A stretch of 64,000 nt of DNA from an uncultured delta proteobacterium (GTDB taxonomy: Bacteria > Myxococcota_A > Polyangia > Polyangiales > Polyangiaceae): positions 1,056,001-1,120,000 of the forward strand of contig CAWAIF010000003.1 of the NCBI GenBank assembly GCA_963782055.1, written 5' to 3'. The notes below the pieces were generated by a model. It ran no database searches. It was not told the DNA's origin and saw nothing but the letters and a program-made list of their open reading frames with translations. Position numbers and translations under genes: made by a program. Positions 1 through 64,000 of this stretch are shown piece by piece. Position 1 is the first letter of the stretch; each line of letters starts with the position of its first letter.

Positions 1-1339
1 GACGGCGCAGCGCGAGACGCCCACCGTGCGCGCCATCCTGGTGCTCGACGAGTCGCACGACGTCCTCGCGTTCGCCTCCCGCGCGAGCAGCGCGTGGTCG
101 GACGAGGAGCAGTTCCGGCGCCTGCTCGTGCACCGCATGCTCTCCGACATGGACCTCTCGGCGCAGCCGCTCGACGAGCTGCGGCACCTGCACCACGAGT
201 ACGGCGGGCAGGGCTATCTCGTCAGCTACTGGCAGAAGATGAGCCACGGCCGCCGCTACATCATCGTCGCGTGGCACGACATCGGCCGCATCGTGAAGGA
301 CACGCTCCCCTCGGTCTACACCGAGACCGCGCTCGGCGGCGCGCCGCAGAGCCGCGTCAACGTCGTGGACGAGGAGGGCCGCATCATCTTCGGCCCGGTC
401 CTGCGCTCCGGGCAGTTCACCGTCGGCGTGCGCTTCCCGACGACCCTGTACAACTGGCGCCTGCAGGTGTCCCCCACCGCGAGCGAGGAGCTCGCGACGC
501 GCGTGCAGAACCGCAAGACGCTGGAGCTCGTGCTCATCACGCTCTCGTGCGTGGTCATCGTGGCGGGTGTCGCCACCATCCTGCTCGCGGTGGAGAAGGA
601 GCGGCGCATCAACGCCCTCAAGAGCGAGTTCGTCGCCAACGTGAGCCACGAGCTCAAGACGCCGCTCGCGCTGGTGCGCATGTTCGGGGAGATGCTCCAG
701 TCTGGCCGCGTGCCGAGCGACCAGAAGCGCCAGGAGTACCTGGACATCATCGTCCACGAGAGCGAGCGCCTCTCCAGCCTCATCGAGAACGTGCTGGACT
801 TCGCCAAGGTGGAGCGCGGGCGCGAGTCCTACGACTTCGCCGAGGGGGACGTGGGCGACGTCGTCGCCCGCGCCGCGCAGGTGCTCCGCTACCGCGCGGA
901 GCGCGAGCAGGTGCAGCTGGAGGTCGACATCGAGCCGAACCTACCGGTCTGCCGCATCGACGAGCGCGCCCTGCAGCTCGCCGTCATCAACCTCATCGAC
1001 AACGCCCTGAAGTACGCCCCGGGCAGCGGCGTCGTCCAGGTCTCCGCCCGCAAGGAGCGCAGCGGCATCGCCATCCGGGTGACCGACCGCGGCCCGGGCA
1101 TCGCCCGCGACGAGCAGGCCCGGATCTTCGAGCGATTCGTGCGCGGGTCCACCTCCCGCGACGGCGTCGGCGCCCCGGTTCGGGGCAGCGGCATCGGCCT
1201 TGCTTTGGTCAAGCACATCGTCGAGAGCCACGGGGGCACCGTCGGCGTGGAGAGCGAGCTGGGCAAGGGCAGCACCTTCTTCCTGACCGTCCCGGCGATG
1301 GGCGAGCCCGAACCGGCGGTCCAGCCCGCGCCCTCCTGA
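1..1339 (+). CDS. Sensor histidine kinase (5'-truncated by the window edge)
   Basis: Frame open from the window start. TM helix, H-box FVANVSHELKTPL, N-box NLIDNALKY, G1 DRGPGI, G2 GSGIGL. Confidence 0.92.
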   Translation, partial: TAQRETPTVRAILVLDESHDVLAFASRASSAWSDEEQFRRLLVHRMLSDMDLSAQPLDELRHLHHEYGGQGYLVSYWQKMSHGRRYIIVAWHDIGRIVKDTLPSVYTETALGGAPQSRVNVVDEEGRIIFGPVLRSGQFTVGVRFPTTLYNWRLQVSPTASEELATRVQNRKTLELVLITLSCVVIVAGVATILLAVEKERRINALKSEFVANVSHELKTPLALVRMFGEMLQSGRVPSDQKRQEYLDIIVHESERLSSLIENVLDFAKVERGRESYDFAEGDVGDVVARAAQVLRYRAEREQVQLEVDIEPNLPVCRIDERALQLAVINLIDNALKYAPGSGVVQVSARKERSGIAIRVTDRGPGIARDEQARIFERFVRGSTSRDGVGAPVRGSGIGLALVKHIVESHGGTVGVESELGKGSTFFLTVPAMGEPEPAVQPAPS

Positions 1340-1359
1340 GGCCGCCCGCCCTTCCCCCA

Positions 1360-1387
1360 TTGACCTCCTCGCGCCCACGGATATCGT
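1360..1387 (+). promoter_or_regulatory. Putative sigma70-type promoter of the RRM gene
   Basis: TTGACC(1360-65)-N16-TATCGT(1382-87). Confidence 0.5.
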
Positions 1388-1395
1388 CTAGAGGT

Positions 1396-1436
1396 CCGGG
1401 CCACGCGGAGAGGCGCCACGGTCCGGGTTTTTTTTT
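1396..1436 (+). terminator. Hairpin plus T9 tract (terminator or leader attenuator)
   Basis: CCGGGCC(1396-1402) pairs with GGTCCGG(1420-26), followed by G and T9 (1428-36). Confidence 0.55.
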
Positions 1437-1449
1437 AGGATCAAATTGC

Positions 1450-2322
1450 ATGGCGAATGAGGACGCGAAGCTGTTCGTGGCAGGGCTGCCGGACAGCATT
1501 TCGGAAGACGTGTTGAAGCAGCTCTTCGAAGCCGCCGGCGGCACCGTGCTGCAGGTGAGCATCCCGAAAGACAGGATGACGGGCAGACCGCGTGGCTTCG
1601 GCTTCGTGACGCTGTCCACCCCTGCGGAGGCGCAGACGGCGCGCGACGCGCTCGACGGCTCACTGCAGGGCGGCAAGTCCATCTCGGTGCGGCCGTTCCA
1701 GGCGGAGCCGCCGCGCCGCGACTCCGTCGGCCCCGGCGGCCCGCGCTCGAGCGGCCCCCGCCCCAGCGGCGGCCCAGGTGCGCCCAATCGCACGCTCTAC
1801 GTGGGCAACCTCCCCTACGACTGCACCCAGCAGGAGCTGGAGGAGCTCATCAACACGGCCACGGCGGGGGAGGGCCAGGTCGTCCGCATCCACATGCCGA
1901 CCGACCCTGACGGTCGCAAGCGTGGCTTCGGCTTCGTCACCATGTCCAGCACGGACACCGCCAAGTCGGCGGCCGAGTCGCTCAAGTCGTCGGACATCCG
2001 CGGACGGCGGCTCGTCGTCAACCTCGCTCACCCCAAGGGCGAGCGCCCGCCGCGCAGCGAAGGCGGCGGCTACAGCGGAGGTGGAGGTGGAGGCTACGCT
2101 GGCGGGGGCGGCGGCTACAGTGGAGGCGGCGGCGGTCATGGCGGCGGCTTCCCGTCGTCCGGCAGCGCGCCCCCCGCAGGCCGCAAGACCTTCGACAGCG
2201 ATCGCCGCAAGCGCCACGGCGGCGGCCACGGCGGTCCCGGGGAGGACGGCTCACCCCCGTCGCGCAAGCGCAAGGAGCGCGAGCCCCGCGGAGGCTGGGG
2301 CGGTGGCGGCGACGACGACTGA
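1450..2322 (+). CDS. RNA-binding protein with two RRM domains and a Gly-rich C-terminal tail
   Basis: True start is ATG 1450 inside track ORF 94..2322. RNP2/RNP1 pairs KLFVAGL/RGFGFVT and LYVGNL/RGFGFVT, then a GGGGY-rich tail. Confidence 0.92.
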   Translation: MANEDAKLFVAGLPDSISEDVLKQLFEAAGGTVLQVSIPKDRMTGRPRGFGFVTLSTPAEAQTARDALDGSLQGGKSISVRPFQAEPPRRDSVGPGGPRSSGPRPSGGPGAPNRTLYVGNLPYDCTQQELEELINTATAGEGQVVRIHMPTDPDGRKRGFGFVTMSSTDTAKSAAESLKSSDIRGRRLVVNLAHPKGERPPRSEGGGYSGGGGGGYAGGGGGYSGGGGGHGGGFPSSGSAPPAGRKTFDSDRRKRHGGGHGGPGEDGSPPSRKRKEREPRGGWGGGGDDD

Positions 2323-2336
2323 CCTCTCACCCCCCC

Positions 2337-2364
2337 TTGACTTGGGGCGTGGGGCGCGTAGGTT
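2337..2364 (+). promoter_or_regulatory. Putative promoter of rpmG
   Basis: TTGACT-N16-TAGGTT, with GGAG RBS at 2378-81. Confidence 0.45.
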
Positions 2365-2388
2365 GCGTCGCCCCGCTGGAGATTTGCG

Positions 2389-2550
2389 ATGCGTGACCTC
2401 ATCAAGATGACGTGCGGCAACTGCGGCCGCGCCAACTACACGACGACGAAGAACAAGCGGACCATGTCCGAGAAGTTCGAGATCAAGAAGTTCTGCCCCG
2501 TGTGCCGGAAGCACTTCCCGCACAAAGAGGGCAAGATCTCGAAGGGCTGA
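2389..2550 (+). CDS. rpmG: 50S ribosomal protein L33 (Zn-ribbon, C+ form)
   Basis: Absent from the ORF track (53 aa). Manual translation [53 protein letters not shown] has the NYTTTKN and KKFCP motifs. Confidence 0.96.
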
Positions 2551-2643
2551 TCTGCGACGCCTCGCCGGCGCCGCTGCCCGGGCATGGACATGCGTGCAGT
2601 CCCGCCGGGGGAGCGGGGTAGACACGCTACGTCCGTGTGATAG

Positions 2644-3762
<1,119 letters not shown>

Positions 3763-3799
3763 CCCGAGAGGGCCGCCCACCACGCTGAGGGAAGCTGTC

Positions 3800-4675
3800 G
3801 TGTCCCCGCTCAAGCGCTACCGCGACCCGATCATCGTCGCTTTCTTGCTGGCGCTGCCCTTCTTCATGCTCCGGGCGAACATGAAGAAGCCGGAGAACCT
3901 GAACGCGCTGGACCGCGTGCTGCTCCGCATCTCCGCGCCCATCGAGTACGGCGCGGCGACGATGGCGCGCGGCGTGTCGAGCGTCTGGGGCGACTACATC
4001 TACCTGGTCGACGTCAAGAAGGACAACGACCGCCTCAGCTACGACAACGCCCGCCTGCACGAGGACGTGCACCGGCTGGAGCAGGCCCAGGCGGAGAACC
4101 AGCAGCTCCGGCGACTGCTGCAGCTCCGCGAGAGCACGCCCGGCGAGACGGTCAGCGCGCTCGTCGTCGGCAAGGACTTCAACCAGTTCTTTCGCGTCAC
4201 GCGCGTCGTCCTCGACCGCGGCTCGCGCGACGTGAAGCCCTACATGCCCGTCGTCTCCCCCGACGGCGTCGTCGGTGTCGTGCTCCACGTGGTGGGCGAC
4301 GAGGTGGACGTCCAGCTCGCGGTGGACGCGGCGTTCGGCGTGGACGTCGAGGACGAGCGCACCAGCGCGCGCGGCTTCGTCCGCGGCACGGGCGACCCGT
4401 CGCGACACTGGTGCCGCGTGGAGATGGTGGACTCGCGCGACATCGTCCAGGTCGGCGACCTGCTGGTGACCAGCGGCAAGGGCAAGCGCTTCCCGCGCGG
4501 CATCCCCGTGGCCCGCGTGACGAAGGTGGTCAAGCTGGAGCGCGGGCGCGATCAGGAGGTGGAGGCCTCGCCCACCGTCGACTTCTCCCGCCTGGACTCC
4601 GTCCTCATCCTGCTCACCACCCCCGACGAGGCGGCCGGCCTCACCGCGGACGCCCAGAAGCCGAAGGGGAAGTGA
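3800..4675 (+). CDS. mreC: Rod shape-determining protein MreC
   Basis: N-terminal TM, coiled coil (ENQQLRRLL), GDLLVTSG..FPRGIPVA; follows mreB. Confidence 0.95.
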   Translation: MSPLKRYRDPIIVAFLLALPFFMLRANMKKPENLNALDRVLLRISAPIEYGAATMARGVSSVWGDYIYLVDVKKDNDRLSYDNARLHEDVHRLEQAQAENQQLRRLLQLRESTPGETVSALVVGKDFNQFFRVTRVVLDRGSRDVKPYMPVVSPDGVVGVVLHVVGDEVDVQLAVDAAFGVDVEDERTSARGFVRGTGDPSRHWCRVEMVDSRDIVQVGDLLVTSGKGKRFPRGIPVARVTKVVKLERGRDQEVEASPTVDFSRLDSVLILLTTPDEAAGLTADAQKPKGK

Positions 4676-4676
4676 C

Positions 4677-5201
4677 GTGCGGCACGCGGCGCTCTTTTTG
4701 TTCGGGCTCGTGCTCATCCTGGTGCAGTCCAACCTGTTCCGGGTGCTCGATCACGTGCACGTCCCGGGCCTCACGCCCACCCTGGTGCTGCCCATCATCG
4801 TCTTCATGGGTGTGCACGAGTACCCCCTCGCCAAGGGCGCCGGTGTCGCCTTCGCCCTCGGCTACGCGACCGACCTCGTCTCCATCGCGCCGGTCGGCCT
4901 GTTCACCTTCACCTTCGTCGCGCTCTACGTGCTGACGCGCGCCGCCGGCGTCCGCCTGGCCGCGCAGACCGCGATGATGCAGATCGTCGTCGCCGTGGCC
5001 GCCGCCCTGGTCCACGCGGTGATGATCCTCGTGCTCCTCGCCATCTTCGGGCGGGACCCGTACGTGCCGCGCGCGCTCTACCCGCTGATGCTCCCCAACG
5101 TGCTGTCGACCGGTCTCCTCGCGCCGCTCGTGTTTCGCGCGTGCCGCCGCGTCCACACGGCCACCGCGCGCAGCGAGGGCGCGCAGGGAGGCCGGGCGTG
5201 A
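4677..5201 (+). CDS. mreD: Rod shape-determining protein MreD
   Basis: Small polytopic membrane protein between mreC and mrdA. Confidence 0.88.
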   Translation: MRHAALFLFGLVLILVQSNLFRVLDHVHVPGLTPTLVLPIIVFMGVHEYPLAKGAGVAFALGYATDLVSIAPVGLFTFTFVALYVLTRAAGVRLAAQTAMMQIVVAVAAALVHAVMILVLLAIFGRDPYVPRALYPLMLPNVLSTGLLAPLVFRACRRVHTATARSEGAQGGRA

Positions 5202-7372
5202 GTAACCTGCTCGTCCCGCGCGAGGGCGCCGCGGAGTTCCGCAAGCGCTACAAGTGGTTCGCCCTCGGGGTCGTGCTCGCCTTCGGCGTCATCGTCGTGC
5301 GGCTCTTCCAGCTCCAGGTGCTGCAGGGCCAGGACTACGCCGACATGGCCCACGAGAACATCGTGCGGCGCGCCTCCATCGCCACCACCCGCGGCGTCAT
5401 CCTGGACTCGCAGGGCAAGGTGCTCGCCTCCAGCCGCCCGGCCTACAACGTGATCGTCGTGCCCGGCCGCGTGCTCCCGAGCGCCGTCGCCGGCCGCCGG
5501 CCGAGCAGCGTGGCCGACGCGCCGGACACCTGGCCGAAGATCGCCGAGACGCTCCGCCTCAACCCGGACGAGCGCCAGCGCACCGAGGCGCGCTTGCGTG
5601 CCGCGTGCGTCGGGGCCTCCTGGCGGGACGCCCCCGAGGTGCGACGCCACTCCCCGTGCTGGCGCGCCATCCTCCTGCGCGAGGACGTCTCGCGCGACAT
5701 CGTCGCCGAGCTGAAGGAGCACGCCGCCGAGCTCACCGGCGAGCGCGTCGCGTCCGCCCCCGTCCGCTACTACCCGTACAAGAGCCTCGGATCGCACATG
5801 CTCGGCTACGTGCACGAGCTGGACGCGGAGACGCTCGCGAAGGTCAAGCCCAAGGGCTACGAGGACATGACCCCCGAGGAGCGGCAGAAGGTCAACCCGC
5901 TCGGCTACGAGGTGGGCGACACCCTCGGCGCGACGGGCGTCGAGCGGGCGTGGGAGAGTCGTTTGCGGGGCCAGCGCGGCTGGGAGAAGCGCGTGGTGGA
6001 CGCCCACGGCCACTACCACTCCGGCCCGGAGACCGAGCGCCTGCTGGATGACCCGAAGCGGCAGGAGCCCATCCCGGGCAACGGCCTGCGCCTAACGGTC
6101 GACATCGAGCTGGAGCAGGCGATCGAGCGCGCCATGCGCCCGCACGTCGCCGGCGCGGTCGTCGTGGTGGACGTCCGCACCGGGCGCCTGCGCGCCCTGT
6201 ACTCCAAGCCGGGCTTCGACCCGAACGACCTCTCCGGCGCCGGCGGCAAGTCGCGCGTGCGCGAGACCTACAAGAAGCTCGCGGCGGACCCCATGCAGCC
6301 GCTGCTCGACAAGACCATCAGCGGCGCCTACCAGCCCGGGTCCACCTTCAAGCCCTTCTCCGCGCTCGCCGCGCTCGAAGACAACCTGATCGATCCGGAG
6401 GACACGCAGCGCTGCGACGGCTACCTCATGTTCGGCCGCCGTATCTTCCACTGCACCCACGTCCATGGCCGCGTGAACATGCACGACGCCATCGCCGCCT
6501 CGTGCAACGTGTACTTCTTCCACCTCGCCGAGACCGTCGGCATGGATCGCATCGCCGAGGTGGCGACCGACTTCGGGCTGGGCCAGAAGACAGGCCTCGG
6601 GGACAACCCGGAGGCGTCTGGCCGCATCCCCACGCGAAGCTGGTACGCGCTGCGCTACCGCGGGCAGTTCCGCCTCGGCTTCACGCTCAACACCGCCATC
6701 GGGCAGGGCGACGCGTCGGTGACGCCCCTGCAGCTCGCCCTGGCCTACGCCGCCATCGCCAACGGCGGCACGGTCTACCTGCCGCAGCTCATCCGCGCGG
6801 TGGAGACGAGCGACGGTGACGTGGTGCAGGACTTCCCGCCGCGCGTCCGCCACAAGGTGCACATCAAGCCGGAGAACCTCGCGCGGGTCGTCTCCGCCCT
6901 CCAGGCCGTCGTCAACGACCCGAAGGGCACTGCCTACGCGGTGCGAGATCCTGCGCTGGACGTCGCGGGCAAGACAGGCACCGCGCAGACCGGTTACATT
7001 CCCGCCAAGGGGGAGGACCCCAAGCTGGCCGCCTTCTTCTCGCGCGACCACGCCTGGTTCGCCGCCTTCTCGCCCTCGAAGGCGCCGGAGATCGCCGTCG
7101 TCGTCTTCATCGAGCACGGCGGCGCCGGCCCCACGCAGGCCGCGCCGATCGCGATGCAGATCGTCCGCGACTACGAGCGCATCGCCGCCTCGCGCGGGCC
7201 GAAGCCCAAGACCCCGCCGCCGCCACCGCCGAAGCCGGCGGCCGTCGTCCCCGCGCCAACCGCCACGTCGCCGCCCCCGGCCGACGCGGGCGCGACCGCG
7301 ACCACCGCCAAGGACGCCGGCCCCGCCGGCGACCAGGCTCACGTGGCCCCCGACGCCGGAGCCTCGCCGTGA
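5198..7372 (+). CDS. mrdA: Penicillin-binding protein 2 (elongasome transpeptidase)
   Basis: GTG 5198 overlaps the mreD stop. SxxK (STFK), SxN (SCN) and KTG motifs; Pro-rich tail. Confidence 0.95.
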   Translation: MSNLLVPREGAAEFRKRYKWFALGVVLAFGVIVVRLFQLQVLQGQDYADMAHENIVRRASIATTRGVILDSQGKVLASSRPAYNVIVVPGRVLPSAVAGRRPSSVADAPDTWPKIAETLRLNPDERQRTEARLRAACVGASWRDAPEVRRHSPCWRAILLREDVSRDIVAELKEHAAELTGERVASAPVRYYPYKSLGSHMLGYVHELDAETLAKVKPKGYEDMTPEERQKVNPLGYEVGDTLGATGVERAWESRLRGQRGWEKRVVDAHGHYHSGPETERLLDDPKRQEPIPGNGLRLTVDIELEQAIERAMRPHVAGAVVVVDVRTGRLRALYSKPGFDPNDLSGAGGKSRVRETYKKLAADPMQPLLDKTISGAYQPGSTFKPFSALAALEDNLIDPEDTQRCDGYLMFGRRIFHCTHVHGRVNMHDAIAASCNVYFFHLAETVGMDRIAEVATDFGLGQKTGLGDNPEASGRIPTRSWYALRYRGQFRLGFTLNTAIGQGDASVTPLQLALAYAAIANGGTVYLPQLIRAVETSDGDVVQDFPPRVRHKVHIKPENLARVVSALQAVVNDPKGTAYAVRDPALDVAGKTGTAQTGYIPAKGEDPKLAAFFSRDHAWFAAFSPSKAPEIAVVVFIEHGGAGPTQAAPIAMQIVRDYERIAASRGPKPKTPPPPPPKPAAVVPAPTATSPPPADAGATATTAKDAGPAGDQAHVAPDAGASP

Positions 7373-8517
7373 GCGCCGACGGCACCTGGTTCTCCTCCGC
7401 GCGCACCTTCGAAAGGACGCGCGACCAGTTCGACTGGGTCCTCTTCCTGGTCGCCGCGATGCTCGCCGTGGTGGGCGTCGTGAACCTGTACTCCGCGACG
7501 AGCGTCGTGCGCGCCTCGCTCTCCGATCTCTACGTCCTGCAGGTCTACTGGCTCGTCTTCGGCGGCATCTTCGCGACCATCGTCGCCGCCATCGACTACC
7601 GCCACTACGAGCGCCTGGGCTACGCGCTCTACGGGTTCGGCGTGGTGCTCCTGCTGCTCGTCTTCATCCTGGGGCGCGACATCCGCGGCAGCTCCCGCTG
7701 GATCTACATCGGCTCGTTCAGCTTGCAGCCGAGCGAGTTCATGAAGCTGTTCTTGATCATCGCGCTGGCCAAGTATCTCCACAACGATCCCAAGAGCGAG
7801 GGCCGCACCCTGCGCGACCTCGCCATCCCCGCGCTCATCGCCGCGGTGCCCGTGGTGCTCGTGCTCCGCCAGCCGGACCTCGGCACCGCGCTCATCCTGA
7901 TGCTCATCTTCGCCAGCATCTGCGCGATGATGCGCATCCGCCGCCGCACCGTCGCGTGGATCGCCGCCGGCGTCGTGGTCTCCTTCTACCTGGCGTACAA
8001 CTACGGCCTCAAGGGCTACCAGCTCGAGCGCATCACCAGCTTCCTCCACCCCGAGCAGCAGCTCCTCGGCGCCAACTGGCACGCCCACCACGCGCGCGTG
8101 GCCATCGGCAGCGGGCAGTGGCTCGGGGAGGGCTTCATGAAGGGGACGCAGAACCAGTTCCTCTTCCTGCCCGACCAGTACACCGACTTCCCCTTCCCGG
8201 TCTTCGCCGAGGACTGGGGCTTCGCCGGGTCCATGCTGCTCGTCGCCCTGTACGGCTTCCTCGTGCTCTGGGCGGTGCGGGTCGCCGCCACCGCGCGCGA
8301 TCGGTTCGGCGCGGTCATCTCCATCGGCGTCGGCGCGCTCCTCTTCTGGCACGCCTTCTTCAACCTGGGCATGGTCACCGGCCTGCTCCCGGTCGTCGGC
8401 GTCACCCTCCCGCTCTTCTCCTACGGCGGCTCCAGCGTCCTCACGGTCATGATCGGCCTGGGTCTGCTGATGAACGTGTCCATGCGGCGCTACCAGGTCG
8501 CGCCGGGCCGCTTCTGA
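7369..8517 (+). CDS. rodA: SEDS peptidoglycan glycosyltransferase RodA
   Basis: QPSEFMK, QPDLGTA, TDF.F.VFAE, LPLFSYGGSS motifs. Confidence 0.96.
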   Translation: MSADGTWFSSARTFERTRDQFDWVLFLVAAMLAVVGVVNLYSATSVVRASLSDLYVLQVYWLVFGGIFATIVAAIDYRHYERLGYALYGFGVVLLLLVFILGRDIRGSSRWIYIGSFSLQPSEFMKLFLIIALAKYLHNDPKSEGRTLRDLAIPALIAAVPVVLVLRQPDLGTALILMLIFASICAMMRIRRRTVAWIAAGVVVSFYLAYNYGLKGYQLERITSFLHPEQQLLGANWHAHHARVAIGSGQWLGEGFMKGTQNQFLFLPDQYTDFPFPVFAEDWGFAGSMLLVALYGFLVLWAVRVAATARDRFGAVISIGVGALLFWHAFFNLGMVTGLLPVVGVTLPLFSYGGSSVLTVMIGLGLLMNVSMRRYQVAPGRF

Positions 8518-8559
8518 CCGCGCCCGCCTCGCCGCCTCACCCCCGGGGGAGATGATCCA

Positions 8560-10158
8560 TCAGCCGACGATGGGGGCGAGCACCATCGCGAGGGCGGCGA
8601 AGGTCAAGGCGATGGGGCGCGACACCGCCTCGCCCAGCGCGGAGGCGACCAGCAGCGCGAGCGCGGCGCCGGCGACCGCCTGCGCGCCCGCGCCGAACCC
8701 CACGCGAAGCAGCACGCCCGTCGCGCACACCGCCGCGACCACCACGAAGGTGGTCCGCACCCGCGCCCGGAGGCTCGGGCCGCCGCGTACCAGCGCGCCG
8801 AGCACCAGCGCCCCGAGCACCGCCACCGCGACCGCCGGGCGCGCGACGTCGATGCCGCGCACCGCCACGCCGGCGACCGCGCACCGCGTGAGCAGCGTCG
8901 CGTGGTCCGCCGCCGGCGCGTGCATCGTCATCGCCCAGCGCGCGCACGCCGCGGCGCTCACCGCGTCCAGCACCGCCAGCCCCACCGCCAGCGCCCCCAG
9001 CACCGCGCCGACCCGCGCCGCGACGCGCGCGGCCTCGTGCGTCTCTCGCCACGCGTCCGGCTGCGCCCCGGAGGCCACCTGCAGCAGCACCGCCGCGCCC
9101 TGCGCGCCGATCGCCGCCACCACCACGCCGAAGGCGGCCGCGTGCGCCTTGCCCGACCTGGCGGCGACCGCAGCGCTCGCCAGCGCCGCCAGCGCGACGC
9201 ACAGGAAGGACACCACCTCAACGAGCCGCGGCCGCGCCGACGCGCGCGCCACCGAGAAGACGCCCGCCGTCGCCGCGATGCCCGCTGCCCCGCAGAACAC
9301 CAGCACCAGCCAGAGGGATCCGGAGAGGGCCGAGGCCGCCCCCACGATGCCGAAGAGGGTGAGGATGGCGGCGACGAAGAAGGCGCGCGACATGGCCGCG
9401 CCCTCCGTCTCGCGTGGGCCCACCCGCAGCGACGCCACGCCGAACACCGCGGCCACCGCGCCGAGCGCCCGAGCCGCCACCGGGAAGAGCAAGAGCCCCA
9501 GCGCGCTCTCGTAGCCCGGACCGGCCTGCAGCGCCCCCGAGTTCTGATCGAAGAAGTACGCCGCCACGAGCATCGCCGCGCCCGTCTCCACCGCCGCCTC
9601 CGACGAAGGCCGCGCGCGCTCGTCGCCGGAGGCGACCGCCGCGACGCCCGACGCGAACCCCGCGATGAGCCAGGCCACGTGTGGAGCGAGCCGCTGCGGC
9701 GCGGCGAAGGCGCCGGAGACCGCCCAAGCCGCGAAGACGAGCACCGTCAGGCCCGCCAGCGCGCCGAGCAGGTCGGCGAGCGGACCCACGGCCGACGCGC
9801 GCACCGCCAGCTCGAGCGGGCCGCCGTCCGGCGCCCGCGCGGCGGCGGCCCGCGCTGCCCAGTCGCGCAGCGCGCGCGCGAGCGTCGTCACCAGCACGCC
9901 GGCGGCGCACGAGCCGCACGCCCACGCCCCGGCCGCGAGCGCGTCGCGGGCGAAGGGTGTGGGCCCCCGCCCCGCCGCCACGGCCAGCAGCAGCACCGGC
10001 GCGAGTGCCGCGCCCGCCAGCGCGTCGTCGCGGACGGCCCGCGCGGGCACCGGCGGCGCCTCGCCCACGACCGGCTGCTTGCGCAGCGAGGTCGCAACCC
10101 AGCCCAGCCCACCGGCGCCGAGCGCGGTGGCGATCAGCACAGGGGCGATCTCGATCAT
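8560..10158 (-). CDS. Polytopic membrane protein, degenerate homologue of membrane H+/Na+-translocating pyrophosphatase (HppA) lacking catalytic motifs
   Basis: TM segments follow the remembered HppA consensus in order (LLFPVAARALG, FGVVVAAIG, IDVARPAV, GAQAVAG, MVLAPIV). The acidic catalytic loops are absent. Confidence 0.7.
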   Translation of the reverse strand: MIEIAPVLIATALGAGGLGWVATSLRKQPVVGEAPPVPARAVRDDALAGAALAPVLLLAVAAGRGPTPFARDALAAGAWACGSCAAGVLVTTLARALRDWAARAAAARAPDGGPLELAVRASAVGPLADLLGALAGLTVLVFAAWAVSGAFAAPQRLAPHVAWLIAGFASGVAAVASGDERARPSSEAAVETGAAMLVAAYFFDQNSGALQAGPGYESALGLLLFPVAARALGAVAAVFGVASLRVGPRETEGAAMSRAFFVAAILTLFGIVGAASALSGSLWLVLVFCGAAGIAATAGVFSVARASARPRLVEVVSFLCVALAALASAAVAARSGKAHAAAFGVVVAAIGAQGAAVLLQVASGAQPDAWRETHEAARVAARVGAVLGALAVGLAVLDAVSAAACARWAMTMHAPAADHATLLTRCAVAGVAVRGIDVARPAVAVAVLGALVLGALVRGGPSLRARVRTTFVVVAAVCATGVLLRVGFGAGAQAVAGAALALLVASALGEAVSRPIALTFAALAMVLAPIVG

Positions 10159-10210
10159 GGCGGCGGCCGGCGGGGACGCGCGGCGACACGCGCGCCGGGC
10201 GCGCGCCGTG

Positions 10211-10831
10211 TCACTTCTTGGCGCCCTGGAGCACCATCAGGTGGAACTTGTTGAACTCGTTCTGCCCGAGGGTGAAGAGCACCTCGACGAGCAGACGGTA
10301 GGGCGTGCCGGCGTCGGCGATGACGATCGCCTCGCTGCCGCTGGCGTCCTTGCCCTGCGCCTGGCGGATCTGCCGGTCGGTGTCGCGCCAGGCCTTCACC
10401 GTCTGGCCGAGCTTGGTGATGTACAGGTCGTTCGGCCCGCCCCGCTTGTACTTCGCCTCCACGCCGTGCGTGGCGTCGGCGGGCACGTCGACGACGGCCT
10501 CGTCCTCGACCAGGATCTTGCTCTTGGAGATGATGATGGGGACGCCTTCCTCGGCGGCCTCCGTCGTCAGGACGCTCTTCGGCATCTGCAGGTCCTTCGA
10601 CTGCGGGAGCGACGCCGAGGACTGGCTCATGCTCTTGAGCAAGAACACCAGGATGATGGTCATCATGTCCATCATCGCGGTGATGTTGAGGAAGTTGATC
10701 TCCGGCTCGAGGGCCCGGCGGCGGACCTCCTTGCGGAGCATGCGCTTGTAGGTGGCCATGCTCGCCGGCTTCTGGCGAGGCTGCGGAGCGAGCTGACCCG
10801 GCGGCGGTTGCTGAGGTCCGTGCGGTTGCAT
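10211..10831 (-). CDS. aglS: ExbD/TolR-family motor subunit, AglS-like
   Basis: LNITAMMDMMTIILVFLL with the conserved TM Asp; IADAGTPY periplasmic motif; third gene of a TolQ-TolR-TolR triad. Confidence 0.75.
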   Translation of the reverse strand: MQPHGPQQPPPGQLAPQPRQKPASMATYKRMLRKEVRRRALEPEINFLNITAMMDMMTIILVFLLKSMSQSSASLPQSKDLQMPKSVLTTEAAEEGVPIIISKSKILVEDEAVVDVPADATHGVEAKYKRGGPNDLYITKLGQTVKAWRDTDRQIRQAQGKDASGSEAIVIADAGTPYRLLVEVLFTLGQNEFNKFHLMVLQGAKK

Positions 10832-10835
10832 GGGC

Positions 10836-11390
10836 TTACTTGGCGAGACCGAAGTTGACGTCGGGGAAGAGTGCCTTGCCGTCCGACGTGTCGCGGAGCG
10901 CGTCGATGGTGCTGATGACGGCCTGGTACGGGATGTTCGGGTTGGCGCTCACCGTGACCTGCGTCTCGTCGGCGAAATCCGCCGAGGAGTTCTTCAGGCT
11001 CTGGGCGCACTTGTTGAGGGCGGCGTAGTCGTACTCGTCCCCCCTCTTGGCGATGGCGAGGCCAGGGCCGACGTCATGACAGCCCGGGGCCACGTTGCCG
11101 CCCTTGGCCTTGAGGCTGAAGCCGTCGTTGACGATGAGCACCGCCAGGCCGAGCGTCGGCTTCGTCGGCGGGCGCGCCGCCGACCCACCCGCCTTGGGCG
11201 GGAAGGTGTCGATCGTCGCGGTGAAGGTCACCGTCACGGTGGCGAGCACGAACATCAGCACGTTGGTGATGATGTCGAGGAAGGGGACGATGTTGAGCTC
11301 GCCGCCCTCCTCGTCCGGGGACATCTCCGTCGGCGCGGAGAGCCTGCGGATCTTGCTCCGCTGCGCGGCGCTGAGCTTTTCCTCCGCCAT
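10836..11390 (-). CDS. aglQ: ExbD/TolR-family motor subunit, AglQ-like
   Basis: GELNIVPFLDIITNVLMF with the conserved Asp; PYQAVISTID motif. Confidence 0.75.
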   Translation of the reverse strand: MAEEKLSAAQRSKIRRLSAPTEMSPDEEGGELNIVPFLDIITNVLMFVLATVTVTFTATIDTFPPKAGGSAARPPTKPTLGLAVLIVNDGFSLKAKGGNVAPGCHDVGPGLAIAKRGDEYDYAALNKCAQSLKNSSADFADETQVTVSANPNIPYQAVISTIDALRDTSDGKALFPDVNFGLAK

Positions 11391-11490
11391 CAGCGACCCC
11401 GACTCACGGTCCGTGAATCAATCCCACCCGACGCGCGGCGGAGGGCCCGCGCGGGGAGGGACGGCGCGCGCCGCCCCTGCGACGCGTCAT

Positions 11491-11521
11491 GAGAGGGATG
11501 TGAATTCATTCACATCCTCTC
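11491..11521. repeat. AT-rich inverted repeat abutting the aglR-like stop codon
   Basis: GGATGTGAA(11496-504)-TTCA-TTCACATCC(11509-17), extendable to GAGA/TCTC with a one-base bulge. Confidence 0.75.
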
Positions 11522-12215
11522 AGTAGCCGCCGGGGCGGGTCTGGATCGTGAGGAGGTTGAAGACGCGCTCCTGCGTGGCGTCCAGGTCGTGCTGAATGTT
11601 CTTCGAGCGCTGGTGCAGGATGAGGTGGGCGATCATGCACGTGACGGCGATGCCGAGGCCGAACGCCGTGTTGTACATGGCCTCCGCGATGCCGTTCGCC
11701 AGGATGCGCTGCTTCTCGGCCTGCGAGAGGCCCTGCGCGGCGACGGCGCCGAAGGTGTGGATCAGACCGAGCACCGTGCCGAGGAGGCCGACGAGGGTCG
11801 CGATGTTGGCCAGTGACCAGAGGGAGCCGACGCGCTTCTCGACGGCGGGCTTCAGCTCGCCGATCTTCTCGCTCATCGCCGCGTCGATCTCGTCGGGGCC
11901 CTTGTTGGCGTGCGTGAGGCCCGCCTTCACGAGCTGCAGCGTCGGGTAGTCGCCCGCGTCGCACAGCTTGATCGCGCGGTCGATGTTACCCGCGGTGACG
12001 AGCTTCTTGACCTGCGCGAAGAACTCCTTGGAGTTGACGCGGTACTTCGTGAGCTGGAAGGCCGCCCGCTCGATCACGATGGCGATGACGACGGCGCTGA
12101 CGACGAGGTTGATGGAGAGGAAGGTCGGGTTCTGCTTGAACGCCTCCATCAACCCGTTGCTATTGCCACTCGTCTCCGCTGCTGCAGGGGCCCCACTCAG
12201 GAGAGCAACGAACAT
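11520..12215 (-). CDS. aglR: MotA/TolQ/ExbB proton-channel subunit, AglR-like
   Basis: ATG 12215 with AAAGGAG RBS. LWSLANIATLVGLLGT and GIAEAMYNTAFGL motifs. Confidence 0.8.
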   Translation of the reverse strand: MFVALLSGAPAAAETSGNSNGLMEAFKQNPTFLSINLVVSAVVIAIVIERAAFQLTKYRVNSKEFFAQVKKLVTAGNIDRAIKLCDAGDYPTLQLVKAGLTHANKGPDEIDAAMSEKIGELKPAVEKRVGSLWSLANIATLVGLLGTVLGLIHTFGAVAAQGLSQAEKQRILANGIAEAMYNTAFGLGIAVTCMIAHLILHQRSKNIQHDLDATQERVFNLLTIQTRPGGY

Positions 12216-12884
12216 CCCCGACGCTCCTTTCGAACTCGATTCACTCGACTGCGCACCCCGCGATTGCCGCGAGGGACAAGGTTTTCTTCTTGATGCGACA
12301 CGCGACATCGACGCCCATCGAGCGCGGTGCAGCGCGTCGCGAGGCGACCAGGTTTTGCGACGATACAGCCTCGCGATCGGCGAAGTCAACGACACCACTG
12401 GGCCAACCCGCATCCCGACCCGGCTGGCTCGACTTTGAGCGGGCTGGATTCCATGTACATCAAAAAGTTAGACAAACACACGATAACTGTAAGTTTTTTC
12501 GTTCCCGATCAAGCTGCTCAGGCGACGAATTTCACCCAAAGTCTATTGACTCTCTTCGGTCTGACCCTGCATGCTGGCTCGGCGCGTGCCCGCTCGCTTC
12601 GTGCGATCCGGGCCAAGCATCTCTCACCAACTCAGCGGGAGAGCGAAGACCGACCCGGGCACCTTTCGTCGTACGAGCTTGCGTCGCCTCTTCGCGTTCA
12701 GATAGTCTCCCATCGCTTCGCTATTCTGCCCCACGACGTTTCGCTTCCGCACCTGGCATGCGAACCGACCAAGAGAGAGATCGTCGCAACGTTCCGGGGC
12801 TTGACTTCACCAAGGTCTGACGCGCTCAAACGCTACGCGCCCGAGTCGATGAACGAAGGGCACGGTTGAGGAGGACGATATCCA

Positions 12885-13538
12885 ATGGCTGCGATCTGGA
12901 AGCACTTCAGGGACGGTGGATGGGGCATGTACCCCATCGTTTTGTGGTCGATTCTGACCATCGGTATCATCATCGAGCGCGCCCTCTACCTGTTCGGCTC
13001 GTCGATCAACAAGGACGTGTTCCTTGCGACGATGCAGAAGTGCATCCTCGCGGGTGACGTGGCGAAGGCGGTGAAGATGTGCTCCGCCGCCAACGCGCCG
13101 CTCGCGCGCATCGTGCAGGCGGGCCTGGTGAAGGTGAACCGCCCGGACGAGGAAGTTCAGGCGGCCATGGACGAAGCGGCGCTCCGCGAGATCCCGAAGA
13201 TCTCCAAGCGCACGGGCTTCCTCGCCCTCCTCGCGAACCTCGCGATGCTCTCCGGTCTGCTCGGCACCGTGTCGGGTCTGATCCAGAGCTTCGGCGCGGT
13301 CTCCGGAGAGAGCGTCGACCCGAGCCAGAAGGCGCGCATCCTCGCCGAAGGCATCTCCGAGGCGATGAACTGCACCGCCTTCGGCCTCATCGTCGCCATC
13401 ATCGGCCTCATCGGCTTCGCCGTTCTCAACGGCAAGACGCAGAGCCTCGAGGACGACATCAACGAGTCCAGCGTGCAGGTGCTCAACCTGGTGGTGACCA
13501 ACCGCCAGAAGGTGAACCTGGGCGCGGTCCAGGGCTGA
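12885..13538 (+). CDS. MotA/TolQ/ExbB proton-channel subunit (second triad)
   Basis: GGWGMYPI, GLLGTVSGLI, GISEAMNCTAFGL; GAGGAGG RBS. Confidence 0.93.
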   Translation: MAAIWKHFRDGGWGMYPIVLWSILTIGIIIERALYLFGSSINKDVFLATMQKCILAGDVAKAVKMCSAANAPLARIVQAGLVKVNRPDEEVQAAMDEAALREIPKISKRTGFLALLANLAMLSGLLGTVSGLIQSFGAVSGESVDPSQKARILAEGISEAMNCTAFGLIVAIIGLIGFAVLNGKTQSLEDDINESSVQVLNLVVTNRQKVNLGAVQG

Positions 13539-13543
13539 TTCAA

Positions 13544-13583
13544 CCTCACACCCCCCTGACCCCCTCTCCGGAAGGAGAGGGGG
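13544..13583 (+). repeat. REP-like palindromic element, copy 1
   Basis: CCTCACACCCCCCTGA-CCCCCTCTCC-GGAA-GGAGAGGGGG. Confidence 0.75.
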
Positions 13584-13599
13584 CTCATGAGAGGATGCC

Positions 13600-14178
13600 A
13601 TGGCAGGCGTAGACGTAGGCGGAGGCGGCGGCGGCGGACGCAAGAAGCTGGACTCGGAGATCAACATGATCCCGTTCATCGACTTGCTCATGGTGACCAT
13701 CTCCTTCCTCCTCATCACGGCGGTGTGGTCACACATGGCCCGCATCAACGCGGACGCCCAGGTTCCCGGCCCGCCTCGCCCTGACACCGAGGTGAAGCCG
13801 AAGGAGCCGGAGAAGATCCTGCACGTGGAGATGCGCTCTCCGGACAAGTTCGTGCTGGTCTGGAAGCAGGGCGCCCAGGTCGTCAACTCGATCGACGTGC
13901 CCCGCAAGGACGACCTTCAGGTCACCAACGGGGCGAAGAAGATCCGCTACCCGGACCTCGCGAAGAAGATCGAGAGCGAGTGGAACAACTCGGGCTCGCA
14001 CCGCGACCCGACGGACACGAAGCTGGACCAGGCGGTCCTGCACACCGACAACGACACGCAGTACGTCTACCTGATCGGCGTCATCGACGCGATCTACCAG
14101 ACGCACCGCAAGCTGAACCTGCCGAGCGGGAAGACGGAAGAGATGCCCGCCTTCAACGTCACCTTCGCGGTGAACTGA
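13600..14178 (+). CDS. ExbD/TolR-family protein
   Basis: EINMIPFIDLLMVTISFLL with the conserved Asp. Confidence 0.92.
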   Translation: MAGVDVGGGGGGGRKKLDSEINMIPFIDLLMVTISFLLITAVWSHMARINADAQVPGPPRPDTEVKPKEPEKILHVEMRSPDKFVLVWKQGAQVVNSIDVPRKDDLQVTNGAKKIRYPDLAKKIESEWNNSGSHRDPTDTKLDQAVLHTDNDTQYVYLIGVIDAIYQTHRKLNLPSGKTEEMPAFNVTFAVN

Positions 14179-14194
14179 GCCGAGGACCCGAGAG

Positions 14195-14737
14195 ATGCCG
14201 CTTCACGAGCCCGGCCGACGCCTGATGCACTTCATCCCGTTGCCCTACGTCACCAAGAAGGTGGTGGGGCACGGCGGACGCAACGTCAACGCCGGCCTGT
14301 CGCTGACGTCGATGATCGACTTCCTCATCGTCGTCGTCGTCTTCCTGCTGATGACCTTCGCCGCGTCGGGGCAGACGCCCATCGCCAAGGGCCTCCACCT
14401 GCCGCAGGCGGAGAACACCCTGGACATGATCGACGCACCGATGGTCGCCATCAACGGCAACCAGATCCTGGTGGACGGCGCGGCCGCGGGCAACACGCAC
14501 TCCATCGAGGACAGCAAGCGCCTGCAGCGCATCGAGGAGCTGTTCAACGTCCTCAAGGGCAAGCGCGAGGTCTGGCGGCAGCTTCACCCGGGCAAGGACT
14601 TCCCCGGCGTGGTGGTGCTCCAGGTGGACCAGGACGTCCCGGCGGTCGTGGTGAAGAGCACCTTCCAGACCGCGGCCTTCGCCGGCTACCCGAACGTCAG
14701 CTTCATGGTCAACCAGCTGCCCAAGTCGCACCACTGA
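14195..14737 (+). CDS. ExbD/TolR-family protein
   Basis: LSLTSMIDFLIVVVVFLL with the conserved Asp; LQVDQDVP motif. Confidence 0.92.
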   Translation: MPLHEPGRRLMHFIPLPYVTKKVVGHGGRNVNAGLSLTSMIDFLIVVVVFLLMTFAASGQTPIAKGLHLPQAENTLDMIDAPMVAINGNQILVDGAAAGNTHSIEDSKRLQRIEELFNVLKGKREVWRQLHPGKDFPGVVVLQVDQDVPAVVVKSTFQTAAFAGYPNVSFMVNQLPKSHH

Positions 14738-14762
14738 CCCAGCCCGGCTGCACGACGAGCAG

Positions 14763-14801
14763 AGGCCGCGGGGCGAGGTAGCCCGCGGCCTTTCTCTTTT
14801 T
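14763..14801 (+). terminator. Intrinsic terminator after the second triad
   Basis: AGGCCGCGGG / CCCGCGGCCT stem followed by TTCTCTTTTT. Confidence 0.75.
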
Positions 14802-14811
14802 CCGGACAAGC

Positions 14812-15837
14812 ATGCCTGCACCGCCCCCGCCGAAGAAGAAGCCCGGACTCCCCGCGATCTACGAGGGCCGCGAGAAGCGCAAGAAGGGCAGCTTCAGCCG
14901 GCCGACGAGCAGCGTCTGGCTGGTGGTGCTGGGCGGGCTCGTGGCGTCGCTGCTCGCCTATCACTTCGTCTCCAGCCACCAGCTGGAGAGCGCGCGCGGG
15001 GCGCTCCTCGCCAAGCAGCGGGCGGTGGACACCACGGTCGGCGTCGAGTGGGCGCCGCTGCGCGACCGGATCGAGAAGTTCGTGACCGAGCAGTCGGGGG
15101 CCTACGCGGGCGACATGGTCGACCCTGCGGCGCGGCAGTGGGACTTCCGCGAGCAGCCGGGCATCTACCTGCGGCTGGAGCTGAAGGACGCGGCCACGCC
15201 GGAGGCCATCCGCGCGGCGGCGGGAGACTCGCTCAAGGACGCCTTCGCCGCGTGCCTTCTCAAGACCGAGAACCCGGGCCTCGCCGCCGGCGTGCCCGAC
15301 GCCAGCACCTTCCCGGAGCAGCCGTGGAACCTGCGGCAGGCATACGCGTCGACACGCATCCTGACGCCGGCGTGGGTGTCGGAGGTGAAGGCCGCCGAGG
15401 ACCCGCTGCGCCTTCGCGTCTTCCAGCAGCAGTACGAGAAGGCGGAGTCGATGGAGATCCCCGAGGCGATCCGCATCATCAAGCAGGCGCAGTTCTTCCT
15501 GCTGGTGCTGGACGAGCCCGCGGCCGAGGGGAAGGCCGCGGAGGCCCCCGCGACCGCCGACGCCGGGGCGACGGGGCTGGAGGCGCTGGAGCTCGTGCCC
15601 CACTTCGCGCGGGTGTACGTGCTCGACCTGCGCGACAACCACGAGATCCTCCGCCTGCGAAGGATGGCGGAGGGGAAGTTCTTCTTCACGGGGCGCCCCG
15701 CCAGCGACCCGGAGACGGTCGATGCCGTGAAGCGGCAGGTGAACAACTGCGCGCTCGCGCAGGACGTCCGCCTGGCGATCGCGCCGCCGCCGGCGCCGGC
15801 AGAGAGCGACGGCGGCGCGCCGGAGGCCGCACCCTGA
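14812..15837 (+). CDS. Hypothetical single-pass membrane-anchored protein
   Basis: Basic N-terminus, one TM helix, natural amino-acid composition and GC3 bias. Confidence 0.8.
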   Translation: MPAPPPPKKKPGLPAIYEGREKRKKGSFSRPTSSVWLVVLGGLVASLLAYHFVSSHQLESARGALLAKQRAVDTTVGVEWAPLRDRIEKFVTEQSGAYAGDMVDPAARQWDFREQPGIYLRLELKDAATPEAIRAAAGDSLKDAFAACLLKTENPGLAAGVPDASTFPEQPWNLRQAYASTRILTPAWVSEVKAAEDPLRLRVFQQQYEKAESMEIPEAIRIIKQAQFFLLVLDEPAAEGKAAEAPATADAGATGLEALELVPHFARVYVLDLRDNHEILRLRRMAEGKFFFTGRPASDPETVDAVKRQVNNCALAQDVRLAIAPPPAPAESDGGAPEAAP

Positions 15838-16464
15838 TCAGCGCAGGGTGTCGCCAACGTCGACGGCGTGCCCGCCGAAGATCTGCTGCCACGCCACGAC
15901 GAAGCTGACGACGAACGCGCGCTGCTCCGGCGTGGACGGGTCGGCGCCGGAGAGGGCGCCGTCGCTCCAGCGCAGCGTGGCGTGGACGCCGAGCAGCGGC
16001 CCGCTCGCGCGCGGGAGCAGAGGAAACTCCAGGCCCAGGCCGAAGGAGAGGCCGCCCACGCTGGCGAAGCCGCGGCCGGGCGGCTGCGCGGCGAAGGCGC
16101 CGAGCTCGAGGGCGAGCGAGTCGATGAGCAGGTCCACGCGCGGGCTGCCGAGCTCGTGGCCGGTGAGCCACCGGCCCAGAAAGAGCGGGCGCAGCTCGAG
16201 CCCGCCGGCGAGCACGCGCGCCGGCGCGGCGTCGCCGCCGAAGCCCTCCTCGTAGGTGAGGAATATACCTGCACTCTGCAAGTATCGCAGGCGGAGGTCG
16301 GCCGCGCCGCGCGGGCCTCGCGCGCCGGCGACGACGCCGAGCGCCCCGCGAATGGCCATGTCGCCGTCGATGCGGCCGTACGTCGTGTCGGCCGCGGCGT
16401 GCCGGGCCGCGCCGGCGTCCATCAGCGTCATGGCCGCGGCCAGGAGCGCGTCAGCGGGGAACAT
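15838..16464 (-). CDS. Hypothetical exported protein, possibly a small outer-membrane beta-barrel
   Basis: Signal-like N-terminus and alternating beta-strand pattern (DLRLRYL, GLELRP, GLGLEFP); overlaps the HD gene stop. Confidence 0.7.
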   Translation of the reverse strand: MFPADALLAAAMTLMDAGAARHAAADTTYGRIDGDMAIRGALGVVAGARGPRGAADLRLRYLQSAGIFLTYEEGFGGDAAPARVLAGGLELRPLFLGRWLTGHELGSPRVDLLIDSLALELGAFAAQPPGRGFASVGGLSFGLGLEFPLLPRASGPLLGVHATLRWSDGALSGADPSTPEQRAFVVSFVVAWQQIFGGHAVDVGDTLR

Positions 16465-17752
16465 CGTCCGTCAGCCTCCGGGTGATCTCCTCCCGGAGCT
16501 CCGGCGCGAGGATCAGCCGCACGCGCGACAGCTCCTCCCCCGCCAGCCGGGCCAGGAGGAAGGACACCTCGCCGAGCGGCCGCGCCGGGCCCTTCGCGTA
16601 GACGACGAGCGGCTCCTGACCGCCCTCGAAGGGGACGTCGCTCGCCACGTCCAGGTCGACGTAGACCTCCGGCTCCAGACCCTGCTCGGCGGCGACCTCG
16701 CGCGCGAGGGCGAGGGCCTTCAGGCGCCCCTCCGCCGTGGCCTGATCGCCGAAGAGCTCCAGCGTCTTGAAGAGGGCGCGGCGCCGCACGCGGCGGGCGA
16801 GATCGGCCAGCGGGGCGTCCTTCGCTCCCTCCCACGCGTGCATCGTGACGGTGAGCAGGGCGTCGTCCAGCTCCAGGTAATCGCCGAGCGGCACCTCTTG
16901 CCCGTGGGCGGCGAGCTCGATCACCCGGGGCACGGCCGGGAGTCGCGCGCCGTCGCGGACGAGGCGCGCCGCGCGCCCGAGGACGGCGCGGATCATCCAC
17001 TCCGCGGCGCGCGTCGCCTTGTGGAGGTAGACCTGCTGGAACATGAAGAGACGCGAGACCAAGAACGCCTCGATCGCCGGGAGGCCCTTCGCGCCGTCGA
17101 TGGCGAGCGAGGGCGCGCGCTCGGGATCCGCCGCGGGGGCGAAGCGCAGGCTGCGCAGCAGCCAGTCCAGGTCGAACACGCCGTAGCGGACGCCCGTCGC
17201 GTGGGCGTCGCGCAGCAGGTAGTCGCAGCGGTCGACGTCGAAGGTGCCGCTCACCGATCGCGCCAGGTAGGGCAGCGGGTGCTCGCCGCGCACGAGCGCC
17301 GCGACGCGCCCGGGCAGGCCCCCGTCGCGCGAGGCGAGGATCTGGTGCACGCTCGTCGACGGGTCCAGGAGGATGCGCTCGGTCCACTGCTCGTGGTGGG
17401 GGATGCCCGGGATGGCGTCCTCGAAGAGGTGCGAGAGCGGACCGTGGCCGAGGTCGTGGAGGAAGGCGGCGGCGAGCGCCTCCTCCGCGGTGTCGCTGGT
17501 GATCTGCTGCCAGAAGGGGAGGTCGCCCTGGATCGCTCGCAGCCGCGCGACGAGCTGCTTCATCACGAAGGCCGCGCCCACGGCGTGGGCGAAGCGCGTG
17601 TGCTCGGCGCCGGGGAAGGCGTACGACGCGACGCCGAGCTGCCGCACGCGGCGCAGCCGCTGGACCTCCGGCGTGTCCATGAGGCGCTCGATGAGCCGCT
17701 CCTCGTCGGCCTCGAAGGAGACGAGTCCGTGGATGGGGTCGCGCAGGATCAT
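16451..17752 (-). CDS. HD-domain phosphohydrolase (SAMHD1/dNTP triphosphohydrolase-like)
   Basis: Start ATG 17752 inside track ORF. RDPIHG, QRLRRVRQLG, EHTRFAH, LHDLGHGPLSH, DVDRCDYLLRD, VYLHK motifs. Confidence 0.93.
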   Translation of the reverse strand: MILRDPIHGLVSFEADEERLIERLMDTPEVQRLRRVRQLGVASYAFPGAEHTRFAHAVGAAFVMKQLVARLRAIQGDLPFWQQITSDTAEEALAAAFLHDLGHGPLSHLFEDAIPGIPHHEQWTERILLDPSTSVHQILASRDGGLPGRVAALVRGEHPLPYLARSVSGTFDVDRCDYLLRDAHATGVRYGVFDLDWLLRSLRFAPAADPERAPSLAIDGAKGLPAIEAFLVSRLFMFQQVYLHKATRAAEWMIRAVLGRAARLVRDGARLPAVPRVIELAAHGQEVPLGDYLELDDALLTVTMHAWEGAKDAPLADLARRVRRRALFKTLELFGDQATAEGRLKALALAREVAAEQGLEPEVYVDLDVASDVPFEGGQEPLVVYAKGPARPLGEVSFLLARLAGEELSRVRLILAPELREEITRRLTDDVPR

Positions 17753-19083
17753 GGGGCGCGCGTCTCCGCGACGGTGCCGTCGTCCTCGTAGACGCGCACG
17801 CGCAGCGCGGGGGCGCTCTGCGCGATGTCGGCGAAGGTGGCGATCTTCGCCGGGCCGCCCAGCGTGCGGGCGGCGTGCCACGAGGCGGCGAAGGGTGCGG
17901 CGGCCTCCCCCGCGGTGTCGATCGCCCAGGCGAGCGGCTCGCTCGGCTCCAGCAGGATGACGCGCGTGCCGAGCAGGTGCTTGTCCAGGCCGACCCGCGC
18001 GCACCGCGCGGCCGGCTCCTCGCAGCCCACGTACTCCACCGTCGGCACGAGGCCCCTGCGGATCAGACGGGCCCGCCCGTTCGCGAGGGCGACGGCGCCG
18101 GCGTCCGCGGCGACGACGCGCCGGCCCGCGAGCGCCGCCGCCTCCGCCGTCGTGCCGCTCCCCGCGAAGAGGTCCACCACCACGCCGTCCTCGGGCGAGG
18201 CGCAGCGGACGATGCGGTCGAGCAGCGCCAGCGGCTTCTGGGTCGGATAGCCGGTGCGCTCGGAGGGCGGCGCGTGGCGCAAGGGCGGCACGTCGTTCCA
18301 CAGCGTGTCGACGCGACGCTCGCGGCACCAGCGCCCCTCGTCGTCCTTCACCATGAAGTACTTGATGTAGACGCGGCCGGAGGCGGTGCGCAGCACGCGC
18401 CCCTCCTTCTCCAGCCTGGCGATGGATGCGTCGGTGTAGTCGCCGCGCGGCGCGGAGGTGAAGGGCCGGCCCTCGTCGTCGAAGCGGATGGCGCGCTCCT
18501 CGATGGGCTCGAGCCGGGTCGGCGGCCGCAGCTTCGCCGCCGGCCCGCCGTAGACCAGGAGCGTGTCCAGCGTACGGCCGAACTGTCCGCTCGCCGCCTG
18601 CCGGCCGAGGTTGGGCGCGCGCCGCCACACGATCTCGTTCTTGAAGGCGTCGCGCCCCATGATCTCGTCCAGCACGACCCGCACGAGGTACGCCGAGCGC
18701 CAGTCGAGGTGGACCCAGAGCGTGCCGTCCTCGCGCAGCAGCCGCGCCGCGGCCTCGAGGCGCGGCGCGAGCATGTCGAGGTAGGCGCCCACGCCGCCGT
18801 TCTTCCCGTTCCACCGGTCCTCGTAGGCGAGCGAACGGCGCGTGCGGCCGTCGGCCACGCCGTCCATGCGCGCCTCGGCGACGTAGTCGGTCTGCGATGC
18901 GTAGGGTGGGTCGACGTAGACGAGGTGCGCGCGGACGTCGCGCTCGTCGAGCAGCGCGGCCGTGTCGAGCGCGTCGCCGACGAGCCAGGTCACGCGCGGG
19001 TCGCCGCGCTCCCAGAGGCGCGCGGGCTTCGGCGACGGAGCGGCGCCGGGGTCCCACGCGCGTCCCTCCCACGCCAGACGCAT
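17749..19083 (-). CDS. Site-specific DNA methyltransferase (N6A/N4C, beta class, Mod-like)
   Basis: Catalytic DPPY near the N-terminus; GYPTQKP and DLFAGSGTT near the C-terminus; ATGA overlap with the HD gene. Confidence 0.92.
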   Translation of the reverse strand: MRLAWEGRAWDPGAAPSPKPARLWERGDPRVTWLVGDALDTAALLDERDVRAHLVYVDPPYASQTDYVAEARMDGVADGRTRRSLAYEDRWNGKNGGVGAYLDMLAPRLEAAARLLREDGTLWVHLDWRSAYLVRVVLDEIMGRDAFKNEIVWRRAPNLGRQAASGQFGRTLDTLLVYGGPAAKLRPPTRLEPIEERAIRFDDEGRPFTSAPRGDYTDASIARLEKEGRVLRTASGRVYIKYFMVKDDEGRWCRERRVDTLWNDVPPLRHAPPSERTGYPTQKPLALLDRIVRCASPEDGVVVDLFAGSGTTAEAAALAGRRVVAADAGAVALANGRARLIRRGLVPTVEYVGCEEPAARCARVGLDKHLLGTRVILLEPSEPLAWAIDTAGEAAAPFAASWHAARTLGGPAKIATFADIAQSAPALRVRVYEDDGTVAETRAP

Positions 19084-19220
19084 GGGGTCGCGCCGGCGCG
19101 CCCGTCGGTGGCGGGCGTGGACCGAGGGGGATCGCGCGGACACGCGGGCATGGTAGCGCAAACGTCTCGCCGGGGGGGCCGTGCGGTCCCGGCTCGAAAA
19201 GGGTGTATGCTGCCAAGGTC

Positions 19221-21422
19221 GTGGAACATGCTCAACCGACGAGGATCGTGGAGGTGCTCCGCGCGCTGCCGGGCAAGGAGCTTGGCGCGCTCATCGACCG
19301 CCTCGGCATCCACATCGACTCGGCGAAGCGGCTGGACGAGCCGGCGCAGGTCGCCCGCGCCCTCGTCACCCTGCCGGACCTCCGCGACACCTCGCGCCTG
19401 CCGTCGGCCAGCGTGGAGCTGCTGCACCGCGTCGCCGAGGCGAAGGGAAGCCTGCTGGTCAGCGCGGTGCCGCCCTCGCTCCAGCCGCTCCTCGCGCGCG
19501 GGCTGATGTTCGCGCGCGGGACCGCGCGCAACGCCGAGCTGGTGCTCCCCACCGCGTACCTGGTGCAGCTTCGCTCGTGGGAGGGCGAGGACCCGCGAGG
19601 CGTCCGCGCGCTGCTCGCGCAGGCATCCTTCGAGACGATGAGCGCCATCGCCTCCTACTACCTGGGCCGGCCCGCCACGCCGCCGATCGCCCTGTCGCTG
19701 GAGGCGGCGTGGGAGGTGCTCGCCGACCCGGCCGCCCTCGCCAAGGAGGTGGAGCGCCTCGCCCCGTCGGAGCTGCGCGTGCTCGAGAAGATCGAGCAGG
19801 AGGGTGGGGAGGTGGACACCGAGGAGCTGCTGGAGATCGAGCGCGAGCCGCTCCGTCTGCGGACGGCGACGGGTGTGTCTCCCTCCCGGCGGGGCGTGGG
19901 CTCGGCGCTGGAGCGGCGCGGGTTCCTCATCCCCCTCCACCCCAACCGCCACGTCGTCCCGACCGAGGTGTCGCTCATCGTCTCCAAGGCGCGTCGCGCC
20001 GAGCGCGCCGCGCGTCGCGAGGAGGTCAAACGCTACGTCCTCTCCGGCGATCACGCGCCGCGCCGCGCGCGCTTCGCCCCGGACCCGGGGCCCATCGCGC
20101 TCGGACTGGCGGTCGCGGTGCGGGAGTCGCAAGGCGACGTCCGGCCGGCGGTGGGTACGCCCAAGTCGCTCGTCGCCAAGCTCGCGTCCCGCTTCGGGCG
20201 GGAGGCCAACCACGTCGCGCTCCTCGCCGCGCTCTCGCGCGCGGTCGGGCTGTGGGAGCCGTCCGCGCTGCTGGCGTCGTCGCCGCCGGGGTCGCTCGCC
20301 ATGTCCGACCTGCCGTCGCTGCTCTTCTCCGCCTGGCGCAGGGGCGGCGCGTGGGACGAGGCGCGCGAGGAGCCGGAGGTGCTGCGCCTGCAGCCGGACG
20401 CGCGCGACCCGAGCCCTGTCGGCGTGGTGCGAGAGACGGTGCTGGAGGCCTTGCTGGACCTGGGCGAGGGCTGGATCCCGTGGGTGGCCCTCGCGCGGTA
20501 TTTCCGGTCGGACCACCGCATGCCCGGCCTGACGCGGCTGTTTCGCCGCTGGGCGGACCGCTGCGGCCTCCCGCAGGCGGACCCCATCGCCATCGTGCGG
20601 CGCATCGTGCGCGAGAGCCTGCCCGCGCTGGGCATCCTCGACATGGGCGAGGACGAGGATCTCGCCGACGACGCGCCGGTCTCCCGCGTGGACGACGATC
20701 GCCTCACCGAGGCGGAGCGCGAGCAGCGCGCGACGGACCTCGTCACGGTGCTGCGTCTCACGCCGCGCGGCCGCTCGCTGCTCTCCGCGCGGACGGTGTC
20801 CAACGACGGCGCGCCGGCGAAGTTCCTCGACGCGCACGTGCTGCGGATCGGGTCGTCGACGCACGTGAGCGCGGTGCTCTCCATCGCGCCGCTGGTGGAG
20901 GTGGCGCGCGCGGCGGAGACCCTGGATCTCATCGTCGCGCCGCAGACACTGGCGCGCGCGCTCTCCGCGGGGCTGGAGGCGGACCTGTTGCGGCAGCGGC
21001 TGGAGGCGGTCGCGCATCTGCCCGACAGCCTCTCCAAGACGCTCGCGCAGGCGAGCGTCGTGCTGGGCCGCGCCACCTTCACGGCGGGCTCCGGCTTCCT
21101 CTGGGTGGAGGACGCCAACCTGCGCGAGCTGCTGCGCACGCGCCGCGCGACGGCGGAGCTGTTCGTGGACCCGTCGCCGCCCGGCGGGCTGCTGGTGGTG
21201 GCGGGGGTGGACGTGGATCGACTGTCGCGGCGGTGCCGCACGGTGGGGATCGAGATCCTGGTGGACGGCCAGGTGGTGCGCGCGCGGAGCATTCCGCCGG
21301 GGGGCGTCACGCCGCCGCCGGGGAAGGTGTCGCCGGTGCCGCGGAAGCTGACGCCGGGGGAGGGGACGCGGAGGCGGTCGTCGCAGGTGAAGGTGCAGGT
21401 GCCGCGGAAGGGCGGGAGCTAG
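19221..21422 (+). CDS. Large protein with a C-terminal helicase-associated (Helicase_C_3 / XPB N-terminal-like) domain
   Basis: Probable GTG 19221. The segment PQTLARALSAGLEADLLRQRLEAVAHLPDSL resembles Helicase_C_3; no Walker motifs. Confidence 0.7.
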   Translation: MEHAQPTRIVEVLRALPGKELGALIDRLGIHIDSAKRLDEPAQVARALVTLPDLRDTSRLPSASVELLHRVAEAKGSLLVSAVPPSLQPLLARGLMFARGTARNAELVLPTAYLVQLRSWEGEDPRGVRALLAQASFETMSAIASYYLGRPATPPIALSLEAAWEVLADPAALAKEVERLAPSELRVLEKIEQEGGEVDTEELLEIEREPLRLRTATGVSPSRRGVGSALERRGFLIPLHPNRHVVPTEVSLIVSKARRAERAARREEVKRYVLSGDHAPRRARFAPDPGPIALGLAVAVRESQGDVRPAVGTPKSLVAKLASRFGREANHVALLAALSRAVGLWEPSALLASSPPGSLAMSDLPSLLFSAWRRGGAWDEAREEPEVLRLQPDARDPSPVGVVRETVLEALLDLGEGWIPWVALARYFRSDHRMPGLTRLFRRWADRCGLPQADPIAIVRRIVRESLPALGILDMGEDEDLADDAPVSRVDDDRLTEAEREQRATDLVTVLRLTPRGRSLLSARTVSNDGAPAKFLDAHVLRIGSSTHVSAVLSIAPLVEVARAAETLDLIVAPQTLARALSAGLEADLLRQRLEAVAHLPDSLSKTLAQASVVLGRATFTAGSGFLWVEDANLRELLRTRRATAELFVDPSPPGGLLVVAGVDVDRLSRRCRTVGIEILVDGQVVRARSIPPGGVTPPPGKVSPVPRKLTPGEGTRRRSSQVKVQVPRKGGS

Positions 21423-21536
21423 TCTCTCTCGCACGGACTCGTCGCGGGGAAGGAACGCGCCGCGGCGGACTCTCTTACACACGAAGAGCCGCAATTTTCC
21501 GCAGATCCTCGCCGCTTCGCGCGCGTACGAGCGGGG

Positions 21537-22841
21537 ATGAAGAAGCTTCTCGTCCTCCTCGCGCTCGCCGCCGTCGCCCTGCCGGCGTGCGCGCACACCG
21601 TCACCCCGCACGCGGTCGACGCGCTCGTCGTCGCGCCAGCGAAGGCGCAGGAGCGACTGCCGACGCCCAGGCTGCTCGCCGCGCTCGGGTCGAAGATGCT
21701 GCCCGCTTCGCGTGACTCGGTCGTCATCGCGCGCCTCACGCTGGACAGCGAGTCCGACGCCAAGGTCGCGCGGCCTCCGCTCAACGTCGCCCTCTGCATC
21801 GACACCTCCGGATCCATGGACGGCAAGGCGATCGAGGACGCGCGCAAGGCGGCGCAGACGTTCCTCGACGGCCTGCGGCCGGGCGACGGCTTCTCCGTCG
21901 TCACCTTCGACTCCACCGCGCGCGTGGTGGTGCCCGCCACCCACCTGCGCGACAAGGCGGAGCTGGCGGACGTTCGCAAGAGCATCGACGGCATCCACGC
22001 GGAGGGCACGACCGACATGGTGGACGGGCTCTCCCTCGCGGTGCAGCAGGTGGAGAAGCTCTACGACGCGTCGCGTGTGAACCGCGTGGTGCTCCTGGGT
22101 GACGGCGTGCCGAACGACGCCAGCCGGCTGCGGACGATCGCGCAGCAGGCCGCCGGGCGCGGGGTGAGCATCTCCACCGTCGGCCTGGGCCTGGACTACG
22201 ACGAGATCCTGATGGGCGACATCGCCCAGACCGCCGGCGGCCGCTTCGAGTACGTCGACGACTCCTCGAAGATCGCCTCGTACTTCGCCGAGGAGCTCTC
22301 GCACATCAGCCGCGTCTCGGCGCGCCAGGCGCGGGTGCGCCTCTCCCCCGGGCCGGGCGTCACCATCGAGGGCGTCATCGGCTTCCCCGTCTCGCCCGCC
22401 GGCGCCGGGGCGGTGGACGTGTACGTCGGCGACCTCAGCCTGGGCACCAGGCGGGACCTCTTCGTGAAGATGCGCGTCCACGGCCGCCGGGACGGCGCCT
22501 CGGTGGAGCTCGCCGACGCGACGCTCTCCTTCACCGCGTCCGACGGCACGCCGGGCAGCGACCACGTCTTCCTCGGCGCGCACTCGTCGGGCGAGGACGC
22601 GAAGGTCGCCGCCGGACGTGACGCGAGCGTGGAGCACGACGCGAAGAAGGCGCAGCAGGCCGCCGACGCGATCGAGGCGATTCGCAAGGCCCGCGAGTCG
22701 GACCGCGCCTCCAGCGGCGCCGCGGGGCTCGGCGGGGGCGGCGGCGTGAAGCGTCCGGTCGCGCCACGCCCCCCGCCCATGGCCCCCGCGCAGGTCAAGC
22801 GCGAGCACGCCGCCGCCATGAGCACCCTCATGGGCGAGTGA
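21537..22841 (+). CDS. VWA-domain lipoprotein
   Basis: Lipobox LPAC; MIDAS DTSGS; LLGDG and STVGLG motifs. Confidence 0.9.
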   Translation: MKKLLVLLALAAVALPACAHTVTPHAVDALVVAPAKAQERLPTPRLLAALGSKMLPASRDSVVIARLTLDSESDAKVARPPLNVALCIDTSGSMDGKAIEDARKAAQTFLDGLRPGDGFSVVTFDSTARVVVPATHLRDKAELADVRKSIDGIHAEGTTDMVDGLSLAVQQVEKLYDASRVNRVVLLGDGVPNDASRLRTIAQQAAGRGVSISTVGLGLDYDEILMGDIAQTAGGRFEYVDDSSKIASYFAEELSHISRVSARQARVRLSPGPGVTIEGVIGFPVSPAGAGAVDVYVGDLSLGTRRDLFVKMRVHGRRDGASVELADATLSFTASDGTPGSDHVFLGAHSSGEDAKVAAGRDASVEHDAKKAQQAADAIEAIRKARESDRASSGAAGLGGGGGVKRPVAPRPPPMAPAQVKREHAAAMSTLMGE

Positions 22842-22859
22842 GGCCGCGCGCGTCGCGCT

Positions 22860-23779
22860 TCAAAGCGCGCGCCGGACGAAGATCTCTTCCAGCGTCTCGC
22901 GTCGCGGTGTCAGGCTCTGCACCTGCGCGCCGCGCGCGTGCGCGAGGTCCATCACCTTGCGGACATCCTCGTAGCCGTCCACCTCGACGACGTGGGCCGA
23001 GCCCATCGCGCGGCCGGGGAAGCCGGCCTGCTCCAGCGCGGCCACGCACTCCTCCGACGCGCCGGTGAGGGCGATCTCGCTGCGCGCGCCCGTCGCGCGG
23101 AGCAGCTCGGTGAGCTTCCCCGACTCCACGACCTCGCCCTTGCGCAGGATGCACACGCGGTCGCAGAGCATCTCCACGTCGGAGAGGATGTGGGTCGAGA
23201 AGAAGACGGTCTTGCCGCGCCCTCGCTCCTCCAGGATGAGATCCCGCACGTCCTTGCGGCCGACGGGGTCGAGCCCGCTCATCGGCTCGTCCAGGATGAG
23301 CAGGTCCGGGTCGTGCACGAGCGCCGAGGCGAGGCCGACCCGCTGGCCCATGCCCTTGGAGAGGGCGCGCACCGGCCTGTCGATGGCATCGCTCATCCCG
23401 ACCCGCGCGATCACCTCCTCGACGCGGCGGCCGAGATCCTTGCCCGGGACGCCGCTCAGGCGCCCGCACAAGCTCACGAACTCCCGCGGGGTGAGGTACG
23501 GGTAGACGTACGGGTTCTCCGGCAAGAAGCCCACGCGCTCCATCGCGGCGGGGGAGGGGGCCTCCCGCCCGAAGACGCGCGCGCTGCCGGAGGTGGGGAA
23601 GATCAACCCGGTGAGCATCTTGATGCTCGTCGTCTTGCCGGCGCCGTTGGGGCCGACGAAGCCGAAGACCTCCCCCTGCTTCACCTCCAGCGACACGCCG
23701 CGCACCGCCTCCACCTTCCGGCCGGAGAAGGGCTTGCGGAAGGTCTTGCTCAGCTTCTCGGTGACGAGGACCGGCTCGC

Positions 23780-23783
<4 letters not shown>
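22860..23783 (-). CDS. ABC transporter ATP-binding protein (ABC-2/PilH-like)
   Basis: [14 protein letters not shown] signature, LILDEP, STH motifs. Confidence 0.93.
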
Positions 23784-25194
<1,411 letters not shown>

Positions 25195-25347
25195 CGCGGG
25201 GAGCATAGATCGAAGGGCTCGAGCGCGCCGACCCTGAACCGCCCGCGACCGCCTCGCGGGGCCCCGGGGGCGCCGGGACCGGCCGCGTAAAAGGGGCCTT
25301 TTCCCTTTTTCACCTCATCAAAAAGGGTGTTACAACCTCGGCTCAGC

Positions 25348-27609
25348 ATGAACAGGCACTCCGCTTTCTCCCGGTGTGTTGTTGGCTCGATCCCTGGGCT
25401 CCTCGCCCTCGGCCTCGTGTCGAGTCCGGCGTACGCGCAGAAGATCACCTTCGGAGGCGGGGGTGCTGCACAGCCCTCCGGCAACGCCGCGACCGGCTCG
25501 GCCGGCGCGGCGGCACCGAAGCCTGCCGCCACCAAGGCGCCGCCGCCCGCCGCGACGCCCAAGACGGGCACCACCGAGAAGGTGGAGGAGACTCCGGAGA
25601 CGTCCGAGTGGAGCGACCGCGACAGCGCCGCGGACGAGGCGGCCTCGCTGCCCGGCGGCCTGGGGCTGCTGCACGTCGAGCACGCGCAGCCCGGCAAGTC
25701 CGGGCAGTTCCGCCTGGCGTTCACGCCCGAGTTCTTCTCGGCGAGCTTCCAGTGCACCTCGGTCTACCCGTGCCCCAACCCGAACGGCGGGGACGCGCTG
25801 ACCAGCGGCACCAGCACCAACCACATCGGCGGCACCATCGCCGTCGGCGTCTCCATCCTGGACTGGCTGGAGGCCTACGCGTCGACGGGTGCCTACGCCA
25901 ACTCCAACGACGCCAACCGCCCGTCCCTGCTGCAGGTGCTCGGCGACACCACCTTTGGCGTCAAGGGTGCCTACGACTTCAAGACCAAGTGGCTGTGGGT
26001 GGGCTTCGCCCCCGAGCTGCACCTCGTCAACGGCACCGGCTCCGTCGGCCTCAGCGGCTCCGGCACCGGCGCGCGCTTCCCGCTGCTCGCGACGATGGAC
26101 ATGCGCCAGATGAAGAAGCGCATCCCCCTGCGCGTCAGCCTCAACCTCGCCTACAACGTGGACAACTCCGGCGAGGTCGTGACCGACACCGAGGCCGCGC
26201 GCGGCACGCCCGACTCCCCCCAGCCGATCACCCGGATCGAGCGCTTCGGCCTGAAGATCAACCGCGTCGATCACTTCGACATCGGCCTGGGCGCCGAGAC
26301 GTTCCTGGTGCACGACCGCATCCGGCCCTTCGTCGAGTTCTCGATGCTCGCGCCGATCAACCGCCAGGGCTACGCCTGCCACACCAACAACCCGAGCAGC
26401 GACAACTGCCTCGCCTCCGACACCGTGATCCCGACGACCCTGACCCTCGGCGGCCGCTTCTACCCGTGGAAGCGCGGCTTCAGCCTGCTGGCGGCGGTGG
26501 ACATCGGCATGACCGGCGTCGCCAACTTCATCGAGGAGATCGCCCCCAACGCCCCGTACACCGTCTACCTCGGCGCCGGCTGGGCCATCGACACCTGGGA
26601 GCGCCCGCCGGTCGAGAAGACGAAGATGGTGGAGAAGGTGGTGGCCGCCACGCCGCCGCCGGAGGCCAAGATCAAGGGCTTCGTCCACGAGAAGGACAAG
26701 ACCGACGTCGCCGTGCCCAACGCGATCGTCGCGTGGGACAACCACCCCGAGCTGACCTCCCTCGTCGCCGGCGCGGACGGCCACTTCATCACGCAGTCGC
26801 TGCCCGTCGGCAAGTACACCTTCGCCGTCAAGGGCGACGGCTACAAGGACGGCTCCTGCGCCGCCGCGGTGCAGGCCGCCGGCAAGGACGTGACGATCGA
26901 CTGCCCGCTGGAGGCGCTCCCCCGCGTCGGCACCCTCGTGGGGCACGTGCGCGACGCCGAGAGCAACGCCCCGGTGCCCAACGCGACGGTCAAGCTGAAG
27001 GACGCGTCGGGCAAGGAGCTGCAGGTCACCGCGGACTCCGGCGGCGGCTACAAGTTCGAGGGCGTCGCCCCCGGCAATGGCTCGCTCTCGGTCGAGGCCG
27101 ATGACTACCTGAGCTTCGTCGAGCCGGCGGACGTCAAGGTCCGCCAGGAAGTGACGACCGACGCGATCATCCGCAAGCGGCCGAAGAAGTCGCTGGTCCG
27201 GGTCACCAAGAAGGAGATCCAGATCAAGCAGCAGATCCAGTTCGCGCTGGATCAGGCCGTCATCCTTCCGGAGTCGGTCCCGCTGCTGACCGAGATCGCC
27301 GACGTGCTCATCCACAACCCGGAGATCAAGCGCGTCGAGATCCAGGGCCACACCGACAACTCCGGTACGCCGGCGCACAACCAGACGCTCAGCGAGCAGC
27401 GGGCGGACTCGGTCAAGACCTGGCTGCAGCAGCACGGCGTGAACACCGAGCTGGAGGCGAAGGGCTACGGCCAGACCCGCCCGCTGGTGCCCAACGTCAC
27501 CGCCGCCAACAAGGCGAAGAACCGCCGCGTCCAGTTCATCATCCTGGAGCGCGAGGGTGCGGCCCCGGCCGCCGGTGGCGCGAAGCACCGCCAGCCCCCG
27601 CCGTTCTGA
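25348..27609 (+). CDS. OmpA-family protein (N-terminal barrel-like region, two carboxypeptidase-regulatory-like domains, OmpA C domain)
   Basis: Signal peptide; IQGHTDN..N..LSEQRA..V; GYG; NRRVQF. Confidence 0.9.
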   Translation: MNRHSAFSRCVVGSIPGLLALGLVSSPAYAQKITFGGGGAAQPSGNAATGSAGAAAPKPAATKAPPPAATPKTGTTEKVEETPETSEWSDRDSAADEAASLPGGLGLLHVEHAQPGKSGQFRLAFTPEFFSASFQCTSVYPCPNPNGGDALTSGTSTNHIGGTIAVGVSILDWLEAYASTGAYANSNDANRPSLLQVLGDTTFGVKGAYDFKTKWLWVGFAPELHLVNGTGSVGLSGSGTGARFPLLATMDMRQMKKRIPLRVSLNLAYNVDNSGEVVTDTEAARGTPDSPQPITRIERFGLKINRVDHFDIGLGAETFLVHDRIRPFVEFSMLAPINRQGYACHTNNPSSDNCLASDTVIPTTLTLGGRFYPWKRGFSLLAAVDIGMTGVANFIEEIAPNAPYTVYLGAGWAIDTWERPPVEKTKMVEKVVAATPPPEAKIKGFVHEKDKTDVAVPNAIVAWDNHPELTSLVAGADGHFITQSLPVGKYTFAVKGDGYKDGSCAAAVQAAGKDVTIDCPLEALPRVGTLVGHVRDAESNAPVPNATVKLKDASGKELQVTADSGGGYKFEGVAPGNGSLSVEADDYLSFVEPADVKVRQEVTTDAIIRKRPKKSLVRVTKKEIQIKQQIQFALDQAVILPESVPLLTEIADVLIHNPEIKRVEIQGHTDNSGTPAHNQTLSEQRADSVKTWLQQHGVNTELEAKGYGQTRPLVPNVTAANKAKNRRVQFIILEREGAAPAAGGAKHRQPPPF

Positions 27610-27610
27610 G

Positions 27611-27650
27611 CCTCACCCCCCGGCCCCCTCTCCACTTCGTGGCGAGGGGG
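27611..27650 (+). repeat. REP-like palindromic element, copy 2
   Basis: CCTCACCCCCCGG-CCCCCTCTCCAC-TTC-GTGGCGAGGGGG between convergent genes. Confidence 0.75.
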
Positions 27651-27667
27651 AGGAGGAAGAGGCCCGC

Positions 27668-29545
<1,878 letters not shown>

Positions 29546-29657
29546 TCAAAGGTCGGGGCCGTCAAGGGCCCGCGGGTCGCGGCCGGCACCGAGGCCCGGC
29601 CGGCGAGCCCGGGGACCGGCCGGCTCGGGGGGCCGGAAACAAGGCGTCAGGTCACTC

Positions 29658-29686
29658 TTGATTACGCCCTACATCGGAGCTATCTT
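29658..29686 (+). promoter_or_regulatory. Sigma70-type promoter of the rimP operon
   Basis: TTGATT-N17-TATCTT. Confidence 0.65.
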
Positions 29687-29711
29687 CCGCGCCCCAGTTG
29701 GTGGTTTTGTG

Positions 29712-29747
29712 ACGCGGACCCCAATCCGGGGCGCCGCGTTTTTTTTT
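29712..29747 (+). terminator. Leader terminator/attenuator upstream of rimP (rimP-leader-like)
   Basis: ACGCGG-ACCCC-AATCC-GGGG-CG-CCGCGT hairpin plus T9, between the promoter and the rimP ATG. Confidence 0.75.
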
Positions 29748-29769
29748 CCCCCTGTCTCCGTTCCAACCG

Positions 29770-30345
29770 ATGACCCACGCTTTTCGCTCCTCTCCCGACA
29801 CGCTCGGCGGCGCGCTCCGGCTCGACCGCGCGAAGCTGCTGTCCATCGTGGAGCCGGTGGCGCGCGCGCACGGGGCGGAGATCAGCGACGTGGAGCTCAC
29901 CAACGAGGGCGGCTGGATCCTGCGCGTCTTCGTCGAGAAGGCGGGGAGCGCGGCCCGCAAGGCCACCACGCAAGAGGCGGCGGTGGACCTCGAGCTCTGC
30001 GCGGGCCTCGCGCGCGACCTCTCCCCCGCGCTGGACGTGGCGGACCTCATTCCGGCTCGCTACCACCTGGAGGTCAGCTCCCCGGGCGTCGAACGTCCTC
30101 TTCGCGACGAGTCGGACTTCGACCGCTTCGCCGGTCAGAAGGCCAAGCTCAAGCTTCGCACGCCGGTCTCGGGACAGAAGGTCCTGGTCGGCGTGATCTC
30201 CGCGCCCACCGGCGGCAAGGTCCTCGTCGAGGACGGCGGGCGCAGCCACGAGGTCTCGCTCGACGACGTCGAGTGGGCTCGCCTCGTCTTCGAATTCGGG
30301 CCGGCGCCCAAACCCGGAAAAGGCCCGCGCGCCGGGCGCAGATAA
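29770..30345 (+). CDS. rimP: Ribosome maturation factor RimP
   Basis: [30 protein letters not shown]. Confidence 0.96.
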
Positions 30346-30366
30346 CGAGTGTCACCGAGGTAATCC

Positions 30367-32004
<1,638 letters not shown>

Positions 32005-32014
32005 CCCGAACGTC

Positions 32015-32665
32015 ATGATGACCGAGCAATCCCAGCACCGCAGCCGCGCCGAGGAGGCCGGGGACGCGACGTCCTCGCCCGCGCGCACGCGTCTGTGCGT
32101 GGGGTGCGGCCAGCGGAGCGCGCCGGAGGAGCTCGTCCGCGTCGTGCTCGGCCCGGAGGGTCAGGTGGCGGTGGACATGGCCGGAGGCGCCTTCGGCCGC
32201 GGGGCCCACGTCCACCCGGCACGGAGTTGTATGATGCAAGCATGTCGCGCGGGCCTGGCCCGGGCGTTCAAGCAGAAGGTGGTCGCGACGCCCGAGGACC
32301 TGGGCGCGCAGATCGTCGCCGGGTGCGAGCGCCGCGTGGCCGGGCTGCTGCTCGGCGCCCGGCGCGCCAACCAGCTCGCCGTCGGGGCGGACGCCGCCAT
32401 CGAGGCGCTCGGGCGCGGCGCGCCGCTGCTGCTCCTGGCCACCGACGCCGCCACCATCGCCAAGCGAGCCGAAGTGGCCCGCGCCGCGGCCGACGGCAAG
32501 GCGGTGGCCTTCGGCACGAAGCAACGGCTCGGTGAGCTGCTCGGCAAGGACGAGATCGCCGTCGTCGCCGTGCTCCACGCCGGCATCGCTGACAGCGTGT
32601 CGTCCTCCGTCCGCCTCGCGGGCAGGGTCGCCACGTATTCGAGTAGTAGTCTGGAGGATCGATGA
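32015..32665 (+). CDS. ylxR: YlxR (DUF448) - L7Ae/YlxQ fusion protein
   Basis: RLCVGC..ELVRVV..GRGAH N-domain followed by an L7Ae-like half (LLLLATDA, GTKQRLGELLGK); between nusA and infB. Confidence 0.85.
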   Translation: MMTEQSQHRSRAEEAGDATSSPARTRLCVGCGQRSAPEELVRVVLGPEGQVAVDMAGGAFGRGAHVHPARSCMMQACRAGLARAFKQKVVATPEDLGAQIVAGCERRVAGLLLGARRANQLAVGADAAIEALGRGAPLLLLATDAATIAKRAEVARAAADGKAVAFGTKQRLGELLGKDEIAVVAVLHAGIADSVSSSVRLAGRVATYSSSSLEDR

Positions 32666-35298
32666 GCAAGGTGCGCGTGTACGAAGCGGCGAAACAGCTC
32701 AACGTCGAGCCCAAGGCCGCCGTTGCGTTGTTCCAGGCGGTCGGGATCGCCGAGGTCCGCAACCACATGAGCTCCGTGGAGCCGGAGGCGATCGAGCGCG
32801 TGAGGCGCCACCTGGAGAAGCAGAAGACGCACGACGTGGTGGAGGAGCGAATCCGCCCCACCGTCGTCAAGCGTCGCTCCATCGCCAAGAAGGCCGCACC
32901 GGGGGACGCGCCGTCGGCGCCCGCGATGCCGCCTCCCCCTCCCTCGATGCCGCAGGTGGCGGAGGCCCCGCCCGAGCCGGCGCCGAGCAACGGCCATGGC
33001 GCCGTCGCCGCGGAGCCCGCCCCCGCCGAGCCGAGCGCGCCCCAGGTCGCGCCGGTCTCCGTACCGGCGGACCGCAAGAGCGCCCGCGAGGTGGAGCCGG
33101 AGGCTGTGGCCGCCGCCCCCGTCTCTGTCCCCGCCGTGGAGGAGCCGCCGGCGCCGCCGCCGGAGCCGGTGCACGTCGAGCCTCCGCCCCCGGAGCCGCC
33201 GCCGCCGCCGCCACCCCCGCCGCCGCCGCCTCCCCCGCGCACCTCCCCGCCGAAGACCGGCGTCGAGTACTGGACCGGCCGCCCCGGCGTGCCGATGCCC
33301 ACCCCCGCGTCCGCGCAGCGCACCGCCATCGGCGGCGGCGTGACCGGCGCCATGCCTCGCCGCACGCAGTACGACCCGCGCGCGGGCTCGTCTCCCGGCC
33401 GCGGTCGCCCCGGCGCGCCGATGGGCCGTCCCATGGGCCGCGGGCCGATGGGTCGCCGCATGGGCCCCGGCTCCATGCCGATGCGCACCAAGAGCGGCAT
33501 CGTCTCCACGCAGGAGATGAGCGCTCACAAGAAGGTCATCCGCATCGAGGAGAACATCACCCTCGCGGCGATGGCCGCCAAGATGAGCCTCAAGGCGACA
33601 GAGCTGCTGATGAAGCTGCTCGGCATGGGCATGACGGGCGTGCACATCAACACCACCCTCGACGCCGACACGGCGAAGATCCTCGCCGGCGAGTTCGGCT
33701 GGGAGGTCGAGGACGTCGCGGTCAGCGAGGAGGAGAGCATCGCGGCCGCCCGCGGCGAGCAGGCCGCGGCCGAGGCGTCCGACGAGGCGCTCGTCGCCCG
33801 GCCCCCGGTGGTGACGGTGATGGGTCACGTCGACCACGGCAAGACCAGCCTCCTCGACAAGATCCGCAAGGCCAACGTCGCCGGCGGCGAGGCCGGCGGC
33901 ATCACGCAGCACATCGGCGCCTACAAGGTGACCACCAAGAGCGGGCCGGTCGTCTTCCTCGACACCCCCGGCCACGAGGCCTTCACCCAGATGCGCGCGC
34001 GCGGCGCGAGCGTCACCGACATCGTGGTGCTCGTCGTCGCCGCCGACGACGGCGTGATGCCGCAGACGCGCGAGGCCGTGAACCACGCCAAGGCGGCGAA
34101 GGTGCCGATCATCGTCGCGGTCAACAAGATCGACAAGGCCAACGCCGAGCCGGACCGCGCGCGTCGCGAGCTGGCAGAGCTCGGCCTCACCCCGGAGGAC
34201 TGGGGCGGCGACACCATGTACGTCAACGTCTCCGCCCTCACCGGCCAGGGGGTCGACGAGCTGCTCGACCGCATCGCCCTGCAGGCGGAGGTCATGGAGC
34301 TCAAGGCCAACCCGGACCGCCCGGCGAGCGGCACCGTGATCGAGGCGCTTCTCGACCGCGGGCGCGGCCCCGTCGCGCGCGTCCTGGTCCAGGACGGCAC
34401 CCTCCACGTGGGCGACTTCGTCCTCGCGGGCCCCGGCTTCGGCAAGGTCCGCGCGATGACGAACGAGCACGGCAAGCAGATCCAGGAGGCGGGTCCCGCC
34501 ACGCCGGTGGAGATCCTCGGCCTCTCGGAGGTCCCCGGCGCGGGCGACCCGCTCGACGCGGTCAAGGACGCCAAGAAGGCGCAGGAGATCGCCGAGAGCC
34601 GCAAGGGCAAGCTCGCCAAGAGCCTCATCCCGCCGGAGGCCCGCGCCTCCCTGCAGGACGTCATCGACAAGATCCGCGAGAGCGAGCAGCTCGAGCTGCG
34701 CATCATCATCAAGGGCGACGTGCAGGGCTCGGTGGAGGCGCTGGCCAACGCGCTCTCCCGCCTCTCGACCGAGCGCGTCCGCCTCTCCATCATCCACGCC
34801 GGCGTCGGGGCCATCACCGAGGGTGACATCAACCTCGCCATCGCCTCCCGGGCGATCATCGTGGGCTTCAACGTCCGGCCCGCCGGCAAGGCGGCCGCCG
34901 CAGCGGAGGAGAACAAGATCGAGATCCGCCTCTACTCGATCATCTACAACGCGGTGGACGACATCCGCTCGGCGATGGAGGGGCTGCTCCCCGCCACGCT
35001 GGTGGAGAAGAGCAGCGGCAAGGCGGAGGTCCGGCAGATCTTCAAGATCAAGGGCACCGTCGTCGCCGGCTGCTACATCATCCAGGGCATGTTCAAGCGC
35101 GCCGGTCAGGTGCGGCTCATCCGCGACGACGCGGTGGTGTGGAGCGGAAAGGTCTCCGCCCTCAAGCGCTTCAAGGACGACGTGAAGGACGTCGCCGAGG
35201 GCTTCGAGTGCGGCATCAGCCTGGACGGCTACACCGACATCAAGGAAAAGGACATCCTGGAGAGCTTCGACGTGGAAGAGGTCAAGCAGAAGCTGTGA
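32662..35298 (+). CDS. infB: Translation initiation factor IF-2
   Basis: [41 protein letters not shown]. Confidence 0.98.
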
Positions 35299-35350
35299 CC
35301 TCTCACCCCCCCCGCCCCCCCTCTCCCTGAACGGAGCGGGAGGGGGGGAG
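35299..35350 (+). repeat. REP-like palindromic element, copy 3
   Basis: CCTCTCACCCCCCCCG-CCCCCCCTCTCCC...GGGAGGGGGGG immediately after the infB stop. Confidence 0.65.
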
Positions 35351-35358
35351 AAGCCGGG

Positions 35359-37317
35359 TCAGGGGTTGTCGGTGGGGTCGTCCCAGGGGTTGGACCCGAG
35401 GCCGTTCAGGCCGTCGGGCGCGCCCGCGCCGCCGAGGCCACGCAGGAGCTTGGGGTCGGGGTCGGCCTTCGGCTTGCGCCGGTGGACCGGCGCGTCGTGG
35501 AAGAAGACCAGCTCCAGCTTCGTCGAGAGCTGGTCGAAGGCGCGCGCGGCCATGATCTCGTACACGAGGGAGTCGCTCGGCCCCGCGTCCGGGTTGTCCA
35601 CCAGCGCCCCGAAGGAGGGGTCGGTGAAGGTGTCGTAGCTCACGTGGAAGTGGTCCGGAGGGAGCACGCTCATCTGGAAGGTGAGCGCCTGCTCGTCGTC
35701 CGGCTGGACCATCTTCACGTCGAACGCGATCTTGATGCCGACGAACCGCCGGCTCTCCTTGCGGTTGACGTACGTCTCGCCCGACCAGCCGACGACGTAG
35801 TCGATGAGGATGGTCGGCTTGGTGAGGTCCAGCTTCTCCTTGGGGTCATCGGGGAGCACGTCGCCCAGCTCGAGCGGCAGCACGTCCGCGGGGAAGACCT
35901 CGCCGAAGGCGCTCTGCAGGGCGCCGACCATCGCGCGCTCGCGCTTCTCGCCGTCCTGCGGGTCGAAGTGTTGCGACACGGCGGCGAACCCCATCGGGCC
36001 GGTGTCGCCCGGGTCGTCGGCGGCGAGGATCTTGTCGGCGGCGGCGAGCGTCACCGAGTTGTGACGGCGGAAGCGCACCGCGACGCTGGACGAGTCGTGC
36101 ATCTCCTCGTACGCGAGCAGGCTCTGGACGAAGGGCAGCACGTTCTTGTCGGCGACGTTCGCCTTCGGGCGGAAGTCGGCGAGCGTCTCCTCGAAGAGTC
36201 GATGGATCGCCGTCTTCGCCGCGCCGACGTCGTCGGCCTTCGGGTAGTCCTTGATGAAGGCGCGGAGCGCCGAGACGGTGCCGGCGTTCTTCGCCGTGAC
36301 GAAGTCGTCGTGGATGGCGTCCTTCAGGGCCTGCTGCGCCTCGGCGTCGACCGACGAGTGGGGATACTTCACGAGGAAGTCCTTGATCGCCGCGACGCTC
36401 TGCTTCTCCTTCGCGTCGCGGAGCTCGGCGTGGGGGAGCAGGTTCTGGCGCACCTCGTCCGCGTGGCGCGTCCCCTTCCAGAGGTAATCCTCGTAGGAAT
36501 AGGTGTTGTCGCTGCGCTTCGCCTTGGAGAAGGCGATCTCGTCGCTCAGCGCGTTTCGGGCGAGCCAGAGGGGCGCGGCCAGCACCGCCAGGCCGAGGCC
36601 CGCGGCCCAGCCCATCTTGAGCCAGGAGGGGACCTGCCTCGCCATGAGCACGCCGTCCTCGTTGCCGGCGGAGACGTTCTGCCAGTCCTGCATCCGCACG
36701 TCGAAGAAGGGGTCGAGCGCGGCGATCTGGTCGACGTCGCGCGCGGCGATCGCCTGGTCGAGCAGCATCTGGCTGCGCCGGAGGTTGCCGAGCATCGCCT
36801 CGGCGAAGGGCTTGCTGCGCGCGGAGAAGGTGAAGCGCCTGCCGCCGACGGTCGAGATGTGGAAGGCGGTGTGGGTGTAGAACCCGTTGCGGTAGTGGTG
36901 GACGGGCTGCAGGCTCACCACGTTCGCGAACGGGATGAGCTCCAGGTCCTTCGACTCGGCGATGACGATGTCCATCGGGAAGACGTACTTGCCGGTGGGG
37001 AAGGGGAGGGAGCCGCTGAGGCGCATGCGCCGGAGCACGCCGAAGGCCGACAGGCCGACCAGGAACAGGGCGATCGCCATCCCGAGCAGCGCGAGGGGCG
37101 ACTGGCGGCAGCTGTACATCGAGCCGAAGGAGGCGGCGGGGATCCACGCCAGCACGCCCAGCGCCACAAGGCCGAGGAGCACCCAGCCGACCACCGCCCC
37201 GCCGCTCCGCATGACGAAGATGGGGGCAGGCGCGGAGCGCCCTTGCAGGCACGCGACGAACCGCTCGCGCGCCGAGCGCGGCAGGTGGTTGAAGTCGAGG
37301 ATGCGGTTCTGGGCCAT
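35359..37317 (-). CDS. Hypothetical membrane protein with helical (F/Y)L.xYP repeats
   Basis: Three TM segments; repeats FLVKYP and FIKDYP; GGGAGA RBS. Confidence 0.82.
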   Translation of the reverse strand: MAQNRILDFNHLPRSARERFVACLQGRSAPAPIFVMRSGGAVVGWVLLGLVALGVLAWIPAASFGSMYSCRQSPLALLGMAIALFLVGLSAFGVLRRMRLSGSLPFPTGKYVFPMDIVIAESKDLELIPFANVVSLQPVHHYRNGFYTHTAFHISTVGGRRFTFSARSKPFAEAMLGNLRRSQMLLDQAIAARDVDQIAALDPFFDVRMQDWQNVSAGNEDGVLMARQVPSWLKMGWAAGLGLAVLAAPLWLARNALSDEIAFSKAKRSDNTYSYEDYLWKGTRHADEVRQNLLPHAELRDAKEKQSVAAIKDFLVKYPHSSVDAEAQQALKDAIHDDFVTAKNAGTVSALRAFIKDYPKADDVGAAKTAIHRLFEETLADFRPKANVADKNVLPFVQSLLAYEEMHDSSSVAVRFRRHNSVTLAAADKILAADDPGDTGPMGFAAVSQHFDPQDGEKRERAMVGALQSAFGEVFPADVLPLELGDVLPDDPKEKLDLTKPTILIDYVVGWSGETYVNRKESRRFVGIKIAFDVKMVQPDDEQALTFQMSVLPPDHFHVSYDTFTDPSFGALVDNPDAGPSDSLVYEIMAARAFDQLSTKLELVFFHDAPVHRRKPKADPDPKLLRGLGGAGAPDGLNGLGSNPWDDPTDNP

Positions 37318-37396
37318 GACTCTCCCCGGTCGGCCTCCGCCAGAGCGGGCCGCCCTCTGTCGCTCATCGTCCCGGCCCTCGATGGGGCGGGAGTCG

Positions 37397-37852
37397 TCAG
37401 TGCAGCGACAGGTTGATGATGAAGGCGATGACCGTCAGCACGATGTCCAGGATGCCGATGATCATGGCGGCCTGCGCCATGCCACCGCCACGCATGCCGG
37501 GTGTGCCGGCGATGATCATCTGCGCCGAGCGCGCCTTGGAGATGGCAATGCCGCCGAGGATGGGGCCGCAGCAGAAGAGGCCGACGATGGCGTAGATGAG
37601 CGCCTGCTTCGCCAGCGCGCACTCGCCGGGGTCGTAGCCCATGCCGGGGGCCGGGTAGCCGCCGTAGGGGTTGGGGGGCATGCCGAAGCCGCCAGGGGGC
37701 GGGGCGCCGAAGCCGCCAGGAGGCGCGCCGCCGGGGGGACCATAGCCGCCAGGGGGAGGGCCGTAGCCGCCAGGAGGCGGCCCGCCAGGCGGGCCGAAGC
37801 CGCCTGCAGCCTGAACGAGGCTCTCGGAAGGAGCCGTGCCGGTGGGTTCCAT
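37397..37852 (-). CDS. Gly/Pro-rich membrane protein, DUF4190-like
   Basis: ATG 37852; GGYGPPP repeats, then two TMs with LFCCGPILG and GGGMAQAA. Confidence 0.82.
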   Translation of the reverse strand: MEPTGTAPSESLVQAAGGFGPPGGPPPGGYGPPPGGYGPPGGAPPGGFGAPPPGGFGMPPNPYGGYPAPGMGYDPGECALAKQALIYAIVGLFCCGPILGGIAISKARSAQMIIAGTPGMRGGGMAQAAMIIGILDIVLTVIAFIINLSLH

Positions 37853-37987
37853 CGCCCCATCGTACGCGAGAACGGAGCACTCCTTCCCGCCGATCGTCGG
37901 CCCGTACCGCCCGGTCGATCGTCTACAGCCCCGGCGCTTCGGCGGTGCGCGCCGCCCGCCTTTCGGGCTAAACCTGGTCCCCTGGCC

Positions 37988-38305
37988 ATGTTCGTGGGCG
38001 TGCTTGAGCTGGTTTTCCACATCCCCCACGCGCGCTCCCTCAAGGAGAAGCGCGCGGTGGTGCGGCGCTTTCGTGACCGGGTGCGGGCGCGCTTCGACGT
38101 CTCGGTGGCGGAGGTGGGCGCGCAGGACCTCCACCAGCGCGCCGTCTTCGGCGTGAGCGTCGTCTCCGGCGACGCGGCGGTGTGCGACGCCGTCCTCGCG
38201 CAGGTGGCCCACGAGGCGGAGACGCAGCGCGACGCGGTGCTCACGGCACGGCACACCGAGGTGATGACGATGGGCGACGAGCTCTACGAGGGCAGCGATG
38301 GCTGA
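37988..38305 (+). CDS. ylxP: DUF503 (YlxP) family protein
   Basis: MFVGVL..SLKEKRAVV..RFDVSVAEV..QDLHQR; precedes rbfA. Confidence 0.93.
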   Translation: MFVGVLELVFHIPHARSLKEKRAVVRRFRDRVRARFDVSVAEVGAQDLHQRAVFGVSVVSGDAAVCDAVLAQVAHEAETQRDAVLTARHTEVMTMGDELYEGSDG

Positions 38306-38660
38306 GGTGAAACGGAGCGCCCGGGTGGCGGAGCGCGTGCGTCAGGTGCTGGCCGAGCTCTTCGCCCGCGAGGTGCGGGACCCGCGCGTCGCCGGCGTGG
38401 TCGTCACGCGCGTCGAGCTGACGGACGACCTGCGCGTGGCGCGCGTGATGGTGCGCGTGCTCGAGGGCGACGACGACGGCTCGCGCCGCAAGCCCTTGCT
38501 CGAGGGCCTCGCGCGCGCCACCCCGCTGCTCCGCCGCGAGGTGGGCCGCCGCGCCAGCCTGCGCTTCGCCCCCGAGCTCCGGTTCGCCTACGACGAGGGC
38601 CTGGACCACACCACCCGCGTCGAAGAGATCCTCCACCAGATCGCCAAGGAAAAGAAATGA
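38298..38660 (+). CDS. rbfA: Ribosome-binding factor A
   Basis: RVAERVR, VRDPRV, DLRVARV, LRFAPELRFAYD. Confidence 0.96.
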   Translation: MAEVKRSARVAERVRQVLAELFAREVRDPRVAGVVVTRVELTDDLRVARVMVRVLEGDDDGSRRKPLLEGLARATPLLRREVGRRASLRFAPELRFAYDEGLDHTTRVEEILHQIAKEKK

Positions 38661-38678
38661 CCTGGCCGCGGGGGGGCG

Positions 38679-39263
38679 TCACCGCAAGCGCGTGACGTAC
38701 CAGCTCCCGCGCCACGCCGTCATCTCCCGGATCTCCAGTTTGTGCTCCTTGCCGTCGATGGAGAAGGTCAGCGTGTTGTCGCGCACCTGCCAGAGCCCCA
38801 CCTTCCACTCCTTGTGCTTCGGCTCCGCCTTGACGATCTGGTGGCCGATGTCGAAGGAGACGAACGCCGCGCGGTCGATCCCGCGCGTGCGCCGGGTGAC
38901 GCGCTTGATGTCCTTGTCGAACTTGGGCTTGAAGCGATCGTCCCACTGCTTGCCCGGGTCGTCGGCGTCGCGGGTCGCCATGTAGGCGTTGCGCGGGAAG
39001 ACGATGTCGCGGCAGAGGTCCGGGTTGCCGTCGCGCAGCGCCTCCAGCAGGTGCTTGGCGCGCGTGGTGAGCTCCGCGGAGCTGGGCTCGGGGAGCGCGT
39101 CGTCCGGGGGGCCGGCCTCCATCAGCGCGAGGGCGTCCAGCGTCGCGGCGTCGCGCACCGGCCGGGGGGCGGCGGCGTCCGTGGAGGGGTGGGGTTTGTC
39201 GTGGCAGCCCGTGGCGGCGAGCAGGCCGAGGGCGACGGCGCGCGCGAGGGGCGAACCCCTCAT
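38679..39263 (-). CDS. Hypothetical lipoprotein
   Basis: ATG 39263 (ATGA overlap with the upstream gene); lipobox-like ATGC. Confidence 0.8.
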   Translation of the reverse strand: MRGSPLARAVALGLLAATGCHDKPHPSTDAAAPRPVRDAATLDALALMEAGPPDDALPEPSSAELTTRAKHLLEALRDGNPDLCRDIVFPRNAYMATRDADDPGKQWDDRFKPKFDKDIKRVTRRTRGIDRAAFVSFDIGHQIVKAEPKHKEWKVGLWQVRDNTLTFSIDGKEHKLEIREMTAWRGSWYVTRLR

Positions 39264-40483
39264 GCCAGATTGGGCAGGGTGACGACGTCGACGTGCAGCA
39301 CCTCGTCGAACGCGCAGATCTCCTTCAGGCACGCCTCGCTGGGGCGCGAGACCAGGCGCAGCTTGGCGCAGGCGGCGCCGCCGCCCTCGAAGACGGTGTT
39401 GGTCACCTCCTCGACGTTGATCCCGTGGCGCTTGAGCACGTTCAGAACGTGCGCGAAGGTGCCCACTTTGTCCAGCATGCGGATGACGAGCTGGAAGCGG
39501 GTCATGGAGGCGGAGAGCACGTTGACCACGTTGGGCACGGTGCCTTCGAGCAGGAAGGAGCGGATGATGCGCACCGCCTCGGTCGCGATGGCGAGCTGCG
39601 CCTGGTCGGTGGACGCGGCGATGTGGGGCGTGCCGTAGATGAAGCCGCCATCGGCGGTGGCGGTGGCGTCGAAGAGGTCGGACTTGTAGGCCGTCGTGCC
39701 CCTCGGCTCGTCGGGGTAGACGTCGATGCCGACGCGCAGGCCGCGCTCGCGGACGGCGCGCTTCATCGCCTCGTAGTCGACGAGGTCGGCGCGCGCGGTG
39801 TTGATGAAGATGGCGCGGGCCGGCAGGGCGTCGAAGACCCGCTTGGAGACGATGCCGCGCGTGCGCGGCGCGAGCGCCAGGTGCACGGTCATCACGTCGG
39901 AGCGGGACGCGAGCTCCTCCAGGTTGGCCGCGTAGCCGATGCCCAGCTCCCCCGCGCGCGTGGGCGTGAGCGAGCGGCTGGACGCGATGACGTGAAAGCC
40001 GAAGGCGCGGGCACGCCCCGCGACCTCGCGGCCGATGGCGCCCAGGCCTGCGATGCCCATCGTCTTGCCGTACAGGCCCTCCGCCTTGCCGTACTCCGCG
40101 CGCTCCAGCCGGCCGGCGCGAAGCGCGACGGTGGCGTCGACGATGCGCCTGTCCAGCGCGACGATCAGCCCGAAGACGAGCTCGGCGACGGCCGCCGCGT
40201 TCTTGCCGGGGCAGTTGGCGACGTAGATGCCGCGCTGGCTGGCGGCGCGCACGTCGATCGTCTGGTAGCCCGCGCCCGCGCGCACGATGAGGTTCAGCTC
40301 GCGCGCCTTGTCGATGGCCTGCGCGGTGACGGGCGTGGAGCGCACGACGAGGATGCCCGCGCCGCGAAGCTGGTTCTCCAGCGTCTCGGGCGTGAGGTCC
40401 GGCTCGTACTGCACCTCGATGGGAAGGGCCTTGAGCTCCTCGATGGCGCGGGGGTGAAGCTTGTCTGCAATGAGAAGGCGCAT
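39260..40483 (-). CDS. serA: D-3-phosphoglycerate dehydrogenase-like protein with C-terminal ACT domain
   Basis: ATG 40483; RAGAG, GLGAIG, NTARA, DVYPDEP, TPHIAAST motifs. Confidence 0.85.
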   Translation of the reverse strand: MRLLIADKLHPRAIEELKALPIEVQYEPDLTPETLENQLRGAGILVVRSTPVTAQAIDKARELNLIVRAGAGYQTIDVRAASQRGIYVANCPGKNAAAVAELVFGLIVALDRRIVDATVALRAGRLERAEYGKAEGLYGKTMGIAGLGAIGREVAGRARAFGFHVIASSRSLTPTRAGELGIGYAANLEELASRSDVMTVHLALAPRTRGIVSKRVFDALPARAIFINTARADLVDYEAMKRAVRERGLRVGIDVYPDEPRGTTAYKSDLFDATATADGGFIYGTPHIAASTDQAQLAIATEAVRIIRSFLLEGTVPNVVNVLSASMTRFQLVIRMLDKVGTFAHVLNVLKRHGINVEEVTNTVFEGGGAACAKLRLVSRPSEACLKEICAFDEVLHVDVVTLPNLA

Positions 40484-40509
40484 CCGTGGGCCCTGGGTTT
40501 GGTTGGAGT

Positions 40510-41454
40510 TCAGAAGGTGAGGGGACCGCGTACCTGGCCGGGCGGGATGTCGCCGCTGTCGGCGCCGCGCTCGGTGAGCAGCGCGACGGTCAAGGCGACC
40601 CCGCCGGCCACGGCGACGCCGATGGCCGTCCAGAACCACCAGCGCTGGTAGATCGCGGGGGTCCTCTCGAGCCTGAGGTCCACGGCGCGGTGCTCCCCGC
40701 GCTCGACGACGGCGCTGGTGGCCAGGTCGTAGTAACCGTCGCGGCGGAGCAGCAGGCGGTGGGTGCCGGGCAGCAGGGACACCGAGAGCGGCGTGCCGCC
40801 CAGCAGCTTGCCGTCGACCAGCGTGGACGTCGCGCCGGGGGTGCTGTGCACCACGAGCACGCCCGTCGGCGTCGCGCGCTTGAGCTCGAAGGTGAGAGCC
40901 AGGTTGCCGCCCATCGGGAGCGTGACCTGCCGCTTCTCGCTCACGTAGTCGGGGGCGTTGACCTCGATGGTGGCCGCGCCGGAGTTGAGCTTGATGCCCG
41001 TCAGAGGCGTCTGCCCGACCGCCTTGTCGCGCACCAGCACGCGCGCGCCCGGCACGTTGCTCGTCACGGTGAGGCTGGAGACGTGCTGGCGGAAGTTGTC
41101 GATGAGGCCCTGGAGCTTCGGCACCTTCGCGAGGAGGCTGGGCGGGGCGTCCTGCTGGAAGCGCTCCAGCTCGCTGACGGCCTCGGGGTAGTTGCCCAGC
41201 GCGCCGAGCGCGCGGCCCATGTTGTAGACGTCGCGCGGGTCCTTCGAGAGGGCGTACGCCTTGCGGTAACCCTCCAGCGCCTCGGCGTAGCGGAGGTTGT
41301 CCATGGCGTCGTCGGCGGCGGCCTTCAGCTTCTCGGCCTGGGCGTGGTCGGCGGCGGTCTGCGCCAGGGCGACGCGCGGCACCGCTGCGGCGAGGCAAAC
41401 GGCCAGGGCGAGCCGGTGGACCCACGGGATCACGGCGCGACGCGGTCGGGTCAT
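40510..41454 (-). CDS. TPR + PEGA domain protein
   Basis: TPR-like helix pair (YAEALEGY, YNMGRA), two PEGA modules (VDGKLLGGTP), C-terminal WWFWT TM. Confidence 0.88.
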   Translation of the reverse strand: MTRPRRAVIPWVHRLALAVCLAAAVPRVALAQTAADHAQAEKLKAAADDAMDNLRYAEALEGYRKAYALSKDPRDVYNMGRALGALGNYPEAVSELERFQQDAPPSLLAKVPKLQGLIDNFRQHVSSLTVTSNVPGARVLVRDKAVGQTPLTGIKLNSGAATIEVNAPDYVSEKRQVTLPMGGNLALTFELKRATPTGVLVVHSTPGATSTLVDGKLLGGTPLSVSLLPGTHRLLLRRDGYYDLATSAVVERGEHRAVDLRLERTPAIYQRWWFWTAIGVAVAGGVALTVALLTERGADSGDIPPGQVRGPLTF

Positions 41455-41464
41455 CGGGGGTGGA

Positions 41465-42841
41465 TCATAGGCGCGTCGGGGTCGGCCGCGGGGTCGTCGT
41501 GGCGGTCGCCTTGTGCGTGGGAGCCGGGGGAGGATGCCGTGGCCGCGAGGTCGTCGTCGGCCGCGGGTGCTTCGCCGACGGTACCGCGACCGCGGTCGCG
41601 GCGGAAGTCGTCCCCGTGGCGCTGGGCGCGGGCGCGCTGGCCGAGGGCGTGGCGGTGACCGTGGGGGGCGGCGGGGACGGCTCGGTGGCCACCACGTGCG
41701 TCGGCTCGGCGGTGGGGGCGGGAGGCGCGCCGCTGGACCGGAGCAGGACGAGCGCCGCCACCCCGATGAGCGCGGCCGCACCGAAGCCCGCGCTCAGGCC
41801 CACCACGAGCGCGCTGCGGCGCTTGGCGGTGCCCGAGCGCGTGGACCACCCGGGCAGGGTATGGGGAGACGAGCTGGCCAGCGGGGCGACCTCCGGCAGG
41901 CTCCCCGAGGCGTCGGGCAGGCTGCGCTGGCTGCGCGGGAGCACGATGTTCGCCTGCGACGGGTCCGGCCCGCGCACGGTGCCCGAGCCGAAGGGCCCGA
42001 TGGCGACCGCGAGGGAGTGCACGTTGGGGAAGCGCGCCGAGGCCACCTTCTCCAGCGCGGTGCGGATCGTCTGCTCGAGCTCGGCCGGCACGTCGGGACG
42101 GAACTGCGAGAGCGGCGGAGGCTCGTCGATGCAGATGGCCGCCGCCGCCGCGGTGGTGCTGCCCTCGAACGGCGTACGCCCGGCGAGCAGCTCGTACAGG
42201 ATGATGCCCAGCGACCAGATGTCGGTGCGCGTGTCCACGTGCTTGGCCGAGCGCACCTGCTCCGGCGACATGTAGAGCGGCGTGCCGACCACCGTCTGCG
42301 TGGCGGTGACGCGCGTGTCCATGTCGTTTTCGACCTTGGAGATGCCGAAATCGAGCACCTTCACCAGCGGACGCTCTCCGCCGCACAGGAAGAGGTTGGA
42401 GGGCTTGAGGTCCCGGTGGACGATGCCCGCCGCGTGCGCCTCCGCCATGGCGTTGCAGGTCTGCAGCACGTAGTCCACGGCCTCGGCCACCGGGAGCTGC
42501 TTGCGTGCCTCGAGCACCTGGGAAAGATCGTTGCCCTCCAGGTACTCCATCACCATGTAGGGCAGGCCGCCCTCCGACACGTCCACGTCCAGCACGCGCG
42601 CAGTGTTCTCGCTGCGGAGCTGCCCCGCGGCGCGCGCCTCCCGCTCGAAGCGGGACACCACGTCGGGCACGTCCAGCACCTCCGGCAGGAGCATCTTGAT
42701 GGCGACGTGCTGCTGGATGCGCACGTGCACCGCCTCGTAGACGACGCCCATGCCGCCCTCGCCGATGCGGCGAACGAGCTTGTACTTCCCCGCCAGGGTC
42801 TCGCCCAGCTCGGGGAGGGTACGGCTAAGCATCGAAGTCAC
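41465..42841 (-). CDS. Transmembrane Hanks-type Ser/Thr protein kinase
   Basis: GEGGMG, VAIK, HRDLKPSN, DFG, GTPLYMSPEQ, DIWSLG; alternative ATG at 42832. Confidence 0.96.
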   Translation of the reverse strand: MTSMLSRTLPELGETLAGKYKLVRRIGEGGMGVVYEAVHVRIQQHVAIKMLLPEVLDVPDVVSRFEREARAAGQLRSENTARVLDVDVSEGGLPYMVMEYLEGNDLSQVLEARKQLPVAEAVDYVLQTCNAMAEAHAAGIVHRDLKPSNLFLCGGERPLVKVLDFGISKVENDMDTRVTATQTVVGTPLYMSPEQVRSAKHVDTRTDIWSLGIILYELLAGRTPFEGSTTAAAAAICIDEPPPLSQFRPDVPAELEQTIRTALEKVASARFPNVHSLAVAIGPFGSGTVRGPDPSQANIVLPRSQRSLPDASGSLPEVAPLASSSPHTLPGWSTRSGTAKRRSALVVGLSAGFGAAALIGVAALVLLRSSGAPPAPTAEPTHVVATEPSPPPPTVTATPSASAPAPSATGTTSAATAVAVPSAKHPRPTTTSRPRHPPPAPTHKATATTTPRPTPTRL

Positions 42842-42900
42842 GACCGGATACGATACCCTGCGGGCGCGAGGCGGCCAATCGAGGGATAGTCTTGGAGGAC

Positions 42901-43395
42901 ATGAAACCCGGAGAGCACCCCGAATTCTTCCGGCTCCCGCCCCCTCCCGGGCGGTCCCGGGAGAGCACCATCGTCCTGGACGCCGAGGGGCGCTTCTCCC
43001 ACGACGGCGAGCGGGTCGCCCACCCCAAGCTTGCCGCGGCGATGCACGGCTGGATCAGCCGCCACCCCGACGACGGGCGCTACATCCTCACCAACGGCTA
43101 CGACTGGACCTACCTCACGGTCGAGGATGCGCCGTACGTGGTGCGGGCGGTGCGGGTGGAGCCGGAGCGCGTGGTGCTGCTGCTCAGCGACGGCACCGAG
43201 GAAGCGTGGGATCCCGCGGGGGCGCGGGTGGGGGCGCACGATGTCCTGTACACGCGGGTCAAGGACGAGGCGCCGCGTGGGCCGTTCGAGGCACGGTTCA
43301 GCCGGCACGCCCAGACGTCGCTCGCGCCGGTGCTGGAGGAGCGGGGCGGGCGGCTGGTGGTCCACCTGGCGGGCCGGGACCACCCCATCGGCTGA
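42901..43395 (+). CDS. DUF1285-like protein
   Basis: LDAEGRFSHDG, VEDAPYVV, EARFSR motifs; GGAGG RBS before ATG 42901. Confidence 0.75.
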   Translation: MKPGEHPEFFRLPPPPGRSRESTIVLDAEGRFSHDGERVAHPKLAAAMHGWISRHPDDGRYILTNGYDWTYLTVEDAPYVVRAVRVEPERVVLLLSDGTEEAWDPAGARVGAHDVLYTRVKDEAPRGPFEARFSRHAQTSLAPVLEERGGRLVVHLAGRDHPIG

Positions 43396-43488
43396 CCCCC
43401 GTGCGTCGGAGCGCTAGCCTGCTAGCGGTCGCCGCAATTCGGCAGGATCACGGGAGAAAGGCGGTGGGGGGCTGCGCCGCTTACGGCG

Positions 43489-45915
43489 TCAGTTCACGCA
43501 GGGCGCCTTGACCGGTGCGCTCTGGTCGTTGTCCTCGCGGCACTCGTGGAAGGTGGGGTTCTTCGGGTCGATGAGGATCTTGGCGTAGAGGGTGTCGCTG
43601 CTGGTCGCCGGCGCCGAGAGGTTGACCGTCAGCGTCTGCGTCTGGCCGGGCAGCAGCCCGATGGTGGTGGTGGCGGTGCCAACCTGGACATCCCCCGGCG
43701 TGACGAAGACGCCCACGACGACGCCCGCCGGCAACCCCGACTGCCCGATGTTGCGCACCGACACGTGGGCGATGACAGGCGTCACGCACTCCGCGGTCAT
43801 GGAGACGACGGCGTCGGGCGCGTTGAAGATCCCCTTGTCCTGCACGTTCTGGCGGAAGTCGTTCAGCCACGGCAGCGTCCAGTTGGACGTCTCGTTCTTG
43901 GGGATGGAGCCGTAGACGTTCGGCCCGCTGCAGGCGTTGTCGGTGTCGTCGCAGATGTTGCTCACGTGGTAGGTGTGCTCGTTCCAGAGCGTGCGCGTGC
44001 CCACCCACGAGTCGGCGGTGTCGCCGATGGCGACCAGCCCGCGGTACGAGGAGTTGGACTCGGGCCCGGGGGTCCAGTACTGGCCGTTCATCGCCGTCTT
44101 GCCCTTCTCGTAACCGATGCAGTTCCAGTTGTTCATGTCGACGCCCTGCGAGGGGATGAGCATCTCCGCGTGGCCGTCGCCGTCGATGTCGGCGACGAGG
44201 GAGGCCTCGGTCGCCGTGAAGGAGGAGTGCGAGACCGCGAGCCGCTCGTTGCCCGTCTCGCCGTCGAAGACCCAGAGCCAGCACTCGTCGGCGTAGACCA
44301 CCTCCGCCTTGCCGTCGCCCTCGAAGTCGAAGACGGTGGAGCCGGTCACCGAGGACGAGAAGTCGTGGTTCTGCGCCTTCCACAGCAGCTTGAGGACCTT
44401 GTTCTTGAGGTCCGGTTTGAGCACCGAGTAGTAGTTCGCCTGCGCGACGCCAATCTCCGGGAAGCCGTCGCCGTCGAAGTCGGCGATGGTGGGCGGGCCC
44501 CCGCCGCCCGTGCCGGGGAGGGCGAAGGGTCCGTAGACGATGGCGCCGGTCGCGCCGTCGAGCACCCACACCTTGCCGCTGCCGACCACCACGGCCTCCG
44601 GCTTGCCGTCCTTGTCGAAGTCGCCGACGCCCGGGAAGCCGTTGGTCACGCTGGTGTTCTGCCAGAGGGTCGTGCCGTCGGCCTTGTAGGCGGTGTTGCC
44701 GGCGAGTAGCTCCAGGTTGCCGTCGTTGGCGAGGTCGAGGTCGGAGATCGCGCTGAGCGCCTGGTTGGTCGCGCCGCCCGTTCCCTTCCCGCCGACCCAG
44801 GCGCGCGTGAGCGTGCCGCCCTTCATCGTCCAGACGGTGTCGCCGTAGGCGATCTCCGGCCAGCCGTCGTGGTCCATGTCGGCGATGGCGAGGCCTCCGC
44901 CCCAGCCGATGCCCGAGTTGATGGTGCCGTACGGCTTGTCGCTCGTGTACTTGACGTTCCCGTCGCGGTCGACGACGACGAGGTAGCCCTCGCCGGTCAT
45001 GGCGACCACGTCCATGAAGCCGTCCTGGTCGACGTCGCCCGTCGCGACCGAGATGCCTCCCATGAAGCCGACCGAGGTGTTGCTCGCCTTCCGGAGCGAC
45101 CACACGTCCTGCCCGGTGCGGCCGTCGACCATCCGCAGCACACCATCGTGGCAGGTGTTCGGGTAGCTGGGGCTGGTCGTGCTGCTGCAGTAGGTGGCCC
45201 CGGTGTCGCCGGAGACGAAGACGATGACCGGCGAGTCGAGGGAGTCGATCTTGCCGTCGCAGTTGGTGTCATGGACCCGGCCGACCGTGGGCGTCGCCCA
45301 GACGTCGATGAAGTTCTTGTACTGGGTCTCGTTCGGTCCCCAGACCCACTTCGTCTTCGCCGTCAGCGGGGCGCCGGCGTCGGGGTGGTACTCGCACTGC
45401 GCGACGCACGTGCCGCCGTCCGGCGCGCCGCCGTCGGGATCGCACGTGGGAGGCAGCGGGAGGCAGCGCCCCTCCACGGGCAGCGGCTCGCTGCAGCCGG
45501 CCTCCAGGGTGCCGCCGTCGCCGGTGCCGGCGTCCTTGTCGCCCAGGCTGGGCTCGCAGTACTGGCCGGGATCGCAGTCGTTGCCGCTGTGGCATGGCTT
45601 GCCGGGCGTGAGGCACTGATCGAAGAGGCACACGCTGCCGCCGCCGCAGCAGGCGCCGCCGCAGACGTTCTCCGCCTTGTCGCAGCAGACGCCGGAGCCC
45701 TGGATGCAGATGCCGCCGTCGCAGTCGGCCGACGAGCTGCAGCGCGAGCCGCCGTCGTCGAAGCTGGGCGCGTCGATGCCCGAGCCGTCGTCGCCGCCGA
45801 TGCCCGCGTCGCCGTTATCACCGCCGCCATCCGAGCCACACCCCACGTACGCCGCCGCGAAGAGCGCCGTCGCGGCCAGGGGAATGGACCACCTCACGAG
45901 CCGACCTACGTCCAT
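43489..45915 (-). CDS. FG-GAP (integrin-like beta-propeller) repeat lipoprotein with Cys-rich N-region and CARDB-like C-terminus
   Basis: ATG 45915; lipobox-like YVGC; multiple DxDxDG loops (DFDGDG, DIDGDG); DPKN..ECREDN terminus. Confidence 0.9.
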   Translation of the reverse strand: MDVGRLVRWSIPLAATALFAAAYVGCGSDGGGDNGDAGIGGDDGSGIDAPSFDDGGSRCSSSADCDGGICIQGSGVCCDKAENVCGGACCGGGSVCLFDQCLTPGKPCHSGNDCDPGQYCEPSLGDKDAGTGDGGTLEAGCSEPLPVEGRCLPLPPTCDPDGGAPDGGTCVAQCEYHPDAGAPLTAKTKWVWGPNETQYKNFIDVWATPTVGRVHDTNCDGKIDSLDSPVIVFVSGDTGATYCSSTTSPSYPNTCHDGVLRMVDGRTGQDVWSLRKASNTSVGFMGGISVATGDVDQDGFMDVVAMTGEGYLVVVDRDGNVKYTSDKPYGTINSGIGWGGGLAIADMDHDGWPEIAYGDTVWTMKGGTLTRAWVGGKGTGGATNQALSAISDLDLANDGNLELLAGNTAYKADGTTLWQNTSVTNGFPGVGDFDKDGKPEAVVVGSGKVWVLDGATGAIVYGPFALPGTGGGGPPTIADFDGDGFPEIGVAQANYYSVLKPDLKNKVLKLLWKAQNHDFSSSVTGSTVFDFEGDGKAEVVYADECWLWVFDGETGNERLAVSHSSFTATEASLVADIDGDGHAEMLIPSQGVDMNNWNCIGYEKGKTAMNGQYWTPGPESNSSYRGLVAIGDTADSWVGTRTLWNEHTYHVSNICDDTDNACSGPNVYGSIPKNETSNWTLPWLNDFRQNVQDKGIFNAPDAVVSMTAECVTPVIAHVSVRNIGQSGLPAGVVVGVFVTPGDVQVGTATTTIGLLPGQTQTLTVNLSAPATSSDTLYAKILIDPKNPTFHECREDNDQSAPVKAPCVN

Positions 45916-46104
45916 AGAAGCACTACATCCGCTCCAGCCGGAATAATCAAGCCAGGTTGTCGCTCCCCCCGCGTCCCATTCGGGTCCCCACCCCACCCCC
46001 GGACGCGCCCTGCCGCTCCACCGCTAGCATGCTTGCCATGCGACGGGCGACCGACGGGTCGGGATCCGGCAGGCAGCGCGCTGCGGCGCACGGACAGCGC
46101 GAGG

Positions 46105-46701
46105 TCACTTCCTCACGTACAACTCGACGAAGGTGTCGTTGCCGGAGTGGGAGATGAGCTCCAGCACGCCGCCGCTGCTCATATACTGGGCGGAGGAGTC
46201 GGTGCTGGTGCCGCACACCGGGCTGAAGTGGAGCGTGGTGGAGTCCTTCGTCACGGCCACGGTCAGCCGTTGTACCGGCGGCTGACCCTGCTCGGAGGCG
46301 ATCTGCCAGGTCGAGCCGGAGGCCTGGATGGTGACGGTGAGGTGGCCCAGGGTGGACGAGCTTCCGTTGGGTCCCGTGTAGTCCACGAACTTCTGCAGGA
46401 CGTAGGTGCCGTCCGGGATGGGACCTCCCAGCAGGAAGCTCGGCGGGTTCTGCGGCACCCCGACCAGAGGTACCAGTGGCCCGGACAACGCGATGCCGTT
46501 GCACTGGCCGGGCGGCGGGGGAGGAGGCTCCGCGTCCGCCGGCGGCTGCGCGTCGGGGAGGGGCGGGGGCGGAGGATTGAGGGCGTCGGCCATCGCGTCG
46601 GTGACGCCGGCGTCCTCGGAGGGGCCGGCGTCGGTGAGGCCGGCGATCTTCCCGCCGCAGGCGGACAGCGTGATCAAGGCAAGACAAGCGAATCGATTCA
46701 T
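46105..46701 (-). CDS. Hypothetical lipoprotein
   Basis: Lipobox LSAC; Pro-rich linker. Confidence 0.85.
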   Translation of the reverse strand: MNRFACLALITLSACGGKIAGLTDAGPSEDAGVTDAMADALNPPPPPLPDAQPPADAEPPPPPPGQCNGIALSGPLVPLVGVPQNPPSFLLGGPIPDGTYVLQKFVDYTGPNGSSSTLGHLTVTIQASGSTWQIASEQGQPPVQRLTVAVTKDSTTLHFSPVCGTSTDSSAQYMSSGGVLELISHSGNDTFVELYVRK

Positions 46702-46757
46702 GGCGGGAGCGTGTCGCGAGTCGGCGCGACGTGCAAGCGTCGCGCGCGGGCCAGGGG

Positions 46758-46787
46758 TTGACGGTCCGCGGAGCCGGGGCCTAAGAA
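46758..46787 (+). promoter_or_regulatory. Putative promoter of ubiE-ubiX
   Basis: TTGACG-N18-TAAGAA, same layout as 48736-48765. Confidence 0.55.
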
Positions 46788-46799
46788 CGAGGGACTTTC

Positions 46800-47558
46800 A
46801 TGACCACCCCGCCCATCGCCGAGCTCGACCGGCGGCCGATGCACGAGCGCGAGCACGGGCAGGCGGTGCGCTCCATGTTCGATCGCATCGCGCCCACCTA
46901 CGACGCGCTCAACCGGCTGATGAGCGCGGGGGTGGACCGGCGGTGGCGCAAGCAGGCGGTGGCCCTGCTGCGGCGCGCGCCGGCCGGGCCGGTGCTCGAT
47001 CTCTGCGCGGGGACCATGGACCTGACGGCCCTCGTCGCCCGCGCGCGCCCGAACGACCGCGTCATCGCGACCGACTTCGCCGCGGAGATGCTCGAGCGCG
47101 GGCGGCACAAGGCGCCGCGCGCCGAGCGCGTGGTGGCCGACGCGCTGGATCTGCCCTTCGAGTCGGCCTCTGTCGCGGCGGTCGTATGCGGCTTCGGCGT
47201 GCGCAACCTCGCCGACCCGGCGCTCGGCGCGCGGGAGGTGCGGCGCGTGCTGCGGCCGGGCGGGGTCTTCGTCGTGCTGGAGTTCTTCCGCCCGGAGCGC
47301 GCCGTCACCCGCGCGTTCCACGCGATCTACGCCGAGCGCGTGCTCCCCGCGGTGGGCGGTCTCTTCTCCGGCGACCGCGCGGCGTACCGCTACCTCGCCG
47401 ACAGCATGGGCGCCTTCCTCTCCCGCGCCGAGTACGAGGCGGTGCTGCGCGACGCGGGGTTCGTCAACGTGCGCGGGCAGGACCTGACGCTGGGCGTGGC
47501 GGGTCTGGTGCGCGCGGAAGCGCCATCCAGCGTCGAGCACCACCCCGAGGCACGGTGA
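46800..47558 (+). CDS. ubiE: Demethylmenaquinone methyltransferase (UbiE/MenG)
   Basis: MFDRIAPTYDALN, LDLCAGT, FGVRN, RVLRPGG, YRYLADS. Confidence 0.93.
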   Translation: MTTPPIAELDRRPMHEREHGQAVRSMFDRIAPTYDALNRLMSAGVDRRWRKQAVALLRRAPAGPVLDLCAGTMDLTALVARARPNDRVIATDFAAEMLERGRHKAPRAERVVADALDLPFESASVAAVVCGFGVRNLADPALGAREVRRVLRPGGVFVVLEFFRPERAVTRAFHAIYAERVLPAVGGLFSGDRAAYRYLADSMGAFLSRAEYEAVLRDAGFVNVRGQDLTLGVAGLVRAEAPSSVEHHPEAR

Positions 47559-48139
47559 GCACGGGCCGGCCCCGCAAGATCGCCGTGGGTGTGACGGGCG
47601 CGAGCGGCGCGCCGTACGCGAAGCGGCTGCTCGAGGTGCTGGCCGCCCGGCGTCGCGCGGGGGACGTCGAGGTCGGCGTGTGCCTCTCGTCCACCGCGCC
47701 GGAGGTGTGGGCGCTGGAGTGTGGCGGCGATCTGCGCGAGGCGCTCGCGACGCTGGACCTGCCGCTCTGGGGGCTGCGCGACTACAAGGCGCCCTTCGCG
47801 AGCGGCAGCGCCGGCTGGGACGCGATGGCGATCGTCCCGTGCTCCATGGGCACCGTCGGGCGCGTGGCGCACGGCATCTCCGACACGCTGCTCACCCGCG
47901 CGGCCGACGTCATGCTCAAGGAGCGTCGCGCGCTGATCGTGGTCCCCCGGGAGATGCCCCTCTCGGTCATCCACCTGGAGAACCTGACGGTGCTCGCGCG
48001 CGCGGGGGCGGTCGTGCTGCCCGCGAGCCCGACCTTCTACGGGAAGACGGAGACCCTCGCCGACGCGATCGACACCGTCGTGGGGCGCGTGCTCGATCAG
48101 CTCGGGGTGGAGCACGACCTCCTGAAGCGCTGGGGTTAG
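47555..48139 (+). CDS. ubiX: Flavin prenyltransferase UbiX
   Basis: GTG 47555; GVTGASGA, ASGS, PCSMGT, RAADVMLKERR, PREMP. Confidence 0.95.
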   Translation: MSTGRPRKIAVGVTGASGAPYAKRLLEVLAARRRAGDVEVGVCLSSTAPEVWALECGGDLREALATLDLPLWGLRDYKAPFASGSAGWDAMAIVPCSMGTVGRVAHGISDTLLTRAADVMLKERRALIVVPREMPLSVIHLENLTVLARAGAVVLPASPTFYGKTETLADAIDTVVGRVLDQLGVEHDLLKRWG

Positions 48140-48151
48140 CCCGGGCCGCGC

Positions 48152-48631
48152 TCAGGGGCGTGGCGTCCAGGTGCCGGCCCAGTCAGAGCAGGTGCCCGTC
48201 GCGATGATCTTCAGCGCGCCCTTGGCGTCCTTCTCGATGGACCCCTCGCAGTGGCCCTTCGTCTGGAAGGTGCAGGTGGTCTTCGACGAGCAGTCGACGC
48301 TGTCGAAGAGGTCGGAGGTGTTGGCGCCGCCGCCGGCGGTGATGGGGCCGACCTTGATCTGCGGCGCGTGCATCATGTCCCCCGACTTCATCGAGATGCC
48401 GGTCGAGGTCACGGTGAGCACGTCGGGGCCGCCGAGGGACGTGGACATGTCCATGTCGGGGAGCTGGAGGTCCTGCGGCATGCCGGGCATCGCGGGGAGG
48501 GTGCCGCCCTGCATCGTGGTCTTCGCCGCCGCGCCCGCCGCGGTGTAGGTGCCCGTGAGATCGGCCGGGAGCGCGTGCGCGTGGTGACAGCCCGCCGCCA
48601 GCAGGGCTACGAGGCCGAGCCGCTTGACCAT
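48152..48631 (-). CDS. Hypothetical lipoprotein
   Basis: Lipobox AAGC; paired cysteines. Confidence 0.75.
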   Translation of the reverse strand: MVKRLGLVALLAAGCHHAHALPADLTGTYTAAGAAAKTTMQGGTLPAMPGMPQDLQLPDMDMSTSLGGPDVLTVTSTGISMKSGDMMHAPQIKVGPITAGGGANTSDLFDSVDCSSKTTCTFQTKGHCEGSIEKDAKGALKIIATGTCSDWAGTWTPRP

Positions 48632-48735
48632 GGGCAGGGACTATGGAGGTCGGTGGGGGAGGCGTCAACGCGCCCCGGACCGCCCCCGACCGTCGGACTG
48701 CAAGGGTCGTGGCGGTCGGACGCCGGGCGCCTCCC

Positions 48736-48791
48736 TTGACTCCCCGCCGCGCCCGGTCCTAAGAATCGTTCGTTTCAAATATTTTTGAAAC
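48736..48791 (+). promoter_or_regulatory. Putative promoter plus palindromic operator of the mqn operon
   Basis: TTGACT-N18-TAAGAA, followed by GTTTCAAA-TATT-TTTGAAAC (48772-91). Confidence 0.7.
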
Positions 48792-48816
48792 ATTCGAGGA
48801 AAGGCTGAAAAGGCGA

Positions 48817-49401
48817 GTGACCCCCATCGTTTTGCAGGCGATCGAGGCCGCGGGTCTCGGCGACGTGCTGGTCGCGCGGCGCGCGGGGGACCTCCCGGCC
48901 GTGCGCGCCTCGGAGGCACGCCTGGTCGTCGCCGACCTGCTCGCGGTGGGCGCGCTGGCCGACGCGGTGCGCGCGGAGGAGGTGGGCGACGTGGTGCGCG
49001 TCCACACCGGCGCGCAGAGACCACGTCTCGACCCGGGCGTGCTGCTCGGCGCCGACGCCGGCGGGCTGGACCTGCTGCGGCGCGTGGCGATCGCGCGCCT
49101 CACCGCGCCGCGCGGGGCCGTGGTGGCCGTGGACTGGGCCGCGGCGGGCTTCGAGATCGCGCAGGTGGCGCTCGGCTTCGGCGCGGACGCGCTGGTCGGG
49201 CCGGTGCAGAGCCGGCGCGGCCTGCCCATCGCCGAGGACGCGGCGAAGAAGGTGAAGGGACAGGGCATGGTGGCGGTCGCGACGCTCAAGAAGCAGGAGA
49301 TCGCCGGCATCATCCGGCGCACCGGGCGCAGGCCGCTCTTCGACGACGAGGCGGAGTCCCCGCTCGAGCGGGCCGGCGTGGTCCAGGAGGAGGCGCGATG
49401 A
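48817..49401 (+). CDS. Internally deleted MqnE/CofH-family paralogue without the radical-SAM core
   Basis: N- and C-terminal segments align by eye to the adjacent MqnE; no cysteine; ATGA overlap with mqnE. Confidence 0.75.
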   Translation: MTPIVLQAIEAAGLGDVLVARRAGDLPAVRASEARLVVADLLAVGALADAVRAEEVGDVVRVHTGAQRPRLDPGVLLGADAGGLDLLRRVAIARLTAPRGAVVAVDWAAAGFEIAQVALGFGADALVGPVQSRRGLPIAEDAAKKVKGQGMVAVATLKKQEIAGIIRRTGRRPLFDDEAESPLERAGVVQEEAR

Positions 49402-50549
49402 GCCTGGAAGCGATCGCGAGGAAGGTGCGCGCCGGCGAGCGGCTGGACTTCGAGGACGGCGTGGCCCTCTTCCACGAGCCGGACCTGCTCGCCGTCGGCC
49501 AGCTCGCCAACGAGGTGCGCGAGCGCCTTCACGGGGACCGCACCTACTTCAACCGCAACATGCGGGTGGAGGTGACCAACGTCTGCGTCGCCTCCTGCCT
49601 CTTCTGCTCCTTCGCCAAGCTGGAGGAGGGATCCCCCGGCGCGCACACGATGAAGCTGGAGGACGCGTGGAAGGAGCTCGAGGCGCGGATGGATGACCCG
49701 CCGGGCGAGATCCACATCGTCAACGGGCTGCACCCCGGGCTGCCCTTCTCCTACTACGAGGAGCTGCTCCGCGGCTTCAAGCGCATCAAGCCGGACATCC
49801 ACATGAAGTGCTTCACCGCGGTGGAGATCCACTTCTTCGCGCAGCACTACAAGATGACCCACCGGGAGGTGCTGGAGAAGCTGCGGGCCGCGGGCCTGGA
49901 CAGCATGCCCGGCGGCGGCGCGGAGATCTTCCACCCGGACGTGCGCAAGCGGATCTCCGACGACAAGGCGACGGCGGACGAGTACCTGGAGGTGCACCGC
50001 GTCGCGCACTCGCTCGGCATGCGCACCAACGTGACGATGCTCTTCGGCCACATCGAGACCTTCGAGCACCGCGTCGACCACCTGCTGCGCACGCGCGCGC
50101 TGCAGGACGAGACGCGCGGGTTTCAGGTGTTCATCCCGCTCGCCTTCCACCCGGACGGCAACGGGATGAAGAACCTCCCGGCGCCGACGGCGGTGGACGA
50201 CCTGCGCACCCTCGCGGTGTCGCGCCTGATGCTCGACAACATCCCGCACATCAAGGCGTACTGGGTGTCGAGCGGGCCGGACGTCGCGCAGATCGCCCTG
50301 CGCTTCGGCGCGGACGACATCGACGGCACCATCGTGCACGAGACGATCTACCACGCGGCGGGATCGCGCGTGCCGCAGGGGCTCCGCTACGACGACCTGG
50401 TGCGCCTGATCCGCGAGGCGGGGCGCACGCCCATCGAGCGCGACACCCTCTACAACGTGGTGCGGGAGCACCCGCGCGCGGCCACGCCGGAGGCGGCGGT
50501 GAAGGTGCGCGAGCGCAAGGCGGGCAAGCACCTGGAGGTGCTCTCGTGA
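49398..50549 (+). CDS. mqnE: Aminodeoxyfutalosine synthase (radical SAM)
   Basis: CVASCLFC, EIHIVNGLHP, PGGGAEIF, FIPLAFHP, HIKAYW. Confidence 0.92.
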   Translation: MSLEAIARKVRAGERLDFEDGVALFHEPDLLAVGQLANEVRERLHGDRTYFNRNMRVEVTNVCVASCLFCSFAKLEEGSPGAHTMKLEDAWKELEARMDDPPGEIHIVNGLHPGLPFSYYEELLRGFKRIKPDIHMKCFTAVEIHFFAQHYKMTHREVLEKLRAAGLDSMPGGGAEIFHPDVRKRISDDKATADEYLEVHRVAHSLGMRTNVTMLFGHIETFEHRVDHLLRTRALQDETRGFQVFIPLAFHPDGNGMKNLPAPTAVDDLRTLAVSRLMLDNIPHIKAYWVSSGPDVAQIALRFGADDIDGTIVHETIYHAAGSRVPQGLRYDDLVRLIREAGRTPIERDTLYNVVREHPRAATPEAAVKVRERKAGKHLEVLS

Positions 50550-52447
50550 CCTCGGCGGACGAGAGGCTGCGCGTCGCGGGGGTGCAGTACCTCAACGCGC
50601 GCCCGCTCTACGAGGGGCTGGATCGCGAGCCGGCGTCGGCGCGCGTGCGGCTGGACCTGGCGCTCCCCAGCGAGGTGGCGCGGCGGGTGGCGGAGGACGA
50701 GGCGGACGTGGCGCTGATGCCCGTCGCCGCGGCCGCGACGATCGGCGATCTGCGCATGGTGCGGGGCAGCGCCATCGGCGCGCGCGGCAAGGTGCGCAGC
50801 GTGGTGATCTTCTCCGAGCGTCCTGTCGAGGAGCTGGAGGAGGTCGCGCTGGATCTCTCCTCGCGCACCAGCGTGGTGCTGGCGCGGCTGGTGCTGCGCG
50901 CGCGTCTGGGCAAGGAGCCGGTGCTGCGCGGTCTCGCGTCGAAGGACGCGCTCGACTTCGTCGGCGGCACGCGCGGCGCGGTGGTCATCGGCGATCCGGC
51001 GCTCGCCCACGAGGGCCGGTTCCCCTTCACGCTGGATCTCGGCGAGGCGTGGCTGGAGCGGACGGGCCTGCCCTTCGTCTTCGCCGCGTGGTGCGGGCGT
51101 CCGGGCGCGATCACGCCGGAGGACGAGCGGCTCTTCGACGAGGCGCGCGTCCAGGGCCTGCGCGCGCGCGACGCCATCGCCGACGCACACGCCGAGGCGA
51201 GCGGGCTGCCGAAGGAGAGCCTGCGCGCGTACCTGCAGGAGGCGATTCGCTACCCGTTCGGCGAGGAGGAGGCGGAGGGGCTGCAGCGCTTCTTCGACGA
51301 GGCGGCGGAGGCGCGGCTGCTCCCGGCGACGCGCGTGCGCTTCTATGGCGATCGCGAGCGCGTGCACTCGGTGCCGTCGCTCGACACGCTGCTGCAGCGC
51401 GCGGCCGACGGGGAGCGGCTGTCGGCGGCGGAGGGCGAGCGGCTCGCCGCGGGCGCGGGCCTGTTCGACCTGGGCCTCGCGGCGGACGCGGTGCGCGCGC
51501 GCCGCCACCCGCACGGGGTGGTGACGTACATCGTCGACCGCAACGTCAACTACACCAACGTCTGCACCACGAGCTGTCGCTTCTGCGCCTTCTACAGGCC
51601 GGTCGGCCACCCGGAGGGCTACGTGCTCTCGCGCGAGGTGCTCGGCCAGAAGCTCCAGGAGGTGGTGGACGCGGGCGGGGTGCAGATCCTCCTGCAGGGC
51701 GGCCTCAACCCGGACCTGCCCATCGGCTGGTACGAGGACCTCTTCCGGTGGATCAAGGCGCAGTACGGCCTGGGGCTGCACGCGCTCTCGCCGGAGGAGA
51801 TCCTGCACGTCGCGCGGATGGAGTCGCTGCCGGTGCGGCAGGTGCTGGAGCGGCTGCACGCCGCGGGGCTGGACAGCGTGCCGGGTGGGGGCGCGGAGAT
51901 CCTGGTCGACAGGGTGCGGCGGCGCATCGCGAAGGCGAAGTGCACCAGCGAGGAGTGGCTGGGCGTGATGCGTACGGCGCACCACATGGGCCTGCGCTCC
52001 AGCGCCACGATGATGTACGGCACGACCGACACGGCGCGCGACCGGGTCACGCACCTGATCAAGCTGCGCGACCTGCAGGACGAGACGGGCGGCTTCACCG
52101 CCTTCTTCTGCTGGGACTTCCAGCACGAGGAGGGGGTGCGCATCGAGGCGGGCGACCACGGCACGCACCTGTACCTGCGGCAGCAGGCGCTCGCGCGCAT
52201 CCTGCTGGACAACGTGGAGCACGTGGGCGCCTCGTGGGTGACGCAGGGGCCGGAGATCGGGCAGCTCGCGCTGCGCTTCGGCGCGGACGATTTCGGGAGC
52301 GTGATGTTCGAGGAGAACGTGGTGTCCAGCGCAGGGACGACGTACTGCATCGACGCCGACGCGATCGAGAGTCGCATCCGCGGCGCGGGCTTCAAGAGCG
52401 TGAGGCGCAACGTGAAGTACGAGTGGCTGGACGAGCCGCGCGCGTAG
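50546..52447 (+). CDS. mqnC: Fusion of chorismate dehydratase MqnA and cyclic dehypoxanthinyl futalosine synthase MqnC
   Basis: GTG 50546. N-half has YLNARPL, SRTSVVL, IGD.AL, TGLPFVFAAW. C-half has TYIVDRNVNYTNVC..CRFCAFYR, LLQGG, SWVTQG, GSVMFEENVV. Confidence 0.92.
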   Translation: MTSADERLRVAGVQYLNARPLYEGLDREPASARVRLDLALPSEVARRVAEDEADVALMPVAAAATIGDLRMVRGSAIGARGKVRSVVIFSERPVEELEEVALDLSSRTSVVLARLVLRARLGKEPVLRGLASKDALDFVGGTRGAVVIGDPALAHEGRFPFTLDLGEAWLERTGLPFVFAAWCGRPGAITPEDERLFDEARVQGLRARDAIADAHAEASGLPKESLRAYLQEAIRYPFGEEEAEGLQRFFDEAAEARLLPATRVRFYGDRERVHSVPSLDTLLQRAADGERLSAAEGERLAAGAGLFDLGLAADAVRARRHPHGVVTYIVDRNVNYTNVCTTSCRFCAFYRPVGHPEGYVLSREVLGQKLQEVVDAGGVQILLQGGLNPDLPIGWYEDLFRWIKAQYGLGLHALSPEEILHVARMESLPVRQVLERLHAAGLDSVPGGGAEILVDRVRRRIAKAKCTSEEWLGVMRTAHHMGLRSSATMMYGTTDTARDRVTHLIKLRDLQDETGGFTAFFCWDFQHEEGVRIEAGDHGTHLYLRQQALARILLDNVEHVGASWVTQGPEIGQLALRFGADDFGSVMFEENVVSSAGTTYCIDADAIESRIRGAGFKSVRRNVKYEWLDEPRA

Positions 52448-52537
52448 GTTCCGGCTCGCCGGCGGCCTAGCACCAGGCGGGGAGGCGGGGCGTCGTGCCG
52501 CGTCTGTGCTAGGCTCGGGCGAGGAAAGGGGGCGGTC

Positions 52538-53905
52538 ATGCGCACCTGGCTTCTGGGAGTTCTTGTGTTCGGTCTCGCCGCGTGCGGCTCCAACGGCCCG
52601 AGCGGCTTCGACACCGACGGTGGCGCCACCGACGGGAGCGTCGGCAACGACGACGCGCCGTCGTTCACCGGCGACGGTGCCACCGGCGACGGCGGGGCGT
52701 GCGTCAACCTGCAGTGCAAGCAGGTGGATTGCGGCGGGGGTGCGACCACCACGGTGAGCGGCACGGTCGTCACCGCGACGCCCTCGCAGTACGGCTCGCC
52801 CGACCCGATCTACAACGCCATCGTCTACGTGCCGAACGCGGCGGTGGACCCCTTCCCGGCCGGCGTCTCGTGCGACCAGTGCGGCGCGGCGGTGAGCGGG
52901 AGCCCGGTGGTCGTCGCGCTGTCCGACTCGTCGGGCAAGTTCACGCTGAAGAACGTGCCGGTGGGCGACAACATCCCGCTGGTGGTGCAGATCGGCCGCT
53001 GGCGCAGGCAGGTTGTGATCCCGACGGTGAAGCAGTGCGTGGACAACCCGATCCCGACGACGCTCACCCACATCCCGCGCAACAAGTCGGAGGGTGACAT
53101 CCCGCACATCGCCATCGCCACGAGCACGTACGACGCCGAGGAGTGCATCCTGCTCAAGATGGGCGTGGACGTGAGCGAGTTCACCGCGTCCAGCGGCAAC
53201 GGGCGCATTCACCTCTATCACGGCAACGGCACGACGCTGCCCGGCGCGTCGCCGATGGCGGACCTCACCGCGAGCCTCGCCACGCTCAAGCAGTACGACG
53301 TGGTGCAGTTCCCGTGCTCGTCGGTGCCGGTCATCGGGGGCAGCCCGGGTCAGGCGGGCAAGAACCTCCTCGACTACCTCGACGCGGGCGGCAGGGCCTT
53401 CGCCACCGACCTGAGCTACTCCTGGTACAAGGACGGCCCCGCGCCGCTGCCGAGCACGGCCCCCTGGGGGACGTGGGGCGGCGGGATGCCGTGGCCGCTG
53501 CCCGCGACGATCGACCAGAGCTTCCCCAAGGGGAAGGCGCTCGCCGAGTGGCTGAAGAACATCGGCGCGACGCCCACGCAGGGGAGCATCGACCTGAACG
53601 AGACCTACCACATCACCGACAGCGTCAACGCGCCCACGTCGCGCTGGCTGTACTCGACCAGCCCCACGTCGGTGCAGACGCTCTCCTTCAACACGCCTAT
53701 CGGCAACGCGCCGGACAAGCAGTGCGGCCGCGCGTACTACTCCAACTTCCACATCGCAGGCGGTCAGTCGGGCGGGGGGACCACCTTCCCGGCGGAGTGC
53801 GACTCCAAGCCGCTCACCCCGCAGGAGAAGGCGATGGAGTTCTTCCTCTTCGACCTCTCCTCGTGCGTGCAGGACGACAGCAAGCCACCCGTGCCCCCGA
53901 AGTGA
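52538..53905 (+). CDS. Myxobacterial Cys-rich lipoprotein with carboxypeptidase-regulatory-like domain
   Basis: Lipobox LAAC; LVVQIGRWRRQ and QEKAMEFFLFDLSSCV motifs. Confidence 0.85.
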   Translation: MRTWLLGVLVFGLAACGSNGPSGFDTDGGATDGSVGNDDAPSFTGDGATGDGGACVNLQCKQVDCGGGATTTVSGTVVTATPSQYGSPDPIYNAIVYVPNAAVDPFPAGVSCDQCGAAVSGSPVVVALSDSSGKFTLKNVPVGDNIPLVVQIGRWRRQVVIPTVKQCVDNPIPTTLTHIPRNKSEGDIPHIAIATSTYDAEECILLKMGVDVSEFTASSGNGRIHLYHGNGTTLPGASPMADLTASLATLKQYDVVQFPCSSVPVIGGSPGQAGKNLLDYLDAGGRAFATDLSYSWYKDGPAPLPSTAPWGTWGGGMPWPLPATIDQSFPKGKALAEWLKNIGATPTQGSIDLNETYHITDSVNAPTSRWLYSTSPTSVQTLSFNTPIGNAPDKQCGRAYYSNFHIAGGQSGGGTTFPAECDSKPLTPQEKAMEFFLFDLSSCVQDDSKPPVPPK

Positions 53906-53936
53906 CGCGCCCGAGCGCGGCGACGGGAGCCACGCG

Positions 53937-54398
53937 ATGGCCGATCTGAAGGAGCTGGCGGGCACGGTGCGTGACCTCCTGGTCCGCGCACCGCGCGCGA
54001 CCCTGGCCACGCTGACCGCCGGCGCGCCGTACGCCTCGCTCGTGCTCGTCGCGGACGACGGCGCGGGCGCGCCGCTCCTGCTCCTGTCCGATCTGGCGGA
54101 GCACACGCGCAACCTGAAGCGCGACCCGCGCGCATCGGTCCTCGTCTGGGCCGCCGCCGGCGATCCCCTCGCCGCGGCGCGTGCCACCTTCCTGGGCGAG
54201 GTCGTGCCCGTCACCGACGGCGCGATGCGCGAGCGCTTCCTGCGCCGCCATCCGACCGCCGCGACGTACGCGTCCTTCAAGGACTTCGCCGTCTACCGGC
54301 TCGAGGTCGCCCGCGTGCATCTGGTCGCCGGCTTCGGCCGGATCGACTGGCTGCCCGGGGACGACTACCGCGCGGGGCTGGCGCCCGCCGCGGGCTGA
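53937..54398 (+). CDS. Pyridoxamine 5'-phosphate oxidase-like / HugZ family protein
   Basis: ATLAT..PYAS..LSDLAEHTRNL..DPRAS..DF..VAGFG. Confidence 0.88.
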   Translation: MADLKELAGTVRDLLVRAPRATLATLTAGAPYASLVLVADDGAGAPLLLLSDLAEHTRNLKRDPRASVLVWAAAGDPLAAARATFLGEVVPVTDGAMRERFLRRHPTAATYASFKDFAVYRLEVARVHLVAGFGRIDWLPGDDYRAGLAPAAG

Positions 54399-54662
54399 TC
54401 CGCGCGCGCGCCTGGTCGGGCTTTCGTCCCCTCCCAGCGTGGCCGCCGGCTGCACGCCCCCACCGCCCAGGCGCGACCTGCGACGTGCGCCCCCTCAGGC
54501 CGCGCTGCCGCTCCCGCCGCCCTGTCCCCCCTGTCCCCCCCTCTGTCCCCGGACACCCAAACGTCGGACCGCTAGCACGCTCGCACTCCGACGTTTCGCG
54601 GCGATCTCGCGGAGGGGAGGGGGGGTGGGGGGGTTGGTATGGGGCGTGCTGAGGGGGTGGGG

Positions 54663-55244
54663 ATGGATCCGGTGTTCTTCACAATCAAGCGTGCGTACTA
54701 CGCGACGCTGCGTCTCACGCGTCGGGCGCTGGCCGCCATCGGGCTCACGGCGGCTCGCTTCGACCTTCTCGACGCCCTCTACCGGCTGGGGACGGGGGCC
54801 AGCAACCTGCAGAGTCACCTTCGCCGGGGGCTGGGCGTCGCTCGGTCCACCATCAGCCGGATGCTCGGTGCCCTCGAGCGGCTGGGGCTGGTCACGCGGC
54901 ATCGCGCGGGGCGCGAGTGCGTCGTCAAGCTCACCCCGGAAGGGCGGCGCCGTGTGCGGTGCGCGTTCTTCGGGCTCGTCCGCGTGGGGCACGTCGCGCT
55001 GGCGCTGGACAGCGCGCTCGCGCCCGGCAGCCGGTTCTGGCCCACGCCGCGCGCATGCGTCGCGGCGCGAAGACATCTCATGGTGCTCTGCCTTCGCATC
55101 CGGCTGGGCCTTGGCGACAAGGCGACGCTCGACAGGCTCACCGAAGGCGGGTTCTGGGTCCTGCGGGACCTGGACCGGGCCCGGCGCTTGCGCGCTCGCA
55201 CGCAGCGTCGCGAGCGAGGCGACGCGGAGGTGTGGCTGGCGTGA
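54663..55244 (+). CDS. MarR-family winged-helix regulator
   Basis: GLTAARFDLL, LGVARSTISRMLGALERLGLV, VKLTPEG; start at ATG 54663 or 54639. Confidence 0.8.
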   Translation: MDPVFFTIKRAYYATLRLTRRALAAIGLTAARFDLLDALYRLGTGASNLQSHLRRGLGVARSTISRMLGALERLGLVTRHRAGRECVVKLTPEGRRRVRCAFFGLVRVGHVALALDSALAPGSRFWPTPRACVAARRHLMVLCLRIRLGLGDKATLDRLTEGGFWVLRDLDRARRLRARTQRRERGDAEVWLA

Positions 55245-55304
55245 ACGGGCCTGGTCCGGCGTGCGGGGACGACGCAAGAACAGAACACCCAACATCGAGG
55301 GGCG

Positions 55305-55376
55305 AGGCCGCGATGCCACCAGGCCGCGATGCCACCAGGCCACCAGGCCGCGATGCCGCGAGGTCGCGAAGCCCGC
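55305..55376. repeat. Intergenic tandem repeat of a 16-nt unit
   Basis: AGGCCGCGATGCCACC x2, a half unit AGGCCACC, then two degenerate copies. Confidence 0.85.
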
Positions 55377-55380
55377 CGCT

Positions 55381-56091
55381 TCAGAACGTCTGGTTCAGAT
55401 AGCGGAAGAGCAGATAGGTGGGAGTCGCCGAGGTGGGGTCCACCACGATCGCGCCGTCGGGGTAGCCATCGTTGCGGTGTACCTGATGCGCGCTGCTCGG
55501 CTCGGTGCCATCCGAGTACGCGAACACCGAGACCGGCGCGCCCACCGTGACGTGCGCGCAGACGAAGGCGACGGCCTCGTCCTGCGTCACCGTGGTGAAG
55601 TCGGTGCTGTGCACGCCCAGGTCGGCGGCGTAGTCCAGCGTGACGCCGGTGTGCCAGCCCTCGGCGTAGGCGGGGCCGAGGAGCGGCGCGTTCGCGGTGT
55701 CCACCGCGACGCCGCTGACCGACGTCACCAGCCGCTGCACCTGGCCCTGGATGGACAGCTCGAGCACCACGTGCGTCCCGTTGGGCAGCGCGCACTGCTG
55801 GTCCACCGGACGGACGAGCGCGACCAGGGTGCCGTCGGCGCGGCCGTCGGCCTTGGTGAACAGCGAGCCGAAGGTGGTGGCGCACGCCTGCGCCTTTTCC
55901 TCGCAGCTCACCCCCGCCTCGGCCGGCGTCGCCTCCCCGCCCGCGTCCCCCGCCGCGTCGCCCGGCGAGGCCTCCGCGCCCCCGTCGTCCGGTCCGCCGT
56001 CCTTCGCGCCGGCGTCCGCGGCCCCGTCGGGGCCGCACGCCGCCAGCGCCAGCGAAAGTACCCCGAGCGCCGTGAGCCACCGTGCCAGCAT
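55381..56091 (-). CDS. Hypothetical lipoprotein
   Basis: ATG 56091; lipobox LAAC; DAG-rich linker. Confidence 0.82.
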   Translation of the reverse strand: MLARWLTALGVLSLALAACGPDGAADAGAKDGGPDDGGAEASPGDAAGDAGGEATPAEAGVSCEEKAQACATTFGSLFTKADGRADGTLVALVRPVDQQCALPNGTHVVLELSIQGQVQRLVTSVSGVAVDTANAPLLGPAYAEGWHTGVTLDYAADLGVHSTDFTTVTQDEAVAFVCAHVTVGAPVSVFAYSDGTEPSSAHQVHRNDGYPDGAIVVDPTSATPTYLLFRYLNQTF

Positions 56092-56145
56092 GATCGACCG
56101 GCTACCTACCACGAACGCCGTGCCGAACGGTGCTACCACTAGCGC

Positions 56146-57633
56146 GTGTCCCGAATCCCCATCCCCTCCGCCCCCGGCCCCGGCCCGATGTGGGGGCTCG
56201 GCGTGCGCGGCAACGCCCTCCGCTGGATCCGCGACCCCATCGGCTACGCGGGGCGCCTCTTCGCCCGCTACGGCAACGTCGCCTCCATCGTCCGCGGTCC
56301 GCTGCGCATCGTGAACCCCGGCCCGACACCGGCGATCCCGTTGCTCGAGGCGGCCCGCGGCGCCGGCGTGGTGTGCGTGAACGGCGCCGAGCTCAACCGG
56401 CAGGTGCTCACCGACCACGAGCGCTACCACACGATCGCGCTCCCCGGTCGCCTCTACCCGACACGCGGCACCCCCAGCGGGCGCGAGCGGCCCGTCACGC
56501 GCACCATGACCGGCCTCTTCCACGTCAACGGCGGCGAGCATCGCAAGCACCGCCGCCTGCTCATGCCGGCGTTCGCCAAGACGCGCATCGATGCCTATCG
56601 CGACGACATGGTGCGCATCACCGGCGAGGTGCTCGCGCAGTACCGCCCGGGGGAGACGCGCGACGTCCACGCCGACATGACCGAGCTCACCTTGCGCGTG
56701 GCCACCAAGACCCTCTTCGGCGAGGACGAGGGCGCGCGAGGCGCCGAGCTCGCGCGGATGATGCAGCGCTGGCTCGTGACGATGATGTCACCGGGGATGC
56801 TCGTCCGCTACGACGTGCGGCCGCTGGCGTACTGGCGCTTCCTCAACCTCACCCGCGAGATCGACGAAGGCACCGCCGCGATCCTGCGCGACCGGCGCGG
56901 TCGCGGAGAGGGCGCGGACATGCTCTCCATGCTCCTCGCCGCGCGCGACGAGGACGGCAGCGCGCTCGACGAGGACGATCTCGTCGGCCACACGGGCGTC
57001 ATCTTCGCGGCGGGGCACGAGACGAGCACCAACGCCCTCGCCTGGACGCTGCTCCTCCTCTCGCAGCACCCGCGCGTCCTCCGCGAGCTCGACGACGAGC
57101 TCGCCTGCCTGCGCGGCGCCCCGCCGGCGGTGGAGGACCTCGCGCGGCTCACCCTCCTCGACGCCGTCGTCAAGGAGAGCATGCGCCTGCTCCCGCCCGT
57201 GCCGCTCCACCCGCGCATCGTGGCGAAGGACTCCGAGCTGGGCGGCCACCACCTCCCCGCCGGGAGCGAGGTGTTCCTCAGCATCTTCCACATGCACCAC
57301 GACCCCGACGTCTTTCCCGACCCCGAGACCTTCTCGCCGCGCCGCTGGGAGCGGGCGAAGCCCACCGTCTACGAGTACAACCCCTTCAGCGCGGGCCCGC
57401 GCATGTGCATCGGCGCCTCCTTCGCGATGATGGAGATCAAGGTCGTCCTCGCCATGCTCCTCTCCCGGTTCCGCCTGGAGCTGCCGGCCGGATCGCGCGT
57501 CGACCCACGCGTGGCGATCACCATGGCGCCGCGCGGCGGGCTGCGGATGACCGTGCGCGCGGGCGGCGGCGCGCCGGCGCGGGCCGAGGGCTTCGGCGGC
57601 GAGGTCCGCCGGCTCGCCCGCTGGCCCTCCTGA
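56146..57633 (+). CDS. Cytochrome P450
   Basis: AGHETS I-helix, ESMR ExxR, heme ligand FSAGPRMCIG. Confidence 0.96.
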   Translation: MSRIPIPSAPGPGPMWGLGVRGNALRWIRDPIGYAGRLFARYGNVASIVRGPLRIVNPGPTPAIPLLEAARGAGVVCVNGAELNRQVLTDHERYHTIALPGRLYPTRGTPSGRERPVTRTMTGLFHVNGGEHRKHRRLLMPAFAKTRIDAYRDDMVRITGEVLAQYRPGETRDVHADMTELTLRVATKTLFGEDEGARGAELARMMQRWLVTMMSPGMLVRYDVRPLAYWRFLNLTREIDEGTAAILRDRRGRGEGADMLSMLLAARDEDGSALDEDDLVGHTGVIFAAGHETSTNALAWTLLLLSQHPRVLRELDDELACLRGAPPAVEDLARLTLLDAVVKESMRLLPPVPLHPRIVAKDSELGGHHLPAGSEVFLSIFHMHHDPDVFPDPETFSPRRWERAKPTVYEYNPFSAGPRMCIGASFAMMEIKVVLAMLLSRFRLELPAGSRVDPRVAITMAPRGGLRMTVRAGGGAPARAEGFGGEVRRLARWPS

Positions 57634-57640
57634 CGCCCCG

Positions 57641-59707
57641 CTACCTCGGCGCCGGGGCGTCCAGCACCTCGCGCACCTTGCGCGCCAGCGCCTCCGGCGT
57701 CACCGGCTTCTGCAGGAAGGACACGCCGGAGTCCAGCACCCCGTGGTGGACGATGGAGTTCTCCGTGTAGCCGGACATGTAGAGTACACGCATGTCCGGG
57801 CGCACCGCCCGCAGCCGCTCGGCGAGCTGCCGCCCGCTCATGCGTGGCATCACCACGTCGGAGAGGAGCAGGTGGATCGTCGCCCCGTGCTGCTCGCAGA
57901 TGAGCAGCGCGTCCCCGCCGCTCTGCGCCTCCAGCACGTGGTACCCCATGCGCCGAAGGATGGTCCGCGCCAAAACCCGCACCGGCTCCTCGTCCTCCAC
58001 GAGCAGGATCGTCTCCGTCCCGCGGAGGGCCTCCGCCGGCGGCGCCGACGGCGCCGAGGAGGCGCTCCGCTTCACCGCGGAGAGGTCGGTGCGCGGGAAG
58101 TAGACCTTCACCGTCGTGCCGCGCCCCGGCTCGCTGTAGACCCAGAGGTGCCCGTTGCTCTGCTTCACGATGCCGAAGACCGTCGCGAGCCCGAGCCCGG
58201 TGCCCTTGCCCGTCGCCTTGGTCGTGAAGAAGGGCTCGAACATGCGCGCCCGGGTCTCGGCGTCCATCCCCTCGCCGGTGTCGGTCACCATGAGCGCGAC
58301 GTGAGGGCCGGGCGTCACCCCGAGGTGCGCGGCGGCGTAGTCGGCGTCGAGCTCCGCGCGGGCCACCTCCACCGTGAGCTTCCCGCCGCGCGGCATCGCG
58401 TCGCGCGCGTTGGCGACCAGGTTGACCAGGATCTGATCGATCTGGCTGGGGTCGAGGGTGACGACGGCCGAGCCCCCGCGCAGGAGGGTGAGCTCGATGT
58501 CCTCGCCGACCAGCCGGCGGAGCATCTTCTCCAGGCCCGCGACCACGTCGCCCAGGTCCACCGGCCGCGGCTGGAGGATCTGCCGGCGTCCGAAGGCGAG
58601 GAGCTGGCGGGTGAGGCTGGTGGCGCGCTCCGCCGCGGCGTGGATCTCCTGGATGTCGGTGCGCAAGGGGTCGCTCGGGCTGAGGTCACCGAGGAGCATC
58701 GAGGAGTAACTGAGGATCACCGAAAGCAGGTTGTTGAAGTCGTGCGCGATGCCGCCCGCGAGCCGACCGATGGCGTCCATCTTCTGCGCCTGGCGAAACT
58801 GCTCCTCGGTGCGCGCGAGCGACTCCTCCAGCCGGCGCTGAGCGGTGAGGTCGCGGACGATGCAGAGCACCACCGGGCGCTTCTCGAAGGAGAAGGAGGC
58901 GAGCCCGATGTCCACCGGGATCTCCGTGCCGTCGCGCCGCAGCGCGGCGAGCGCGGGCGCCTCGCCCATGCGTCGCGTCCGCGGGGCGGCGAAGTAGCCG
59001 TCGCGCAGGCCCGCGTGCGCCTCCCGCACCGCAGACGGCACCAGCTCGTCGATGCCGAGGCCGAGCAGCGCGCCGCTCTCGCGACCGAAGAGCGTGTCCG
59101 CCTCCGGGTTGGCGAGCAGGATGGTGCCGCTGCGGGCGACCATCAGCATCGCGTCGGGGGCCGCCTCGAACATCCGTCGGAAGACGCCCTCGGTCTGCTG
59201 CAGCGCCACGAAGAGGCGCTCGCGCTCCGCGGCTTCGGTGTGGAGGGCGGCGTTGGCGTACCGTAGCTCCTCGGTGCGCGCCGCCACCCGACGCTCCAGC
59301 TCGTCGCGCGCGCCGTGCAGGGCCTCCAGCGCGGCCTTCTCCGCCGTGATGTCACGGGCGACGGCGTAGACGAGGCCGCTGGCCGGCTCCACGACCGAGT
59401 TCCACACCAGCCAGCGGTACGTGCCGTCCTTGCAGACATGGCGGTTCGCGAATCCGGTGGCGGCGTCGCCGGCGCGGACCCGTGCTCGCGTCTCGAGCGT
59501 GGCCTGGCAATCGTCCGGGTGCACGAAGTCGATCTGCGGCCTGGCCAGGAGCTCCTCGACGCTCCACCCGAGCGTCCGCTCCCAGGCAGGGTTGACGACC
59601 TTGAAGTACCCGTCAGCGCCGGCCACGGCCATCAGGGCGGGAGACAGGCGGAAGAACTCTGCCCAGTTGATGGGGCCTTGCGGCACTGGCGTGTTGGCGT
59701 CGGCCAA
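57641..59707 (-). CDS. Hybrid sensor kinase (PAS-PAS-HisKA-HATPase-REC)
   Basis: [47 protein letters not shown] start. Confidence 0.95.
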
Positions 59708-59791
59708 GGGGGACCCACTCTAGCAGCTCCGCCCGCGGCGGTGAGGGGCGGCGCATCGCGCGAGCGCCTCCGGCCGCGTGTCGGCACGGGA

Positions 59792-61306
59792 TCATGGAAG
59801 CAAGGGGGAGCGTGCGCCGACGTGGGCGAGCACCGCCTGATGCCGCGCGCGCGTGACGGCGACGTACAGCATGCGGCGAGCCGCGGGCGTGTCGGGGTAG
59901 TCGACCGCGCTCGCGTCCGGGACCACCACCGTGTCGAACTCGAGACCCTTCGCCTCCTCCACGAGGGTGACCTGCACCGGGCCTCGCGGCAGGAAGCGCC
60001 CATCCCACACCAGGCGTGCCGGCAGGTGCGGTCGCAGCAGGGCGGCCACGCGCCGCGCGGTCATGGGCGTGCGGCAGAGCACGGCGACGGAGAGGCGCGG
60101 ATCGGCCTCGAGCAGCGGCGCCAGCCGCAGACCGAGCGCCGCGGCCATGGCTCCTTCGTCCTCGAAGGCAAGGCAAGGGGGCAGCTCCGCGCTCCCGGGT
60201 GGCTCGGCATCGCGGACGCTCCGCGCCAGCGCCACCACCTCCGGCGGGCAGCGGTAGGAGACCTCCAGGCGCACCGCCTCGTGGTCTGCGTGGCCGAGCT
60301 CGCGCATCGCCGCGTCCCAGCCGCGGAAGCTCGTGGTGTCGTCCGTCTGCTGGTCGCCGTCCCCGGCGACGATGAGCGTCCCGCCCGGCGCGAGGCTCCG
60401 ACCGAGCAGCGCGAGCTCCAGCGGCGCCAGGTCCTGGGCCTCGTCGACGAAGAGGACGTCGTGGAGGCGGAGCGTCGCCGGCGGTCTCCCCGCGCGCTCC
60501 GCCCGCAGACGATCGAGCTCGAAGAGCACCGCGTAGTCCTCGACGTCCACGCTCGCCGCGTCGGCGGACGCCGTCCCCTCGTCAATCGCGCGACGGTCCA
60601 CCGCGACGAGCCGGTCGCGGTCGGTCACGTGCCTCCACTCTTGCTCCGTGGTGAGCTCGAACTGCACGCGGGTGTGCTCGAGCACGTCCGCGATCATCCG
60701 CGGCGTGACCGACGCCGATCCCGCGAAGGCGTGCTCGAGGAGGCGCGCGTCGCCGAAGAGGTGCTGCAGGTCCCCGCGTTGCGCGAGGGCGCGCGTCCGC
60801 ACCGGCGGGGCCTCCTCGTCGTCGTCGATGCGTCCAGGTGGGCGCTCCGCGAGCTCGGAGAGCGCGGCCCGCAGCCCGGGGTCTCGCTTGAGGCGCGCGA
60901 CCGTCGGCGGCGCCTGCTCGCTCTCGCGACGCGGAATGTCCGGGAAGGCGCGGCGTGCCTGGCGTGCCGCCCAGCGGTCGTAGGTGCGCGCCTCCACGTC
61001 CACGCCGAGCTTGCGCAAGAGCGGCTGGATCAGGCGCGCCAGCCCCTCCGTCGGGACGACCACCGCCGCGCGGTGGCGTGCTCCCGCCGCGTGCCAGACG
61101 TGCGCGAGGCGGTGGAGCGCCACGGTCGTCTTGCCGTGTCCGGCCTCGCCGAGCGCGAGCAGCGCGCGGTCGCGAGACAGGGAGATGGCGGCGCGCTGCG
61201 CCGGGTCGAGCGTGACGTCGACCAGCGACGACGTCCGCCGGCGCTCGACGCGCGTGCGAGGACGAAAGGGGGCGGTGGCGGGCGCGTGGCGGTGGGCTCG
61301 GGGCAC
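59792..61306 (-). CDS. SF1 (UvrD/HelD-like) helicase-family ATPase
   Basis: GEAGHGKTT, VDEAQD, AGDGDQ, SYRCP, KGLEFD, LYVAVTRA; start uncertain. Confidence 0.88.
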   Translation of the reverse strand: MPRAHRHAPATAPFRPRTRVERRRTSSLVDVTLDPAQRAAISLSRDRALLALGEAGHGKTTVALHRLAHVWHAAGARHRAAVVVPTEGLARLIQPLLRKLGVDVEARTYDRWAARQARRAFPDIPRRESEQAPPTVARLKRDPGLRAALSELAERPPGRIDDDEEAPPVRTRALAQRGDLQHLFGDARLLEHAFAGSASVTPRMIADVLEHTRVQFELTTEQEWRHVTDRDRLVAVDRRAIDEGTASADAASVDVEDYAVLFELDRLRAERAGRPPATLRLHDVLFVDEAQDLAPLELALLGRSLAPGGTLIVAGDGDQQTDDTTSFRGWDAAMRELGHADHEAVRLEVSYRCPPEVVALARSVRDAEPPGSAELPPCLAFEDEGAMAAALGLRLAPLLEADPRLSVAVLCRTPMTARRVAALLRPHLPARLVWDGRFLPRGPVQVTLVEEAKGLEFDTVVVPDASAVDYPDTPAARRMLYVAVTRARHQAVLAHVGARSPLLP

Positions 61307-61465
61307 GCGCGGATCAAGCCCGAAGCGCGCGCGCGAAGGAAGCTCCCCCCGGAGCGGCGAAGGCGTGATAATTGATGGGCGCGCCGTGCATGAGGTGGGG
61401 AGCATCCGGCCGGTCCCGGACAGGCGCATCGAGTCGGGCATCGGCGCGTGAGGGCGGCGAGCTCG

Positions 61466-62125
61466 TCACACGACGATCATGATCTCCTCCAGCGGCTTCT
61501 TGCGCAGCGCCGCGCGCGGGACCGTGCATCCGTCTGCGGGGTAGCCGACGGGGATGAGCAGGTAGGGCCGCTCGTTCTCCGGCCGCGAGAGGATCCTGGA
61601 GAGGAACTTCATCGGCGCGGGCGTGTGGGTGAGCGTCGCGAGGCCGGCGTGCTGCGCGGCGCAGAGGAACATGCCCACCGCGATGCCGACCGACTCGTGC
61701 GTGTAGTAGACGGCCTCGCCCTCGTCGCCCGCGGCGAGGCGGAAGACCACCACCAGCCACGGGGCGATCTCCAGGAACGCCTTGTCAGGGTCGGTGCCGA
61801 GCGGCGCGAGATCCTCCAGCCAGCGCTTCCCCGCGCGGCCGGCGTAGAAGGCGCGCTCCTCCTCCTCCGCGCCCAGCCGGATGCGCCGCTTGACCGCCGG
61901 ATCGCGCACGCACACGAAGCGCCACGGCTGACGGTTCGCCCCGCTGGGCGCGGTGCCCGCCGTCGCGACGAGCGACGCGATCAGCTCCTCGGGGACGTCG
62001 CGATCGGAGAGGTCTCGCACGCTGCGGCGTCGGCGCATCACCTCGCGGAACGCCTCGGCCGCCTCGAGCGGCGACACTGCCGGGACGTAGCGATGCGGGT
62101 AGGGGACCGGCTCGTAGGGCTCCAT
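61466..62125 (-). CDS. Nitroreductase-superfamily flavoprotein, iodotyrosine deiodinase-like
   Basis: ATG 62125; [49 protein letters not shown]. Confidence 0.88.
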
Positions 62126-62544
62126 CAGGCCGTGCCCAGGCCCCAGCGCTCGAACAGCATCTCGAGCAGCTCCCACTCTGCCTCGACGATGGTGTCGGCC
62201 GCGGCCACGTCGCGCAGCGCCACGTAGATCGCCTCGCGCGCGTCCCGTCGCGTGATCGACTCCGCCGCGAGGGCGAAGGCGTCGCGCCCGGAAGGCTCGT
62301 GGCTCGCGCGCTCCAGGAAGGGCTGGAGCGTCGCCACGCCGTCCGCGCTGTCGTCCGCGGACAGGCGGTAGGGGCTCGCGCCGCCGCCGTTGCCGAGCCG
62401 CACGCGCTCGGCGAACATGCGCAGGGCTTCGTGCTCGTCGGGAGACACCTTGCCGTCGACGCGCAGGAGGGTGACCAGCATCCGGGCGAGCGCCGTCAGC
62501 TCGGCCTCTGTGAAGTGCTCGATGGGGTTGTCCTCGGCGGCCAT
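62125..62544 (-). CDS. TerB-like (tellurite resistance B fold) protein
   Basis: RVDGKVSPDE and AAADTIVEAEWELL paired motifs; TGATG overlap with the downstream gene. Confidence 0.75.
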   Translation of the reverse strand: MAAEDNPIEHFTEAELTALARMLVTLLRVDGKVSPDEHEALRMFAERVRLGNGGGASPYRLSADDSADGVATLQPFLERASHEPSGRDAFALAAESITRRDAREAIYVALRDVAAADTIVEAEWELLEMLFERWGLGTA

Positions 62545-62615
62545 CCCTCATGGATAGCGCGGTTGGTGGCCGACGTCCTGTCTGGCGGGGCGCCGGACGT
62601 GGTAATCAGGCGCCA

Positions 62616-64000
62616 ATGCTCGCAGCCTGGGGCCGCTTCGTCTTCCGCAACCGCGTGGTGGTGCTCGTCTGCTCCGTCCTGCTGGTCGCGGCCGCCGCGC
62701 TGAGCCTGCGCCACGGCGGGAACCTGACGACGGGGACGCTCGCCGACCTGGAGTCGACCCACGCCGACGAGCTGGCGCGCCAGGCGCTGGGCGATCGCGC
62801 GGGCCCGACGGTGATCGCCCTCTTCCGCTCGGACACGATGACGGTCGACGACCCGTCCTTCTACTCCGCGATGGACGACGCGCTCTCGCCGCTGGAGGAC
62901 GATCACGACGTGGCCGACGTCCTCTCGCCGGTGGAGGCCCCCACCGCCATCGGCGACAAGCTCGTCTCCGCCGATCGCCACGAGGCGCTGGCGGTGATCA
63001 CGCTCCATGGGACCCTCACCCACGCCGAGCACCTGTTCCCCTCGCTGCGCGCCAGGATCAAGCCGGGTCCGCTGACGGTGTCCTACACCGGGGAGGCCAA
63101 GTACCGCGCCGACCTCGACACCACCCTTCGCAGCGATCTCCTGGTCGCCGAGCTGGTGAGCTTCCCGCTCGCGCTGCTGGTGCTGCTGATCGTCTTCCGC
63201 AGCGTGGTGGCGGCCACGCTGCCGGTCGTGGTCGGGGGGCTCGCCGTGCTCACCGCCATCGCGTGCGTGCTGCAGATCGCCCGGGTGACCGACATGGCGC
63301 AGTACACGCTCAACGTGGCGTCGCTCATCGGGCTGGGCCTCGCCATCGACTACTCGCTCTTTTACACGAGCCGCTTCCGCGAGGAGCTCGCGGGCGGCGC
63401 GACCGTCGCCCAAGCCATCGAGGTGGCGATGGACACCGCCGGACACGCGGTGCTCGGGAGCGGGCTCGCGGTGGGCGTGGGCCTCTCCGGCCTGCTCTTC
63501 TTCCGGCACTCCTACGTCTCGGCGATGGGCCTGGCCGGCGGGGTCGTCGTCCTGCTCTCGGTCGCCTCGGCGCTGACCTTGCTTCCCGCCTTGCTCGCGG
63601 TGCTGGGCAAGCGGGTCGACGCCGGCGCCCTGCGGCTCCGCCGCCGGAAGGACGTCGATGCCCGCGGGCCCCGGCAGGAGGGGCGCCTGTGGCGCGCCAT
63701 CGTGCCGCGGGTGATGGCGCACCCGGTGATCGTGCTGGTGCCGACGCTCGCGGTGGTCCTCGCGCTGGGCACGCCCTTCTTCCGGCTGCGCACGGCGAGC
63801 GCCTTCGTCGGTGTCCTGCCGATGAAGACCGAGTCGCGCGCCACCTACGAGAGGATCCGCGCCGACTTCCCCGCGCAGGCCGACAACCGCCTGGCGGTCG
63901 TGGTGCACTTCCCCACCGACGCGCTCACCCTCCCGCGCGTCCAGGCCCTGCGCGCGCTGCGGGATCGCATCGCGGCGCTGCCCGGCGTCGTCGGCGTGGA
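62616..64000 (+). CDS. MMPL/RND-family transporter (3'-truncated by the window edge)
   Basis: Absent from the ORF track (no stop). MLAAWGRFVFRNR.., VFRSVVAATLP, GLGLAIDYSLFYTSRFREEL, TAGHAVLGSG. Confidence 0.93.
   Translation, partial: MLAAWGRFVFRNRVVVLVCSVLLVAAAALSLRHGGNLTTGTLADLESTHADELARQALGDRAGPTVIALFRSDTMTVDDPSFYSAMDDALSPLEDDHDVADVLSPVEAPTAIGDKLVSADRHEALAVITLHGTLTHAEHLFPSLRARIKPGPLTVSYTGEAKYRADLDTTLRSDLLVAELVSFPLALLVLLIVFRSVVAATLPVVVGGLAVLTAIACVLQIARVTDMAQYTLNVASLIGLGLAIDYSLFYTSRFREELAGGATVAQAIEVAMDTAGHAVLGSGLAVGVGLSGLLFFRHSYVSAMGLAGGVVVLLSVASALTLLPALLAVLGKRVDAGALRLRRRKDVDARGPRQEGRLWRAIVPRVMAHPVIVLVPTLAVVLALGTPFFRLRTASAFVGVLPMKTESRATYERIRADFPAQADNRLAVVVHFPTDALTLPRVQALRALRDRIAALPGVVGV

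Follow-up and report, generated by a model that had tools for sequence, protein, structure and literature searches.

A membrane pyrophosphatase stripped of its catalytic loops and kept behind a proton-motor operon in Polyangiaceae

The window, a 64,000-nucleotide stretch of DNA from an uncultured delta proteobacterium of the Polyangiaceae, carries on the minus strand at 8560–10158 an open reading frame with an ATG start, which encodes 532 amino acids with 16 predicted transmembrane (TM) helices and lacks the cytoplasmic catalytic loops of a membrane pyrophosphatase (mPPase). We refer to the product as the pseudo-mPPase. The frame starts 52 nt past the stop of an ExbD-family gene at 10211–10831 (minus strand) and ends 42 nt from the convergent rodA (7369–8517, plus strand; PF01098, E = 3.4e-92). 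The latter is the last gene of an mreB-mreC-mreD-pbp2-rodA run, of which only rodA was domain-scanned, the others being named from their translations. The original prediction had described an intact 532-residue frame 52 bp past an aglS-like stop on the same strand, with no obvious terminator in between. The coordinates were borne out and a search of the 52 nt spacer (10159–10210, minus strand) for a terminator-like site found none; there is no conserved hairpin and folding is no better than that of shuffled sequences (z = −0.17). An artefact or shadow reading frame was ruled out, since homologues in many genomes share these deletions and GC3 is 0.96.

The ExbD-family gene, exbD2 (PF02472, E = 2.9e-11; best match in a second Myxococcus cluster, L203), closes an operon that also comprises a first ExbD/TolR-family gene (10836–11390, minus strand; PF02472, E = 7.6e-10) and a MotA/TolQ/ExbB gene (11520–12215, minus strand; PF01618, E = 3.4e-25), the true start of which may be the ATG at 12152. 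Divergent from it at 12885–14737 on the plus strand is another ExbB-ExbD-ExbD cluster, the likely AglRQS orthologue. AglR, AglQ and AglS are 245, 162 and 194 residues long (Table 1 of PMC3169522) and AglQ has an Asp at position 28 (available text of PMC3858216). Myxococcus loci with these lengths and this Asp match the plus-strand cluster better for all three genes, with an ExbB identity of 57% versus 40% for the minus-strand cluster; they were found with an alignment of the plus-strand type and the 80/80 tally is thus not independent. For the minus-strand ExbB, the best Myxococcus match lies in L203 (E = 2.4e-46 versus 8.4e-33 for aglR), the three genes of which match the minus-strand set best. 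We take L203 to be M2 because the available text of PMC3858216 calls MXAN_3003-5 the only additional complete set in M. xanthus. These best hits suggest that the pseudo-mPPase follows a paralogous M2-type motor and not AglRQS, for which the operon had originally been taken. M2 is described as dispensable for motility and sporulation in M. xanthus (PMC3858216 and PMC3169522, parts available), so a gliding role for the pseudo-mPPase does not follow.

Two complete ExbB-ExbD-ExbD motors lie back to back at 10211–14737, an arrangement that is conserved throughout the family and also occurs in three further families of the order (L120–L122). A reduced genome of 1.8 Mb (G032, locus L059) retains the M2-type operon at 71–85% identity together with the start of an AglR-type gene, with exbD2 76 nt from rodA, and this retention suggests a housekeeping envelope role for these motors. 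Following the aglS-like gene are a 341-residue frame with an N-terminal hydrophobic stretch (14812–15837, plus strand) and, facing it, a 208-residue frame (15838–16464, minus strand), both with no Pfam or NCBIfam match. Further on, frames resembling a DNA methyltransferase and an HD-domain phosphohydrolase, judged from translations only, occupy 17749–19161 and the end of the long frame 16451–19216 (both minus strand).

The relationship of the pseudo-mPPase to mPPases is remote at the level of single-sequence comparison. A Pfam scan returned no match, PF03030 included, and neither the single protein nor the profile A2 had a significant match among PDB sequences. NCBIfam NF001953 matches residues 218–304 (E = 2.2e-6) with a score of 26.4 bits, below the curated cut-off of 783, which intact orthologues at the same locus exceed with 1018 bits. 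An ESM Atlas search gave a best score of 0.77 to clusters without names and is a lead only. Two database searches yielded full-length short homologues of 460–545 residues at 27–43% identity. HHalign comparison of a profile of 23 short homologues with the intact syntenic HppA (L076) gave a probability of 99.9% (E = 6.6e-34), colinear over residues 1–457 of the pseudo-mPPase.

The AlphaFold2 model, calculated from the short-homologue alignment (pLDDT 93, pTM 0.94), has 16 long helices and a short extra helix at residues 419–428. VIA-align places it on the Vigna H+-PPase 5GPJ with Z = 26.3 and an r.m.s.d. of 3.2 Å over 467 residues, the next unrelated chain having Z = 10.4; in Foldseek, ranks 1–36 have E ≤ 0.001 and all are mPPases among the matches listed. 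The model thus shares the two-ring fold of 16 helices with the K+-independent NF001953/PF03030 mPPases (Vigna radiata 5GPJ, Pyrobaculum aerophilum 8B37, Thermotoga maritima 4AV3). Z scores to solved mPPases are 26.3 and 22.7, the helices are colinear and NF001953 is the closest NCBIfam model. The similarity to mPPases proposed at the outset, down to the nine quoted HppA-like segments, all of which occur in the translation in the order given, was thereby confirmed. The frame descends from an NF001953-type mPPase behind the M2-type ExbB-ExbD-ExbD operon of Polyangiaceae and, as modelled, retains the 16-helix fold. It belongs to the mPPase family by descent and fold, not by function. Two intact mPPases are encoded elsewhere in this genome, which answers the earlier question of a separate intact hppA.

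Relative to L076 there are nine in-frame deletions of 10–49 residues, located at the cytoplasmic ends of helices 2, 5-6, 9-10, 11-12, 13-14 and 15-16. Cytoplasmic loops and helix ends have lost about 230 residues, in agreement with the earlier view that the PPi/Mg motifs had been deleted and not just mutated. We compared 26 functional positions of the hydrolytic centre, coupling funnel and ion gate, taken from the available text of PMC6882861 with three added here and with numbering transferred through L076. The pseudo-mPPase retains one of the 26, namely Glu191. The acidic and basic residues of the hydrolytic centre on helices 5, 6, 11, 12, 15 and 16 are deleted or replaced, and none of the coupling-funnel and ion-gate positions (5.50, 6.50, 6.53 or 6.57, 11.50, 12.50, 16.50) is kept. 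Glu191 itself aligns to position 6.58, one off the gate glutamate; it is present in 14 of the 23 alignment rows, with proline in six, same-genus relatives among them. The six inner helices that carried the hydrolytic centre remain in the model, although shortened. mPPases are homodimers formed through TM10, TM13 and TM15, with communication between subunits (PMC6882861, part available), and here TM10 lacks its N-terminal half and TM13 its C-terminal part, taken by the deletions that follow residues 304, 315 and 457. Judged from its sequence, the pseudo-mPPase has neither a PPi/Mg site nor the residues of the coupling funnel and ion gate. From mPPase biochemistry, a protein with these losses should neither hydrolyse PPi nor pump by the known mechanism, and hydrolysis coupled to H+ or Na+ pumping is predicted to be absent.

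What has been gained is a loop between TM12 and TM13, residues 401–441 (8836–8958, minus strand), with Cys405 and Cys426. Both cysteines are present in 23/23 A4 rows, which are short and 635-residue forms, and are invariant across four genera; intact, half-degenerate and full-length dead forms lack the pair. The other well conserved segment is the TM6–TM7 loop at residues 201–220 (9499–9558, minus strand), the most conserved 20-residue block of the short family; this and 401–441 are its two most conserved blocks. The corresponding loops close the exit channel in the Thermotoga mPPase (PMC6882861, part available). By homology, both would face the periplasm and flank the exit channel, and Cys405 and Cys426 may form a disulfide on the periplasmic side. 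When compared with the intact form, the degenerate classes have TM7-8 among their best preserved parts (0.45/0.41 in dead forms versus 0.24–0.35 for the other outer helices), with the lineage-specific Glu3, Trp79, Arg230 and Arg258. Conservation of the inner helices does not exceed that of the outer ones. The conservation of TM7-8 and the added periplasmic cap point to a binding surface, but folding alone could explain both.

The two closest pairs have pairwise dN/dS values of 0.13 and 0.14; eight more distant pairs gave 0.31–0.64, though the method used yields too low a dS when GC3 is high. Codon models of ten short genes gave 0.09 (GY) and 0.19 (MG), with 0.04–0.12 for the neighbours ExbD1, ExbD2 and RodA. 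Given saturation in the longer tree of the short gene, its true dN/dS is probably about 0.1–0.4, and the suggested dN/dS comparison thus came out against neutral evolution. Of 23 DNA indels in five pairs, 19 have a length divisible by three, and the other four form compensating pairs. Two sequences with frameshifts that are likely sequencing errors (G004, which has a frameshift also in rodA, and P0012) were excluded from A2, A4 and the rate estimates. A simple pseudogene is ruled out by the dN/dS values and the frame-keeping indels. This is a real gene, kept in frame by relaxed purifying selection and loosely constrained. Its rate of evolution is several times that of the motor genes, with 37–41% identity to two relatives whose ExbD and RodA are at 74–87%. 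The composition has drifted to GC-rich codons (GC3 0.96; GC2 0.61 versus 0.38–0.46) and 151 of the 532 residues are alanine.

The profile A2 matches 103 of 251 family genomes and an exbD2 orthologue is found in 238 of the 251, a tally in which alone G263 is counted. We read 60 loci around exbD2 and then 20 more. An intact NF001953 enzyme follows exbD2 in genera g98, g63 and g101, with all 26 functional positions (6/6 proteins). The 635-residue form follows it in genus g22 and the short form in g1, g60 and g73, whereas other Polyangiaceae have nothing related there. Elsewhere a full-length dead HppA does so in 31 of the 32 loci examined in its clade (11/12, then 20/20, the last 20 mostly from genera already known as carriers). 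The median number of positions kept falls from 22 in half-degenerate forms (n = 14) to 11 in full-length dead forms (n = 10), 6 in the 635-residue forms (n = 2) and 1 in the short forms (n = 21). At this one Polyangiaceae locus, decay has run in a series from intact through half-degenerate, full-length dead, 635-residue and 460–540-residue forms to loss, and the pseudo-mPPase stands at its end.

The classes differ in their surroundings. The motif-dead HppA proteins of about 700–730 residues behind the same operon (L069, L071–L073, L075, L077–L082, L211–L230) have dN/dS of 0.04–0.11 and spacers of 100–620 nt, which could hold a promoter. The HppA orthologue of the large-genome clade (L083–L090, L096; g67, g105 and kin) is half-degenerate and lies in inverted orientation about 2–4 kb downstream of the operon, and some half-degenerate orthologues are unlinked, on other contigs. 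The sister family f11 (L244, 2397–4499, plus strand; L245) has a dead HppA of about 700 residues; the stretches retrieved around it contain no motor gene, and in L244 a divergent-type mPPase is found two genes away.

A quick tree (SH-aLRT only, long branches, midpoint root) has at least three separately accelerated lineages leaving the short-branched intact enzymes; it omits six rows, namely two duplicates of genome copies, three close relatives and one mis-started fragment. The operon tree divides the carriers of short and 635-residue forms between two positions, with many non-carriers around them, and this implies repeated loss; within the short clade the gene and operon trees are congruent. 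A profile search recovered both positive controls and detected no short-type copy in 43 of 44 close non-carrier relatives, with up to 32 candidates scored per genome, so that not found does not equal absent. The single match, of 64 residues with E = 0.007, was taken as chance. For the metagenomic homologues P0010 and P0003, two scans for genomic context found no locus, and synteny for P0002–P0013, P0018 and P0020 is known only where they are identical to genome copies. Other mPPases are frequent, with a PF03030 match in 48 of 50 genomes; the carriers G130 (96% complete) and G138 (91%) have no other mPPase detectable with PF03030 or NF001950.

In all 15 sampled genomes of g1, g60, g73 and g22 the copy lies right behind exbD2 (three copies are cut by contig ends or a likely sequencing frameshift), and the spacer to the short or 635-residue gene is 14–52 nt in ten of the 12 measured. 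An RNA-library contig of 190 nt (10112–10301), which may be DNA, bridges exbD2 and the start of the frame. Four shallow RNA runs gave no contig over the body of the frame and almost none over rodA, although contigs cannot show absence. The pseudo-mPPase is not always inherited with the motor, since exbD2 is near-universal in the family and 43 of the 44 close relatives have no detectable copy; in three close non-carriers exbD2 is just 30–76 nt from rodA. The synteny check suggested originally was therefore answered in part: the short form does follow exbD2 in every carrier, but the operon is not aglRQS and other degenerate copies are inverted or unlinked. Carrier-specific positions in ExbB, ExbD1 and ExbD2 number four, with four in the reverse control, and so show no excess in a comparison of low power with few independent lineages.

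Other genes are found at the same site. Unrelated co-directional frames, several lipoprotein-like, lie 13–39 nt after exbD2 in L044, L049, L053, L054 and L057; the position after exbD2 collects passengers. Nine of 80 named AglR-type loci, namely L194, L193, L201, L202, L198, L184, L197 and L199 (all from about 5900) and L138 (from about 2800), have a divergent-type mPPase after the third motor gene on the same strand, 70–80% identical to the NF001950 protein of this genome and with motifs intact where read. In G019 (L063) a divergent-type mPPase sits behind the M2-type operon, and that of G025 is about 6 kb downstream. Genes from two mPPase subfamilies have thus ended up behind Agl-type operons on more than one occasion.

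We lean, with somewhat better than even confidence, towards a dispensable, non-catalytic membrane scaffold that is co-transcribed with the M2-type motor by inheritance. The ancestral pump may have supplied proton-motive force alongside the motor genes, a role suggested by gene order, and may also have had a binding role. With other mPPases present in most genomes, this copy would be free from catalysis; those paralogues would have taken over the enzyme role, after which catalysis decayed in several lineages and binding stayed. In the short lineage the protein would be a compact inner-membrane scaffold that contacts a putative envelope partner through the outer helices TM1 and TM7-8. A periplasmic cap, composed of the TM6–TM7 loop and the new disulfide-stapled TM12–TM13 hairpin, would also contact this partner. 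Because the position is inherited, the gene would be read through from the motor operon, as a dispensable accessory and not a core motor part. Against such a scaffold are the weak selection (37–41% identity where neighbours have 74–87%, dN/dS of 0.31–0.64 in distant pairs), the drift of the composition, the many close relatives in which the gene is undetectable and the chance that TM7-8 conservation is purely structural.

Nothing here identifies the pseudo-mPPase as part of the motor, and the motor-subunit reading is weak. The idea that it is a fourth subunit exapted by the motor was not supported, given the relatives with no copy, the intact-enzyme ancestor, the copies away from the operon, the unrelated genes at the same site and the lack of co-variation. 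Transferred from AglRQS to the M2-type motor, this idea becomes a dedicated accessory subunit or regulator that would adjust the motor by binding to the ExbB ring or to the periplasmic domains of ExbD. It would account for the invariable place behind exbD2 (15/15 carriers, short spacers in 10/12), the congruent trees, the bridging RNA-library contig, the full-length dead form in the same position (11/12 and 20/20 loci, mostly of known carrier genera) and the second mPPase subfamily behind Agl-type operons in other lineages. We nevertheless regard it as unlikely. The operon is intact with no such gene in 43 of the 44 close relatives, the position was inherited from the intact enzyme and unrelated genes occupy it at 13–39 nt. 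Half-degenerate copies are inverted about 4 kb away or on other contigs, the f11 dead copies have no motor gene in the stretches fetched, the carrier-specific motor positions do not exceed the reverse control and the gene evolves faster than the motor genes. A slowly decaying remnant with no useful job, under selection only for frame and membrane compatibility until outright deletion, is more doubtful still, as is its corollary that in-frame upkeep avoids harmful truncated products of a read-through transcript. The stepwise decay, the many separate losses on the operon tree, the fast evolution, the GC-driven composition and the frame body devoid of RNA-library contigs in four shallow runs (contigs being unable to show absence) all fit such a remnant; dN/dS values of 0.13–0.14 in close pairs, a gained cysteine pair invariant across four genera, a confident and complete 16-helix model and a full-length dead form in 31 of 32 clade loci at dN/dS 0.04–0.11 do not.

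An ungated leak would waste proton-motive force, and this counts against a passive ion channel or periplasmic sensor in which the inner ring would lie open after loss of the cytoplasmic lid, with the cysteine-stapled loop as the gate of the former exit channel. The most conserved blocks do correspond to the loops that close this channel in the Thermotoga mPPase (PMC6882861, part available), the shortened inner helices remain and Glu191 is found in 14 of 23 rows. However, the canonical ion-gate residues are all gone, Glu191 is one off the gate glutamate and is proline in 6/23 rows, and conservation is no higher in the inner helices than in the outer ones; we consider such a channel or sensor improbable. 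Least probable of all, and by our estimate very improbable, is a role as the dead partner of an active mPPase, which it would regulate. The dimer biology of mPPases (PMC6882861, part available), the active paralogues in this genome and a relatively well kept TM13 would suit it, but the TM10 and TM13 deletions take most of the listed dimer-interface residues and the carriers G130 and G138 show no other mPPase with PF03030 or NF001950.

The scaffold that we favour differs from known systems in several respects. Unlike NF001953 enzymes, the pseudo-mPPase has lost the catalytic loops and part of the dimer interface and has a new two-cysteine TM12–TM13 loop. The upstream operon is ExbB-ExbD-ExbD like AglRQS (M1) and MXAN_3003-5 (M2) of Myxococcus xanthus, but these are described as three-gene sets, and no mPPase-like gene follows aglS in nine named loci of the Myxococcaceae/Archangium group. 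As in pseudoenzymes generally, where dead paralogues serve as scaffolds or regulators, catalytic residues are lost while the fold is under purifying selection; here, unlike in pseudoenzymes generally, the whole catalytic half of an ion pump has been deleted. The original prediction knew of no description of such a subunit. Likewise, the literature searched, mostly listings and the starts of abstracts with few subscription journals among them, showed no catalytically dead or loop-deleted mPPase and no link between mPPases and motors. In the available main text of a 2026 preprint (10.64898/2026.08.28.747804), neither pyrophosphatase nor MXAN_3003 is mentioned.

mPPases are known as enzymes and pumps. 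The locus provides a natural deletion series from an intact pump to a bare 16-helix scaffold, and selection has maintained it in several separate lineages. This implies a non-enzymatic job for this mPPase lineage and shows, in prediction, which parts of the fold can be removed with no collapse. Stripped mPPases of this kind are invisible to Pfam and are annotated as hypothetical. A bolder proposal, which we hold to be unlikely, is that the pump scaffold has been recycled more than once as an accessory that binds the second Agl-type motor through the disulfide-stapled periplasmic cap. If true, the repeated occurrence of mPPases behind Agl-type operons would reflect physical coupling of pump and motor, with a local supply of protons, and the binding part would have outlived the enzyme. 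The pseudo-mPPase may also offer a handle on the function of the M2-type motor. That a few genera of soil myxobacteria retain such a gene behind a proton-motor operon suggests that this family of pumps has a second job, one that is not enzymatic.
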